Source of the DNA: Mayamaea pseudoterrestris
Lineage: Eukaryota
NCBI GenBank assembly: GCA_027923505.1
Contig: BROI01000006.1
Location: forward strand, 1-64,000
Reading direction: 5' to 3'
Length of the DNA stretch: 64,000 nucleotides
Below the pieces are notes generated by a model that saw only the letters and a list, made by a program, of their open reading frames with translations, was not told where the DNA came from and ran no database searches. The position numbers and the translations under genes are program-made. Positions 1 to 64,000 of the stretch are shown here, piece after piece; positions within the stretch are counted from its first letter, which is position 1; each line of letters begins with the position of its first letter.

Positions 1-1500
1 TAATGATCGAATGATTATTGTAAAAATTCTATGAATATAATGGATGGGACCTGGAGTCGTCGACTTTAATGCACAGCCTCGCTCTGTCACCTGCTACGTT
101 CACCTTCAGAAAGCAAGAGAAAAGATCAAGTCAGCGCTGCTACTGATTATGTCAGCATGCAAAATTATGATCATGCTACATTTATAAATACGAGCGATGA
201 GCTCTTTGTCGCAATCAATGCAGCAGAACAAGTAGATGACACCGACATTCTCGCGTTTTTCCGGCGTGAAATCAATCGGCTCATTTCCTTTCGTCTTCCG
301 TGAGTCTCTTTACTACCTACCAAGACTCCTAGAGAAGGGAAGGTCTTATGCCATGAGTCGAATTTGCTGCCCTTGGGTCCGGATGGCTGATGCAGCCTCT
401 CCCACCGCACGCTCATGTCGCAGCGACATGCATTGAGATGCCAAACGAGCGCAAGGAGTTGCGGCAAAATCGTTTGGCACGGACAGACGCTCATTATGTT
501 AGCCATCGTTTCGCACAAAGAGAAGGCGACTCTACGAGCGCTGGCGGCGCGATATCAACTAGAGTACTTTTACAATGACGAGACATAGTCAATGACAAGT
601 ATCAATACATACATAATGATGTTATAAGCGCCTGATCATTGCTTGAAAATAACCAGTCTCATGGGGGGGAGCGCTTTGTTGCACTTGCTCCAACTTTCCC
701 GCACGACTTTCATCTCGTTGTTATGGGAGACCGGCGCAAATAATCGCCTTCAAACAATAAAGTCGCCCAATGCCTTTGTCGGCAACGCATTCAACTGACG
801 GCGCTAGGGGAGAAGATGCCCAAGCAAATTCACTTCAGGATTGATATAGCCGATCTTGATCGCCGCTTTTTTGCAAGGGTGTCCAATGGCCGACCATTGC
901 ATAGGCTTGTTCTTACGCTGCGTGTCACATTTGAAGTCGGCGATTGGCCCTACTACCATGTCATGCGAATGTGATAGCTTCGAGCGCCGAGTTCATTTGC
1001 CCAGCCGCCACTGGCGATCGTAGGCTGGTTCTCCTTGAAGAAACATTCATCTGGTACACTTGGCGGCAGAGCGATATAATACAGAACGTGAAGGGAGCTT
1101 GGCTTATCACATCTTTTTACTTCCATTGCTTCCTGCTGTAACGTTACAAAATGCCTTGGTTGGACCAAATAGCGAATTCCAAGGGCGTTTCCGACTAGCA
1201 TTGGCTTACAACTCGTGGCTCTCGCCCATGCTGATCGGTGCAAAGACAATCTATATTCACTTGCTGCCGCGCAATAACCGACATCTCATGTGCAACTAAG
1301 GCACAAGACGTTGTGCCAGAAGGTACCAAGGTTAATGCGTCAAATGGATGACAATAAGGCTTACGGCGCAGCGAGACAAGTGCTGGCCGTGGCCGCAAAC
1401 TTTGCGGCTATAAAGGCTGCAGTTGTTGATTGGTGTTCACGCGACTGATACATCTTGGACGCCTTGCTGTCTCGCACTCTCCATACGTACTTTGCCTGCC

Positions 1501-1543
1501 TGGTGTATAGCTGAAACGATCATGGTGTATAGCTGAAACGATC
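1501..1543. repeat. Perfect 21-bp direct repeat separated by 1 nt
   Basis: TGGTGTATAGCTGAAACGATC at 1501-1521 and 1523-1543. Confidence 0.9.
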
Positions 1544-2794
1544 GTTATGACAAATCTAGGACCGCCTTTTTTTAATTCCGCAAACGCCAATGCCAGTTTT
1601 CCTATCGCGACGGCGTTTTACAAGCAAGGTAGACGCAGCTTTATAACCAGTAAAAGGTAGCACGGAAGAGAGGCGCATGGGCTATGCTCACCCTTCTCGC
1701 AATCACCATTCTCAATACATGCAACTCATCGAATCTCACTCATCGCTCGATGAAATGTGGGCCCACCAACCACACCTCCCCTTTGCATAAACCACAAGAT
1801 AACTCGGCAATATTCGTTTTTCAAACGGTGTTCCTTTGCTATCGATTTTGACGGACAGATACCGATCGCTGCTGCAAGTTAAGGACTCATGACGAGCCGA
1901 AGTAAGTGACACATCATTCTTCACATTGTAGCAGCAGGACCGCCATTCGCGACCGAGAGGGACATGCCAAAGCATTGAATTCGGAGCAAAGCACTCATTC
2001 CATCCAGTCCAATGTTCAAGTCCTTATGCCCAAAAGCCAGAGGAATCAGCGACATCCATTGCCAAAAGTTTGGTAAAGGATCAAAGGGCGGTATGCACCT
2101 GCAATATGTTTCTCCAGCGTGTTTTGCAACATGACGCAAGTGTTCGTGGACCCGCTGGTGCGTCATTTTCTTTACGACGATGAATGCGACGACCAAGTGG
2201 ATTGTAAAATGGACAATGAGCGCCAGCTGCGATTCCATGCCAACATATACCATAAATCCAGTCGGCTTGACAGCAGCCGATAAAGAATTTCATGTTTCCA
2301 AAGCCATCTTTGTCCGCATTCGTCAGTTGCTGTGAAAGCATCAGGTTAATATTAATGATACATGAGCTGGCAGACATTGCATCCATATGGCAGCAGGTCG
2401 TCGATATTGGACTTCATGCTACGAAAAGGGTTCGACGTGCAAGTCAGACTATCTCATTGTTCGTTGTAGATATATATTGTGACGGGCAAAGACTGGGTGT
2501 ATTTCGTCAAGTAAAGGCGGCACCTGCATAAGGCTCGTCATGCGTCTCCATCAAGGTTTGTTTCATGTTCTTTCCGCAGGTTCAAGCGCGCGCACTTGTA
2601 AGACCAACACTGCTATTACGAGCGCCACCACAGTCAATATTCAACTACAGTTATAACGCTGAAATGAAGCAGGTAAAGAGTTCGATTCAAGTGAGAGGAA
2701 CGTGCAGCTGAAATGATTGGATGGATTTGCTCTCGATGCTTGACTCTCGGCATTTCGTACACTTTGTCGGTTAGTCATTCGAGATCATCATCAA

Positions 2795-3124
2795 GGCAAT
2801 AGTATGAAACGAGTGCCAGTGTCAATTACGTCATTGAGGCAATAGTACGAAACGAATGCCAGTGAAAACTACGTCATTAAGGCAATAGTATGAAACGAGT
2901 GCCAGTGAAAACTACGTCATCAGGCAATAGCACGAAACGAGTGCCAGTGAAAACTACGTCATTAGGCAATAGTACGAAACGAGTGCCAGTGAAAACTACA
3001 TCTCTTGGCAATAGTACGAAACGAGTGCCAGTGTCAATTACGTCATCAAGGCTATATTATGAAACGAGTGCCAGTGTCATTTACGTCATGAAGGCAATAG
3101 TATAAAACGTGTGCCAGTGAAAAT
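2795..3124. repeat. Tandem minisatellite, ~7.7 copies of a 42-43 bp unit
   Basis: Consensus about GGCAATAGTAYGAAACGAGTGCCAGTG(AAAAC/TCAAT)TACGTCATNA; units start at 2795, 2838, 2881, 2923, 2965, 3007, 3050, 3093; no unique spacers. Confidence 0.95.
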
Positions 3125-5555
3125 TCCTGGGCACGAACTTGACTGCGAGGCAGTCCTCGTTGGTTGTGCATCCTCTTTCGCTTCCACAAGCACAATACTG
3201 TACGTACCTGTTATACATTTGCTGACGAATGGCCGTTTGAATAAGCATCATCATTTATTGACGTGATGCCATGATGCTTTCATTTTCACGCGCTCCGCCA
3301 ACTGACGATGTGACGAAACTTCGCTTTCCTCTATCAATGAGTCTGTCGACTCACTGTCAGTTCAACCGCTAGATAGGTATAATACACATTGAGGAGAACA
3401 TACAACGAATCTGCATATCTTTCCGACCGAAACATTGAAGCTTCTAATCATTGCACTGACTGTGATTTGGTTTGTTGATTGTCCAATGAACGAGGTATCT
3501 CGCATCGCACAGCAATCAATCAGCGACTGCGACTCTCTACACTGGTCCTGCTTGCGGCTCCGGTAGTCGACTGAAAGCATACATTGTCGAACCCATCCAA
3601 CAAAAGAAGAGCAGCAGCATGACTAATGGATTTCGTCGAAGCAGGCGCCAACGACTGACTGGTTATGTCAGCAGCAGCAGCTCCGTCTTCATTTTTGATA
3701 CCATCTACCTCGGACAAAGGATGGGTGCGAATCATCCTTTACATCATTCGAAATATTGATACAATTGTCTTGCAGTAACGCGACTGATAAAGAAGTTACC
3801 CGGCAAGGCCATCAACATCGCAAAAAGAGGGATGCGTTTCGCTTGCTGTTTCGTCGTCCCTTTTTGCCCACTGCGTTCCAGGAGTACAAGCACATTAACA
3901 CTCTTTTGGCATGAATCATCGTCGATTGCATGAACACTGGAACGGCGACACACCAGTGAACCATTTCTTGTTCATTTTCTATCGATTCATTGAGTTTTTT
4001 GGTAATAACAGTCCACTGCATGTCGACAACAATTGTCAGTCGCAGTTTAGGCAAACGACTTGGACTTCAAGCAAACAAGCTCTTCTGCTGCGAAGAAAAT
4101 TATTCGTCGATGCTACTGTTGCTACCATCCCGCCAACCTTGCGGCCAGGAGCAACGATGCACGATGCCGAATTGCGAAAATGGACACGTCAACAAGACGA
4201 GCTCTACTCGAATCTGATGTTGAACATTGAATTGCGAGCAAAGCAACATAGCAATCAACGTCTGTCCATCAGCTTCACCTTTTCGCAACAACGCTGGAAC
4301 AGCAAAAGCTGTAACTCGTTTGCGTTATGAACGTTCGTTTGGAATTTGTCTGATGCGAGTAAGCGGCAGGCTTTAGTTGCTGATTCGAATTCAGTGCGCC
4401 CAATACGACACAGCAATCAAGGTTGGCAAACTCGTGCGATGTTAAAGGCTGCCGCATTGGCATTGGCAATGACCCAGCGTGTAGAGTTGAATGGCAGCTT
4501 GGCCTATCAGGGGGCGGCTGCAATGCATGGGCAGTCATGTTGTACTGTTCGCAAGAGACAGCGGTTGGGAAGCTACCGCACTTGTTGCCTGCACAGACCT
4601 GCCGTAGCTAACAGCCTTGTGCGATGTTAAATTCACGATGCTCTTTGCACTGTTGAAGCCGCTCCGCTCCGCTAGCCCAGTCCGTTTGTTCCTATAAAAG
4701 ATTTTTCCTGCAGGATTTCAAGTTGGGCGCTCGGCTATGTTGCAAAAGGATTAGCCGCTTCTGCGTCGGCCCAACAGATCCATCCAATTCCTTCCGCGGC
4801 ATCTTTAAGGACATGTTTGGAGGTTTCATTGGCTTGGTCTTGCCTGCTGACGGGTCTCGTGGTGCGCTCCATGATTACGTGGCTGGATGTTGCACGGACG
4901 CTTCGACCAACGCGGACGTTCTACTTTTGTTAATCATGTACTGCCTCGACCGCATCATCAGCAGGCGCTAGTTAGTATATTGCCTTGGTGGTCCGCTATT
5001 GATTTGGATTTGTCGGCTCGCTTTTCAGGCGCATTTCATGGTAATGTTAATGATTCAGTCGGTCGAATGTGTGGCACCCATCGTCAATTCTTCGCCGTCA
5101 AGCATGCTTTCATAGATTCAGTGCCGCCAACATTGGCGCAATATGCTACCGCCTCTTTGAGCACCAAATGCGCGACGACGAATCGGCAAGCTACCGACTG
5201 AATGAGACTATGTCGCATACTCGTAATTACACTACGTGTATGAAAGCATACCGACTGACTGTGAATCCGACTACGTAGCATACGAAGACGGCGTAATTTA
5301 AAAATAGTTCTGTAACGTAAGCTAGTTGTTGCTGCGGATTGAATATTCGAGCATGATCAATGTTTTTTTGTTTCTCTGTTTATTGTTTCTGTTTGGACTC
5401 GTTGCGAAAACAACAAGCAACGAAACCGAGTCAATTCATTCTTGTTCTTTGATTCATAATTATGTTTATTAATGTGGCAAGCTTGCGAAGGAGCGAATGC
5501 AGCATTATGTAAAGCCATCAAAACATGCAATCACTTGTAGTTCCAGCGCAAATTT

Positions 5556-6203
5556 CTACTTGCGCGGCTGCTGAATGCGCACCTCACGAGGCCCGTAGTG
5601 ATACATTCCCTTGCTTTGACGACCCATGCCTCCAGAGCGGTCCGGTCGACGAGGATCCATGTCATGCATAACCTTGTTGGAGAAATTGTGATGCGAGTGC
5701 GTCTGAATGGCTTGCGTTGGAATGCGAGGCGGCGAGTGTGGCATCATCATGGCCTTGGACGTTCCATCCCTGTTCATCAACGCACTGCTACTCGCTTGCT
5801 TCGGCTTTTGTCCAACGCCCAGTCCTTGTTGACGACGACTCTCCCAGCGCTTGCCGACGTGGCTGTACCTCTCTCGCGCCTCCTCGTCTCGCTCTTCCAT
5901 CAAATCCAGCAAGGCCTGCATTTCGTTGTAAGCATCAACGTCTTCGAGCTCAGCCGCGTCCCTTGCATCGGGCGGAAATCCTTCATCCAGCGCATCGTCT
6001 TGGATCCCATGGAGAATGTTGTTCACATCAGCTTCGCTAGTTGCCATCATGCAAGGCTTGCCTTCATTGTAAATGGCAAACTCGTAGGACGAGGATGGCA
6101 GTGGAGAGGACATGATGCCACTTCCACTTGTACTACCGGTAGGGTAAAAGGGAGCAGCGTCAAAGCGGAGTGAACGTTCCTGCGAATGCGAAAGGTCCTT
6201 CAT
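5556..6203 (-). CDS. Hypothetical protein with N-terminal PAM2-like motif
   Basis: 215-aa ORF with protein-like composition; SLRFDAAPFYP fits LxxxAxxFxP; acidic helical core; start uncertain. Confidence 0.6.
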   Translation of the reverse strand: MKDLSHSQERSLRFDAAPFYPTGSTSGSGIMSSPLPSSSYEFAIYNEGKPCMMATSEADVNNILHGIQDDALDEGFPPDARDAAELEDVDAYNEMQALLDLMEERDEEARERYSHVGKRWESRRQQGLGVGQKPKQASSSALMNRDGTSKAMMMPHSPPRIPTQAIQTHSHHNFSNKVMHDMDPRRPDRSGGMGRQSKGMYHYGPREVRIQQPRK

Positions 6204-6726
6204 CGTGTCGTGCAGTGTACCGGTACCAGTGGATTGTGATGATAATAGAGGATCTTGATCCTTGCGGAGAGAAGGCTGATGCCACGCCGTGACACGAGGT
6301 GCGATCCAAAGAAGGATCCCATCAAAGACTGTTCGCTTTGACTCGACCTGGCTGTCACTTGGCGTTCGTCATTCAAAATGGATACGAGAGTATGGCTTTC
6401 AGTGTACTCTTACTTGAAGTTTCTTGCAAATGACGTTTCAAAACTTAACCCTGACGCAACACTTGACCAAAGTGTAGTCCATTCATCATCATGAAAACTC
6501 GAACCCTAGTTTTCCATTCTGGTCATTTTCCGTGACCCTTGCGAGGATTGCGCCTTCCGTCGGTCGGCCCTCGACCATGAAGATGCATCGTCCAACAGCA
6601 TTGACACTGTATCCTACCGTAGCTAGTAGTTGAAGCTTTCCAAGCGCAAAAAGAAAACCAAAGCAAAGACGAGAAAATTGGAAGTGAGTGTCAGCCTACA
6701 CATCGTTATCATTCCATAATTCCATC

Positions 6727-7900
6727 ATGATGACGGAACAATCCTATATTGCCTCCGTTGTGGCCACCTACTGGTTCGTGTCGATTAGCATGGTCTACTT
6801 GAACAAGGCATTAATGAGTAGTGACGAAATATCTCTACCAGCTCCACTCTTTGTCACGTGGTTTCAGTGCGTTGTCACGGCATGGATTTGCTGGTTGGCC
6901 GGACGGTTTGCTCAAAGCATGAAGGCGCGAGAGTACGACGCACTGGCCAAGTCGGGCGATGAAAGCGAATCGAATCGAAAACCATCCTTTTGGGCGCAAT
7001 TTCCAAAGGCAGAGTATCGCGTCGGCACTGGACGTAAAGTCTTTCCGCTCAGTTTGATCTTTGTCGGAATGATTACCTTCAACAACCTTTGCCTCAAATG
7101 GGTCGAAGTCTCATTCTACAATGTCGCAAGATCCTTGACGATTGTCTTCAATGTCATTTTCACGCAAGCTCTTTTGGGAACCAGAACATCATTTAGCGTC
7201 ATGATGTGTCTTATGATTGTCATTTTGGGTTTCTTCATGGGAAGCAAGGGCGAGCTCAACTTTTCGCTTTGGGGAACCATTTCGGGAGTGCTTTCGTCCC
7301 TCTTTGTTTCGCTCAATTCAATCTACACGAAAAAGGTTTTGCCAGTTGTCGAGAACGATCACTGGAAGCTGACTTACTACAATAACATCAATGCCTGCAT
7401 TCTGTTCATTCCGCTCATGCTCATTTTCGAGCACGATGCAATCTTGGCTGGCTTTACCAAGCAGTTTATGAGTCCAATCTTTTGGTCGGCCATGGCAGTC
7501 GCTGGAGTGTTTGGTTTCTCCATTGGTATGTACTGTATATAGTAGGAATGGCCGATTTAAAGGGAATGAATGAACTTCGCATTCCGCTCGTCTCACACCG
7601 CCGTTCGTCAAATCCATTTACAACTTTTCAGGAATCGTCACGGTGCTACAAATCAAGGCGACGAGTCCACTGACGCATAACATTAGTGGAACAGCCAAGG
7701 CTGGCGTTCAGTCCATCATGGCCTTTTACATTTGGAAGAATCAGCCAACCTTTTTGGGTGTTGTCAGTATATTTGTCGTGCTGGGAGGGTCGCTGGCGTA
7801 CACACTAGTAAAAATGGCGGAAGGCAAGTCTGCGGCGCAAGCTTTACACAAGAGCGACTCTCACGATTTGGAAGCGGGAGAAAACAAGTCGTCCAAGTAG
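6727..7900 (+). CDS. SLC35C1: GDP-fucose transporter (SLC35C1-like), 2 exons: 6727-7525, 7632-7900
   Basis: YWFVSISMVYLNK, APLFVTWFQC, MITFNNLCLKWVEVSFYNVARSLT; removing the GT-AG intron gives SIGIVTVLQIKATSPLTHNISGTAK; multiple TM segments. Confidence 0.9.
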
Positions 7901-8791
7901 GTGCTATACAGTACAGTATCGTAGATTGAAACGCGTCGAGGCAGCGCAACAACTTGGGTTGGGGCCGATGATTTGAGCTTCGGCTTTAACCTATAAACTG
8001 GTCCATCAACCTATAGGTATTGGTCTATAATATTACATTGTTTTCAGTATTTGGCATGTATACAAAACGCAGCTTGTCACCGCAGGCTGTTCTGATGGTA
8101 GTGCAGCAGTAGCTAATAAACGACAAGCTCAATATGTCTTACCACCACCGTAAAAAGGTCATGAGCCACGAAGAATGACCGACGCGGCCGACCATGGCGA
8201 TGATCGCATGACCGCACAAAACAATTAATTGTTGTTGCGTAGCATTGTACGTTAATCAAGGTAGGAGTGCTCGTTACTTTTGATATGCAAGAGAGAGAAA
8301 GATAGATGGCCTGGACGCGGGAAATAGTTGCGTGAGGTTTGACGCGAGGCGAGGCAAAGCAATGTCGACTCAAACATGAAACTTGGAGCATTTCGCTTTG
8401 ACGAAGTACCATTCGATTCAAAGCATTGAGTTTCGAATAGCGAGAAAGCTTCCAATCCTGATCATTAAAATGCCTGCTGTGTCGCTCTGTCGAAGACAAG
8501 TCTTCTCTGGGGCACGTTTGACAGTATGATGGAATCATGGCGATGAATGAGTCGAGAGGCGACGAATGACAAAATGCGAGTGAAAGGTTGCAATCCGCGC
8601 TACTCTAATTAGGAGAGCAAAAGTTTGACGCTTTCGTTTGCTTGCAACTCGTCACTTGTGTTGCGACTTTTAACGTCACTGGTCGCTTCCACGTGCGCAT
8701 CAATGACAATGTTTTCTCACACGCACTTCCATCCTTCTCCGCCTCCTCCTCCCTTTTAACATTTAGACGAAGCAGAACATAAACAATCACA

Positions 8792-9144
8792 ATGGCTGAC
8801 AAGGAAGGATTCAACGAGGTATTGATCGAGCCGCTGCGACAATTCGCCAAGGATTCAGTCCATCTTGTCAAGAAATGCACCAAGCCGGATCGCAAGGAGT
8901 TTTCAGCCATCGCGCGAGCCACTGTAAGTTAAACACGGGAGAGCAAATGAGGAGACTGGTTTATGGTGGTGAGGAGCATTCCCTATGTTCTGCAAACATT
9001 CGCTATCTCTTCTGAACCTAATGTCGCGTTTGCTCCATTACATCGCGCAAATCACAGGGAGTCGGCTTTTTGATCATGGGATTTATTGGCTTTTTCGTCA
9101 AGCTCATTCACATTCCTATCAATAATATTCTTGTTGGTAACTAA
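8792..9144 (+). CDS. SEC61G: Sec61 gamma subunit, 2 exons: 8792-8923, 9058-9144 (absent from ORF track)
   Basis: Manual translation [78 protein letters not shown]...CAG phase-0 intron. Confidence 0.95.
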
Positions 9145-9417
9145 TTAAGTTGGATGTTAATTAATTACGTCGGTTATTTTGTTACTCTTGGAGTGTTTTG
9201 ACGCGGCGTGTTGTACCGTCCCTTGAGCACTTGTGCTTCGCGGCCTTTCGGACAGAATGTACCCTAGAAAGCGCATATGCTTCGCCTACAACTACTTGTA
9301 TTGTCTAGGCAGCCTAATCTTTCAAGTGAATTGCGTTTGCATAGCATAACACGGACAGTTTGCAGACGTGCATGGTGCCTTGTATGCAGCATATAGTACA
9401 CTAGCAGACGGAAAAGT

Positions 9418-9481
9418 AGCAGCGTGTTTAGAGGTGAGATAGCCGGTTATCCTTGGTTCGATTCCGAGGTGCGCTACTTTT
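9418..9481 (+). pseudogene. tRNA-like sequence without anticodon stem-loop (resembles tRNA-Gly)
   Basis: A-box-like TGTTTAGAGGTGAG; B-box GGTTCGATTCC at 9455-9465 within T-stem CTTGG/CCGAG; acceptor-like end GCGCTA followed by TTTT; only AGCCGGTT remains where the anticodon arm belongs. Confidence 0.55.
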
Positions 9482-9504
9482 AACGGCATAGTGATACTAC
9501 TTTC

Positions 9505-12440
9505 TGTTGCATACCTGCTATGGTAGCGTCCCTATCGAGAGATCTGGACTGAGGCTGCTGGTTCGAGTTGCGATCGAATCAAGCGAAGAAGAAGCAAGGA
9601 ACCGGACTATAATGCTCTTCGGCCGTACCTCGGATGGGTCCCGACTGAGCGCGTTCAACAGACTTTACGTCACACGGAAGCATGGTATCATCTCAGCGCA
9701 CACCCGCGATTACCATTTCGACACCTCACGAAATCACGATTTCCGGCCGCGAACGTTCAGCGGTTGCGCGAACTATTCGCCACGGACACGATACACTCTG
9801 ACACGCCAGCTTTGGATGATGGAATTCTAGGGCATGGGGGAGCTACTAAGATGCAGCTCTTTGTTGGACGAGAAAGTTTTTACACGCGCGGCTACCCGAT
9901 GAAGTCGGAGAGCGAAATGTCAAACGCGTTAGAGGATTTTATCCGCGAAGTGGGCGCTCCTAACGGACTGCTCAGCGACAATGCCAAGTCGGAGACTGGC
10001 AAGGCTGTGAGGGATCTCTGTCGGATGTACAATATTCCTCAAGTGACCACAGAACCGGGTCATCCAGAACAAAATCCATGCGAACGTCACACCCCATTAA
10101 GCCAATGATGGAGAACCTCCAACGAGATTCGGGTTCGCCAGGCCATTGCTGGGTTTTGCTGATTAAATTCGTAATCATGATACTGAACGTCCTCGCGACG
10201 AAATCGCTGGGATGGCGCACGCCAACGGAAGTTGCGTTCGGAAATCTGCCGGATATTTCGCCTTTGTTACATTTCAAGTGGTGGGAACCGGTCACGTTTG
10301 AGGCGCAGGGGAGCTTTCCCTCGGCGGTACGATCTGGCAACGGCCGATTCGTGGGCATCGCAGAGAATAGCGGTCCGCACATGACTTTTCTCGTTCTGAC
10401 GGACGACACGCTTCAGGCGATTCCGCGCTCCAACGTGGTCTCGCGCAGCTACTTGTTACCACGAGAGTTGCCTTCCTTCCCTGAGTCTGGAGGGGAGATT
10501 TCTGAAGAAGCTACACGCGCAAGCGAGCGAAATTTTGAAACTCCAGATCTCGCGACAGGACGCTACCATAGCACGCATGTGACAGAAAGTAGTCACGACA
10601 ACTACGGCGGAAACGACGACGAACACTTCCGATGGCGAACCACGCCAACGTACCAGCGAAGTTCTTCAGAAGGGCTGAGCAAGAATCAGGGAATAAATGC
10701 CCTCTGTTCTCTCCAAGCGAACTCATCGGACGACGTTCGTAAGGGAACACGAAACGGTCAGAAAATGCGAGCGACTGTATGCGAATATATCGAAGTACGC
10801 GATAACGAGCTACTCGAAACGACGAAAGGTTTCCTAATCCAAATGGGAGAGGAGCCAGCGAAAGACTTAATAAGTTACAACGAACTGTCGGATTTAATCG
10901 AACGACAGATGGACGAAGATATACGAAACGATCCGGCGACTCAGTGGGTATTCACGAAGGAATCGGACACGAGCTTAATTTGAAACCGAACGATCCGACA
11001 TACAAAGGAAGTTCAAGTAACGTTCTCGCCGAATGGACTGACGGAACGACGACGTGGGAGCCTCTCGCGATCATGAAGAAGGACGATCCGATAACGATCG
11101 CAGAGTATGGACTCCAAGCACGGCTTACTCGACAAGCCAGGATGGAAGCAGCTGGAGCATTACACTGGAAGCGAAAGAAGTTTCGACAGATGGTAACAGC
11201 GGCGAAACGAAAATCGAAAGCAAACGGCGTACGCTACAAATTCGGCGTAAGGTTGCCGCGCAATTATAAAGATGCGAAAGCTCTCGACGAGATCAACGGC
11301 AACACGCTGTGGACGGATGCGATTCGAACGGAATTAAATCAGATAAATGATTACGACACGCTCGCAGATCGGAGTCGGTAAGGTTATGCCGGGCGCCGTG
11401 GAAACGAATAAACGTGCACACGATCGATATCGAGCCACGACGTGCGACGGAAAGCACGACTCGTTGCAGGAGGACATATGACAGAGCCGCCGAAGGATTC
11501 AGTTTACTCGGGCGTTGTGTCATTGCGAAGTCTACGAATGGTAGCGATGTTAGCGGAACTCAACGGTCTGGAACTGTGGGCAGCTGACGTCGGCAACGCA
11601 TACTTGGAAGCGAAACGAAAGAGAAGGTTTATATCGTGGCAGGTCCGGAGTTCGGGGAGCTCGAGGGTCACACGCTCACGATCGTGAAGGCATTATACGG
11701 TCTTCGCACGTCAGGCGCACGCTGGCACGAGCACTTTGCAGACACGCTCCGCGACATTGGCTTCATGCCGTGTATCGCAGAACCGGACGTGTGGATGCGC
11801 GATAAAGGCACGCACTACGAATACGTTTGTGTGTATGTCGACGATTTAGCGATAGCGATGAAGAATCCGAAGGAACTAACGGATCTTTTAATTGAGAACT
11901 ACAACTACAAGTTGAAGGGCGTCGGTCCATTGGCATATCATTTGGGCGCAGACGTTTGGCGAGACGACGACGGCGTACTCTGCTTCGGAGCGAAGAAGTA
12001 CGTCACAAGACTACTAGCGAACTACAAAGAAATGTTCGGCGAGGAACCGCGACCGCAGACAAGTCCACTACGCGACGGCGATCATCCGGAACTCGACGAA
12101 ACGAAAGAACTTGACGACGACGGAATTGCGAAGTATCAATCGATAATTGGTGCGTTGCAATGGGCAGTAAGTTTATGTCGATTCGACATTCACTGTGCTG
12201 TCATGACTATGGGGAGATTCCGAGCTGCGCCACGAGCGGGGCACTTGGAACGGTTGAAGCATATTTGCGGATACTTACGAAGATACCCGGATGGAGCGAT
12301 TCGATTCAACGTTTCGATTCCAACGGACGAGCGATACGCGACAGTTGACAAGATGGATTGGGTACTTACTTGATTGCATTACCGGTTATTGGTGATCTAT
12401 AAAGAGAGTAGGTAAATGCTGTTGCTGTGCTTCGTTGCAA
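9505..12440 (+). mobile_element. Decayed Ty1/Copia LTR retrotransposon fragment, CoDi-like (integrase, chromodomain-like segment, RT); gag/protease and RNase H not seen
   Basis: Integrase ATDT...GAPNGLLSDNAKSE...TEPGHPEQNPCER (~9764-10100); VLAEWTDGTTTWEPL (~11020-11070); RT KARLVAGGH, AADVGNAYL, KALYGLRTSGARW, VYVDDL; INT precedes RT as in Copia; many frameshifts; ends approximate. Confidence 0.9.
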
Positions 12441-12889
12441 GCCTATGACCGGTTGTCGGTTAGCTCCTTTGTGTCGATCGCGCGCCAGCCGGTTAGACGC
12501 AAGCCGTCCTGCCATTTTCGATGAACGAATGAGCTTCCGCAATGACCCTGGCACTGCGACAAAGGTCCGACTCCCAACGTCGATCTCGATGAGTGGAGAC
12601 CATCAACGCGGCAGCGTGCAAATTTGCTTGCAGCGAGACAAAGGAGAGGCGACTGCCTTGTCGTTGACATAATATTCCTTGCGGTGAATTCCTTTCTCCT
12701 GCGCCATCTTGGTGAACTCTGGCTACTTCTCGGGCTTCACTTTTTTAAAGCCGCAATTATTCATTATCTGAAGCCTGCGAGCTTGCACTTTTGACCGACG
12801 TATCATTGGCTCGCTCCGCCCCGACCAATTTCTCCGTTATACTTTACCTTTGCTCAATCCTCAGTTAGCTTTCCATCACGACGGCAGTC

Positions 12890-15800
12890 ATGTTGACAAG
12901 CAATTTGAACGCAACGCGCTTTGCGCAAAAGCCGCTCCACCAGCCAATCTACTCGTTCAGCAGCGTCCCCAAGGCGAGCGCTGATTTGTCACACTCGTCG
13001 CTTCAATATGTCGACTCTCGCGACGACTTTCACCGCAGCATGGGCGAAATGCTGCTGCTTTGCAAGGAGGCGATTCGACGAAGACCCGACAAGAAGGGGC
13101 CCGGTGGAAGCAAGCCATTGTCGCTCGAGTATTTGGCCGATCGATTCGACATTGATGACCCATTGTTTGGTTACTTGGTTCGAACGAAAGAGGAACCGCC
13201 GGCCAAGATGAGAAGCGGAAACGATAACAGTGATTGGCGCAAGGGCATGCTGCAAGGATTTATTACAGTAACGACGTTTACCAATTATCAAAAGTCGTTT
13301 CGATGGGACTCGCTTCATTCGGCGGCCTTTTCGTACGATGACGATGAATTAATGCAGGAGCGGATGAATGGAGAGCGCAAGCTTGACGAGGATGGGAGCC
13401 TTGCGGCTGCCATGCAGGCGACGGTTCGCTGCGGAGATATTTGGAATGAAGGCATTGTTTGGCCTCGCATTGCGGAAATTTCACTCCTTGGAGGATTGGG
13501 ATGTGGAGCGACACTTGTTAAATTAGTCATTGAACATTTGGAGTGCATGCGAGCAACTGGCAAGGCCAATTATGATTTCGTCATTTTACAAGCGACGGAT
13601 AATTCCATTTCTTTTTACGAAAGTATGGGGTTTGTCCGAGTTGGCGCCATTGTCAAGGAGGAGAATGTAAATAAATCGGACTCGTCGGATGATGAGGATG
13701 CAATTGCAGAACCTCTGCCAATGGATTCGCCGGAGAAGGCTAACGCCGTGGCGCAAACGGCGGACATTGTCACGAGCCCATTGACGCAATACACTACGAA
13801 AAAGGCTGGAGAGACTCCTAATGATATCGCGAAACGATTCAGCGTTGATGTTTGGGACATTGTATTTCTGAACAAGGATATTTTCGCAGGCATTTGTCCG
13901 ACTAGCCGTTTGCTGCCTGGTACGAATTTGTATGTTCCTGTATACGAGAAGATCGAGCTACCGACAAAACAGAAGTCACGAGATGCCGAGCCACCTGCCC
14001 TGCCTCAATACTACATTGCAGATGAAGACGACACACCACGAGAAATTGCCAAGAAATTTAATGTCTCATGCGCCATGCTCGTGGAAGCAAACAAGGGACG
14101 TTTGGAAGGCCTCGTTTCAAGCTCTCGACTCATGGCAGGTACGCGCGTGAAAGTGTCGCACCTTGATGTCCCGGAGGACGATTTTAAGCCGTACCCGCAC
14201 TGGTCTTTTCCCGACGATACTTTTGACGATCCTGAACCATCGTACATGATGGCGCTCAAGCTCAATCGCAAGCGCGGCATAAGTACGCGTGAACGGCCTG
14301 TTCTTGAAAGTCTTGCCGTTCCAATCTCCAAATACGAACCAACCGAGCTGGTACTGCCACCGTCACCTGGTCCAATCGATTACGATATTACTCATCCTAA
14401 ATCCCTTGCGGACATTCGATCGCCAGCTCAGAACAAGGTTAAGCTGAAAAAGAATAAACGCATTAGTGTTATTCCAGGCGCCCCTGTACCTCCCAAGCGC
14501 GAACCGGGTGCATTTTTGCTCTTTGCGAATGACGTTCGTGTGGAGCGTGGCCAAGAAGTCATGGGCTTGTCGGGATCTGCGGCCAATGGTTATTTTGCCA
14601 AAGCGTGGAAGCAATTGTCAGCCGAGGATAAGGCCCCCTACGAAGCCAAGGCAAACACATTGCGCGAAAAGTACTTTCGAGACAAGGCGCTGTATGAAAA
14701 GAAGCTTGCCGCTTTTCTGCTCGATAACCCAGAGTATGAAGCGACTGCAGGTGTCACTGCGCCATTGAAAGTAGCTGCAACGTCTTCTTCAACCGCCGCA
14801 TTCACTGAAACAAACAATGGCATGTCGCTTTACAACAAAGTTGTTCGTCTCAGACCTGGAGCTATGACGGAAGGGTCTGAGTTTACCTATTGGTATGTCC
14901 TGACGTACATTCCTGATCTCAAGTGGTGCCATTTGGCGCCGATGAAGGCTTGCGGCAATTTTGGAGACGATAAGCCAAAGTCGAGAGGACGAACTAAGTA
15001 CCGCCTCGTCGATGAGAAACTGGGTAAGGAAGTCGATATAAGTAGTTCGTTTTGCATACCCATCAAGGCTCGAGCAATGAAAAAGACTCTTGACGCCGAC
15101 ATGGAAGAGTGGGACGTTGTCGATGATGGGTCTGAGCCTGACATGGAGGTCAATCAACCTCGGGTGAGCAATTCAGCAATTCGTAATTCATCGAGGCCAT
15201 TGCGAACTAGTCCGGTAAAACCTTCGGCCGTACCTAAACCACCAACTGGTCTCAAACGCAAAATTCCACAAGCGAGTGCCGGCGATTCATGCCTGAGACT
15301 ACCCACCATGATGGCACTCTTGCCCGAGGGCGAATCCGAGGTAGTTGTACGCCTTGTTGGAAAAGAAATTTACTATCCGACTGCCATTTATCCATCAAGT
15401 ACTGCGAATCTTGGTCATCAAAATGAATCTAATAGTTCAAAAAAGAGAAAACGCTTGTCGAACGGTCAAGACGAAGTTATTGTCGAGATAGTCGTTACGA
15501 AGGCTAAACGAGGCGGTCGGACAAAAGGATCAAAGAACAAACCCAAAAATATTGAAGTTGCGCCAGCGCCTGTCGAAGTTAACGACGTGGCCATTACCAA
15601 TATTACCAGTCCACTGACAAGAAGTAGAGGACAGGAGCAGGAGCCGGCAAGTAAACGAGTACGACTCTCGTCGCCTCAAACATCACGACCGTCGCGCATC
15701 GAAAAAGAGCACAAGGAAAATTCAAAACTTGCTGGGCAGATAGATTCTTCTAAAACTTCCCATGTGCAGCCGCATTCACTCGATTTTGCCGCTGCTAGAA

Positions 15801-16213
15801 GGAGCAGTCCTAGAGGATCGTCGAGCCATGTCAAGACGGCGTCCATAACCACACAACTCGTTACGACGTCCAGTCCGAGGCGACTTCCAAGGGGTACGGT
15901 TGGACCGTCTCACAAGCGTACTCGACATTGCATGTCTTCGCCATCGCCCACGATTGAGAAGCGAACTCTTCGAAGCTCTGCTCCAAGCCCTATGATCGAC
16001 CCGACACCGCCTTCGACGAGAAGGCGACAATCGCCGAGGCTAAACATAACATCGGCGGTGCGTCGTTCCATTACCACGATACGCGAAAAATATGCGCAAA
16101 AGCATCAGCAAACCGAGCTAGTTAATAACGCTCGGCCAAAGAGAAAGGCTGCTCCCGAATTTTTGGGCGAGGACACTGTCGGCGCGCATGAAAAACGTCG
16201 CCGCATTGATTAA
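12890..16213 (+). CDS. Multidomain protein: GNAT-like acetyltransferase, 2 LysM, HMG-box, conserved-looking unknown domain, basic disordered tail
   Basis: 1107-aa ORF; GNAT motifs AEISLLGGLGCGATLV and LQATDNSISFYESMGF; LysM-like YTTKKAGETPNDIAKRFSV..LN..LLPGTNLYVP and YIADEDDTPREIAKKFNV..AN..LMAGTRVKV; HMG PKREPGAFLLFAND..AWKQLSAEDKAPYE. Confidence 0.8.
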   Translation: MLTSNLNATRFAQKPLHQPIYSFSSVPKASADLSHSSLQYVDSRDDFHRSMGEMLLLCKEAIRRRPDKKGPGGSKPLSLEYLADRFDIDDPLFGYLVRTKEEPPAKMRSGNDNSDWRKGMLQGFITVTTFTNYQKSFRWDSLHSAAFSYDDDELMQERMNGERKLDEDGSLAAAMQATVRCGDIWNEGIVWPRIAEISLLGGLGCGATLVKLVIEHLECMRATGKANYDFVILQATDNSISFYESMGFVRVGAIVKEENVNKSDSSDDEDAIAEPLPMDSPEKANAVAQTADIVTSPLTQYTTKKAGETPNDIAKRFSVDVWDIVFLNKDIFAGICPTSRLLPGTNLYVPVYEKIELPTKQKSRDAEPPALPQYYIADEDDTPREIAKKFNVSCAMLVEANKGRLEGLVSSSRLMAGTRVKVSHLDVPEDDFKPYPHWSFPDDTFDDPEPSYMMALKLNRKRGISTRERPVLESLAVPISKYEPTELVLPPSPGPIDYDITHPKSLADIRSPAQNKVKLKKNKRISVIPGAPVPPKREPGAFLLFANDVRVERGQEVMGLSGSAANGYFAKAWKQLSAEDKAPYEAKANTLREKYFRDKALYEKKLAAFLLDNPEYEATAGVTAPLKVAATSSSTAAFTETNNGMSLYNKVVRLRPGAMTEGSEFTYWYVLTYIPDLKWCHLAPMKACGNFGDDKPKSRGRTKYRLVDEKLGKEVDISSSFCIPIKARAMKKTLDADMEEWDVVDDGSEPDMEVNQPRVSNSAIRNSSRPLRTSPVKPSAVPKPPTGLKRKIPQASAGDSCLRLPTMMALLPEGESEVVVRLVGKEIYYPTAIYPSSTANLGHQNESNSSKKRKRLSNGQDEVIVEIVVTKAKRGGRTKGSKNKPKNIEVAPAPVEVNDVAITNITSPLTRSRGQEQEPASKRVRLSSPQTSRPSRIEKEHKENSKLAGQIDSSKTSHVQPHSLDFAAARRSSPRGSSSHVKTASITTQLVTTSSPRRLPRGTVGPSHKRTRHCMSSPSPTIEKRTLRSSAPSPMIDPTPPSTRRRQSPRLNITSAVRRSITTIREKYAQKHQQTELVNNARPKRKAAPEFLGEDTVGAHEKRRRID

Positions 16214-16336
16214 AGTAGCGTCGCCCCCGCTGCATTCTATAAAATAGTTAAACCATTCATTAACGTTAATGTCTTACTTTGGTGTATCATTGGCGGCCAG
16301 TCGCTCAATCCAGTACTTCATTATCTGCATCTACTG

Positions 16337-17173
16337 TTATTGACCATTCGCAGCCGCTAACTTTTCAGCCAACTCAGTGAGCAAACGCAACACCAACTTC
16401 TTGCTCAGACCCATGACGCTGTCTTCTGTTCCATCGATACGTTCAATGTATTGCTTGACGAGTTTGTGCTCCACCATGAGACCGCCCGCGCAGCTCAGTA
16501 TGGGAGCATCTTCCTCAAGCAACCTGTCCACCAATCCGTCGTTCGGTTCGTTTTTAAAGTATATGGTCGCCGTGTCGACACCAGCTACTGTCAATTTGCT
16601 CGGCAGATGCATCAGCACGACGGATCCAACGGTACTGGGTGGATGTTTTGAGTACATGGCCACCATTGTCTTGGCCTCGTCCACCGTCTCTGGCTTTTCA
16701 AGTATTTTGCCGTTGCAAGTGACAACTTGATCGCCCGTCAAGATGATGTATTCGTTTTGCGACGGAAGGTCATTGTCGCATCGGCCGGCTTGTATTTCGC
16801 TCACCAAGTGATCCATTTTCGCTTGGGCAAGATGTAGGACCAAGTCACTTGGCTTGTCAGTGTCACGGTTGCCCAAGCTCCGTTCGTTGATTGGTCGCAC
16901 CAATATATGATAGTTGACTCCCATTTCCTTTAGTATGAGCTTTCTGGTGAATGACGCCGACCCGAGGATGAGAGGTGACGGCAGATGGAGCTGCACCAGT
17001 GGATCATTGACGAGTGCAGTAGCAGGAGGAGCCTGAGACATGCTGCTGCTGAAGGAGGCGGAATGACGGGTCCTTACAAAATGCAACCGCTGTACAAAGC
17101 TACCTGATCGGGAAGCAAGACAGAAACAAGTCAGTAGAGTGTACGTTGAGCCTGCTGCGACGCCAAGTACCAT
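16337..17173 (-). CDS. Maf-family nucleoside triphosphate pyrophosphatase with N-terminal targeting extension
   Basis: LILGSASFTRKLIL, TGDQVV..GKILEKP, AGGLMVE, IDGTEDSVMGL. Confidence 0.85.
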   Translation of the reverse strand: MVLGVAAGSTYTLLTCFCLASRSGSFVQRLHFVRTRHSASFSSSMSQAPPATALVNDPLVQLHLPSPLILGSASFTRKLILKEMGVNYHILVRPINERSLGNRDTDKPSDLVLHLAQAKMDHLVSEIQAGRCDNDLPSQNEYIILTGDQVVTCNGKILEKPETVDEAKTMVAMYSKHPPSTVGSVVLMHLPSKLTVAGVDTATIYFKNEPNDGLVDRLLEEDAPILSCAGGLMVEHKLVKQYIERIDGTEDSVMGLSKKLVLRLLTELAEKLAAANGQ

Positions 17174-17625
17174 TGTTTCATGTGGTCAAGTGAAAGAAAG
17201 GCAGCATCGAAGAAATCTTTCAGAACCGTTGCGACGTCCTGCTATCAGTGCTATCAGCACGGCCATTGCGCATGCAGACCAAGTAATTTGGTATACTAGC
17301 TAAACGTGCGCTTTATGAGTACTATTATTAAAAGAGCTTAGCTTCGCATTATGTGCCTCGACGCATTTGACTTTGCAACACTTTCGGTGGAAACACACTT
17401 CGCAAAGCCATGACTTTTTCCTTTGCAGAACTCATCAACAATTTTCAATTTTTGTTACTTTTCTGTCATTCCTACTGAACACCGCGTGAAGGAAAAAAAT
17501 ATCTTGTGCAGCGATCATAAGTAAAGAAGGCACCGAGCATTGCCATTTATTTCAATCATGACAGTCTGGCGTGATGCGCTCCATTTGCACTACTCAATCA
17601 GGACGATTGGAACGCAAACAGCAAA

Positions 17626-18834
17626 TTACGCTACCTTTTTCATCAAAGGCGCATCACTGCGTGCGCTTTCTGTAGGAGCAGCAGCAGCCACCGGCACCAG
17701 GGCCGCCAGCTCCTTTTGCAGCTCCAGCAAGCCAGCGTTTGCCTTGAGCCCGGGCTTGCTGGCGCGGGCACTGAGCAGCATGACGGGCAGTCGACTCGTT
17801 TCGCGCACCAAGCGTTCCGCCAGTTGCTCCTTCACTTGCAACACCCGGCGCGCCAAGTCAGTTTGCTCCATCAAGTCGCACTTTGTCAGGACGAGTTGAA
17901 TTGGCGGTAGTGAGCTTTTCGCTGTCTTATCGTCACTGCTCTGATTACTAGTCTGTACTTGCTGCTGCAGCAGCTCCAAAAAATCGAAATCGGCCTGCTT
18001 CATGCCATGCCGCGCATCAATGAGCAGTAACAGTCGCTTCAAGGGAGCGCCCCGACGTAGCAAGTAGTGCGACATGGTTGCTTGGTAGTTGGTGGCTGCT
18101 TCCGGCGACGCGTAGGCAAAGCCATAGCCAGGCAAGTCCACGAGCCGCAGCAAGCGCGTGGGCCGTGATCGAGACGCCAGCTGGTAAATGGTAATGGCGC
18201 GGGTTTCTCCCGGTTTGGATGACACAGTGGCCTTGTGACCCTTGGGGAGCTTGTTGGTTTCGACAGACGATCGACGGCGGCTATGCGCCTGCTCTTGCTC
18301 CTCGCGACTTTTATACAGTAAATTGTTGAGTAGCGTCGACTTTCCAACGTTGGATCGACCAGCCAAGGCAATCTCCGGAACGACGGCGCGACCATCGCTT
18401 CGCTTGCTGGAGCTCACCGACTGAATGTCTTCGACCGAGCTCATATTTGCAATGATTGACACTGGCTGACTCTCGGCGCCAAAGGGAGGTGGTGCGCGCA
18501 GTAACGATGGATTTGGCTCGCTGACAGTTGCGTCAATACTGCTGCTGCCGACTCGTTGATGTTGCTGCTGAGGTCGCCCCTTGTCGAGTGTTCTCCGTCG
18601 CAACGGTCTGCGTCGTGACGGAACGCCAACTCCAATCGATTGTATATGTCTCAGTATTTTAGGATCGACTGGAATGTTTCTGAATTGCTGCCGAACACTC
18701 TCCGTGGCGCCGATTTCGTTGCTGGGCGTCGTTGCTCCTTCCAAAGAAGAAAGCAGCCGTCGGCTTGCGACGAGCCAAGTTGCTGACTGGAATGTAACCA
18801 TGTAGCGGTGGCTACGCAGAGTACATTGTAACAT
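17626..18834 (-). CDS. EngB/YihA/YsxC-family GTPase, probably organellar
   Basis: EIALAGRSNVGKSTLLN (G1), PGET (G2), DLPGYG (G3), LIDARH, TKCD (G4); Arg/Ser-rich N-terminus. Confidence 0.9.
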   Translation of the reverse strand: MLQCTLRSHRYMVTFQSATWLVASRRLLSSLEGATTPSNEIGATESVRQQFRNIPVDPKILRHIQSIGVGVPSRRRPLRRRTLDKGRPQQQHQRVGSSSIDATVSEPNPSLLRAPPPFGAESQPVSIIANMSSVEDIQSVSSSKRSDGRAVVPEIALAGRSNVGKSTLLNNLLYKSREEQEQAHSRRRSSVETNKLPKGHKATVSSKPGETRAITIYQLASRSRPTRLLRLVDLPGYGFAYASPEAATNYQATMSHYLLRRGAPLKRLLLLIDARHGMKQADFDFLELLQQQVQTSNQSSDDKTAKSSLPPIQLVLTKCDLMEQTDLARRVLQVKEQLAERLVRETSRLPVMLLSARASKPGLKANAGLLELQKELAALVPVAAAAPTESARSDAPLMKKVA

Positions 18835-19370
18835 GAGTATGAGCCAACGGTAGCTGGGTGCAACAATGCACTCGTTTTGACTAGAGACAGTTTCTTCGTC
18901 TTGGTCTGTTCATTGCATCGCATGGTTGCGAAGCGATTTGAAAGAAACGGGTGTCGCAGCGCGGTTTAAGATGTTTTTGGCGAGCCGAGTCGCAACGACC
19001 TTAAGCATACGGTACCTGTACCCTTGCTTTGCCTAATCTACCAGTAGTCTACTGCAGGCTATCCTGACAGTACTTTCGTCGCAGTCTCCTCCTAGTTGTT
19101 ATGATGTTTTATACTTCGCATTTAGGGATCATATTGGTTGTTCCTCAAGTCACGTGCTGCTGCTATGCGAAACGCTCTTGCACCTTCGCTAAGGTCATCA
19201 GTCCTTTCATGTCAATCTAATCTTCTTTCGCAAGATCACCTTCCAAAAGTGTCCATGCTTGATGCGATGCCAGCAGAGTTTCAGCGAAAGGCTCTGTTCA
19301 GCAGTCACCCCAATACTCCCGCCATCAAGCTCACGGTCATCGGCTTATAACGCCAAAGCACATTACAATC

Positions 19371-20000
19371 ATGTCTGTAATGAAACTTCCATTCGCGAAA
19401 GTGCCACAAGCAAATGAGCCGCCATTAATCACGGAAACATCAAGCGACTTGACTATTTCCGACGTTTTTAGTGTCAGGTTGAATATGAAACTGGCAGATT
19501 TGCGGTTGTATAGCGGCATTTTTCGTCAACTAGACCCTGCACGTGCACTTAAAGGTCGTCAACCCAAGACAGTCTCCTTGAGTCATGCCTTTATTAACCA
19601 AATGCGCTCGTCCTATGGATTGCCAGAGCTCAAGCGCAGCCGCGACTTGGACCACCTGGCCTTCCACCATGCCCGACGCATGGCCTTAAGACAAACCCTT
19701 TTCCATTTTTGCAAAACGGCCACGGAGCTCATGGAGTACCTAGACTCTCCCATTGCGGGCGAAAATGTGCTGCGGGGAAAAAGCCTTTGCAGCATTCACG
19801 ACTACATGATGTTTTGCTGCGAACAGCGGCAAAACGTGTTGTCGTTGCAGTTTGAAGAGCTTGGTGTTGGCGCCATGGATGATTCTAACGGAACGCTTTA
19901 CGTGGTGCAGTTATTTCGTGCATCGGACGACGAGATGGCGAGAGATGCTATTGTTGTAGGTCAAAGCTCGGGCAAGTCAATCTCGATGTACTTTTTGTAG
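19371..20000 (+). CDS. CAP/SCP-domain protein
   Basis: INQMRSSYGLPEL..LDHLAFHHARRMA, GENV, RQNVL..FEELGVG, YVVQLF. Confidence 0.75.
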   Translation: MSVMKLPFAKVPQANEPPLITETSSDLTISDVFSVRLNMKLADLRLYSGIFRQLDPARALKGRQPKTVSLSHAFINQMRSSYGLPELKRSRDLDHLAFHHARRMALRQTLFHFCKTATELMEYLDSPIAGENVLRGKSLCSIHDYMMFCCEQRQNVLSLQFEELGVGAMDDSNGTLYVVQLFRASDDEMARDAIVVGQSSGKSISMYFL

Positions 20001-20257
20001 CTTTTACATGTACTCATGCCATCAACAAACCAAAGCTAAAACTATTTAACCTGTAATGAGGGCCAGCATTATTACAGCTAGTGACCTATACGTGTTTCGT
20101 GTTTAACTTTTACACAACAACAGACAATTATTTAGTTGTAGATCGATAGGTAAGTATCGTACCGTTACTCATGCGACATTAAAATTTCAAATTCTCGACG
20201 ACGCAAATCGTGACAGTTGAATTTTGAATTGTTCTTCTATGGCTATTCCCTTCAACC

Positions 20258-21246
20258 ATGAGGGTTTCTCTTTTACTGCTCATCTCATGCCTATGCAAGC
20301 ATGCATCAGCTACAGTACTTCACTTTCCCCGAGTAGCAGATACAAGACAACCAACAGCTCCCGCAAATAGTCGACACTTTGCGGCATCGCTTTCCCTTCC
20401 ACGCGGTGGCAGCGAGCAGGCCAAAATCTTTAAACGATTCGCCTCGGATACTCGCATGCCGAGTCTCTTTTCGTCCGACGACTCTGTCTTTGATAAATAT
20501 GCCGCCTGCTTGGCGGCAACCGAAGGACTTCGTCGCATTCGCGATCGAGACATGATGGAGGAAGTCAAGTCGAACGATATCATGGCAAGCTCACAGTCGG
20601 ACAGGGAGCAGCTCATTACAAAGGAATATGTCAAGAATACGGCAAAAGTACTGCAAGTCATGGGATTGACTGTCAAGCAGTTTAATGAATTGGGCAAGCA
20701 AATATCGAGGGATGAGCGACTGAGGGAGAAGGTACGTTGAGTTTGTCGCTGCTCGCGATGCTGTCTTTGCATGCTGAAAGACTAACGTTCCATAATTATT
20801 GAAAGGTCATGGAGCAAGCATATCTATATAGAATGGCCGCCACGATACAAATGGACAAGTTTCCCTTGGTGGAAGACAATTTGCGCAGTAGCGAAGGGTT
20901 ACAAGACTTTCAGCGCGACAAGGTGGAACTCTTTTGCGAAAGCATGTCGGAGATTGAGCATCTTCGAGAGGACCAAATTGAGCGATTAAAGCGGGCATTG
21001 CAGGTTGATACCTTTCCCGCCAGTCTGAGCATTAGTGATCCGAGTCTAATGCCCTTTCTAAGCCCAAAGGTCCGAGCCGTCGTGGAAGCCTTTCCCTACC
21101 AGGCGGAGGAAATTATCAAGAAACATGGGCTTGACTCGGAGGAGTTTAACCAAATGCTGGCCGAGACAAAGACAAATCCAAAGTTTCGATGGAAGGTTCA
21201 AAAGCATATTCGCAATCAGGGAGAACAACAGGGGCAACGTCGGTAG
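20258..21246 (+). CDS. Signal-peptide protein with two DUF4168-like repeats, exons 20258-20731 and 20806-21246
   Basis: Hydrophobic N-terminus, LPRGG motif; repeats GLTVKQFNEL...DERLREKV and GLDSEEFNQM...NPKFRWKV; GT-AG intron joins the two ORFs in frame. Confidence 0.65.
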
Positions 21247-21461
21247 ACGTGGGTATTTACGTGAACGCATCACAATGACCCGACTATTCCGGAGGTTATA
21301 CTGTCGCTGGATGAATGAGCACGCACGAATATTTGATAATCAACTGCGCGCTTTGGGAGTTGCAAGCTTCAGCAACAATATTCTTTCTGTGTATATGGAC
21401 GCACTGTACTTTATGTCTTTATGTTAAGCAACTTATATTGTAACGGATTGTTTTTATGTGT

Positions 21462-22069
21462 TTAGAATTTCAGCTTCTGGAAGAAATAAGTGCTACCTTG
21501 TGCCTTCTTCTCACTTGTCACATCCTTCTGGTTAATGTATCGGTCGTAAAAGATCTTCTTGAGGTTCTTTCTGACTTCAATCTTCTTTTCTGGCTCAACC
21601 AAGTCAGCCTCATCGACTGCCTTTTTCAAATCAATGTCGACAACATAACGAGTTGGGAAAATGTGACGCATATTAACATACTTGACAAAAGGCTTCATTG
21701 CCTTGGTTCGCTTCTCAACCTTTTTCTTGCCCATGGCCTTGGTGACCTTTCGTGGAAGCGTCGCCAAGCCAGCGACGAGGCAATGTGCGAAGCGCTTGTC
21801 AGTGTTGCCGTCGTCAAACGTCTTGACTACAACAGCCTTCTTGCCGGCATGACGCCCTGCAAGTAGAATTACTACCTTTCCTGGTTCTGAAAAGTAGAAG
21901 AACGAATGAAGAGATATAGGTGAGAAATTTAATTTTTCAGCAGCTTTTCATGGTTGATCGCTTTGACGACATAAAGGGATAGCCTCTCGACCCATTACAA
22001 CACTAGAGTGTCGCCATCGTGTATTAAAGCTGTATATCTAACTGCCGGTAACTTACTGATGATCGCCAT
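21462..22069 (-). CDS. RPL27: 60S ribosomal protein eL27, exons 22069-22057 and 21886-21462
   Basis: Spliced MAIIKPGKVVILLAGRHAGKKAVVVK...KPFVKYVNMRHIFPTRY...FFQKLKF; 438 nt in frame. Confidence 0.95.
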
Positions 22070-22290
22070 GATAAATTACAATTTGATTGCAGCAGCAGCG
22101 TGGATGCTTGACGACGATGGGATACTTGGTGCGAGCCGTCGTCGAGCGAGAAGTTAGTAACGCGGTATCCAGTCCCGCTGCGATGCCGCTGATAGCGATG
22201 CGACGTCTTCAACTTGACCATGGCGCGCGTCAAAATTCCGTCGCAGCAACTTGCTAAATTTGCTCTACCACTTGGAACTAAGTCATCAAT

Positions 22291-23007
22291 ATGGATCAAG
22301 CAGAGGAACGCAAGGCACGCCAAACGAAAGCAATGGACGCTTGTTGGAAGGCAGCCAGAGAAGGCGTCGGTCGACTGTTGGAGGAAGCCAAAGTATACAA
22401 GGGAACCGAGGCGCATCTATATCGAGGAGAAGCTACTATGATTATGGAACATGTGACTCCATTCTACTGGGGTCTTGCTACTGCTTCGTTTTTGTTTATC
22501 ACCTTTCGTGTGACGGGGTCCAAGCGATTTCAGCTCTATCGAGACGCCATGTTCCAACGCAAGCCATCGACAACGACGACGCGAAATGGTGCAGATCCAG
22601 CAAAGCAACAATGGAAGAGCTTGATAGAGCGCCAAACGGAAGAAAAGGCCGAGCTTGCCAACGATTTAACCAGACTACCGTTTGATTTCTTTGTCAGCAT
22701 TTTGGGAGGATGCTCTACCATACTTTTGCTCTCGAAACCAGACAAGATGGGAAATGATTTCGTCAACGCTCCATTGATGCCTGGAAAGAGCTTGATATAC
22801 AAGACTATATGCCCTCCTCTTCAAGCGGCATACGACGAGCAAGATCCTAACGTCTTTCAAGAGACAAATGAGGGTATGCTTGTAATATTTGAAGCCTTTG
22901 TAAAAAACTGCCGAATACGAACCGAGTTTATCAAGCAACAGACTTTGCGAGGAGTAGCACGTTCAGATGCTGTACCGTATCCTGGTCTAAAAGGCGCCTC
23001 CGAATAA
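22291..23007 (+). CDS. Hypothetical membrane protein
   Basis: 238-aa ORF with two hydrophobic segments (FYWGLATASFLFITF; FFVSILGGCSTILLL); no family recognised. Confidence 0.65.
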   Translation: MDQAEERKARQTKAMDACWKAAREGVGRLLEEAKVYKGTEAHLYRGEATMIMEHVTPFYWGLATASFLFITFRVTGSKRFQLYRDAMFQRKPSTTTTRNGADPAKQQWKSLIERQTEEKAELANDLTRLPFDFFVSILGGCSTILLLSKPDKMGNDFVNAPLMPGKSLIYKTICPPLQAAYDEQDPNVFQETNEGMLVIFEAFVKNCRIRTEFIKQQTLRGVARSDAVPYPGLKGASE

Positions 23008-23042
23008 CGTTAGCATAGCATTGCTAAAGTTATAATATTTAG

Positions 23043-26000
23043 CTAGTCCAACCATTTCGCATACTCCCGATCTATGCGCGCTAACACATCGTCGACATCT
23101 TCCTCTCCTTCAGTGCTAAACAATTCGTCGTCATTGACGTCAAATCGACGATTCGTGCTTATAGACTCGGGCGACCATTGAAAGTCATCCTTGCACATGT
23201 CACCAAACTCGAGTTCGATGCGTTCCATAGTAGTTTGAAACGACTCTTCGCCTTCGCGCTCCGCCGGAGAAACAATTACTTCCACACCTGGTTGCGATAG
23301 GGATGCATTGGACTCATCGACAGCTGCTGTTAACGAAGCTTGTAGCTGCAGTGACATTGTTGCCTCCTCGTTGCTCATATACAGTAGTTTGCTAGTGATC
23401 CGTTCCAAAGATGTGGAGAGGGACAGACGTTTTTCGGTTAACTCTTGAAGCTCGGCTGCTAGCTGCTGCTGTGTCTCCAATGATAGCGTGGTCGCGTTGG
23501 TCAATGAAGTCATACTTTTGCCTAACGGACCCTCCGTTGCTGGTGAGCCTTTAAGTTTAGTGCGAACCATGTCCCATCGCCGAGAAACCGTCGCCCACTG
23601 GTGCGTGTAGTACAGTACTTGGATGGCTAACTCACGCTGGATATCGCTCTGCGCATTCTCTTCGCGTGCCTCGATCACTGATTCCAGACTTCCCTTTGGT
23701 TCAAGGAATAAATGATCGAGCATTCCGATTGATACCTCACTCATTTCCTGACCATCAAACCTCATGGAATGCCCATTGATTCGCTGATTGTCAGTTGTCA
23801 TGGCAGATCGGTAGGCGCTTTTAGAAGCTGCTTCGTTCTTGTTAGCCGACTGTAAATCCAGCGTATCCTCCTGCTCATGGGGTAATACATTGCCCTGCGA
23901 TTCTGTATGAAACGAATTTCCAAAAGCATTTTCTGGGCAGTCCGGGAGGGAGGACAAATTTGTTCGCAATTGCTCGCGAGTTGCGGAGATGAGGAAGCTA
24001 TCGCTGAGCAATTTATCAAAAAGCCACTCATTTTCCTTGCAGCTCCATGCTAGTTCGCCGTGGCCATCGCCGACGGCGCTGCGCGCCATGCAGATATTTT
24101 TCATTGCTCTTCTAGCAGCAGCATGTCTAACTAGCAGAGTCAAAAGTTCACTTTCGCAACTCAGTTGAATACGTAACGGATCTTTTCTTGCCAGCGGTCC
24201 AAACCCGACGCCCTTTTGTACAAGTGAAATAATATCAACGTGGTCCAAATCACGCCTATCGTACGAGTACCCTGAAGTGACCGCTTGTTCAGTGAGATAT
24301 TTGCGACCCTGGAAGTCATTCGAATTGAAGTATACTGGCCTCCCTAGTCGATAAAATCCATTGTAGTCAGCGACGTCATCAGTTGATTGCTTGAACGGCC
24401 CGTAAAGGCGGGTCCTCGAAGTATTTCCACGAAGCAAATTTCCTTCTTCAAAGCGCGAACCTATTTGCTTCCACTTTTCGTCAGTGAGGCCAAGCCAAGC
24501 AGCATCCAAGTCATTTTCAAAATTGTGACCGCCAAAATGATCAAGTATAGAGCGCTCCGTCTTCAAAGCGAGATCGCGCTCGCGCTTCACCTTAAAGGTG
24601 CGAGTCTTTGGTTTTACTGGAGCTGTTTTAGCAGGCAAATATTGTTGTGTTGTGGATGCTGTAACACTACTGCGAGTCAGATTCGTTGTCACGTTTCGTG
24701 AAAGCTTCTCTTCGTCGTCGAGTATAGATGCGCTACCGCCCATTGTTATGGCCTTCATTCTTGACCCGGTGGTAGCGTCATTTACAATCATTGCAGATGA
24801 CTCGGCCCGTCGCAGTAACGCCTCCTTGTTATCTGCTATTCGTGACACGAGACTGATCAAGTCAGACTCCAGTTGGGCATGCACCGCACTCGATGCGACA
24901 GTCTCGTTCGACTCGTTCGCCACAATCCTCGCCAGCAGTCCAGCCACCTCATAGGCATGTTTTGTCCGATCGGCAGCTTCCATCGTCGCCGCGATAAATT
25001 CAGCAGCGCGCTCAAACACGTTGCTAAAACTATTATCGCCACCACGCGCTGCCGATGAATCATAGGAGGACAGCATCCGACTCAAGTAAAACTGCGTCCA
25101 ATCTGATGCGTTAGCAAGAATAACGCGGTCGAACTCATTCGCAATTGCATTCGATTCCACTGAGGACGTCAACATTTCTGCATACTCTGCCGGGTCTTTA
25201 CAACCATCAGGTAGTCGAGCAACTAGAAATTGAACCGAGTATTTCTTTACAGTTTCCTTCAAAAGACCATTGCTGCAAACCAACTCCATGGCAGCAAGTC
25301 CGGCAGCATCATTGTCGAGACACAAAACGACCTTCCCGTTTAACTTTCGGGCTGTTTGAGCCGCCAGCGCGAGCTGATCCCTTGAAAGCGCCGTGCCCAT
25401 GCTTGCCACCGCCCCCTTGACGCCAGCCGCCCACAATGCAATGGCGTCCATGTATCCTTCGACAATGACAAGACTTGTTTGCCTTGCAACAGTTGGATCT
25501 TTCGACAACAGTTCGTTGACTTTGTGTAAGCCAAACAGTATTTTGCTCTTGTGAAACACCAGTGTTTCTGGACTGTTCAAGTACTTTGGTCCTTGATAGT
25601 TGTTTGCAGACGACAATATTGTTCCAATACTTGGAATATCACGGCCTCCGAAGCCCAAGACATGCTTTCCGGTAATATCCATAATGGGAACGATGAAGCG
25701 ATTCCGAAATCGATCCATCAAGTCACTATAGTCGGGTCCGTCGTCACTACGTTCCGTCGCGTTGCTGATCGTATCAAAAACAATCGAGTCAAACAGTTTG
25801 TTCACCGTCGTGGCCAAGCCCGCATCCATAATCTCCTGCGGCGAAAACTCCAGTTGCTCTAAGTGCTCCACCAAACTACCTTGACCCCAAATGGCTCGCT
25901 TGCGCGGGCCGTAGTAGAGATCCGGCGCGTAGCCCAGGCAAAAGGTTTGCACCGTTTGCGGCGCCAAGTGGCGCGACCGCGCGTAGGCGCGCACGTTGCC

Positions 26001-26822
26001 CGCACTTGGTTCCATGAAACGTTGCGTATAGTAGCTTGACGCCGCTCGATTGGCGGCCAACAAGCGCTCGTGCTTCAAAGTCAGTGCCGGAGACGTGGTG
26101 ACGCTGTCACGATTCGTGTTGTCAAGCGTGGCGAACGCTTGCTGTATAGTACTACTCGCATCACCATGTTCACGCGCCACCTTTTGAATCGCTTGACGAA
26201 ACGACAGTTGTTCACCGTTGTTCATCTTGGCATGATGCAGCTGCACAAACTGAAAAACATCTCCGGAAGCTTGGCAGCTAAAGCATTTGAACATTTGACG
26301 CTGGCCGTCAATGCTCAACGACGGACTATGGTCGTCGTGAAAGGGACAAAGGGCAATCGCTTGCGTGCGAGATTTGCGTCGAAAGTGTGGCAATTGGTAG
26401 GATTCCACGACGGAAATCAAGTCAATGGACTCTTTGAATAATGTGAGTTGATCTTTGTCAATCCAATTGTTGCTATTGTTGCTGCTGCTGCTGCTGCTGC
26501 TGCTTGTAGATTGCGCTTTTGATGCATACGACGACGCCGAGACTGGCTCCGTTTCATTGCTTAACACAGCCGACTGCTGCAAGGTTGTAGATTGTCGGCT
26601 CGTCAGATGAACTCGAGATGAAGACAATATTGGTCCATGTATGGAAAAGGTGCTGCTTTGCTGCGCAAACACTAGCAAGACGGCAAAGATTGACACCAAG
26701 GTTTTGGTCGCAGTCGCTGCAGCAGCTCTGGGTAAAGGAATGCTATTGCGTGTAGCACTGCATTGTGAAGCGTCGATATTATGGTGTAATCGTATATTGT
26801 CACGTTGCCTCAATCGAGCCAT
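23043..26822 (-). CDS. dnaG: Bacterial-type DNA primase DnaG, probably plastid-targeted, with long C-terminal extension
   Basis: CHC2 Zn finger CPFHDDHSPS..FKCFSC; FRNRFIVPI, GFGGR, PKYLNSPET; TOPRIM VEGYMD, MGTA, CLDNDAAG, KDPAEY; hydrophobic stretch followed by SSTF. Confidence 0.92.
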   Translation of the reverse strand: MARLRQRDNIRLHHNIDASQCSATRNSIPLPRAAAATATKTLVSIFAVLLVFAQQSSTFSIHGPILSSSRVHLTSRQSTTLQQSAVLSNETEPVSASSYASKAQSTSSSSSSSSNNSNNWIDKDQLTLFKESIDLISVVESYQLPHFRRKSRTQAIALCPFHDDHSPSLSIDGQRQMFKCFSCQASGDVFQFVQLHHAKMNNGEQLSFRQAIQKVAREHGDASSTIQQAFATLDNTNRDSVTTSPALTLKHERLLAANRAASSYYTQRFMEPSAGNVRAYARSRHLAPQTVQTFCLGYAPDLYYGPRKRAIWGQGSLVEHLEQLEFSPQEIMDAGLATTVNKLFDSIVFDTISNATERSDDGPDYSDLMDRFRNRFIVPIMDITGKHVLGFGGRDIPSIGTILSSANNYQGPKYLNSPETLVFHKSKILFGLHKVNELLSKDPTVARQTSLVIVEGYMDAIALWAAGVKGAVASMGTALSRDQLALAAQTARKLNGKVVLCLDNDAAGLAAMELVCSNGLLKETVKKYSVQFLVARLPDGCKDPAEYAEMLTSSVESNAIANEFDRVILANASDWTQFYLSRMLSSYDSSAARGGDNSFSNVFERAAEFIAATMEAADRTKHAYEVAGLLARIVANESNETVASSAVHAQLESDLISLVSRIADNKEALLRRAESSAMIVNDATTGSRMKAITMGGSASILDDEEKLSRNVTTNLTRSSVTASTTQQYLPAKTAPVKPKTRTFKVKRERDLALKTERSILDHFGGHNFENDLDAAWLGLTDEKWKQIGSRFEEGNLLRGNTSRTRLYGPFKQSTDDVADYNGFYRLGRPVYFNSNDFQGRKYLTEQAVTSGYSYDRRDLDHVDIISLVQKGVGFGPLARKDPLRIQLSCESELLTLLVRHAAARRAMKNICMARSAVGDGHGELAWSCKENEWLFDKLLSDSFLISATREQLRTNLSSLPDCPENAFGNSFHTESQGNVLPHEQEDTLDLQSANKNEAASKSAYRSAMTTDNQRINGHSMRFDGQEMSEVSIGMLDHLFLEPKGSLESVIEAREENAQSDIQRELAIQVLYYTHQWATVSRRWDMVRTKLKGSPATEGPLGKSMTSLTNATTLSLETQQQLAAELQELTEKRLSLSTSLERITSKLLYMSNEEATMSLQLQASLTAAVDESNASLSQPGVEVIVSPAEREGEESFQTTMERIELEFGDMCKDDFQWSPESISTNRRFDVNDDELFSTEGEEDVDDVLARIDREYAKWLD

Positions 26823-27055
26823 GAAACAACCGGTAGGCTAGTGAAAGGTGCTTGTAAGCTTGGTGTTGATCGGATATTGCGTTTTGCAAGTTTGCTTGGT
26901 TCTCGACGCCATGGTCGGTTTCGTGGCAAAACGTGTAAGCGTCTGAGCGGTGATGAATTTGTCGGATCGGCACTAGAAATGAAGCGAAAAACCATTGCAA
27001 ATTCGATGGTGAAATCCATCGAGCATTCCAAGCTATTTATTCAAGAAAACACACA

Positions 27056-28089
27056 ATGATGATCAAGAGGCAACGGACAGGAATACCGTGTAGTCGCTTC
27101 TCTCGCTTTCGGTGGATGATTGCAATACTTTTAGCGACAGACGCCAGTATTCATTTCGCGCAAGCATCTGCTACATCAAAAGATTCCAACAGCAAATTTC
27201 CAAAACCGGGAATCAAGGCAGACTCCTTTGTGCAAGCATCTCCGCTCGTTTGCGCCGCGGTGTGTCGAAACGGTGTGCTGGTGGTAGCGGCTCATGTCAA
27301 TGTTGACGAAAGCGAACCGTTGCTTTACTACTCGTCGTCGCATGACGCAGCTTCTGCAAGGAATAATAGTAATGATACAAATGGTTCATTTCTCGACTTG
27401 CCGCCCAACTTTCAAGGCCCCTTTCGCATTCACGCGGTGGATACACGTGGAACCTGTCTCGTTGCGGCTGGATGGAGGGCCGACGGCGAACGCTTGCTGC
27501 AAAAATGCCGACGTTTGGCGGACGAGGAGCGAGCCACCTACGGAGACGAAACGTCGCCACTGTACGTGCGGTTCCTCGCCATGGAGCTGTCGTTATACTT
27601 GGCGCAGTGTCAAGTATCGGAGCGAGTAAGTATATATGGCGTGCGCGCGTAAGAGGCATTGCTTGATAGACTGACATGACCGCATGTTACTTACTAACCC
27701 GACTTGCGACGCAGACACGAACCTTGGCATGCGCATCTCTACTAGTATCTCCGACAGAAGTGTGGCTGGTGGATGCCACGGGAGCACATTGCGTTCGAGC
27801 CTTGTGCATTGGCGGCGGTGGTACGTCGGATGGCAAGCTTGTAAAAGACGCTGTCAATCAACAACTCTTGGAGCATGACTGGGAGTTCATGACGATGGAC
27901 GCTGCGCTCAAGACTCTACTGCAAATACTGAGTGGCACTAGCGAGCACGAGCAACATGATGACTCGAGTCAAGCTTCTCGATTGGTTCCCGTCAACACGC
28001 GATTGGAAGTTGCCAGTGTGGAGTCCTCCAGCAAGCCATTTGCAAGACGCAAGCTTTCGTCTTTCGCTTTTATAAAAGATACTAGATAG
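27056..28089 (+). CDS. Divergent 20S proteasome subunit-like (Ntn-hydrolase) protein with N-terminal signal, exons 27056-27625 and 27715-28089
   Basis: AAVCRNGVLV, IHAVD..AAGWRADGERL, RTLACASLL, VWLVDATG...ALCIGGG; intron with TACTAAC branch point. Confidence 0.7.
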
Positions 28090-28297
28090 TGCTGTGATAT
28101 ATTGATATGAAAGAATGTATATCACTATATTTCTCTTAAAGTAGGTATCGATGAAAACATTTGCAATAGCTGGTCCGTCCGTCGCCCCAATTTCGATTGG
28201 GAGAGCCAACCGATCTGCCGGCCTTCACTTTTTCACAGAACAAAAATCGCAGGCTCGTCTTTGACCAACAATTTGCCTTTACTACTATTCCACCACC

Positions 28298-30214
28298 ATG
28301 ATATCCTCCATTGCATGGGTTCCAGCAGGCGTCGCCGATGCTCGTCCGAAAAAGTATGAGCTTTCGCCCGCCGAGCAGGAGCTCATTTTGTTAATGGAGC
28401 AGCAGGGAGGCATCAACGACTCACGGAAAAAGACCAAGGCCGAAAAGGCTGTATCCGTCATTGCATCCTCTCATTCAGCAGCTCCAAACAGTCTTCCAGC
28501 AGATTTGCGCATGGATGAGTATTCTGATGACGACGATGATGAAGCGGAAATGGGCGTCGGAAGGCTGCTACTGGCGAGCGACGCGGAAGATAGCGAGAGT
28601 GATGAGGATGCAGACTCGCAAGACGCTGACGACGCTGCACCAAGAAACGATGATCCATCCAACAATGTTAGTGAGTCGGACGACGACTCGGATGATGACT
28701 TGAACGACGTGCCCGATACGCGAGAATACATGGCGCTGGACGTTCAAGGTTTAGAAGCCATGGGTTTGTCGCAGGTGGGAGGGCGATATACGGACATGCA
28801 AATGGATGAGTTGGGCAATCAAGAGGATGACGATGACGAAAGTGACATTGCGGATGTTGCATTGAGTCCGACGGATGCGATACTAGTCGTTGGAAAGGCG
28901 GAAGATGTAAGTTTATCGTAGTCGACCATCGTTCTGTCAGCCCATCTTGCGTGATCTTCTGCTAACGTTTGCTTTTCGGAACACGCAAAGGACTTTGCAA
29001 GTTTGGAAGTACACGTATATGATCGCTCGACTGGCAATCTATACGTTCATCATGATATTCCTCTTCCAGCCTTTCCGCTATGTCTTGCGCATGGCCAAGT
29101 CAGCAGCCAAGGCAAGACTGGCAATTATTGCGCCGTTGGCACCTTTCATCCTGGAATTGAAATCTGGAACCTTGACGTACTCAATGCATTGGAACCCTCG
29201 TGTGTATTGGGTGGCGAAGATACAACGGCAGCAGATGATTTGATGCAGGCGCAAGCAATGCGAGGATCTGGTGGAGCGAAACCAAAAGTGAGAGGTAGTG
29301 GCGGCCTTCGACCTGGAAGTCACACGGACGCAGTCATGGCATTATCTTGGAACCCTATTCATCAGCAAGTGATTGCCAGTGGTAGTGCGGATATGACAGT
29401 TAAATTATGGGATGTATCTAAAGCCGGAAGTGGTGACCAGGAAGGATGCAACGCTGCTACTTTTTCGCATCATAATAACAAGGTTCAATCTGTCGCATGG
29501 CATCCAGTGGAAGGAACACTATTAGCAACTGGATCGTACGATCGAACTGTCGCGCTACTCGATGCGCGAGGGACCGGGAAGGACGTGAAAATTGTGAAGT
29601 TGCCTGCCGACTGCGAAGCTATTGCATGGGATATCCACAATCCTGAATGTCTGACGGTTGCCAGTGAAGATGGTACACTTGCATGTTACGATGTTCGACA
29701 GTTTGAGACATCCAAGCCTTTATGGTCATTTGTTGCGAACCAATTTGGAGTTTCAGACATTTCCTACAATCGACTGGTTCCTGGATTTCTTGCTATAAGT
29801 AGCCCTGACAAGACGGTCACTCTCTGGGATGCTGGACTGCCAGGTACTCTTTCAATGAAAGAACCGCCGAAGTTGTGCGGTAGCAAAGATATGTGTTCCG
29901 GAAAGCTATACACGGTTCAATTTTACCCCTCAGATCCGTGGCTTTTAGGTACGGGTGGATCGGGCAACCAGCTGGCACTCTGGGATTTTTCGAATGAAAG
30001 TGAGATCCAGAGGCGATTTGCTGGTCGCGTCGCAAGCAAAAGTGGAGAACAAGCACAAGTTGTGGAAGCTGCTGATGCGAAGCCGATCGAAGCAGAGCTC
30101 GAGTCCATGATGGCTAAGCGAGAGACCAGCCCTGCTGCAGAGGCGGGCAACGGGATGAATAAACGAAACAAGGCGAAGGGGAAGAGTCCGAACAAGCCCC
30201 GAAAAGGAAGATAA
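28298..30214 (+). CDS. PWP1: Periodic tryptophan protein 1 (WD40, rRNA processing), exons 28298-28906 and 28991-30214
   Basis: MISSIAWVPAG, MDEYSD, EDDFASLEVHVYD, NLYVHHDIPLPAFPLC, IEIWNLD, HTDAVMALSWN, WD repeats. Confidence 0.93.
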
Positions 30215-30328
30215 ATGGCTTTTTTGTTGTGCACAAATACTTTGAGATTGGTCTATTGTCTGTCCTTTGCTTATAAATATAGTTTTGGTAGCGGCAATAT
30301 GTTTTAGAGTGTGAAATTCCCAGCAGCT

Positions 30329-31789
30329 TTATGCTTCGCTAAGCTCGTCCATGGCACAATTTGCATCACCATCTTTATCATCGCCGTCTCCATAGTATTT
30401 ATAAAACTGATCCAGCTCGTATACATTTTCAATGCTGCCTAGAAACGTTGGTACTCGCTGGTGTATCTCGCATGGCTTGACGTTTAGGATACGATTGTGA
30501 CCTGTCGAGCCTGCGCCACCTGCCTGTTCAATAATCATTCCCATGGGCGCCGACTCGTACAATAGCCGCAGCTTTCCGTTGGGACTCTTTTTTGTAGCAG
30601 GATAACCGTAAATGCCTCCATTAATCAGTATATTGTGAACGTCCGCAACGAGCGCACCAATATATCGCGCGTTAGACCTGACACCAACGGAGCTCGATCC
30701 TTCCTTGAGTGCCCTGAGATATCTCCTCACTGGCTCGTCAAAATCGATAAAATTTGCTTCGTTAAAGCTATAAATTGGACCTGCCGACGGGATGCGAATA
30801 TCTCGGTGGGTGTGGAGGAATTGTCCATAATCTGGATCGAGGGTGAAGCCGTCCACTCCATTACCCAGCGTCAGTACAAGCACAGTTGTAGCGCTGCATA
30901 GGGAAAAGAGAAGGTCAGGCGTCATTCCACGTACAATCTTTAAAGTGAGCGGCCAACTTACGAGTACAAACAGTATCCAGACGCAACGAGTGAGCTCCCT
31001 CGCTGCAAAAACATAGCGTCTCTGTTAGCCCCATTGACAATGCCAGGCGGCGCCCGATAGATTCCAAAGATGCTACCGACTGGCAGTGATGCATCAATGT
31101 TCTTTGAGCCATCAATCGGATCAAATACCGCGACAAAGTCTCCAATAGCAAAGGCCGAGTCGCCCTGTGATAAGGTAGAAGATTCAACTTAGCCAAGCGT
31201 TCAGCCGTCCAGCTGCTCTCCACGCGTGCACCATAATATATAAACGTACCATAATATCCGAACAACATCTCGGCTCATCTTCCTCTTCAGATGCAACAGA
31301 ATTGATACTCCTGCTGCTTCCGCAAAACGCTCTTAGCATGATAGTATTGCATAAAACATCAAGTTTCTGTTGTTGCTCGCCTTGCACATTTTCATCCAGC
31401 GGCAACCCATCCAGACCAAGTGCGACTCCATATATATCGTCCGTCATGGCTCGTGCCACAATTCTCGATATTTGTTTGCAGGCGTCTGCGACTGCCAGTA
31501 GCACGGGTTCCAGTGATCGCAATTGAGCTTCCCGCCAGCATTCCACCTCGAGGTATCGAGCAAAGGTTTTAAGCTTCTTCTTAATGATCTTGGGTTTGGT
31601 CAAGTCGCTGTTTATATCAGGACCGAGCGGGTCATTGTCTAATAATGATGAATACACATGACATCGACGTCTTTGTAGCGGATACAATGCTCGCCCTTGG
31701 CTGCTTTTTCTCTTCGACAACGTGAAGGCAAAGGATGATGTGCTCAACGCCGAGACCGTCAGAAGTAAAAGAATTCGTGATTTTAGCAT
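30329..31789 (-). CDS. FBP: Class I fructose-1,6-bisphosphatase, plastid-targeted, exons 31789-31250, 31164-30962, 30893-30329
   Basis: NVQGEQQQKLDV, ASEEED, FDPIDGSKNID, GYCLYS, YSFNEAN, RYIGALVADVH, GKLRLLYE; presequence SSFAF. Confidence 0.93.
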
Positions 31790-32044
31790 TGTTGATTGTT
31801 AACCGTCCGTTGATCTTCGTAGCTTGTTTGTAAAGCTGGATGCAAGGATGGGGCGAAGCGATAACGGATCGAGATCTTGCATGGTTTTGTTCGTGTCGAC
31901 TGTCGACGATGGGTTGTCGAGCGATGTCGCATCGAGTACCGATACGTCATAAGCTACCAGTCTCATGCTGCGAGGCTGGAAGCGAAACGTTAGTATCATA
32001 CTTGGGTTAGCCGCGGATGACGCTAAATACTCTGCATCAACTAT

Positions 32045-32392
32045 TGGATAGTTCTAAGCTAAGTATATAAAGTATCTGTTATGCATCTTTATTCATCCAT
32101 ATCTGTGGGCATGCCCTTGAAGCCAATTTTTAGATCTTACAATGCGAGGAGTGTCTCCAAGTCGGCATCAAGGTTTAAATCCACTAGCGAATCATTGGCA
32201 GTCGTGGACAAACTCATCAAGTATACGTATGGTAGTTCTGAACTATGTAGATAAAGTATATGCATTTTTATACATCAATATTCATGTGCATGTCTTCAAG
32301 CCAAGATTTAGACTTTACAATGCGAGGAGCGTCTCCAAGTCGACATCAAGGTTTAAATCCACCAGTGAATCATTGGCAGTCGTGGACAAACT
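32045..32392. repeat. Imperfect tandem duplication (~180 bp) of the last codons and 3' flank of the coiled-coil gene
   Basis: TTACAATGCGAGGAG.GTCTCCAAGTCG.CATCAAGGTTTAAATCCAC.AG.GAATCATTGGCAGTCGTGGACAAACT at ~32137-32214 and ~32315-32392; the adjacent AT-rich parts also align. Confidence 0.85.
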
Positions 32393-35300
32393 GTTGAACA
32401 AGATTTCATCAGAATCGTCAGAGCGATCTAGGGCATATGATTCCTCGTCGTCCGAAACGGGTACTGGATCGGACGATGACGAAAAGTGAAAAGGAGTAGC
32501 CTGTCGTGCCGCGACCTTTTGCAGACCGTAAACATGAGACGCTTGTATGGAATCAGGTGCAATCCGGCCCAAGCAACGCGAGCCCGTAACGAGCTTCTTC
32601 AGCTCGCATTCAAGGGCTTTGATCTTTTCGTCTCGCTCCTTGACGGCAAAACGAGCTGTCTTGAGTGCTTGTTCCGACGCGGCAAGCTTGTCAATCGTTG
32701 ACCTTTCCAGCTTTGTGAGTTTGTCCACGGATGACGCGTGTTTTTCCAACGAGTTGAGTAATCCCCTACGGTCCAAACATGCATCCTGCTTATACTGCTG
32801 AAGTGATAGACATTCGTTGCGAAGTTCGTCGCGCTCCTTCACCAGTGACACAATTTCTTCAGTGAGTTGGACAATATCCTTGTCTGATTCGGCGCACTGT
32901 TGGCGAAGTCCCTCAATCAGCGAATCCCTGTTCAAACTGTCTGTCTCCAGGTCATCACGCTCTTCGAATGGACTGCCAGGAGGCGTTAACATCTGGCATG
33001 TCGCCCTCACTTCATAGCTATCAAGCCGCCACTCCGCAAACGAGTTTCCAATAGCCAGCTTGATAGTCTCGGCTTCTAATTCTGCTACACGTATGTCCAA
33101 CTGAAGCTTCATGTCCGTAAAAGCTTCTTTTTCGCGCTGCAGAGCTTCCAATTCCGTCGTGAGGGTGTTCATCTTTGCGTCGCAGTCTGCTGCTTTCTCG
33201 ACCAAAGACGATGCGGCCATCATCTGAGTCATGGTGCTTTCTACTTCGTCCTTCAGCATCGCAACCAAGCTGTCCTTATTTTCAAGCTGAGTCTTTAAAC
33301 TCTCGATTGACATCTGCATTTCCCCTAAGTTTTTAAGCTTGCTTCTCATGTCAGTCAAGGTCATTTGCAGCGCTTCTATTGTCTTCTCATTTTCGCTGAC
33401 AGTCATCTGTAGCTTTTTAGTGCAGATACTTTCGGCCTTTTGTTCATCTATAAGCTCCCGCATAGATTGAATCTGTCGTTGTTTGTGAAGGTCTAATTCA
33501 TTTATTTTAGCTTGCATCTCGCGTTTCTCTTCAGCCAGACAATCGCGCGCAGCTAAACACAGCTGATACCTATTGTCGAGGGTCAAATATTGTTGCTCCA
33601 CATATTCAAGACGTCGTTGGAAATCGCTTCGTTCCGTCTGGCATTGCGCAAGCTCTTGCTTGGCCTCAGTCGTTTTGCTGGCATGGCGAGACAGTGTGTC
33701 TGCTAACATTAACTCACTTTGTTCAAGACGTTGCTGGAAATCGTTTCTTTCAGATTGAGATTGCACCAATTCCAGACGAATGGCGATAGTTTCAGTCGTT
33801 GCGCTGGTATGCAGCGCGCGGGCTTCTGCTAACTGGATCTCGCTCTGTTCAAGACATCGCTGAAGATTGCCTCGCTCACTTTCTCCCTGCGCAAGCTCTC
33901 GGCAAACTATTTCATACTCAGTTGATGCGCTGTTTAGTCGAGCCAGTGATTCCATTAATGTTTTCTCCGTTTGCTCGAGCTCATTTCTAAAACCGTCACG
34001 TTCAGTCTGGCACTGTTCCAGTTCCCACCGAAGTGCGTTTAACTCAGTATTTGTGCTGTCGTAGCGAGTTATTGATTCCGTCATGTCCAACTCTTTTCGC
34101 TGAAGCCGTTGCAAGACTTCGTCTAGGTCGCTTTGACACTGCGTAAGGTCCTGACGAGCTTTGGCAGCTTCAGACAACGCAGTCACACTTTCATCTTTCG
34201 CGTCTATCAGCTCTCGCTCTCTTTGCTCTAGCAAACGTTGACAATCTTCAACTTTATTCTGACATTGAGTAAGTTCTTGTCGAGTTTCTACGGCTTCAGA
34301 AGATGCAATGACAAAACGCGCTTCGGATTCTATCAGCGCATCCTCGGTATCATTTAAGCGCTGCTGTAGATTGTCGCGATCGTGTTGACATAGGAGCAGC
34401 TCTCGGCAACAATTCTCAAGTTTACTAGTTGCATCAGAATACTTTGTGCGAATATCGTGAAGCTGGAGTTCAGTGTCATCTAGACATTTCTGTAATTTGT
34501 CCCGAGACTGCGCCAGCAGATCGAAGTCAGACGAAGCATTGGCAAGGCGAGTGAGGGCATCGTGCAACTCTTGACCCACTTGTGTTTGTTCCACACGGGC
34601 AACACCAAAATCAGCAACTTCCGCTTTAGCCTGATTAAGATCGTCTTCAAGGCCAGCAATTCTCAACGTCAGTGTTCTTTCCTTCTCGTACGCTGATGTT
34701 TGCATAGTCGCAATCAATTCGTCTTGGACTTTAAGCGAATCTTCCAGCTCTTGGTTAGACTGGGCATGTCGCTGCCGCAGTTCGTTGAGGTCGCCTAGTG
34801 CCTTGTCTTCAAGTCTGAGCCGCTCCTCCTCCCATGCGCACTTTTCATTTGCAAGCTGTCTTGAGGTAGCAAAGGTTATTATAAACTTTTGGTTTAAGGA
34901 AGACAAATCTTGTTCGTACACAACAAGGTTCTCACGAAGTTCATCCCGTTCCCTGCGCAATTCGGCAATAAGCTGGTTGAGAGAAATCGAGTCAGCGTGT
35001 TGCTGCTCGAGCTCTAATCGACATTGCCTCAGCTCCTGTTGCAAGTTCAACTTATCTCCATCGCATGTTTTCTTCAAAGTCTTCATGTTGTCTTTCAATC
35101 GTTCCATGTCGACGCGAAGAGTGGATATGACAGTTTCTTTCTGTTGATTGGCGACAACCAATGCATATATCCTCTGGTCGCGAAATTGATTCTCGTCAAT
35201 GGAATCATGTGCGGATTCTCCGAGCTTCTCTTCATGACCATTATCGTGTTTCGTCACATTAGCAAGTTTGTGATCCAGCTCTAGATCATGTGCATGGGCT

Positions 35301-37126
35301 TCAGCTAATCTCTCGTGCTGCGCCAGCGAGTCTCTCATAAACTGGATCTCTTGCAGATGCTCTTCCTCCATGGCAAGTTTCTGCTCGGCCAAATCGTGTA
35401 GGGATTGCTTCAGATCGCGTTCCGAGTCAAGAAGCTCTACAATGGCGGCACTTTTCTGCGTCACATCTTGCTCTAGAATGTCAATTTTCTGCGCCTGAAC
35501 AGCTAACGCACCGATGCTCTCTTGTTGCTGCAATTTCGCCTGTCGGCGAATTTCCAGTCGCTCCTCTTCCCATGCGCATTTCTCCTCCATCATATCCTCC
35601 GATGAAGCTACGGCTGCTGCAAGCTGAACATGTATTGCTTGTAATTGTGTTTCAATAGTTGTGCGTTCGGACTGGCATTGCTCTAGCGCAGCTAGCGCCG
35701 AGCGATCGACTGCGACTGTTTGTTCTTGCTGAGCTATAATTTCTTCAAGCTCATGGACCCGCTCCACTAGCTTCCTATTCATCGATTGCTCTTCTCTATC
35801 CAACTGACGAGCACTTTCAAGTTCTTGTTCACGTTCGCTCAGAGTTCTTCGCAACTTTGCCGCATCAGTCTCTTTGACCTGGATAGTTTGCTTCAGCCGC
35901 AAAATTTCCGCATCGCGAAATCTCAACGCTTCGTTTAGCTCAAAGGTAGATTGGATATAGTTCTGCCGCTCCTGCTGAAGGTCGAGACTGGCGCTACGAA
36001 CAAGCCTTTGCCGCTCCGCTTCCCAAGCGTTCTTCTCTTCCATTAGCTTTTCCGCATTAGCCAAGCAGGCTCTGCGTTTCTCGTCGACGAGTGCAAACTC
36101 CTTTTCAAGCTGGTGCAGTCGCTTGATCAGGTCGTCTCGGTCGTCTTGACATTGTTTCAACTGGCTGCGTGTTAATTCGATAGCTTTAATGGACTTTTTA
36201 TGTTGAGCCAGCGTCTCCTCCAGGCTCTGCACTTGTTTCGTCAGTTCCACATTTTTACTTCGTAGATTGTTCGACTCCTTCACCTTGTCCGTCTCGGAAG
36301 CGCACCGCGCCGAAAGACTAACAATTTCTCGCTCGCGATTGGCAAGCTGCTTGTTCAACGTTTGCTTGTCCATTTCCAGCCGCGTAGCCTTGGTGGAGAG
36401 TGCCTCTCGCTCCTGCTCAATCTCCTGCAAACCGGTTTCAATCTTTTTCAGTTTGGTGGTAAGCGTCTGCAGCTGCTCGTCTTTTCCAGTGCACTCGTCC
36501 TCCTTGGCTTGGATCAAGTCCAACAGCTCACTAACATCTGTATTTTCATTCTCCAAAATATGAACGCGTCGTCGCAAATAGTCAATCTGTCGTCGCAATC
36601 GTGACATTGTCGCAGGAGTTGACGAATGCGAAGCGGGAGACAAATTTCCGCTAGACGCATACGTACTGCTGCTATCTCGAGCGGAAGGGAGAATATTGTG
36701 GCGTTTGTTCTTCAAGGGTGATGTTTGCTTTCGGGGTGTCATCAACATGCTTGGCGGTGTCGGCTTACAAGTGTGAATTGTTGTCTTGTCGTCGCTACTT
36801 GCTCTCTTATGACTGCGACTGCTGCTGCTTCTACTTGCGTGGCTCATGTTGCACGGAGAAACAACGCGAGGAACGGACGATGCTTTGCTCGTGGCTGCCG
36901 TGGACTCATCGTCGGGTGATTTGGTGCAAAGCTTGTTGCGACGCGAGGCATTGGGCGAAATTGCCGTAAAAACGGCTCGAGAGGCGCTTGACTTTGTAGG
37001 ACGCTGAAAGGATGGCGAAGAAATATCGTTGGTCTTGCTATTTGGGCAAGGTGTCCAACGTCGCTTCTCCTCAAACAAGGCAATCTTTGCGGAAGCCGGC
37101 AGCCGGCTGGGTGACACAAAATTCAT
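32315..37126 (-). CDS. Large coiled-coil protein (1603 aa) with Ser/Pro-rich N-terminus
   Basis: Long intact ORF with heptad E/Q/L/K/R composition; internal repeats EKxAWEEER and ELxQCQxER. Confidence 0.85.
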   Translation of the reverse strand: MNFVSPSRLPASAKIALFEEKRRWTPCPNSKTNDISSPSFQRPTKSSASRAVFTAISPNASRRNKLCTKSPDDESTAATSKASSVPRVVSPCNMSHASRSSSSRSHKRASSDDKTTIHTCKPTPPSMLMTPRKQTSPLKNKRHNILPSARDSSSTYASSGNLSPASHSSTPATMSRLRRQIDYLRRRVHILENENTDVSELLDLIQAKEDECTGKDEQLQTLTTKLKKIETGLQEIEQEREALSTKATRLEMDKQTLNKQLANREREIVSLSARCASETDKVKESNNLRSKNVELTKQVQSLEETLAQHKKSIKAIELTRSQLKQCQDDRDDLIKRLHQLEKEFALVDEKRRACLANAEKLMEEKNAWEAERQRLVRSASLDLQQERQNYIQSTFELNEALRFRDAEILRLKQTIQVKETDAAKLRRTLSEREQELESARQLDREEQSMNRKLVERVHELEEIIAQQEQTVAVDRSALAALEQCQSERTTIETQLQAIHVQLAAAVASSEDMMEEKCAWEEERLEIRRQAKLQQQESIGALAVQAQKIDILEQDVTQKSAAIVELLDSERDLKQSLHDLAEQKLAMEEEHLQEIQFMRDSLAQHERLAEAHAHDLELDHKLANVTKHDNGHEEKLGESAHDSIDENQFRDQRIYALVVANQQKETVISTLRVDMERLKDNMKTLKKTCDGDKLNLQQELRQCRLELEQQHADSISLNQLIAELRRERDELRENLVVYEQDLSSLNQKFIITFATSRQLANEKCAWEEERLRLEDKALGDLNELRQRHAQSNQELEDSLKVQDELIATMQTSAYEKERTLTLRIAGLEDDLNQAKAEVADFGVARVEQTQVGQELHDALTRLANASSDFDLLAQSRDKLQKCLDDTELQLHDIRTKYSDATSKLENCCRELLLCQHDRDNLQQRLNDTEDALIESEARFVIASSEAVETRQELTQCQNKVEDCQRLLEQRERELIDAKDESVTALSEAAKARQDLTQCQSDLDEVLQRLQRKELDMTESITRYDSTNTELNALRWELEQCQTERDGFRNELEQTEKTLMESLARLNSASTEYEIVCRELAQGESERGNLQRCLEQSEIQLAEARALHTSATTETIAIRLELVQSQSERNDFQQRLEQSELMLADTLSRHASKTTEAKQELAQCQTERSDFQRRLEYVEQQYLTLDNRYQLCLAARDCLAEEKREMQAKINELDLHKQRQIQSMRELIDEQKAESICTKKLQMTVSENEKTIEALQMTLTDMRSKLKNLGEMQMSIESLKTQLENKDSLVAMLKDEVESTMTQMMAASSLVEKAADCDAKMNTLTTELEALQREKEAFTDMKLQLDIRVAELEAETIKLAIGNSFAEWRLDSYEVRATCQMLTPPGSPFEERDDLETDSLNRDSLIEGLRQQCAESDKDIVQLTEEIVSLVKERDELRNECLSLQQYKQDACLDRRGLLNSLEKHASSVDKLTKLERSTIDKLAASEQALKTARFAVKERDEKIKALECELKKLVTGSRCLGRIAPDSIQASHVYGLQKVAARQATPFHFSSSSDPVPVSDDEESYALDRSDDSDEILFNSLSTTANDSLVDLNLDVDLETLLAL

Positions 37127-37492
37127 GGCTATTGGTAATTGGAAATTTGAAAGAAGCTACTTGCTCGTTCACTAAGAAGAAAGCTGCGCATGTATTTCAT
37201 AAAAGTAATTCTCTTAGGACAGCTATGGCGGCGACGGAACTCCGAATAGTCGTTCGTCCCGGACGCAAGATTTTGAACGACCGTCATGTCGCTCGTGCAT
37301 GCCACCAGGCGCGCGCGGCCAGCCAACGACGACAAAGATACTCTTTTCATTGCCGCTTGGCGTGACTGGATTTTCCGCCGCGCCGATGACGACCTTCGTT
37401 CCTTCATTTTCGTTCATTCTTTCATTTGCTTTTGTTCAGTTCTAAACATCAAGGTGCCCTTGGCTTATACTGCGTCCGAAATTTATCTGATC

Positions 37493-38362
37493 ATGATACT
37501 GCAAAAAAAGGTTTTTGGTCACTTCTTTATTGCGCCGCCATGGCACACGCATTCGTCGTACAACCTGCATTACAAAATCAACGTCATTCGCCACAACAAT
37601 CTTCTCTCAACTTGTTTAACAAAATCTTTGAAGAATCCGGTCCACTCGGCAAGGGAATCACAGTCGGAAAGGTTCAAGTCGCTTTATTTTGCAAGGACCG
37701 ATCACGAAACTCCATCTTTGGCGTGTTGGAACGGGCGACGCAAGGTTCCGATTCGTCGTCGTCGGCCGACTTGGCGCGACTCACCAACGAAGTTTGTCTG
37801 CAGTTGCTGCGACGGAGCGATGACTGGACGGCAGCCTGCAGCGAATCTCAATGGTACGGTCAAAACGATTCCGGCAAGGCCGAAAGCTACTACAATGATT
37901 TGGCGACGCGCGAGGCTGCCAAATTTGAAAAGGTGCGAAGACGACTCGTCGCGTAGCGAAACCTTGGCAAGTGAGTCGCTCACGTTTCGTCACTCTTGTA
38001 CTATTGTAGGAGTATGATCAAGTCTCTAGCCACGATGGTGAAGATGCTGCATCCACAATGGTTGTGGTAAGCTTGATTGTCGAGATTGAGGGCGATAACA
38101 CAAAGTAAGTCAGCTCTTTATGACGGCATTGCTTAAAAAATCCTTGCTCACTTTACAAACATACGTCTCTTGCAGCTTTAAGGGTGCAGGCTACAGCTTG
38201 GCTGGAACCAAGGAAGTGCTGACCAGCCTTGCTAGCGATGCCATGGTGGAAAGTGGCGACTGTGTCAATGCGGCCGAAGTGTTTTGGTGTCCAGGCGAAA
38301 AAGATGAAGTTCTAAGTAACGCTGACCTCATTATCGACTTTCCCGAACTCATTGACCTGTAG
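37493..38362 (+). CDS. DUF1517 (FLAP1-like) protein, plastid-type presequence; introns 37933-38009 and 38105-38175; start ambiguous
   Basis: VGKVQVAL, LARLTNEVCLQLLRR, REAAKFEKE, VVVSLIVEIEG, AEVFWCP..EVLS..DFPELIDL; AHAFVV cleavage motif; ATG at 37493 is out of frame by one base. Confidence 0.75.
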
Positions 38363-38461
38363 CAAAGGACAGCGACGTCCTGCCCTATCGGCAACTCCAG
38401 CTAGCTATATGACTCTATATCATTAAATAACCGCTACACTATCCATACCAACCGTATCTAT

Positions 38462-39820
38462 CTAATGGTAACCAGGAACACGGAAAAAGTGGCCTCCCAC
38501 TCTGTAGGCATGCAAGTATCGAAAGGCTTCCTTTTCAATCGGCAATGCATCAATGCCGAGGTCCTTCATGGTGAGAATTTTCGAGTCACCTTCCGCTTGC
38601 GCATCATAGAGCTCCTGCGTCGACATGGTTGGCAAAAAGTCCTCACCCCACACATCCACCAAGTCCGTGACAAGCATTGGCTCTCGTTGCAGCTGCAACA
38701 CACGCGCCAGCGCCTTGTAGTAGGGATACGGTAACTCAAACATTGGTCGGTTGCGTTCGGTAATATCATTGACAAACTCGGCCAGCTCCTTGTACGAGTA
38801 GTCCGTCGGCCCAAAGCAATCAATCTGGCGTCCCGCAAACTTTTGCGGATCGTCGCACACTTTTAGAATCGTGCGCGCCACGTCTCCCACCCACACGGGC
38901 TGCGTCAATGTCTTGCCGCCATCCAGCAGCGGCACGCACAGCAACCACTGCGCCAAATTGGCAAAGGTGTTTAGCAGCTTGTCCTGCTTGCCAAAGAGTT
39001 GCGTCGGCTTGATAATCGTGGCCCAGGGATAAATCTGCTTGACCGCACGCTCACCCTCGTACTTGGTGCGCGACCACTCCGACTTGGACAGCGGATCGGC
39101 CGAGGCACTGGAAACGTGAATCAAACTGTCCACCTGCATGTCAAAACAAGCCTGCGCAATCGTCTTGGCGACAGTGACATTGGTATCGTAGTAGCTATAG
39201 TTGGTTTGGTAGCTTATGTATGGAAACTTGCTTGTTTGAATAGGCTGTCCCGTTTCGTAGTACTTGCCGATCATGTTGACCACCACGTCGGCATCGGCAA
39301 TCACCTCGCGCACCGAGTCAACGTCGCGGGGACTGTAAAACACGAAACGCGTGCGGCCCAAGTCGAAGCTGACCTTAATGTCGCGCATCTCCATGTCGTC
39401 GCCGCGATTGCCAAGGTAGGCAGTGAAGCCGTTGGCTCCTGGAGAAAGAGAGAGAGATGATGGAATTGGTTGGATTGTTAGCGAAAAATTCTAGTGGAAT
39501 GGCTCTATCTATCACTCATGCTCAAGAACTCCTAAAGATTTTTCTTTCGATTACACCTTATTTCAGATCCTCGTAAAGATAATACATCTTCTATACAAAC
39601 ACATACCAAGTTCGTGACAAACGTGTCGTCCCAAAAAGCCGCTCGCTCCAAAGACTGCCACCCGCAGTCCAGCTTCGCTCTGCCGCCCACCCGGTCCGCC
39701 CTCGCCGGGTCGACGCTCCGTCAAGGTTGGAACGTAGTAGGGCGTTGCGTGTTTGGCACTCGAAAAGAGTCGCGCGCGCAGCAATAGATTGGTCGTTGGT
39801 TGCCGCAGACGAATCATCAT
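38462..39820 (-). CDS. NDUFA9: NADH:ubiquinone oxidoreductase 39-kDa subunit, exons 39820-39607 and 39438-38462
   Basis: GPGGRQS..VAVFGASGFLGRHV, DLG, DVVVNMIG, SEWSRTKYEGE, QPVWVGDVA; mitochondrial-type presequence. Confidence 0.93.
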
Positions 39821-40097
39821 GGTGGATTGTGTGTGTCGTCGAGGCGCGGACGAGACTGACGACTTGGAAAACTTTAACTGTAAGTAGTTAGTGTAAGTGA
39901 CGGTAAGACTAAGAAAAAGGGGGCCACCCCCAAGTTGCCTCGCGATGCATTGCGCGCGAAGTCTTTTTCGCTCGAGGGGGGTGGCTCTTTCGAGTCGTTT
40001 TGACACGGAACGAACACACACAAGCGGCCGAAAGACTCCCACAGGCAGTTTGTTGAAAAGCAATTACACTTGCTGTAGCAGACAGTATTATTAAAAA

Positions 40098-42191
40098 ATG
40101 AAGAGCATGACTGCAGCAGCCACCCTTGTGGCAGCTGCCATTTCGATGGGGAGCGCCGCTGCGGCCTACGACACCAACTCGAGTCGCCTGATGATTCATG
40201 TAAGTCGCTTCATTCTGCCATCTCGACGAAGAACAACAGCCATGACAATGTATTGACGAATCGGCACAAGATTTTGATACATCTATATGGAAGAGTGTGC
40301 GAGTGCGATGAAATTAGTAGAGCAGCTCGCGGTCATTCGAACGCAATCGCACGAGCGATCCGAAGCATCATGTCTTTTTGCACGGGAGGTCCGACGAAAT
40401 GAATCACATTTGGATCGACGAAAATGACTCGCATATCAGCAAAGCTCTTACGTTATATTATATTCACTCACTTGTTACACAGATTCCCCATTCACTCTTT
40501 AAGGAAAAGGGCTACGACCACCGCGAGGCGCTCTTTGGCATGCCTCCGTACGGCGGAAGCATTGCCCAGCAAGTCTACTACGCCGACAGTGACCTTTGCG
40601 ACGACAACGTCGATCCCACGAGAGGATATCCCCAGCGCGACAAGGACTCCAAGGGAAACCGCAAGCCGTGGGAATCGCCCTTTATTCTCATGGTGGATCG
40701 GGGTGGTTGTACCTTTGTCAAGAAGGTGAGTTTATTATACATCGTCGCTTTATATTTATTCAATTGATTGGAGACTGAACAGAGCCGATGCTTAATTGAG
40801 TGAATCGGAATTTTGAATTGGTGGAACGGCGCGATTTGGATGTGTTGTGTGCGAGACTGGATATCCATCGTTTTTGCATTGATTATCGATTGTTTTGACG
40901 GTAAATAATTCTTTCGCTCTTGGCCAACTGTCAACATTTCTCATTTGTCTTTTACTTTCAGGTCCGCAACGCTCAACGCGCTGGTGCTGCCGGAGTTGTG
41001 ATTGCCGACAATACCTGCCTTTGCTCGGACGAGAACTGCATGGCCAGATCCGACTCACCGTCCTGCGAAACGACCGAACCAATCATGGCGGACGATGGAT
41101 CGGGTAGCGACATTTCTGTGCCATCCTTTTTAATGTACAAGCATGATGCTGACCTCGTCAAGGACGAGCTCATGCAGAACCGCCCCGTCCAATTGGAAAT
41201 GTCGTGGAAGTTGCCGAATCCGGATGACCGCGTCGAGTATGACCTTTGGACCGTCCCCAAGGATCCCACGAGTCGTGACTTTTTGCTGCGGTTCAAAAAG
41301 CTTGCCGTGGCGCTTGGATCGCACGCGTACTTTACTCCGCACATGTACATTTACGATGGAGTGCGCTCGCACTGCCATGGATCTGATGGCAACGAGAACT
41401 TTTGCGGTTCGTTGTGCACCAGCAAGGGACGCTATTGTGCCACTGATCCTGACAGTGACTTGGAGCGAGGGATCTCGGGAGCAGACGTGGTGAGAGAGAG
41501 TCTGCGCCGGCTATGCATTTGGGATTTGTATGGAGTGGATGATGGGATTGGCGCTCAGTGGTGGGACTACATTGCCGAGTTTGACGCTCGATGCGATAAT
41601 CCAGACTTTTTCATGAGCCAGGACTGCGTCAATGATGCTTACAAACATGCCAAGATTGACGGCGGCAGAGTGGAGAGCTGCATGAAGGACAGTGGTGACT
41701 TGAATGCTGATAAGAGTAACTCCAAGCTCGACACGGAGATTATTTCTCAGACGCAGCGAGGTGTTGTAGTTATTCCGACAGCCTTTATTAACACTGCGGC
41801 CATTCGAGGCTCGCTGACACCGACGAATGTCTTTGCTGCAATTTGCGCTGGATTTAGTGAAGGAACGGCGCCGGATATATGCAAAAAGTGTGGCACTTGC
41901 TCGAATGCTGTTGGCTGCGTTGAAAAGGGATATTGCCCGGCTAGTGACGGAGGAAGCGAATCTGGTAGTGGCGTTTCGACCCATACCTTTGTTTCTTCGC
42001 TATTCTTTGTTTGCGTCATATTTGGTTTTCTTGGAGCTTGGCATTATAAGAAGACGAGGGAGGAAATGCGAGACCAGGTGCGAGGCATTTTGGCCGAATA
42101 CATGCCTTTGGAAGATCAAGACGGCCCGCATGTCGGAGGCTCGCCAATGGACTTTGCCCGTGGTGGTGCCATGACCTCGCTCATTTCTTAA
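40098..42191 (+). CDS. Vacuolar sorting receptor (VSR/BP-80 family), exons 40098-40199, 40483-40725, 40962-42191
   Basis: Signal peptide; ALFGMPPYGG, VDRGGCTFVKKVRNAQRAGAAGV (PA domain); PDDRVEYDLW, GRYCATDPD, TM, tail RGILAEYMPL. Confidence 0.92.
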
Positions 42192-42661
42192 AGTTCAGTT
42201 TTCTTTCTTTCACTGCACTTGCTTGTATTGGAACTTATGAACATGCACACACGTAATACACATCATACTTCGTTAGCTGAAGAGTTATCACACGACATTT
42301 CAGTTGTCTATGCTTCATATAGTTGTATAGCATGATTGTCTACCTTTATGCGCCGTATACTTTACATGGTATACATTGTTTATATGCATACTCGTACTGC
42401 TAACAGGTCTGCGATAGTCAAGCCGGGCTCGACATACAGGGCTCTTTCGCAGCGAGCGGCGTAGTATATAATATGTTTATCTGTAGGTAGGTCTATTTTT
42501 TATTGTATTTTCTGTATCTGTAATTCTTTTCTTTCATGTAATTGTTTGGCGCAACCTGCGTACGCCCGGCATAATCTGGTGTGTAGTGTATGTGCAACTT
42601 CCAAAGAGTCTAATGACTTTGGCAACTGCCCCGCTGCGAAAGAGAGTAAGAGTCTGAATAT

Positions 42662-43823
42662 CTACATGACTCCAGCGACAATGGCCGACGATGAAACGTG
42701 CGCCCTTGACCCGCCGGCGGCATTCGCCAAGCAAAAGTGACGAGGCGAAGGCGAATACCGACAGCTCTTTTGGCTGTCAAAGCTGTTGTTCCTAGAGTGA
42801 CGCCCCGACCGCATCGATCCAGTGGATGTCACTGACCGCGCGTCGTACGCGTCTTGGACGTGATGCAGCAGCTGCTGCTCGGGTGGCTTGAATCGCTCGC
42901 TGCGGGGTGGAGTCGGAGAAACAGTGGCGGGTCTGTTCGTATCCACCCGCTCCAGCGCCTTGGTTTCCTCCGTCGCGACAAACATGGTGCGGAGGCGTCC
43001 TCGCGCAGACGTGACTGTCGGATGGCGGCAATCGAGTCCCAACTTGCTCTGTATGTCGTAGATGAAACGTTCCCGCGTGCTCGCGGGAACCTTGCTGTAG
43101 CTCGTGTCATCGAACACATTCAAAATGGCAGCGAGCGCCACAGTCGAGTTTGAGATAGCGATAAAGTACGAGTCGCAGACAGCCAACTCTGTAAGATATC
43201 TAGCCATTTCAAAGATATCCTTGCGGACGCTTGGGTGCACTTGGTCCGTCAGAAACAGGACCAAATGCGACACAAACGCGTACTGCGTCGGTGGATGAAT
43301 CCTCCACTTTAATGCACTCAGTATCTTGAACTCCATTGCTTCAATGTCGGTCGGTCCAAACTGACCGCGGCTAAGATTGGAGAGAGTGGCGATCTTGATG
43401 CGCTTGGGATCGTATAGCTTGATGGCGATCGCGAGTGTAGTGAGCGATGTGAGTAACGCAAGGTTCCCGTTACATTGTACGCCGGCAAGGTATCTGTCAA
43501 ACAAGTCGAGCGAAACGGCAACGACTTCTCGAGAAAGGTCAAAGCTGAAAGAGAAAATACGAAGACATGTTAGGCCTGTTGAAGAGGTGAGGGCGAACAT
43601 CGAGCACCTCGAGGCGATTGGCGAAGACTTACTGATCGACCACATTGTAGGCCCACTGGCAAATCTTTTCTCTCCAAGTGTTGTTCAAGTGGCTATTCGC
43701 CTCGACAATGGGAGGCAAGTAAAGTTTGTATGCATACGCCGTTTCTTCTTGCCTCTGCATGACAAGCAATCGATCTACCAAGTCCTCCGCGCTTGGGAAA
43801 GAATACGATCCAGGGTTGCTCAT
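42662..43823 (-). CDS. Cyclin of the diatom-expanded (dsCYC-like) type, exons 43823-43633 and 43544-42662
   Basis: WREKICQWAYNVVDHFDLSREVVAVSLDLFDRYL, IAIKL, LSRGQF, MEFKILSALKWRIHPPT, YLTELAVCD. Confidence 0.9.
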
Positions 43824-44186
43824 TCTACGCCAGAATCAATCGTGAATTCTCGATACACAACTTTCTTCAACGTTATCGAGACAACTATTAACTATAGCTG
43901 CTCAATAGAATGGCCGATCGAAAACGTGGGAGGGACAAGGTCTACCGATGTAAACTTGTGGGCCTGACCAAAGATTTTGCGCTCGAATCGAAGCGCCACC
44001 ATGGAAGAAAAAAGCGAGGTCACCAAAGTGACGAGCGTCGGACAAACGCACGACACACTTTGCGCCAGAGTCGCATGCTTGAACTTGCAACTATGCGATC
44101 AAAGTGTTGGATTTGAGTCTGGCGTAATATAGCCGTTACATGACCATCGTGTGGCTGTGGTTGATCGGCGTCGGCGTTCCTCTCGC

Positions 44187-44300
44187 TGACGTAAGCGGGC
44201 TTAATTTGAGGCGATGACGTCGTGCAACGCTGAGTGACGTTTCACGCCGCGCGAGCCGTTTCCCAGTTTGCCTTCCCCATTGTTCCGAGCGCCTGACTCA
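44187..44300. promoter_or_regulatory. Cluster of bZIP-type sites: 3x TGACGT and one TGACTCA
   Basis: TGACGT at 44187, 44215, 44235; TGACTCA at 44294; lies in the divergent promoter between the cyclin and the patatin-like gene. Confidence 0.5.
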
Positions 44301-44376
44301 TGAGGCGACGCCATGAGCACAAGCGCGGATCATCTTGTGAACAAAGGACGAGCGATCTGCCAATAAACCAATTGCA

Positions 44377-45552
44377 ATGCCTGACAAGAGCTTGGACGAA
44401 AGCTCAAACAATCACAAGCCGATACAACCAAAGATGGAGCTCCCCCAGCTGCGATCCTTGAAAGTCGCTGAAGCAATGAGCAGCAACGGCAGCAGCAGTA
44501 GCTCGAGCGATTCATCGTGCTCATCTGATCGCCGAGATTCCTCTGTCGCATGCACTGAGCAACCTTCAGACGAGTCAGTGTCTCTGGTCGCTTCTGATGT
44601 TTCGTCTGACGATGATTCGCAGGACTTTCATGTCAGTTCATTCGAAAAATGCGCGTCATCTCATTGTGAGATGACAATGACAATGAAGAAAGGTTCACGC
44701 ATGCGACTCTCCGCCGAATCTTCATCCAAATACACATCGAAATCTTCAACCTTGAACAATGAAGCTGGACGACGACCCGTCTGGTACTTTTTGTTTCTCC
44801 TGTGCTTGCTCGCCTTGGCGCACGACCTTTTCAACCTTTACAACAAGTCAGCGGATGACGACGCAACGACAGCATCAAGTACCCATCATTCATCCGACTG
44901 CATTTACGTTCCCGGCGGCGGATTCTCCGGTTTTTGGTTCACTCTGGGTCGTTTGCAAAGCATTCCCAAGCATGAGCGGCTGGATCACGAGTACTACTGC
45001 TACTCGGCGGGTTGCCTGGCCGTCATTGCTTCGGCCGTCTTGGACAAGAACATGGAGCAAATGTACGATATGGCGCATAACGTGCAAAAGCAGTGGCAGA
45101 ATGGAACGATTGACCGATATAGCGTTGTTCGAACATTTTTGGATGATTTGCTAAATGTAGCAGCAGCGGAAGTGAACACTTCCGGCGTGCAAAACACCTC
45201 CGCAACCAACGAGAGGCTTGAGTTAACGTCGGCTCTCTCCAAGATTCACATTATCACCACGACGCAGCATGGCTGGATGGGCGCCAAGACGGAGATTCGA
45301 ACGGCCACCAACTTTGGCGACTTGCACGAAATGCTTCTGCAGACAACGTGGATTCCCTTTGCCGTTGGAAACGGATTATGGCACAAGCAACACATGGACG
45401 GCGCCTTTACAGCGCTTCGCCATCCAACGTGCCAACGAAGTATGGGCCTAGCCATGCATCCCTGGCTGTTGGCGAACGTGGTCAATGTCAACCTGCCTCG
45501 TAGTGGAGTGGAAGCGTTTTGGAATCTTGGTCTCAACTATGGACTTGCGTAA
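44377..45552 (+). CDS. Patatin-like phospholipase-domain membrane protein
   Basis: Ser-rich N-terminus, TM WYFLFLLCLLALA, PGGGFSGFW, CYSAG (GxSxG variant), MDGAF. Confidence 0.65.
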   Translation: MPDKSLDESSNNHKPIQPKMELPQLRSLKVAEAMSSNGSSSSSSDSSCSSDRRDSSVACTEQPSDESVSLVASDVSSDDDSQDFHVSSFEKCASSHCEMTMTMKKGSRMRLSAESSSKYTSKSSTLNNEAGRRPVWYFLFLLCLLALAHDLFNLYNKSADDDATTASSTHHSSDCIYVPGGGFSGFWFTLGRLQSIPKHERLDHEYYCYSAGCLAVIASAVLDKNMEQMYDMAHNVQKQWQNGTIDRYSVVRTFLDDLLNVAAAEVNTSGVQNTSATNERLELTSALSKIHIITTTQHGWMGAKTEIRTATNFGDLHEMLLQTTWIPFAVGNGLWHKQHMDGAFTALRHPTCQRSMGLAMHPWLLANVVNVNLPRSGVEAFWNLGLNYGLA

Positions 45553-45867
45553 CGACCCATGAGTCTGTTTCACTAGAGATAAATCAATGTAAATTTTTGC
45601 ACATATCTTGTCTGAAGATAGGTGGCAGTCAGCAGTCAGCAGCCTCTTTCGAATTGGGGCGTATCCAGTAGCTAAAACAAACCTGAACTGAATTGTCGGA
45701 GCGGTTTCGGAGGGTACGTCATCTGCCTCCAAAAGGTTGGGTCGTCGTTCATTCTTTGGCATATCGAACATCACACTACCATCATCGACGACAGCATTTG
45801 CTTGTTGTTTTGATCTGAAAGAGCTTTCATAGATACTCCAAACCAATACCGAAGTACAGTCAGAAAC

Positions 45868-47196
45868 ATGATAGTGTTATGCAGCAAACGACTTTTGTAT
45901 TTCATCACATTGAGCCTCTTGGCCAGCAGCATTGACGCATTGCAATCTACATCGTCATTCGCATCACCCAACAAAGTCAGGACGTTGACTAAAACATCAA
46001 TATGCATCAAACAAAAACTTCATTACCGTCCGACATCATCAACTGCCCTACACATGGCCGCATCAAACTCGATACCTCCCTACCCGGTCCGGATCGCCGT
46101 CATGGGCGGCGGCAACTTTGGTTTGGCACTGGCCGCCATTTGCGCCCGCAAAAACATTCCCACCACCATTTTGGTGCGAAAACAAGATGTTGCCGAATCA
46201 ATCAACAAGACGCACAAGCATCCCACGAAAATGACCGACATTACCTTTCCCTCGACGCTGCGGGCGACGGCCGACCCGGCCGAGTGTTTGTCGGATGCAA
46301 CCTACATAGTTCATGCTGTTCCGGTGCAGTATAGTCGCGAGTTTTTGAATTCAGTGGCGAAATACATTCCTCCCAATACACCAGTGTTGAGTGGATCCAA
46401 GGGCATTGAAACGACTAGTTTGGGATTCATGGTGGATATACTGCAGGAGTGTTTGGGAGAGGACCGACCCTACGCCTTTCTATCGGGTCCATCCTTTGCG
46501 CGGGAAATGTGCGAAGGTGTTGCCACCGCCGTCGTGGTGGCGTCCAAGGATGTGTTGCTGGCCAAGGACTTGGCGGAGCTACTGAGCGACAATAACTTTC
46601 GCGTGTTTACCTCACGAGACGTTGTTGGTTTGGAGATTGGAGGAGCCGTCAAGAATGTCATTGCATTGGCGGCTGGCATGTGCGAAGGTTTGGGACTGGG
46701 CACCAATGCCATGAGTGCGCTCGTGACGCGCGGATGTGGAGAAATGAGGCGACTGGGTTCCACGCTGGGCGCCAAGTCGAGCACTATTTCAGGTCTATCG
46801 GGTGAGTATGCTGGATGAGCGAGAGGAGTGAATGGAAAAGAATAAATAATCTCATCTTTCGCTCTCTAAACCATTTTATATTAAACAGGCGTCGGCGATA
46901 CGTTCGGAACATGCTTTGGTCCATTGTCGCGCAACCGCAAGTTTGGCTATCGCCTCGGCCAGGGCGAAACCGTCCAGCAAGTCTTGGAGTCGAGCACCGA
47001 AGTCGCCGAAGGTGTCGACACGGCCCGGGCCTTGGTGCGCTTCATCAAGCAACGGTGCAAGGGCTATCGACTCGACTTGAAGTATCCAATATTGTTTGGT
47101 GTGAATGCGATTATTGAAGGCGAGCTGACGCCGTTGGAAGGCTTGAAGGGAATCATGGAGATGCCCTTTTTGATGGAAAACTATGATGAAAGATAA
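45868..47196 (+). CDS. gpsA: NAD(P)+-dependent glycerol-3-phosphate dehydrogenase (GpsA type), signal peptide, exons 45868-46801 and 46889-47196
   Basis: GGGNFG, SKGIE, LSGPSFA, GGAVKNVIALAAG, GLSGVGD, SRN, AEGV. Confidence 0.92.
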
Positions 47197-47330
47197 TGTG
47201 ACAAATCAATGTGTACAGTAAAATATAGAGTTGCTAGCAGTTGCATATCTTTGTTTTGCTGGAAGTTGGGTGGTAATGTTGTTCTCCGTATAATGAAGAG
47301 GCCTCTCATTTCCCAAGCCACCATCGCTTC

Positions 47331-47900
47331 TCAATAACTACTATACCAATACGCCACGGGCGGCCACTTTGGAGGATCGTATCCTTTTCCTCCGAGCGGC
47401 GAGCACCGCAGCAGTCGCCAAACGGTGAGCAAGCTTCCCGCACATGGCCCAAACTCTTGTATGGCTTGGACGCCGTACTGCGAGCAGGTGGGCAAAAAGC
47501 GACAGGCGGGAGGCAGTAGCGGCGAAACGAATTCTTTATAGATACCAATAGTGGCAATCATGGCGGTGGACATTTGGTCTGTTGATGGCGTTGAAGAAGG
47601 TGCAGTCATCTCGTTGTCGTTGTCGGCGGATGGTGTAACGTCATCGTCGTCATTCACATGGCTGACAGTTTCGTCGTCAGAGTCAATTGTCAGAAACCGT
47701 TTGTTTGAAGCATACATCTTCTTTGGTTTCCGTCGCTCCATGATTAATGAAACGTCGGCCACGCCAAAGTAATGCGATTGCTTTCGTGGTGCATGCATGG
47801 CTGTCGTCGGGCCGAAGGAAGCGTGACTGCAAACAGCGCATGCTTGGGCTTGTCGAGAAATATCTAGTAGAGTCAACAGTATCAGAACTGCGTTTTTCAT
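47331..47900 (-). CDS. yidD: YidD-like membrane protein insertion efficiency factor with N-terminal targeting extension
   Basis: YKEFVSPLLPPACRFLPTCSQYG..AIQEFG..G..LTVWRLLRCSPLGGKGYDP. Confidence 0.88.
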   Translation of the reverse strand: MKNAVLILLTLLDISRQAQACAVCSHASFGPTTAMHAPRKQSHYFGVADVSLIMERRKPKKMYASNKRFLTIDSDDETVSHVNDDDDVTPSADNDNEMTAPSSTPSTDQMSTAMIATIGIYKEFVSPLLPPACRFLPTCSQYGVQAIQEFGPCAGSLLTVWRLLRCSPLGGKGYDPPKWPPVAYWYSSY

Positions 47901-47914
47901 TGTAAAGAGTCAAC

Positions 47915-47938
47915 AGATAGATAGATAGATAGATAGAT
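47915..47938. repeat. (AGAT)6 microsatellite
   Basis: Six perfect AGAT units, 14 bp upstream of the yidD start codon. Confidence 0.9.
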
Positions 47939-48208
47939 TGTTTTATTTAGAATGCAATCATGTTCAAAGCTGCTCGATCCTCGGTTCGTCATGGTGCATC
48001 ACCATTATCACGATGTCGAAATCGTGTCACGCTGATGTCGCATGCGACACAAAAAAGGACCGGCGCGCGCGCGAAGTAAGAAACGGACCTTCCACTACGG
48101 TAGATCCAATGCCACGGAACGAACACTGCAGCTCTCTCACATGTCGGACTGCTCCTCTTGCAAGCATAAGCTTTCTCCACTTCCGTAGATAGACACTACA
48201 CAGCAATC

Positions 48209-48992
48209 ATGTTATCCTTTCGCTACTTGACTCGTCCATTAACGTTACCGAAATTCACAACGCTCGCTTCTACACGATCACTATCATTAAACGCTCCCAA
48301 GCGCACCTACCCACAGTACACGGTCTATGGCGACACGTGCATGCTGTCTCTCAAAGTCGTACTTCCAACCTTTCGGGCCACCAAGCAGCAAGGCTTGTAC
48401 GTGGACAGTAAAGGCATGGGACGTGTGGTATTGGAGTGGATTCCGCGAGACTCGAATGGTATGTATGAATGAAGGAATGAGGACTGAGTAAAGCAGCAGC
48501 GTGGAACGAACGATGAAACATTCCGTTTATATGTTAACTCTTTCTTACTTCTCTTTCATCTCATTCATTTCATCTCCAGGACGCGGAGAACCCACCAAGA
48601 CGGTACGCTTTGGTCTATCGCCCGAGGAGCTTGGCATACTTGTCGATCAATTGCCGCACCATTCCGTCGAGTTGATGCGTCGCCCTTCCACGGACGAAAC
48701 TAGCAGCAACAATAAGCTTTTTCGCGTGGCACCAAACAACAATGGCATGTTTTCCTTTGCCTTTGACTATGAGCGCGACGGCGTCACGGGCGTGGGACCG
48801 GAGGGACCCTTTGCTGTGCAGGTGCCGCTCGGCGAGTTTACCGTGCTGCACGAGTTGATGAAATCCAGCATTCCCGTCGTGACGGGATGGTCGGCGCTGT
48901 TGGAGGCGGGCACCAGGGCGGCCATGGATCAAGCCATGCGAGAACATGGTAATGGTGGTAATATGAACTATCGTGACTCGGTGCCATTTTGA
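48209..48992 (+). CDS. Whirly-like ssDNA-binding protein, mitochondrial-type presequence, exons 48209-48458 and 48580-48992
   Basis: YPQYTVYG..LSL..PTF, GRVVLEW, FGLSPEELG, KLFRVAP, V..GEFTVL..SIPVVTGW parallel the plant Whirly core (YSIYKG.., FSLSVTEIG, AEFAVL..LPYLIGW). Confidence 0.72.
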
Positions 48993-49076
48993 AGTAATGG
49001 TTAATGCAGAACAGTACATGAATGAATTGGAGTGATGCATAGTATAAGCGCAACAGACACTACTAAAGAGCCTATT

Positions 49077-50714
49077 TTATAATTCCATGCTACGTATCTT
49101 TTCAATCATTTCTTGCTCCTTCTCCTCCCAATCGTCGTCGTCATCGTCGTCCGAAACAGCATGTCGCCCATTCGTTCGCACGCGCGGCAAGGCTGCTTCA
49201 ATCCGGTGCCACTGACCCCATCGCTCGGGCGGTACAAAGCCCAACGACACGAACCAATCCAGCGGCGAGTAGTGAGGCACATTGTAGTTCACCAAGAGTT
49301 CCTGACCCAGGCGGAGCGGCTTGCGCTGTCCGTGTCGCATGCTGCGCACAATAAAGGCACCCGAAACATCCTCGCCGGAACTGTCCACAAAGTCGCCGTT
49401 GCGATATTTCTCCTTGCCGGTCAGTTCGATGAATCCGCCAGCGTTGGCATCGTGGTTCACCAGGTCGAGGATTGGAATCATGCGCAGCGCGCCATGCTTT
49501 TCCGAGCCGGCAGTCGCGCGTGAGGCGACTTGGCAGAGTGCCCATTTGATATTGTCCTTGGCCTTGACGTCTTCGGGATGCTTGAGGTAGGGTGCATAGT
49601 CAAAGGTCAAGCCGTCGACAATCTTGTTGGCGTACTGCGATGCCTTTTGTAGCTCCAACGACCAGCCTTGCGTGTCAACGCCAATTTCCTCGCGCAATAC
49701 GTTAATTGTGTCAAGCATGTGCGGTTTCAGCTTTTCGGAATACCCGCACGACGGCTCCGGCGGCAGTGACGCAATGTATGGCACCCACCGCGAGTAGCGA
49801 CCAAGTCCGCGCTCGTGCGCGAGCAGCAGCACCAGTAGCGCGGCGTCGTCCAGTTCGTGCAAGCTCGCCCGCTTTTGCACTTCCGTGGGAACAATGGGAA
49901 GGAGCGTGTCAAGGGCAACGTTGCGTGTCATTTGAAAGCCAAGTGGCACTCGTATCAACACTTCCTCCTGTTTGAATGTTTGCGACGGCGGTGTTGCAAT
50001 TGTTTCATTGTTGGCGCGCTGCAGCATGGCGTGGTGCTTGTCGTCGGCGGTGCCGGGAAGGCAGCGCACTTGACACGCTTGGTACGCGTCACGCACCATG
50101 CCAATGCCGCGCGACGCTCCACTCGGCGCCGGCACCAAGAGTCCCAAATCGGGATGCACGTATCCGCCTTGCTCTCTCACGACGGCTTCCCGCAGGACGG
50201 CAAAGATGCGTGGATGCGACGGATTCTGCGCATACTCCTCGGCCTCCATGTTTCGCTCCACCGACTCGGCCCACGAGGCGAATCGATCGAGCCAGTCGTC
50301 CCAACGTTTGCCGCGAAAAGTGACAAACTGAAAGGTTCCTGTGGATCGAATGCGATTCGCCAAATCTTGTTTCCATATTGGAGTGTTTGCGTAGTTTGGC
50401 TCCAACAACACCCTCCAGCTGCCGGCACCCATGACAAAGCCAAACAATAATCCGAACAGCATGCAGCCGACGAGCCAGAATGCTCCGTAGTGCTGTAGAT
50501 GATCCAGTTTCAGCCATGACAGTTGCAATAGTCTTGTTTTGAATGGTAATGGTGCATGTTCAGTAGATTTCGTGGCAGTCGCTGCTGCTGGAGTTGTCGT
50601 CGTTGTGGGTGGTGCAGTGCTGGGAGATGCACTGGGAGCGACAGGATCATCGCTCGAGCTGCTACCGCCACCTTTTGCACTAGTAGTGGAGCTCTGTCTT
50701 CCTTTGCGGCCCAT
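49077..50714 (-). CDS. SET-domain methyltransferase (Rubisco LSMT/SETD3-like) with N-terminal TM helix
   Basis: RGIG, VLIRVP, LAHER..SRWVPYIASLP, WA..VASRA, MIPILDLVNH, GQELLVNY; TM GAFWLVGCMLFGLLFGFVMG. Confidence 0.8.
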   Translation of the reverse strand: MGRKGRQSSTTSAKGGGSSSSDDPVAPSASPSTAPPTTTTTPAAATATKSTEHAPLPFKTRLLQLSWLKLDHLQHYGAFWLVGCMLFGLLFGFVMGAGSWRVLLEPNYANTPIWKQDLANRIRSTGTFQFVTFRGKRWDDWLDRFASWAESVERNMEAEEYAQNPSHPRIFAVLREAVVREQGGYVHPDLGLLVPAPSGASRGIGMVRDAYQACQVRCLPGTADDKHHAMLQRANNETIATPPSQTFKQEEVLIRVPLGFQMTRNVALDTLLPIVPTEVQKRASLHELDDAALLVLLLAHERGLGRYSRWVPYIASLPPEPSCGYSEKLKPHMLDTINVLREEIGVDTQGWSLELQKASQYANKIVDGLTFDYAPYLKHPEDVKAKDNIKWALCQVASRATAGSEKHGALRMIPILDLVNHDANAGGFIELTGKEKYRNGDFVDSSGEDVSGAFIVRSMRHGQRKPLRLGQELLVNYNVPHYSPLDWFVSLGFVPPERWGQWHRIEAALPRVRTNGRHAVSDDDDDDDWEEKEQEMIEKIRSMEL

Positions 50715-51029
50715 TGTTAGTCATGTATATATCGTATAGTATTATAGAGTGAAAGACGTCAGCCGGAGTGTGTGATGAGCGTCGAAAATCAAAGTTCGAT
50801 GCAATATCATGTCGTAGCGGTTTCCGCTTAATGCCGAGACGACATACTTTTCATTTTTCATTTTTCTTCTGCTTTTGACGATCCTTTCGCGTGACGCCTC
50901 TGCGACTCGCAACCATTGACGCGATTCTCTCGTCTATTGGGAGCTTTCGAAAGCGCTTGCATTTGCCATCGCTCAGACGACAATCAGTCATTGATCATTC
51001 TATAGTTTCCGATATTATATAAAGCGACA

Positions 51030-52373
51030 ATGATTCGTCGCACTTTCAATTTGCAACGGTGCAGTCGTTCACTACTGCAACGAAAACAGAATCGCTTCGT
51101 GTCAGTGACATCTGGCGCGCCACTACAAGTCAATGCAGGCTCGCCATCTACACCAAGTATTTCCAGTCCAAAGCTATATGATCCATATACAAATCGTCCA
51201 TTCTCCACTCAGTTAACCAAGGCTCTCGATGAACTCATTGCCGAACGCGCTCGTCAACCCCAAACATCCGTTTCCCTCCAAGCCCTCATGCGGACGGGTC
51301 GGGGCGAATACTTGCATCGAACCTTTGGCGAGGAGACGCGCGAGAAACATGCCGCCACTGATTTAGTCTTGATCCAAGTTGCCTCCTTTCTACGACATGA
51401 ATTACCCATCCGCTTGGCGCATCGCATCCAAGACTTGCAGTCCATGCGCGTCTTGAGCGAAATGTCATCCATTCAAGGCGTCGCTGAACTATACAAAACA
51501 TCATTCCAGGAACTAGTCGACTGTCCACCACGCATTGAAACCACGCAGCAGGAGCAACTCTTTGCCCAAGTCGTGCAAAACATTTACGAGCGACACTCCA
51601 AAGTCTTGGTGCAAATGGCCCGGGGCGCCTACGAGTTTCGCACCGCCATGCGCGCGCAGCGTCAATCGGACGAGCTGCAGATGGAAACCAACGCCTTTCT
51701 GGATCGCTTCTACTTGTGTCGCATTGGAATTCGCGTGCTGATTGGACAGTACTTGGCGCTGCGGCAGCCGCCGGTTCCAAACTACATTGGCATTATCTGC
51801 AGCGCCACGAGTCCGTACGAAATTGTCAAGCGAGCGATTGACGACGCGGCCTTCATGTGCACGAGAAAGTATGGCGAGGCGCCGGATGTCATCATGAGTG
51901 GGCGACTGGATTTGACATTTCCCTACGTGCCGACGCATTTACATTACATCATGTTGGAGTTGTTGAAGAATAGTATGCGAGCGACAGTCGAGTGGCATGG
52001 AGTGGAGTGCGAGGACTTTCCACCGATTAAAGTGGTGATTGCTGATGGAGATGAGAATGAAGATGTAGTTATTAAAGTGTCGGATGAAGGGGGTGGTATT
52101 TCACGGAGTAACATGAAAAAGATCTGGAGCTACTTGTTCACGACGGCTGATCCAGGCATTCAGGAAGGCATGGTTGGTGGAGGAAGCGGCGACAATGTGG
52201 ATCATGGGATTGATGCTCCGCTAGCTGGCTTGGGATACGGCCTGCCCATTTCGAGAAGTTACTGTCGGTACTTTGGAGGGGATATTTCCGTCATGAGCAT
52301 GGAAGGCTATGGCACGGATGCCTTTGTTTATCTTGCGCGACTCGGCAACATGAAGGAGCCTCTGCCAATTTAA
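51030..52373 (+). CDS. PDK: Mitochondrial pyruvate dehydrogenase kinase
   Basis: FLRHELPIRLAHR, FLDRFYLCRIGIRVL, ELLKNSMRA, SDEGGG, YLFTTA, LAGLGYGLPISR, SMEGYGTD. Confidence 0.93.
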   Translation: MIRRTFNLQRCSRSLLQRKQNRFVSVTSGAPLQVNAGSPSTPSISSPKLYDPYTNRPFSTQLTKALDELIAERARQPQTSVSLQALMRTGRGEYLHRTFGEETREKHAATDLVLIQVASFLRHELPIRLAHRIQDLQSMRVLSEMSSIQGVAELYKTSFQELVDCPPRIETTQQEQLFAQVVQNIYERHSKVLVQMARGAYEFRTAMRAQRQSDELQMETNAFLDRFYLCRIGIRVLIGQYLALRQPPVPNYIGIICSATSPYEIVKRAIDDAAFMCTRKYGEAPDVIMSGRLDLTFPYVPTHLHYIMLELLKNSMRATVEWHGVECEDFPPIKVVIADGDENEDVVIKVSDEGGGISRSNMKKIWSYLFTTADPGIQEGMVGGGSGDNVDHGIDAPLAGLGYGLPISRSYCRYFGGDISVMSMEGYGTDAFVYLARLGNMKEPLPI

Positions 52374-52867
52374 AGTAACAAGGCCGACTTTGATTTCTAG
52401 TACTAGAAATGTTGCATGTTTTATATTTGTGATATGTTTATAAAACTGTGACTGCCGTACCAGTACAGCCATGCCGGTAAGAATGGAAGGCCAAGACATA
52501 GTCCACTTGCACACCTTGATATATCACCAACCTATGCAACAAGGATCATAGAGCGCTGACAACACCCATATCTCGCCTATGCTCTGCAAATTTGAGCAGC
52601 GCAGGGCCTTGACATCGGCTAGCGCGTCTCTTCTCATTAAGCTCCTTCGACTTTAAACACTTCGTCCTCGTACTCCTTCACGTACCGTAGACTCTTCACT
52701 ACTCCCTTCACTTGTCATCTGTTACGAGAAAGTTATATATGTATTTCAACTATATACACTTGCCAGATTTTCTATTATGAATTACTCTATGATTTTCAAT
52801 TAACTAGATTGGAGTGCTCATTGGAGCATTCGCGGACACTGCAGCAACCACATTGCCGATCTCCGAT

Positions 52868-55800
52868 TTACATGCCATTTTTCAGATACCACTTCCCTTT
52901 TTGTACTTCTGCCACTGAAGTCAGTAGGCTGCGGAAGACAGCAACATCTTTGGACGACGTCACGTCAGCAAAAGCAGTCATAACATCCTCCGTACTTGGG
53001 TGCTTGTATCGAAGAAATTCTTTTATCCTCATCAAAAGCTTGGCATAATGCTGGGCCTCTTCGTTTGGGGCTGTATCCTCACCTCCAGTAGCTACCGCTT
53101 GTTGGCGCTGCCGTAAAAAGGCCAGTAGACTGCTGGAATCGCCATTTACAGCTTGCGCTCGATCAATACCAAAGGCACTAATACCGCCGTTACTGCCTGA
53201 CTTGAAACGGGAGTCAAATGAGGTTTCCGGCTCTGCCACACTTCTTTGCAGTGCTTTCGCAGCTTCTCGGGCAACTTCCTTGGCGCGTTCCTCCATTTCT
53301 CGCACTGTTGTGGACTTTTGTCGACAGTCATGTTCAACAAAATTGTGGTCGAAAATGCCGGCAAGACCCTTGCTCTTCATCACATGCTCTAGCGTCTCTT
53401 GATCATCTTTCAACGCCTCTTCTGGCGGTTCGTCGTCTAAATCAACCACCCCTGCACCATTCGTCAAGGCCCCAGTGTCGGTGATACCGTCTGATCCTCC
53501 TCGGATACTTCCAGTGTCGTCCTTTAAAGTAAATAGATCGCGCAAATCGCGCTGGGAAAAGAGGCGTCTTTGTCGAGGGTCTTGCAAAATCTTGTTCGAA
53601 AGCGACGTTTTGAAAATTTGTCGATGATAAATCTTCTCCTCGATTGTACCGGCCGTAATAAGTCGGTATACTGTCACTTCACGTTGTTGGCCAAACCGCC
53701 ATGCCCGTTCTCGAGCCTGCGCGTCAGTTTGAGGATTCCAAGACGGATCAAAGAGAACGACACGGTCGGCACCAGTCAAGTTTAAACCAACACCTCCAGT
53801 TTGCGTTGTGCACAGCATACCGAAGTAAGAGTCGTCGTTGTTAAATGTATCGACCAGTCGCTGTCGTGCTCCCACAGATGTCTTGCCATCAATTCGGCCA
53901 AACTTCCAACCCTGGGCAAACGTAAATTTCTGAATAATGTCAAGCATCTTCACCCACTGACAGAAAATCAGGACACGATGTCCCTGTTGGTGCCACAGAG
54001 GAAGAATCTTCGACAACACCTCTAGCTTCCCGGATCTTTCAGTCAGTGTTTCACTCGCTTCCATCATACTATCATAGTACGCTGAATCGTCGTCGTCGTC
54101 ATTCAAAGCTGCATCGTTCACATAGCCGTTGCTGATAAACGAGTCAATGGAAGCTTGATCTGGACTGCAAACAAGATCGGGGTGATTGCAAATTTTACGA
54201 AGCATTGTCACCGCCGCGAATAGCTGATTGTTGCCACGAAGTACCCGTCGGACCTCATCGCTCGAAAGGAAACCTCTGTACATTGACCTTTGTCGGACCG
54301 ACAATCGACAAAATAAAACCTGTTCAGTCTTTCCTGGCATACGCTTCACTTCCTTTACATCCTTCTTCTGACGACGCAGTAAGTATGGATTGATTAGATC
54401 CTTGAGGACAAGTGAACAGCGATACGCAAGCTGAACCTGCACCGGCGACGCATTAGAGTAGCCTCCTCGTTTTATCGGATCCGCAAACTCTTGCTCGAAG
54501 GTTTGTAGTAAACCTAATCGTCCAGGAAAGACAAAGTCAAATATACTCCATAGTTCTTTTAGGCAATTCTGGATGGGTGTGCCGCTCAGTGCCAGACGGT
54601 GTGGCGTTCGGATACGCTTGCAGGCAATAGTGACATCAGCGTCTGGGTTGCGGATCCGCTGCGCTTCATCGAGGATCATGTAGGACCAATCATGTTCTTC
54701 GTAAATAGTTGGATTTCGACGCAAATTTTCGTAGGTTGTTATGACTGCATATCCGGTTCCACAAAAGCTATGCGGGTCCATTGTTTCGTGGTCTTGCTCG
54801 TCAATCAATTCGTATAGGCGATCGGCACGACAACGCTGAAGCCACGCAGCAAAAGCATTTAGCATTTGAGGCGAAATGCTCCGAGATACGCCATCATTTT
54901 CACCGGACTGATGAATGAGTATACGACGTAGCCCAGGCGCCCATATAGCTAATTCGTTAAGCCAGTGTTGAAGCATAGTTGCAGGCGCAACAATCAGCAC
55001 AGACTTGAGTTTGCGGGCAGCAGCGAGGATCCCCATAAACGCACACACCTGGCATGTTTTACCAAGCCCCATCTCGTCACCTACAACTCCTCCAACTTGT
55101 TGCTGATGCAAGCCCCACATCCACTTGATTCCTTCTCGTTGATATTCGAATAGTTTGTCGTTGGTCCACGCTGGCACGTACAGCCCATCTACGTAATGCG
55201 CTCCTGGAATCGCTTCGTCCGCGTCGCGCTCCATCATTTTCTTCATGCGTGGCAAACCATTGTCAATCCAGTCGTCAACCCTATCCTCATAGTTGATCTC
55301 TTCCAAATCATCAATGGCATTCAATTTTGGTGCAATAACTTTTCGCTTCTTAATGCGGCGTTTTGGCTGCTTGCGTTTCATTATTCGCTTTGGTCGTGGC
55401 TCTACTGTCATCGAAGGTTGCACGGTAGCACTACCCTGTTCACCACGCCTAGATCGTCGTAAAGGTCTTCCTCCTTGCTGACATGTCGCCAAATGTTGCG
55501 CGAGAACCGTGTCAATGTCGGTTGTTTCGTCTGCAAAAATGGTTGCCTGACACTGTGGACACGTCGCACTTGCAGCGGCTACTGGAGTAGTCCGCGCATC
55601 ATCGCTACTATTAGACTCTTTCTTCTCATCAATGCCGCCGAGCGCCTCTTCGTCGTCGTCGTCGTCATCATCAAATTCATCCTCCTCACTCGAACTGCCA
55701 GCAATCTCCACAACATGCATCGCCATGCGCTTTTGCCTCCTATTTTGTCGCTCCAATCGAAGCTGCGCCAAGCGTTCCCTTTGTTCCGGAGTTACCCGCA

Positions 55801-56338
55801 AATCTGATTCCAAGTCGTCTTCACTTGGAGCCTTGATCCTCGTGCGCTGCATCATGGGGACGCGCGTCCGCGGCAGTGCTCGCTCACTTTCGACTCGCTG
55901 CTGCTGCTGCATTGCTACGGATGATCGCTTTTGTTCAAATTGCTGCTCCTGTTTCAAGCTAGCAGGTAGTTCATCTAGCGACTTGCCAGCGACACTTGTC
56001 AAAAATGAAAGAAGCATTTGCTCCTTCAAAAAGAGTCGATCGTGTGACAGTGCGTCGACAGACTGCTCCATGGCAGCTTGCTCTTGCAACTCCCGTCGCG
56101 TCTTGCTCAAGACTGCATATACATGCGCTTCGTCCGCTGGATTATATCGTTCCGGATGTCGTGGATCAAAACTTGGTGCCAATGAATGCAGTGGCGGAAA
56201 CCCAACGACTCCATGTTCAAAGACATGCAACGTGGGAGCGAGTTGCTGCGTGGCCTCGCGAATGACATTGTCTTCATAAACATCTTGCTCGTGCAGCGAC
56301 GCATTCAGTGATGCCAGTAGTTGCTGCTCGTCCGACAT
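52868..56338 (-). CDS. ERCC6: ERCC6/CSB/Rad26 SNF2-family ATPase (probable start MSDEQ; ORF open to 56596)
   Basis: GDEMGLGKT, LDEAQRIRNP, LSGTPIQN, GGYSNASPVQVQ, QARERAWRFGQ, EKIYHRQIFK, DPRQRR; CxxC...HxxxC zinc finger N-terminal to the ATPase. Confidence 0.92.
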   Translation of the reverse strand: MSDEQQLLASLNASLHEQDVYEDNVIREATQQLAPTLHVFEHGVVGFPPLHSLAPSFDPRHPERYNPADEAHVYAVLSKTRRELQEQAAMEQSVDALSHDRLFLKEQMLLSFLTSVAGKSLDELPASLKQEQQFEQKRSSVAMQQQQRVESERALPRTRVPMMQRTRIKAPSEDDLESDLRVTPEQRERLAQLRLERQNRRQKRMAMHVVEIAGSSSEEDEFDDDDDDDEEALGGIDEKKESNSSDDARTTPVAAASATCPQCQATIFADETTDIDTVLAQHLATCQQGGRPLRRSRRGEQGSATVQPSMTVEPRPKRIMKRKQPKRRIKKRKVIAPKLNAIDDLEEINYEDRVDDWIDNGLPRMKKMMERDADEAIPGAHYVDGLYVPAWTNDKLFEYQREGIKWMWGLHQQQVGGVVGDEMGLGKTCQVCAFMGILAAARKLKSVLIVAPATMLQHWLNELAIWAPGLRRILIHQSGENDGVSRSISPQMLNAFAAWLQRCRADRLYELIDEQDHETMDPHSFCGTGYAVITTYENLRRNPTIYEEHDWSYMILDEAQRIRNPDADVTIACKRIRTPHRLALSGTPIQNCLKELWSIFDFVFPGRLGLLQTFEQEFADPIKRGGYSNASPVQVQLAYRCSLVLKDLINPYLLRRQKKDVKEVKRMPGKTEQVLFCRLSVRQRSMYRGFLSSDEVRRVLRGNNQLFAAVTMLRKICNHPDLVCSPDQASIDSFISNGYVNDAALNDDDDDSAYYDSMMEASETLTERSGKLEVLSKILPLWHQQGHRVLIFCQWVKMLDIIQKFTFAQGWKFGRIDGKTSVGARQRLVDTFNNDDSYFGMLCTTQTGGVGLNLTGADRVVLFDPSWNPQTDAQARERAWRFGQQREVTVYRLITAGTIEEKIYHRQIFKTSLSNKILQDPRQRRLFSQRDLRDLFTLKDDTGSIRGGSDGITDTGALTNGAGVVDLDDEPPEEALKDDQETLEHVMKSKGLAGIFDHNFVEHDCRQKSTTVREMEERAKEVAREAAKALQRSVAEPETSFDSRFKSGSNGGISAFGIDRAQAVNGDSSSLLAFLRQRQQAVATGGEDTAPNEEAQHYAKLLMRIKEFLRYKHPSTEDVMTAFADVTSSKDVAVFRSLLTSVAEVQKGKWYLKNGM

Positions 56339-56652
56339 GTTACTGTGAATGCTGCAATACTCTACACAAATCAATGGACTGCCATGGTGGAAAACTGAGT
56401 CGGCGGATGGTCGCGGTCGTCGGCGAACGTCGAAACGTGAACTGCGTTTGCGGGACTGAAAAGACATTGAATCGCACGATTCCCTTTCGATGCGAAACTT
56501 CGCGTCATTCGCGTCGATCATTTCAGCCATGGAGGCTTGTTCTTCCCAGTAATCTACTTTCAACCATGTCATTACGTCCTTTATTAACATGAACATGCCG
56601 CTATTGTCTGTGTCGGTGTAACAGCAGGATGTGCTAGTTTGCCAGCTGATGA

Positions 56653-56677
56653 GGGGATGAGGGATGAGGGATGAGGG
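56653..56677 (+). other. Canonical G-quadruplex motif / (GATGAGG)n repeat
   Basis: GGGG-ATGA-GGG-ATGA-GGG-ATGA-GGG. Confidence 0.6.
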
Positions 56678-57057
56678 TCGATGTCTCGATTTGCGACAAC
56701 GCGCATGCCAAGAACTTTATTCGCAGATAATGCACAATTTTTCAACGAATGAAACATACTACTTGAAGAGATTTTAAGGCAGTGCGCGTCATTCGTCGTT
56801 AATGACACTCCGCGCAACGGAACCAATTTTATATGAACAAATTTTGATGCATATCTTCTCCGCAGCCGCCTTACTTGCCGCTCTCACAAAACCAAAAGTG
56901 GAAGGATTGTCACCGCCTGCAGTAAGTTTTGATGATTGCATCGGTGTTGGCATTGACTTGTCTCGTGATGGATGCTTTCTTGTTCGCTCACAGTTACCTC
57001 TCACACTGTGTGCTTTAACACCGCGCTTTCTTGCTCCTCTCGTCCCATCCAGAAATC

Positions 57058-58044
57058 ATGATTGTCACTCCCTTCAAGTCGTTTGCTGTCCTTGCCGCCA
57101 TGTTCGTTGCGCCCGCTGCGTCTCAGGGAACCAACGCGACGACCCTTGCCTGCGGCGACACTGGCAAGGCCTACTTTCGCAGCACGAACGAGTTGCGTGC
57201 GGCGGTCTCTTGCATCACCACGTTCCAAAACTGCAACTCGACCGACCTGCCCGAGTCGTCGCGCACAACGTTGTCGGATCTTGGTGTCCTTGGTGCTGTT
57301 CTTGAGACTGGTTCGCTCGATGCAGTCCTTGACGGTCGCGATGTGGACGCTCAAGTTTTGACGAACGCGCTTGGAGGAGATGTTTGGAAGGAACTCCAGG
57401 TCAATAGCATTATTGATCAGCTCTTTAAAGATTTGGAGGCTCTTGTCATTGCGCTTCTCGACCTCCTCATTAATCTTCTCGAGGGCCTCCGTGGTTCATT
57501 CGGCCCTCTTTCGACTTGGTGTGTTGGCTCGCTGACCAACTTGGACAATGTGTTTGCCGGACTCAAGGTAAGCAGGGCGAACTAGAATGTATCAACCAAC
57601 AAAAAGAACTGATCTCATTTATACATGCGCCACTTTTGCAACACAGGACTTTAACGCGCCACTTGACTGGGACGTTTCGAATGTCACCTCGTTTGTGGGA
57701 ACATTCAAGGATGCAACGGCTTTTAACCAGGTTTGTCGTATGGAATCTGGACTTTTTCAATCGTAGCGACAAGGCCTCCTCATGTAATTCCCTCTTCACA
57801 ACTTGTTCTATTCTTGCAGGATTTGAGCTCGTGGAATCTCAACAATGCTTGCGACCTTACGTCGATGTTTGAAGGTGCCACGAGCTTTGCTCAGGACTGG
57901 CAGGTTGACCTCAGCCAGACGACCTGCCCGACTACTCCTGTCACCACTAACATGTTCAAGGGCACGGCTTGCGAACAGACGGACGATTCCACTTCTCCGA
58001 CTGGTCCAGTCTGCAAGCTTGCCACCGATGTTACCGCGAATTAG
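57058..58044 (+). CDS. Secreted BspA/DUF285-repeat protein, exons 57058-57567, 57647-57730, 57820-58044
   Basis: Signal peptide; FRSTNELRAAV, FGPLSTWCVGSLTNLDNVF, FNAPLDWDVSNVTSF..F..ATAFNQDLSSW, SMFEGATSF. Confidence 0.8.
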
Positions 58045-58548
58045 AAAATGTCAGCGAAATGTTGACGCGCCAGTGTTTAGAGTCTGAAGTCGTCTTTTTA
58101 AAATTATGATCATTGTTACTGTTGTTGCCCAGTTTGTTGATATAAATTAGATGTGTTATGATGCATCGGTCTGACTTGAATCTATAGCAACCTCCCGCGC
58201 ACCCACCGTGCATCATACCGCGACAGCGTAGCGATCGGCGAGCGAGCAAATTACTTGAATCCGTCTCTGTTTCCGCTATACGCAGTGTCTACAACAAGGC
58301 AGGGAGTATTTAAAGGGGTATACACAAGCACTTAAACTTCACAACACTATCCCGCGGTGAGAAGTCAATTCTCGTAGCTAGACCATGCGCGACTGAAAAG
58401 TCGTGTCGCTGTTGGTATCGACAACGGGAGCGATCAGATTTCACCATGGCGATCAAATTGACAGCTTGGAGCAGCAAGCATATAGAACAGCGTCTTGAAT
58501 CATTTCACTACCGTAAACTATTAACTTGAAAGTAAGTTCTGTGAGAAA

Positions 58549-59475
58549 ATGGATTCTAGTGACCAAGCAAGCATAGCGCCGGCGCAGCAGCTGCCACAAC
58601 AATCTACGTCGACAGCAACCAACACAGAGGGCGATCGAGAAGAACTAATCGAAGCTACGCTATTTCGTCTCACTCAAGGTTTACCGAGAGCCGAACTTGA
58701 TTTGATTTTATCCGAATCGGAAGCCTGCGAAGCGGAACTACTCAAGGAGATCGAGTTGCTTGAAAAGGCATCTTCTGATCCATCGTTCGAAAATGAAAGT
58801 CCAGAGGTCAAGGCGATTCTTGAATGTGTCTTGACTCCATTGGATCAGTACTGGACAGCATCCGCTCTCTTGGGACGCCTTCGAGACGACATGATGCTCC
58901 CTCGGATTCCAACCGCCGCTGCATCTCCCTATGCCATTGCTCCGGCTGCATCGCATTCAAAGCAACAACCACACCATGCTCCCGTTGACGCGTCTGCTTT
59001 GATTGAAATGCAAAACAATCCAGCTTATACGCAACAGCATGACCAGCCAACGCAATTACTGGCACTATACAAGAAACTCTCCTCGCACCGGTCCGCCCAT
59101 GTCTTTCGCAAAGCCGTCAAGGACGAGGAAGCTCCTGGATATTCCGATCGCATTCGATTCAAAATGGACTTGGGCCTTTTGCGTCGATTGATTGTTTCCA
59201 ATCAAGTCGTAAGCTACCACGACTTTCACAAGTATGCCGGTTTGATCGCTCACAACTGCGTCAAGTTCAACGGAAGAGAAAGTGACTACGGAATGCTAGC
59301 GCGCGAGTTTGAGCAAGCGGCGGATGAAATGGTGCGACACGCAGTGCTGACGACAAGCGCGCAGCAGCAAGGTGGCGCAATAAGCAACAATGTCGATCAA
59401 GGCAGTGGCGCTGCCAATGTTGGTGCAGAAAAAACCAATGTGGACAAGGCTGATGCAGAAATGGCTTCTGTGTGA
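58549..59475 (+). CDS. Bromodomain protein
   Basis: FRKAVKDEEAPGYSDRIRFKMDL...NCVKFN. Confidence 0.85.
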   Translation: MDSSDQASIAPAQQLPQQSTSTATNTEGDREELIEATLFRLTQGLPRAELDLILSESEACEAELLKEIELLEKASSDPSFENESPEVKAILECVLTPLDQYWTASALLGRLRDDMMLPRIPTAAASPYAIAPAASHSKQQPHHAPVDASALIEMQNNPAYTQQHDQPTQLLALYKKLSSHRSAHVFRKAVKDEEAPGYSDRIRFKMDLGLLRRLIVSNQVVSYHDFHKYAGLIAHNCVKFNGRESDYGMLAREFEQAADEMVRHAVLTTSAQQQGGAISNNVDQGSGAANVGAEKTNVDKADAEMASV

Positions 59476-59645
59476 TTTTTTAATTGACTTTGAATGTCAG
59501 CATGTACTGCACATGACATATTGAATTAGCAGCGTCTCTGGCAAATTATGCAAGCAGTGAAGCAAGGGCGTCGCTCTATATGCTACACAATAGGTTTCAA
59601 TACGACATTGTGATGTTTGTACTTTGTTTAAAATCAAATATGTAT

Positions 59646-62600
59646 TTATTGACTTAAATTTCCGGTAGCGGTCACTTGCGTGTGCAACGCACCAGCTTCG
59701 CGATGCGCTTGCTCCAGCGATAACTGTTGCTGCGACTGAAGGGATGCCATGAAGCGAGCCTTTAAGCCTTCATCGCCGCTCAAGGTCTCTTGAAGGCGAT
59801 GCAACGTTCCAGCGGCGCTTTGCTGCAAGACTTGATCCGTCGGGTAGTTGGCGAGGCACCACTCTAGCATTTGATAACAGTTGGGCGTCCACAACAGGTC
59901 ATTGTGATAGTCTTGGGTCAATGAAAGGTTGTGGAGCACGAGACATGCCCGGTTCAAAATTGCTTCGCTCGCGCAAAAGTTCTTCATCGACTGTACCACC
60001 AGTTGAACAATCATGCCGACATTCTCGTCCAGAATGTCTCTCTCCGAAGAATCCTCGGCGGAACTGTTTTCTCGCTCAGTGCCTTCGTCTTGGTCGAGGC
60101 TCACTGATGGAATGACAAGGTTCACTAACGCAAAGATGGCGCGGAACTGCACTTCGGCGTTGAAAGGATGCGTCTGCATGGCAGCTGCCGTCACTTCAAT
60201 GGCACCGAGACGAACAAGCATCTCCTTCTGCGCCGGCGCCAAAGCAACATTCACCAACGACCAGCAACTCATAGCTTGGAGCGCGCCATTGTCACGGAAC
60301 CGACGCATCGAATCTAGCAACACTGCAATACCGTTTCGACCGCTTTCGGCACCGCCGTTTTCGATGCTGAAAATGCCCGACGCGTTGACCATGGATGTGT
60401 GAAACAGCATGCCTTCTCGGCCGCCAAGAGGACGGGCAAGCAAAACTATAGTATGACAGGCTGCCGTGTGCAGCTCGGAACTGTCGGGAAACATGACCAT
60501 GGCGCGGAAAATGATATCCGTCAGACCAGCGCGCTGGGCAGTAATGCGCTGCTGCTCATCATCTAATAGTGACGGAAGAACTTTCATGCACATGGTTTGG
60601 ATGCCTTCCACGTCCGAGAATGCCACCATCCAATTGACAATTGAGTAAATGGCGCATGACCATGGTAATTCAACAGCAGTTCCCGCTGTACCGTCCATTG
60701 TTGGCCCGAGCATGCGCTGCGTCAGCATTGAGTGTCCGTAGGTAACCTTTTTCTTCTTCTTGCTAGTCTTGTCAGCGTCATTGCGGCGGCGCTTACGAGA
60801 ATGCATCACTATTTGGTCACATGTATCGCCGTCAGCATCATGATCCAAACTTCGATGATGCGACTTGTGCGAAGCCTTGGTCCGGCGGCGAGCAATCTTA
60901 CTCAAGCCTTCCACCTGCAGCAACTGCTGGTCGTGGTCAGACAAGCTATTATCCGACACGGCAATGCCCCGGGCGCGGGCAAGAAACTCCTTGAGATTCT
61001 GATTCGTCTCAATATTCTTAAAGGTTGCTGGACCAGATCCGTAGTCAATGACCGAAGGCGGTCGTCCATTGACAGCGTCGTCCTTGATGCGCGTCAAGTA
61101 CTTCATGCAGCGCACAAAGCTCGTATACAAAAGCCTGTGCTTGCCAAAGGTGACACGAAGTTCCGTCTCGACATTGGCCGACAGGTCGGAATCGTCGCTG
61201 CTGTCATTGCCATTGCCGTGGACTTGAGCCTTGAATGGTTCCAAGAGGCAAAGGACACGCCACAGCTCAGGCTGGCGTGTAAAGCTAAACAGCCAGTCCT
61301 TGGACAAGGGCATGGTAAGGACTTCCAAAATGTTGGGAGGTTCCAGAAAGGTTAACACATGCGCCATGATATCACCGCCGACGCAAAGAAGGGGTGACTT
61401 GCCGTCCATGAGACCGTTACTGGATGACTTTGATAATGTAACCTTGTTGTCAGTGACAGCCGCAACTTGATACTGCAGCGACGGGTCCGAGACTTGGAGT
61501 GGCACGGGCGGCCACGGAGCAGCATATGCAAACGCTTCATCTTCACTCGAAACGGAAGGAGACCTTGATGTTGGCGGCGACGGCGCAAAGGCCGCCATGA
61601 AGCTTTCCGTCATTTCATTGTCGGATGAACTTGATCCAAAGTCAGCGATATCCGATGACACGCCAGAGTCTTGCTTCTTGGCCAGTAGCATGGGACGCTT
61701 GGGGTCGCTGGTAGATCTTGTGGTTGCATCCTTGACGTTGCTTAAATGTCTCGCCTTTTTACTTTTGCGCAAGCTGTCGTCCGACGACGAACATGATCCG
61801 CCGTTGTTGTCTTCATCGTTGGCCGAGGCTGACCCGGCGTAGCCGCCTTCCGTGCCACTCCCCGAGGAGCTGCCATTGTCGGTGGACGCAGTCGAAAGTC
61901 TCTTGGTATTTGCAGTCAATGATTTTTGCTGGACTTGTGACTCTTGCATTGACGCACATACAGACGTCTTGACGGTAATGCTGTTGAGCGGCTTGCTGTG
62001 CTGCTTGCGGTGGCGATCCGTTGTCGTTGTAGTTGTCGACGTTCGCTTGGCCTGCATGATTCGTTGCATGGTCATGCGAATCGTTTCCAGTGCGGGTTCC
62101 TTGCCCGGCTCGACTAGCTCCTTGATTTCCCGACGAAAATCGGATCCACCCGAGTAAACATCAAACTCCAAGCAAGGTTCGTTGGAGAGGGAGGCGACCA
62201 CGGCGTGGTGATGATGAGTGCTGGAGGAAACGTGCTCCGCGGCGCGGTCTGCCCGTGACTTGCGACATGACCGACTACCGGAAGCTCCTTGCGCTCGATG
62301 TCTATGGCTGCTTGCTTCTGGCCACTTTGATACTTGCTGAACGTTCAAGGATGATGCATCGTCGTGATGATTCGAATCCGAGTTTGAAGTGGTGGTTGAT
62401 CCAGTCACGGCCACGACGGAAGCATTCTGCTCCATGTCGCAACTGCTGCTTCCGTCGTTGTTGCTGCTACTAAACGCGTTATCAGTCACCTCTTGATCCT
62501 TCAGCTTTTGCTCGCGCATATTTCCGGCAATGTTTGCCAGGGAACATGATAGTGCATCCGCAATGGCCGCGTCGGAACAAGAGTACGATTCGTTTGTTGA

Positions 62601-62771
62601 TGCTGCTTTGCTGCTCGTTTCGGCAGACGAAACCGTCACTGCCGCACTGTCACGTTCCCATAGTGATTGCGAGTTGACGTTTACTGGTGCGCATGAGGCG
62701 TCAAGATGGACTTGTTCATCCTCTGCCGCCAATTGCGAAACCAATCGTTGCACGCTTTGTTCGTCCATCAT
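59646..62771 (-). CDS. F-box plus armadillo-repeat protein with long disordered N-terminus
   Basis: F-box-like PLLCVGGDIMAHVLTFL...SKDW..WR; ARM-like AMSCWSLVNVA, EVQFRAIFALVNL, NRACLVLHNL; start MMDEQ assumed. Confidence 0.75.
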   Translation of the reverse strand: MMDEQSVQRLVSQLAAEDEQVHLDASCAPVNVNSQSLWERDSAAVTVSSAETSSKAASTNESYSCSDAAIADALSCSLANIAGNMREQKLKDQEVTDNAFSSSNNDGSSSCDMEQNASVVAVTGSTTTSNSDSNHHDDASSLNVQQVSKWPEASSHRHRAQGASGSRSCRKSRADRAAEHVSSSTHHHHAVVASLSNEPCLEFDVYSGGSDFRREIKELVEPGKEPALETIRMTMQRIMQAKRTSTTTTTTDRHRKQHSKPLNSITVKTSVCASMQESQVQQKSLTANTKRLSTASTDNGSSSGSGTEGGYAGSASANDEDNNGGSCSSSDDSLRKSKKARHLSNVKDATTRSTSDPKRPMLLAKKQDSGVSSDIADFGSSSSDNEMTESFMAAFAPSPPTSRSPSVSSEDEAFAYAAPWPPVPLQVSDPSLQYQVAAVTDNKVTLSKSSSNGLMDGKSPLLCVGGDIMAHVLTFLEPPNILEVLTMPLSKDWLFSFTRQPELWRVLCLLEPFKAQVHGNGNDSSDDSDLSANVETELRVTFGKHRLLYTSFVRCMKYLTRIKDDAVNGRPPSVIDYGSGPATFKNIETNQNLKEFLARARGIAVSDNSLSDHDQQLLQVEGLSKIARRRTKASHKSHHRSLDHDADGDTCDQIVMHSRKRRRNDADKTSKKKKKVTYGHSMLTQRMLGPTMDGTAGTAVELPWSCAIYSIVNWMVAFSDVEGIQTMCMKVLPSLLDDEQQRITAQRAGLTDIIFRAMVMFPDSSELHTAACHTIVLLARPLGGREGMLFHTSMVNASGIFSIENGGAESGRNGIAVLLDSMRRFRDNGALQAMSCWSLVNVALAPAQKEMLVRLGAIEVTAAAMQTHPFNAEVQFRAIFALVNLVIPSVSLDQDEGTERENSSAEDSSERDILDENVGMIVQLVVQSMKNFCASEAILNRACLVLHNLSLTQDYHNDLLWTPNCYQMLEWCLANYPTDQVLQQSAAGTLHRLQETLSGDEGLKARFMASLQSQQQLSLEQAHREAGALHTQVTATGNLSQ

Positions 62772-63626
62772 GTATATGGAGCCTCTGGTTTGTATGATTG
62801 CTTTGATCAGCAACAAGTAGCTCTGCAGGTTGTCTTTCGCTGTATAAAGTATGATTGCTTGTTCTTATAATCAATCTTGGTTTGTAATTTTTATGCGCAG
62901 AGGGACAATACCCATCAATCGAATCGTCGGCAGATGCTCCGGAGTCCCATGGTGTGCAAATCATGTCACGCGACGGAAATGGAAGAGCCGCCTGTCGACA
63001 GCTGCTGCATCTTGGTCCATGGACTTCCTCAATGGGCAATAGCGGAAGGTAACAGATGGCTATCACAAGCCGGAAAAATGAATCATGAATGTATTGCCCC
63101 TAAACGTCACTCGTTTTCGGTGCCTTCTGTTGTTGAAAATAATTGCGCCGAGGCTATAGCAAGGAAACGAGCGAACGAAGCACAGATGGATCGGAACCCT
63201 TGGAACCGCAGATGGAAAAATGTCATTATGACTATCTGGCGCAATGTACTCCAGGTTCGGCGCGTCACAGACGCACGAGGGCTGTTGGTTGCTAAGCGTG
63301 AGCTAGCAATACAGTGCCAACGAACATTAGTTATTCGAGCGTGATGCAACTGGAGACTGCATCTACTTGATTTGGCATTGCTAGCCAGCGGAGTGAATAG
63401 GTGCACTTACTTCTTAGTAAACGTGACACCTGTTGTAAGCCTTCGACAAACTACAAAGGACACAGTGCGACGGAAAGGAATGTGCTACTTGTAGTGCATA
63501 CCTCCCAGAAACTGAGCTGTGAAAGTACAACTTTAATTAATAACACTTACATATAACAACTTGTTCAGCCACGTCTTAACATTGATTGGGGTTTTCACGC
63601 ACAGGGTCGTCAACATACAAAATCGT

Positions 63627-64000
63627 CTACTTTGAAACCTTGCGCTTCGACCGTGTGGCGGGCCCAGTCTTGGTGTTCATCGCCTCCATTAACTTGTCAT
63701 GTACAACATTTTTAATCAAATCCAAGTTATTTCCTTTGACCATGTCCCATGCAGCTTGAAAGAGCGGATCGCATACCGCCGCTTGCGGTCTTGTTGTTTT
63801 CGGCGCTCGACGGTAAATGTAAGCCATGTGGCCTTCCTTCGACCCATGCATTGACGTTGGCAACCGCGTCAAAAGTTCCAAGTCAAAGTCCCAGTCGGTA
63901 ATCATGTGTCGTGGTCCGCTGTAGCAAATCATGTATTGAGAGGAACTGTCGTTCCACATGTCCGACAAGTGACCCCATAGTCCTGGTGGGAAACTGAAAG
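63627..64000 (-). CDS. 3' end of a gene entering from beyond the window (function not assigned)
   Basis: Frame stays open to the window edge: FSFPPGLWGHLSDMWN..YMICY..TSMHGSKEGHMAYIYRR..basic C-terminus. Confidence 0.6.
   Translation of the reverse strand, partial: FSFPPGLWGHLSDMWNDSSSQYMICYSGPRHMITDWDFDLELLTRLPTSMHGSKEGHMAYIYRRAPKTTRPQAAVCDPLFQAAWDMVKGNNLDLIKNVVHDKLMEAMNTKTGPATRSKRKVSK

Follow-up and report, generated by a model that had tools for sequence, protein, structure and literature searches.

A GNAT-fold protein with a nested LysM pair and an HMG box in Mayamaea pseudoterrestris, a candidate chromatin acyltransferase of an unnamed eukaryotic family

The gene and its C-terminal domains

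The window analysed here, 64,000 nucleotides of contig BROI01000006.1 from the diatom Mayamaea pseudoterrestris, contains an open reading frame that starts with ATG, ends with a stop codon and has no internal stops (Table 1). It is colinear with its homologues, part of which are entries of the transcriptome collection MMETSP. The locus is found in four sequencing runs of one study, which behave like genomic DNA contigs, with an even depth of about 40 across genes and spacers alike in the contig of run X1; none of the four is an RNA run, and they have no bearing on expression. When compared with the contigs of other runs, 24 of the 30 listed differences affect the third base of a codon and 22 leave the amino acid unchanged when each is taken singly, a pattern which suggests that the gene is under purifying selection. 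Because of this third-position bias and of the 217 homologues detected at E ≤ 1e-3 among 7998 scored candidates, the frame is not a chance ORF. The neighbouring genes, an RVT_2 fragment, Maf, a GTPase and a TPT transporter, are unrelated.

No signal peptide or transmembrane segment was found in the 1107-residue protein, and the 19-residue Kyte-Doolittle mean peaks at 1.59, within the GNAT core. The initial annotation had described one intact ORF without a signal peptide, which agrees with these results, and its domain list of GNAT, two LysM and an HMG box was right, with ranges that match ours within about 30 nt.

Table 1. Coordinates of the ORF and of the features of its product (positions are those of the window)
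Feature	Residues	Position	Strand	Basis or description
Whole ORF	1-1107	12890..16213	+	1107 aa plus stop; single exon spanning all conserved blocks
GNAT strands beta1 to beta6	31-261	12980..13672	+	AF2 secondary structure, Foldseek and VIA, invariant columns
LysM 1	292-351	13763..13942	+	beta-alpha-alpha-beta; Pfam 19.9 bits scanned singly
LysM 2	372-424	14003..14161	+	Pfam 22.2 bits scanned singly, above the 20.9 cut-off
Returning GNAT segment	429-462	14174..14275	+	PYPHWSFPDD...EPSYMMALKL; GNAT chains align to range 35..~460
Basic cluster KVKLKKNKR	516-524	14435..14461	+	NLS-like, putative function
HMG box	531-606	14480..14707	+	HMGB/NHP6-like
SH3-like barrel	642-745	14813..15124	+	Conserved, all-beta; AF2 pLDDT 83.5; after the HMG box
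Basic Ser/Thr/Pro-rich tail	746-1107	15125..16210	+	pI 10.9; poorly conserved; no Pfam family
Tail KKRKR		15440-15454	+	Basic cluster
Degenerate AT-hook KRGGRTKGSKNK	873-884	15506-15541	+	In tail
Tail RPKRKA		16133-16150	+	Basic cluster
C-terminal KRRRID		16193-16210	+	Basic cluster

The HMG box is assigned by Pfam HMG_box at residues 535-602 (E 4.7e-10, 40.2 bits vs a cut-off of 25.4), and its PDB matches to HMGB2 and HMGB1 box B (6e-10 to 5e-9) are stronger than that to SOX (6e-5). A profile-based comparison with the sequences in the PDB gave HMG boxes alone among the best 60 of 93 matches and did not place the GNAT part.

The best-conserved C-terminal element is the barrel that follows the HMG box, which had been overlooked previously. 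It has no Pfam match at E ≤ 1. An alignment of 28 sequences shows no variation at Y667, L671, T672, P675, D676, L677, W679, H681, L682, P684, R701, E714, D716, A736, E739 or W741; of these, Y667, W679, H681 and W741 may be candidates for an aromatic cage that receives methyl-lysine or arginine. The structure comparison tool VIA relates it to Spt5 KOW (Z 6.8, 57 aligned residues, rmsd 2.3), SMN Tudor (5.8), MRG15 chromo (5.6) and Sgf29 Tudor (5.6), scores in the range that the tool calls common, and these Royal-family and KOW matches are at the generic level of the SH3-like barrel, without a sequence relationship. Foldseek of the barrel against the PDB returned nothing at E ≤ 1e-3 (best E 4.4e-2); the weak matches were to ribosomal uL24/eL27 and to CcdB/MazF. 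The best Atlas score with the barrel was 0.77, under the lead level.

Six basic clusters are present in the protein, where several NLS-like ones had been reported. The core of an AT-hook is R-G-R-P with basic flanks. The AT-hook-like element noted earlier is degenerate in this copy, which reads K-R-G-G-R-T-K at residues 873-879 with GGRT replacing RGRP; in the alignment, the corresponding stretch of the closest homologue (P0002) is KKRGRPKGSKN, and RGRP is found in many relatives.

A LysM pair inside the GNAT fold

The GNAT and LysM folds were both recovered when the domains were checked with AlphaFold and Foldseek. The AlphaFold2 model of residues 1-470 (pLDDT 85.9, pTM 0.82) gives the elements in the order beta1-alpha1-alpha2-beta2-beta3-beta4-alpha3-beta5-alpha4-beta6-beta7, a complete GNAT set, and the conserved N-terminus folds into this domain with pLDDT 82-96 from residue 11. 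Strand beta4 contains E196, and helix alpha4 contains F242-Y243 (QATDNSISFYESMGF). The pyrophosphate-binding loop motif that follows beta4 in GNAT enzymes is Q/R-x-x-G-x-G/A. In the corresponding loop L199-L-G201-G-L-G204-C-G206 (LLGGLGCG) the GxG glycines are kept, with G206 invariant and G204 present in at least 90% of 75 sequences, and an invariant Gly stands where the motif has Q/R. E196, G201, G206, Q234, A235, T236, S239, F242, Y243, G247 and F248 are invariant in the 75 sequences, and neither these diatom sequences nor an 8-sequence cross-subfamily alignment shows any change in the CoA-loop glycines, E196, the Q234-A235-T236 strand or F242-Y243. The last core strand, beta7 (residues 452-457), lies within the returning segment, where Y435, H437, W438, P441, S451, Y452 and M454 do not vary in either the 28- or the 75-sequence alignment.

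Foldseek matched the GNAT core to Naa60 (5icw, E 3.3e-4), with Naa60, AANAT and Gcn5 spanning E 3e-4 to 2.5e-3. By VIA, 368 of 999 re-aligned chains reached Z ≥ 8, and all 50 listed are GNAT-type acyltransferases by title. The best match is RimI (2cnm, Z 10.8, rmsd 3.5, 140 aligned residues), followed by Ard1 (4pv6, 10.6), Naa60 (10.0) and Naa30 (10.0) over model range 35..~460. The best neighbours lie within one Z unit of each other, and small-molecule enzymes are included among them, such as AAC(2')-Ia (10.4), PaiA (10.0) and the glucosamine N-acetyltransferase 5kf1 (9.7).

On the whole protein, Pfam LysM scores 28.9 bits (cut-off 20.9) in two stretches. The model gives each unit a beta-alpha-alpha-beta fold at a pLDDT of about 90-98 (92-98 over residues 291-350 for LysM 1), and the T382/P383 turn, N401, L414, T418, D323, F326 and N328 are conserved family-wide. 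As a tandem they resemble extracellular LysM proteins, namely the T. thermophilus NlpC/P60 protein 4uz2 (E 1.8e-4), Lotus CHIP13 with chitooctaose, Ecp6 with GlcNAc4, and CEBiP (Foldseek E 1.8e-4 to 8.5e-3). However, those are secreted or membrane-anchored glycan binders, and the domain-to-domain orientation is unlike theirs (rmsd about 14 Å over the pair).

The pair is nested in the GNAT fold, between beta6 (253-256) and beta7, and the earlier framing of the parts in simple series was thus wrong. Because beta6 runs straight to the YxHW...PSxMMA block in the Type-C relatives without LysM, the pair is an insertion in the GNAT fold. Separate subfamilies have it in two different loops of the same fold, which suggests that pair and enzyme are functionally coupled.

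Relatives and comparison with known systems

The protein belongs to an unnamed family with 542 representatives at E ≤ 1e-10. When searched for more widely, as the initial annotation had proposed for the architecture, family members were found in diatoms and haptophytes as well as in Bigelowiella and Batrachochytrium, and a green alga has a relative that lacks LysM. Of the first 314 proteins retrieved, 115 keep the full order of parts. It is no diatom oddity, as Batrachochytrium salamandrivorans P0393 has the same full order as the diatom protein (34% identity across 476 residues at E 3e-51 and 33% across 270 residues at E 6e-29). An Atlas search with residues 1-470 scored 0.88 to a haptophyte Chromo+LysM cluster, a kinship then confirmed by sequence. 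The IDM1_C cluster (Atlas 0.76) was not confirmed as a relative, and PF23209 gives no Pfam match in the protein.

Beside the same GNAT module, relatives exchange or gain bromodomain, chromodomain, PHD, Myb, GATA and extra HMG domains. At E ≤ 1e-4, Pfam assigns one or more DNA or chromatin domains to 34 of 49 further long representatives (HMG 28, bromodomain 3, chromo 2, PHD 1, Myb 1, GATA 1), none to 11, and GNAT or LysM alone to 4. Bromodomains occur in P0228, P0241, P0252, P0271, P0362, P0381 and P0388, chromodomains in P0283, P0290, P0293, P0289, P0299 and P0312, and PHD fingers in P0078. The HMG box is missing in P0022, P0026 and the haptophyte type.

A GNAT fold joined to chromatin readers is reminiscent of Gcn5/PCAF (Gcn5 1m1d, 8h66 and 5trl at Foldseek E 2.5e-3 to 4.4e-3), and some family members share the C-terminal bromodomain. 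The present protein, in contrast, has neither a bromodomain (Pfam, E ≤ 10) nor a significant Gcn5 sequence match; it carries the LysM pair in the fold, and the HMG box and SH3-like barrel replace the bromodomain. RimI, Ard1/Naa10, Naa30, Naa50 and Naa60 come closest to the core in structure (Z 10.0-10.8 for RimI, Ard1, Naa30 and Naa60), but identity is 15-21%, their scores tie with those of unrelated GNATs such as AAC(2')-Ia, and the inserted domains and DNA-binding parts are absent from those enzymes. Histone acetyltransferases (HATs) with a barrel or DNA-binding module include MYST Esa1/MOF with a chromo-barrel, SAGA with the Tudor domain of Sgf29, and yeast Spt10, a GNAT plus zinc finger. 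With these the protein would share a plan in which an acyltransferase is joined to a small beta-barrel reader, a DNA-binding module or both.

Besides LMD-2 and LYSMD1/2, the intracellular LysM proteins of eukaryotes include OXR1/NCOA7. Like the present protein, LMD-2 and LYSMD1/2 have no secretion signal; these animal proteins act with a protein partner, a GEF subunit, according to PMC11289520. They differ in having a single LysM and no enzyme or chromatin domains, and the likeness is known at the level of the LysM fold.

In agreement with the earlier claim that no protein of such architecture has been characterised, our literature search found none on the GNAT-LysM-HMG architecture or on the family. 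Searches pairing LysM with chromatin, with bromodomain or chromodomain acetyltransferases, or with diatom HATs returned nothing relevant among the papers listed, by title or abstract start. The LysM match in PMC3061080 is the text string 'LysMe3' and was discarded, LysM in PMC5499826 refers to bacterial extracellular domains, and the available part of PMC5112689 on oomycete HATs nowhere mentions LysM.

Proposed function and its alternatives

We consider it reasonably likely that the gene product is a GNAT acyl-CoA transferase tethered to chromatin, and that its eukaryotic family has not been described before. Judging from its domains and basic clusters, the enzyme is probably nuclear. The initial annotation had proposed a nuclear, chromatin-bound acetyltransferase; this idea is strengthened because relatives join the same GNAT module to bromodomain, chromodomain, PHD, Myb, GATA and HMG domains, while the localisation is still a prediction.

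In the proposed mechanism, the enzyme would be kept on DNA by its HMG box, its basic tail and what is left of the AT-hook, and the barrel, of the KOW/Tudor/chromo kind, might engage a histone tail, a nucleic acid or another protein as partner. Acyl transfer by the GNAT core, of an acetyl or other short group, would target histones or other chromatin proteins, with E196 and Y243 as a putative base/acid pair by analogy with Gcn5-type enzymes. The protein substrate is putative since the structural neighbours tie with small-molecule enzymes. In N-terminal acetyltransferases, the beta6-beta7 loop flanks the acceptor site and lines the peptide site. Because the LysM pair hangs from this loop, it may choose or gate the acceptor; alternatively, it could serve as the binding site of a regulatory ligand or of a partner.

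A more specific role for the pair is that of a ligand sensor by the acceptor site, which would read an N-acetylated nuclear ligand and couple amino-sugar or cell-wall status to chromatin acylation as part of an old module; we regard this as unlikely. Ligands that have been named for such a sensor are a chito-oligosaccharide, a muropeptide, an O-GlcNAc-type mark or even acetyl-lysine. The alternative of a glycan-sensing chromatin regulator, in which a nuclear LysM pair binds GlcNAc-type ligands and thereby targets or switches the acetyltransferase, is equally unlikely; here chito-oligomers, peptidoglycan fragments and O-GlcNAc-type marks have been named. The canonical LysM folds, their best structural matches to proteins that bind chitin or peptidoglycan, the family-wide signature residues and the placement of the pair at two different GNAT loops are consistent with glycan sensing. 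However, the conserved LysM residues are also structural, 31 of 245 near-complete members do without LysM (near-identical cluster members counted), and the intracellular animal LysM proteins work with a protein partner. To our knowledge, binding of LysM to a single O-GlcNAc is not established.

It is improbable that the protein is instead a small-molecule N-acetyltransferase parked on chromatin, acetylating an amino sugar, polyamine or similar amine while the LysM pair holds a sugar substrate. AAC(2')-Ia, PaiA and 5kf1 are among the tied best structures, and a LysM pair beside this loop would fit an enzyme whose substrate is of the GlcN/GlcNAc type, but N-terminal and lysine acetyltransferases score as well or better, and the accessory bromo, chromo, PHD and HMG domains are usual partners of protein-modifying enzymes.

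The GNAT-LysM part could also be a catalytically dead structural or binding module of an architectural chromatin factor that acts via its HMG box, barrel and tail. The Pfam GNAT scores of this protein are under the cut-off (Acetyltransf_10 at residues 202-258, 16.3 bits vs 23.6; Acetyltransf_7, 12.8 vs 27) and the canonical Q/R of motif A is replaced by Gly, which would fit loss of activity. We nevertheless find this quite improbable, given the invariant CoA-loop glycines, E196, Q234-A235-T236 and F242-Y243 in the two alignments, and relatives that pass the Pfam GNAT cut-off (P0390 with 34.3 bits, P0276 31.7, P0274 26.6, P0364 26.3 and P0304 24.6). A secreted or cell-wall LysM protein with a spurious HMG match, suggested by the mostly extracellular nature of characterised LysM proteins and by the fold matches, is highly improbable and already disfavoured by the absence of a signal peptide and transmembrane segment, the N-terminus that folds as GNAT, the HMG box above its Pfam cut-off with HMGB structures at 6e-10, and the accessory domains of the relatives, which are all of nuclear types.

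Collectively, the protein defines an unnamed eukaryotic family of probable chromatin acyltransferases with a wide but patchy distribution, and such enzymes are absent from the diatom and stramenopile HAT inventories searched. The barrel represents a conserved domain without a Pfam family that always accompanies this GNAT. The nested pair is the clearest case we found of LysM built into an intracellular enzyme fold, and provides a testable handle on the intracellular role of LysM; if it does act as a sensor, the module would date back far enough for a chytrid fungus, a chlorarachniophyte, haptophytes and diatoms to have it in common. The family also offers a candidate lineage-enriched writer enzyme for the epigenetics of diatoms and haptophytes.

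Architecture of the encoded protein

The forward strand carries at 12890-16213 a single uninterrupted ORF of 1107 codons. Its product has a GNAT fold in which cofactor-site residues are conserved; nested in that fold, between beta6 and beta7, lies a LysM pair. An HMGB-type box, an SH3-like barrel and a basic tail follow, and there is no secretion signal. The initial annotation had described one intact ORF with GNAT, two LysM domains and an HMG box, which is confirmed by the ORF, Pfam, and the structural model with Foldseek; its coordinates agree with ours within ~30 nt for every element. In a Pfam scan of the whole protein, the HMG box and LysM in two stretches (28.9 bits versus a cut-off of 20.9) were detected, and GNAT appeared below threshold only, as Acetyltransf_10 at residues 202-258 (16.3 bits versus 23.6). 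Compared with PDB sequences, the HMG box is of the HMGB type, as it matches HMGB2 and HMGB1 box B at 6e-10 to 5e-9 and SOX at 6e-5 or weaker.

Residues 1-470 were modelled from a 75-sequence alignment (pLDDT 85.9, pTM 0.82). Foldseek against the PDB recovered both expected folds, with matches to tandem LysM domains (4uz2, E 1.8e-4; also CHIP13 and Ecp6) and to GNAT enzymes (Naa60 5icw, E 3.3e-4, TM 0.55 on the target; also AANAT and Gcn5). Structural comparison with VIA returned RimI (Z 10.8, rmsd 3.5, 140 of 151 residues aligned), Ard1 (Z 10.6), AAC(2')-Ia (Z 10.4), Naa60 and Naa30 (both Z 10.0), and since these lie within one Z unit, no single GNAT subfamily is picked out. Whole GNAT chains align to model residues ~35 to ~460, and this range together with the strand order places the LysM pair as an insertion in the beta6-beta7 connection. 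According to the model, both LysM domains are nested within the enzyme and do not follow it like beads. The LysM-less relatives P0309 and P0314, in which GYRHW...PSxMMAxKL comes directly after GFVRVGAV in the alignment, independently confirm the nesting at the level of sequence.

In the block that returns to the GNAT fold, Y435, H437, W438, P441, S451, Y452 and M454 are invariant in both the 28- and the 75-sequence alignments. E196 (beta4), G201 and G206 (CoA loop), Q234-A235-T236 (beta5), and S239, F242 and Y243 (alpha4) are also invariant in the 75 sequences. The reading of a dead enzyme is disfavoured because these catalytic-region residues are fixed.

Residues 642-745, overlooked in the initial annotation, belong to the most conserved segments of the family, with 16 invariant residues in 28 sequences (including Y667, W679, H681, W741, R701, E714 and D716). 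Pfam gives nothing for this region at E<=1, and its all-beta model (pLDDT 83.5) has no Foldseek match at E<=1e-3. When this model was compared by VIA with 48,161 chains, Spt5 KOW6-7 (Z 6.8, 57 aligned, rmsd 2.3), NusG KOW (Z 6.2), SMN Tudor (Z 5.8), MRG15 chromo and Sgf29 Tudor (both Z 5.6), and a PWWP domain (Z 5.5) were found, scores which according to VIA's own notes fall in the range of common arrangements. For this reason, the region is assigned, on its predicted structure, to the SH3-like barrels of the KOW/Tudor/chromo kind and no further.

The C-terminal 362 residues have a pI of 10.9 and contain 31% Ser/Thr/Pro. Several NLS-like basic clusters had been proposed, and six are present in the protein. 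The lack of a signal peptide also holds, as a sequence scan found neither a hydrophobic N-terminus nor a membrane segment. The AT-hook-like element KRGGRTKGSKNK, however, is degenerate: the AT-hook core is RGRP, and GGRT stands in its place. As the closest homologue, P0002 (70% identity), keeps KKRGRPKGSKN at the aligned position, the AT-hook of the window copy is decayed.

Features of the window protein (residues) and neighbouring genes (nucleotides)
Feature	Position	Strand	Basis or note
beta1	36-41		model secondary structure
alpha1	44-63		model secondary structure
alpha2	79-88		model secondary structure
beta2	93-99		model secondary structure
beta3	121-132		model secondary structure
helical insert	144-176		model secondary structure
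beta4	188-202		model secondary structure
alpha3	206-218		model secondary structure
beta5	230-235		model secondary structure
alpha4	240-244		model secondary structure
beta6	253-256		model secondary structure; followed by LysM1 and LysM2
LysM1	292-351		Pfam LysM 19.9 bits, scanned alone
LysM2	372-424		Pfam LysM 22.2 bits, scanned alone
short strand	432-434		model secondary structure
beta7	452-457		model secondary structure
HMG box	535-602		Pfam E 4.7e-10, 40.2 bits versus cut-off 25.4
triose-phosphate-transporter family protein	6727-7542	+	E 1.5e-23; unrelated neighbour
Maf-like protein	16337-17173	-	E 1.2e-31; unrelated neighbour
GTPase, MMR_HSR1 type	17626-18834	-	E 6.6e-14; unrelated neighbour

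Family distribution and architectural variants

When residues 1-720 served as query in a word-seeded search, 217 of 7998 scored candidates reached E<=1e-3. The named proteins among these are diatom proteins without exception (Seminavis, Amphora, Nitzschia, Pseudo-nitzschia, Cylindrotheca, Epithemia, Skeletonema, Thalassiosira, Cyclotella and Odontella), and their database names are only of the types "hypothetical", "LysM domain containing", "HMG box domain-containing" and "predicted GNAT family N-acyltransferase". Two further searches, one admitting shorter proteins (311 matches) and one starting from the Prymnesium protein P0208 (167 matches), bring haptophytes into the family, namely Prymnesium parvum, Chrysotila carterae, Chrysochromulina tobinii and C. 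parva. In UniRef the Prymnesium entry is called "Histone acetyltransferase", presumably an automatic name and not evidence. P0208 as annotated closes with the opening and final motifs of the barrel (LFNRV..., ...ADEEEWDI) and lacks what lies between them, which looks like a splice error in the gene model rather than a real loss.

An exhaustive phmmer search with residues 1-470 against 1.84 billion representatives found 775 sequences at E<=1e-3, 542 at E<=1e-10 and 218 at E<=1e-30. Cluster look-ups identified P0393 as a protein of the chytrid fungus Batrachochytrium salamandrivorans, P0379 of Bigelowiella natans and P0442 of the green alga Cymbomonas tetramitiformis. P0393 is 34% identical to the window protein over 476 aa (E 3e-51) and 33% over 270 aa (E 6e-29), and has the same order of parts: GNAT, LysM, LysM, beta7, HMG, barrel. 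The architecture is therefore not specific to diatoms. In the 2178-aa P0379, ~1,480 residues with four HMG-box matches separate the GNAT beta6 region (ending at 283) from the LysM pair (starting at 1764), and the beta7 block lies at 1980-2007; this is either an extreme insertion into the beta6-beta7 loop or a wrong gene model.

Domain order was scored with our own HMMs built from the 28-sequence alignment. Among the first 314 proteins fetched, 115 have GNAT-LysM-LysM-beta7-HMG-barrel, 24 have this order without HMG (the haptophyte type), and the remainder are mostly fragments. Of the 465 proteins fetched, 245 have a beta7 block and a nearly full GNAT, and in these LysM placement was counted: the pair lies between beta6 and beta7 in 187 (type A), lies inside the beta3-beta4 region with beta7 directly after beta6 in 27 (type B), and is absent in 31 (type C). 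The counts also take in near-identical cluster members and perhaps some faulty gene models. An eight-sequence alignment displays the three types residue by residue.

A quick maximum-likelihood tree was calculated from 120 rows, comprising 18 named ones, every type B and C row and a random draw of 45 from type A (the other 125 type A rows were left out). In it, the diatoms form a clade of 40 rows (SH-aLRT 99), in which the window protein falls into a 9-row subclade with Seminavis, Amphora and Epithemia (SH-aLRT 98). Further clades comprise haptophyte type A (12 rows, SH-aLRT 99), type B (26 rows, SH-aLRT 94) and type C (20 rows, SH-aLRT 100); Batrachochytrium and Bigelowiella sit on long branches without firm placement. 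The three type labels need 2 changes on the tree, which is the minimum (shuffled mean 48.2; 0 of 200 shuffles as low).

Six proteins of a haptophyte-type sister subfamily (P0283, P0290, P0293, P0289, P0299 and P0421) combine a LysM pair in the beta3-beta4 region with a chromodomain, and the barrel was matched at E<1e-3 in four of them (P0289, P0290, P0293 and P0299). The environmental proteins P0304, P0308, P0309, P0313, P0314 and relatives lack LysM and have GNAT, beta7, the barrel and long N-terminal extensions. As this LysM-less subfamily keeps GNAT and barrel, these two form the constant core of the family.

The GNAT of this family is recurrently fused to histone and DNA readers. Bromodomains were found in P0228, P0241, P0252 and P0271, chromodomains in P0283, P0290, P0293, P0289, P0299 and P0312, PHD fingers in P0078, and GATA with PHD in the Cymbomonas protein. 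When 49 further long representatives were scanned by Pfam at E<=1e-4, at least one DNA or chromatin domain was present in 34 (HMG 28, bromodomain 3, chromo 2, PHD 1, Myb 1, GATA 1), GNAT or LysM alone in 4, and no family in 11. No extracellular or membrane domain families were found in the domain scans of the relatives.

Gene variation and surroundings

Contigs from four sequencing runs of one study cover the locus and resemble genomic DNA, and are therefore uninformative on expression; several homologues originate from transcriptome collections. Two runs, X2 and X4, contain a diverged version of the gene (allele or strain) with differences over 13102-15019. Of the 30 listed differences in the ORF, third codon positions account for 24, and 22 are synonymous when each is considered by itself, a pattern that at sequence level indicates purifying selection on this frame. 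The differences cluster at 14140-14389, and the adjacent changes at 14255 and 14256 would together turn codon 456 (beta7 block) into Tyr, the residue of P0002 at that position.

Upstream, 10000-12362 is a high-copy repeat, with a contig depth in run X1 of ~1500-2900 versus ~40 over the adjacent single-copy genes, and loose contig ends occur at 12362 in all four runs. Within it, the ORF at 11765-12373 matches copia-type reverse transcriptase below threshold (RVT_2, E 4.5e-5, 23.6 bits versus 31.6). Together, depth, loose ends and match identify a retrotransposon remnant ending ~530 bp upstream of the ATG.

Proposed function and significance

The window protein would be nuclear and chromatin-bound, and its GNAT core would acylate histones or other chromatin proteins. 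The base/acid pair is probably formed by E196 and Y243, as the analogy to Gcn5- and SSAT-type GNATs suggests. In working as a reader-tethered HAT, the protein would resemble Gcn5 with its bromodomain and a MYST enzyme with its chromo-barrel. It is not a member of either family: Pfam detects no bromodomain in it, and it shows no specific kinship, in sequence or structure, beyond the GNAT superfamily.

In N-terminal acetyltransferases, the loop that bears the LysM pair here flanks the acceptor site. By analogy, the pair probably helps to select or gate the acceptor or to bind a partner. The presence of LysM pairs in two different loops of one fold in two subfamilies suggests functional coupling. 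The core enzyme can do without LysM, as the LysM-less subfamily shows. The LysM ligand may be a glycan, as the initial annotation proposed for a glycan-sensing chromatin regulator, or a protein. For a protein ligand, LMD-2 and LYSMD1/2, LysM proteins of animals, provide a precedent, as LMD-2 interacts with a GEF subunit (PMC11289520).

The initial annotation knew of no characterised protein with this architecture, and in searches of open-access literature we found none; neither this family nor any GNAT with LysM domains nested in it turned up there. With the protein come a broad family as yet without a name, a conserved barrel domain that is new, and a tractable system in which to ask what LysM domains do inside cells.
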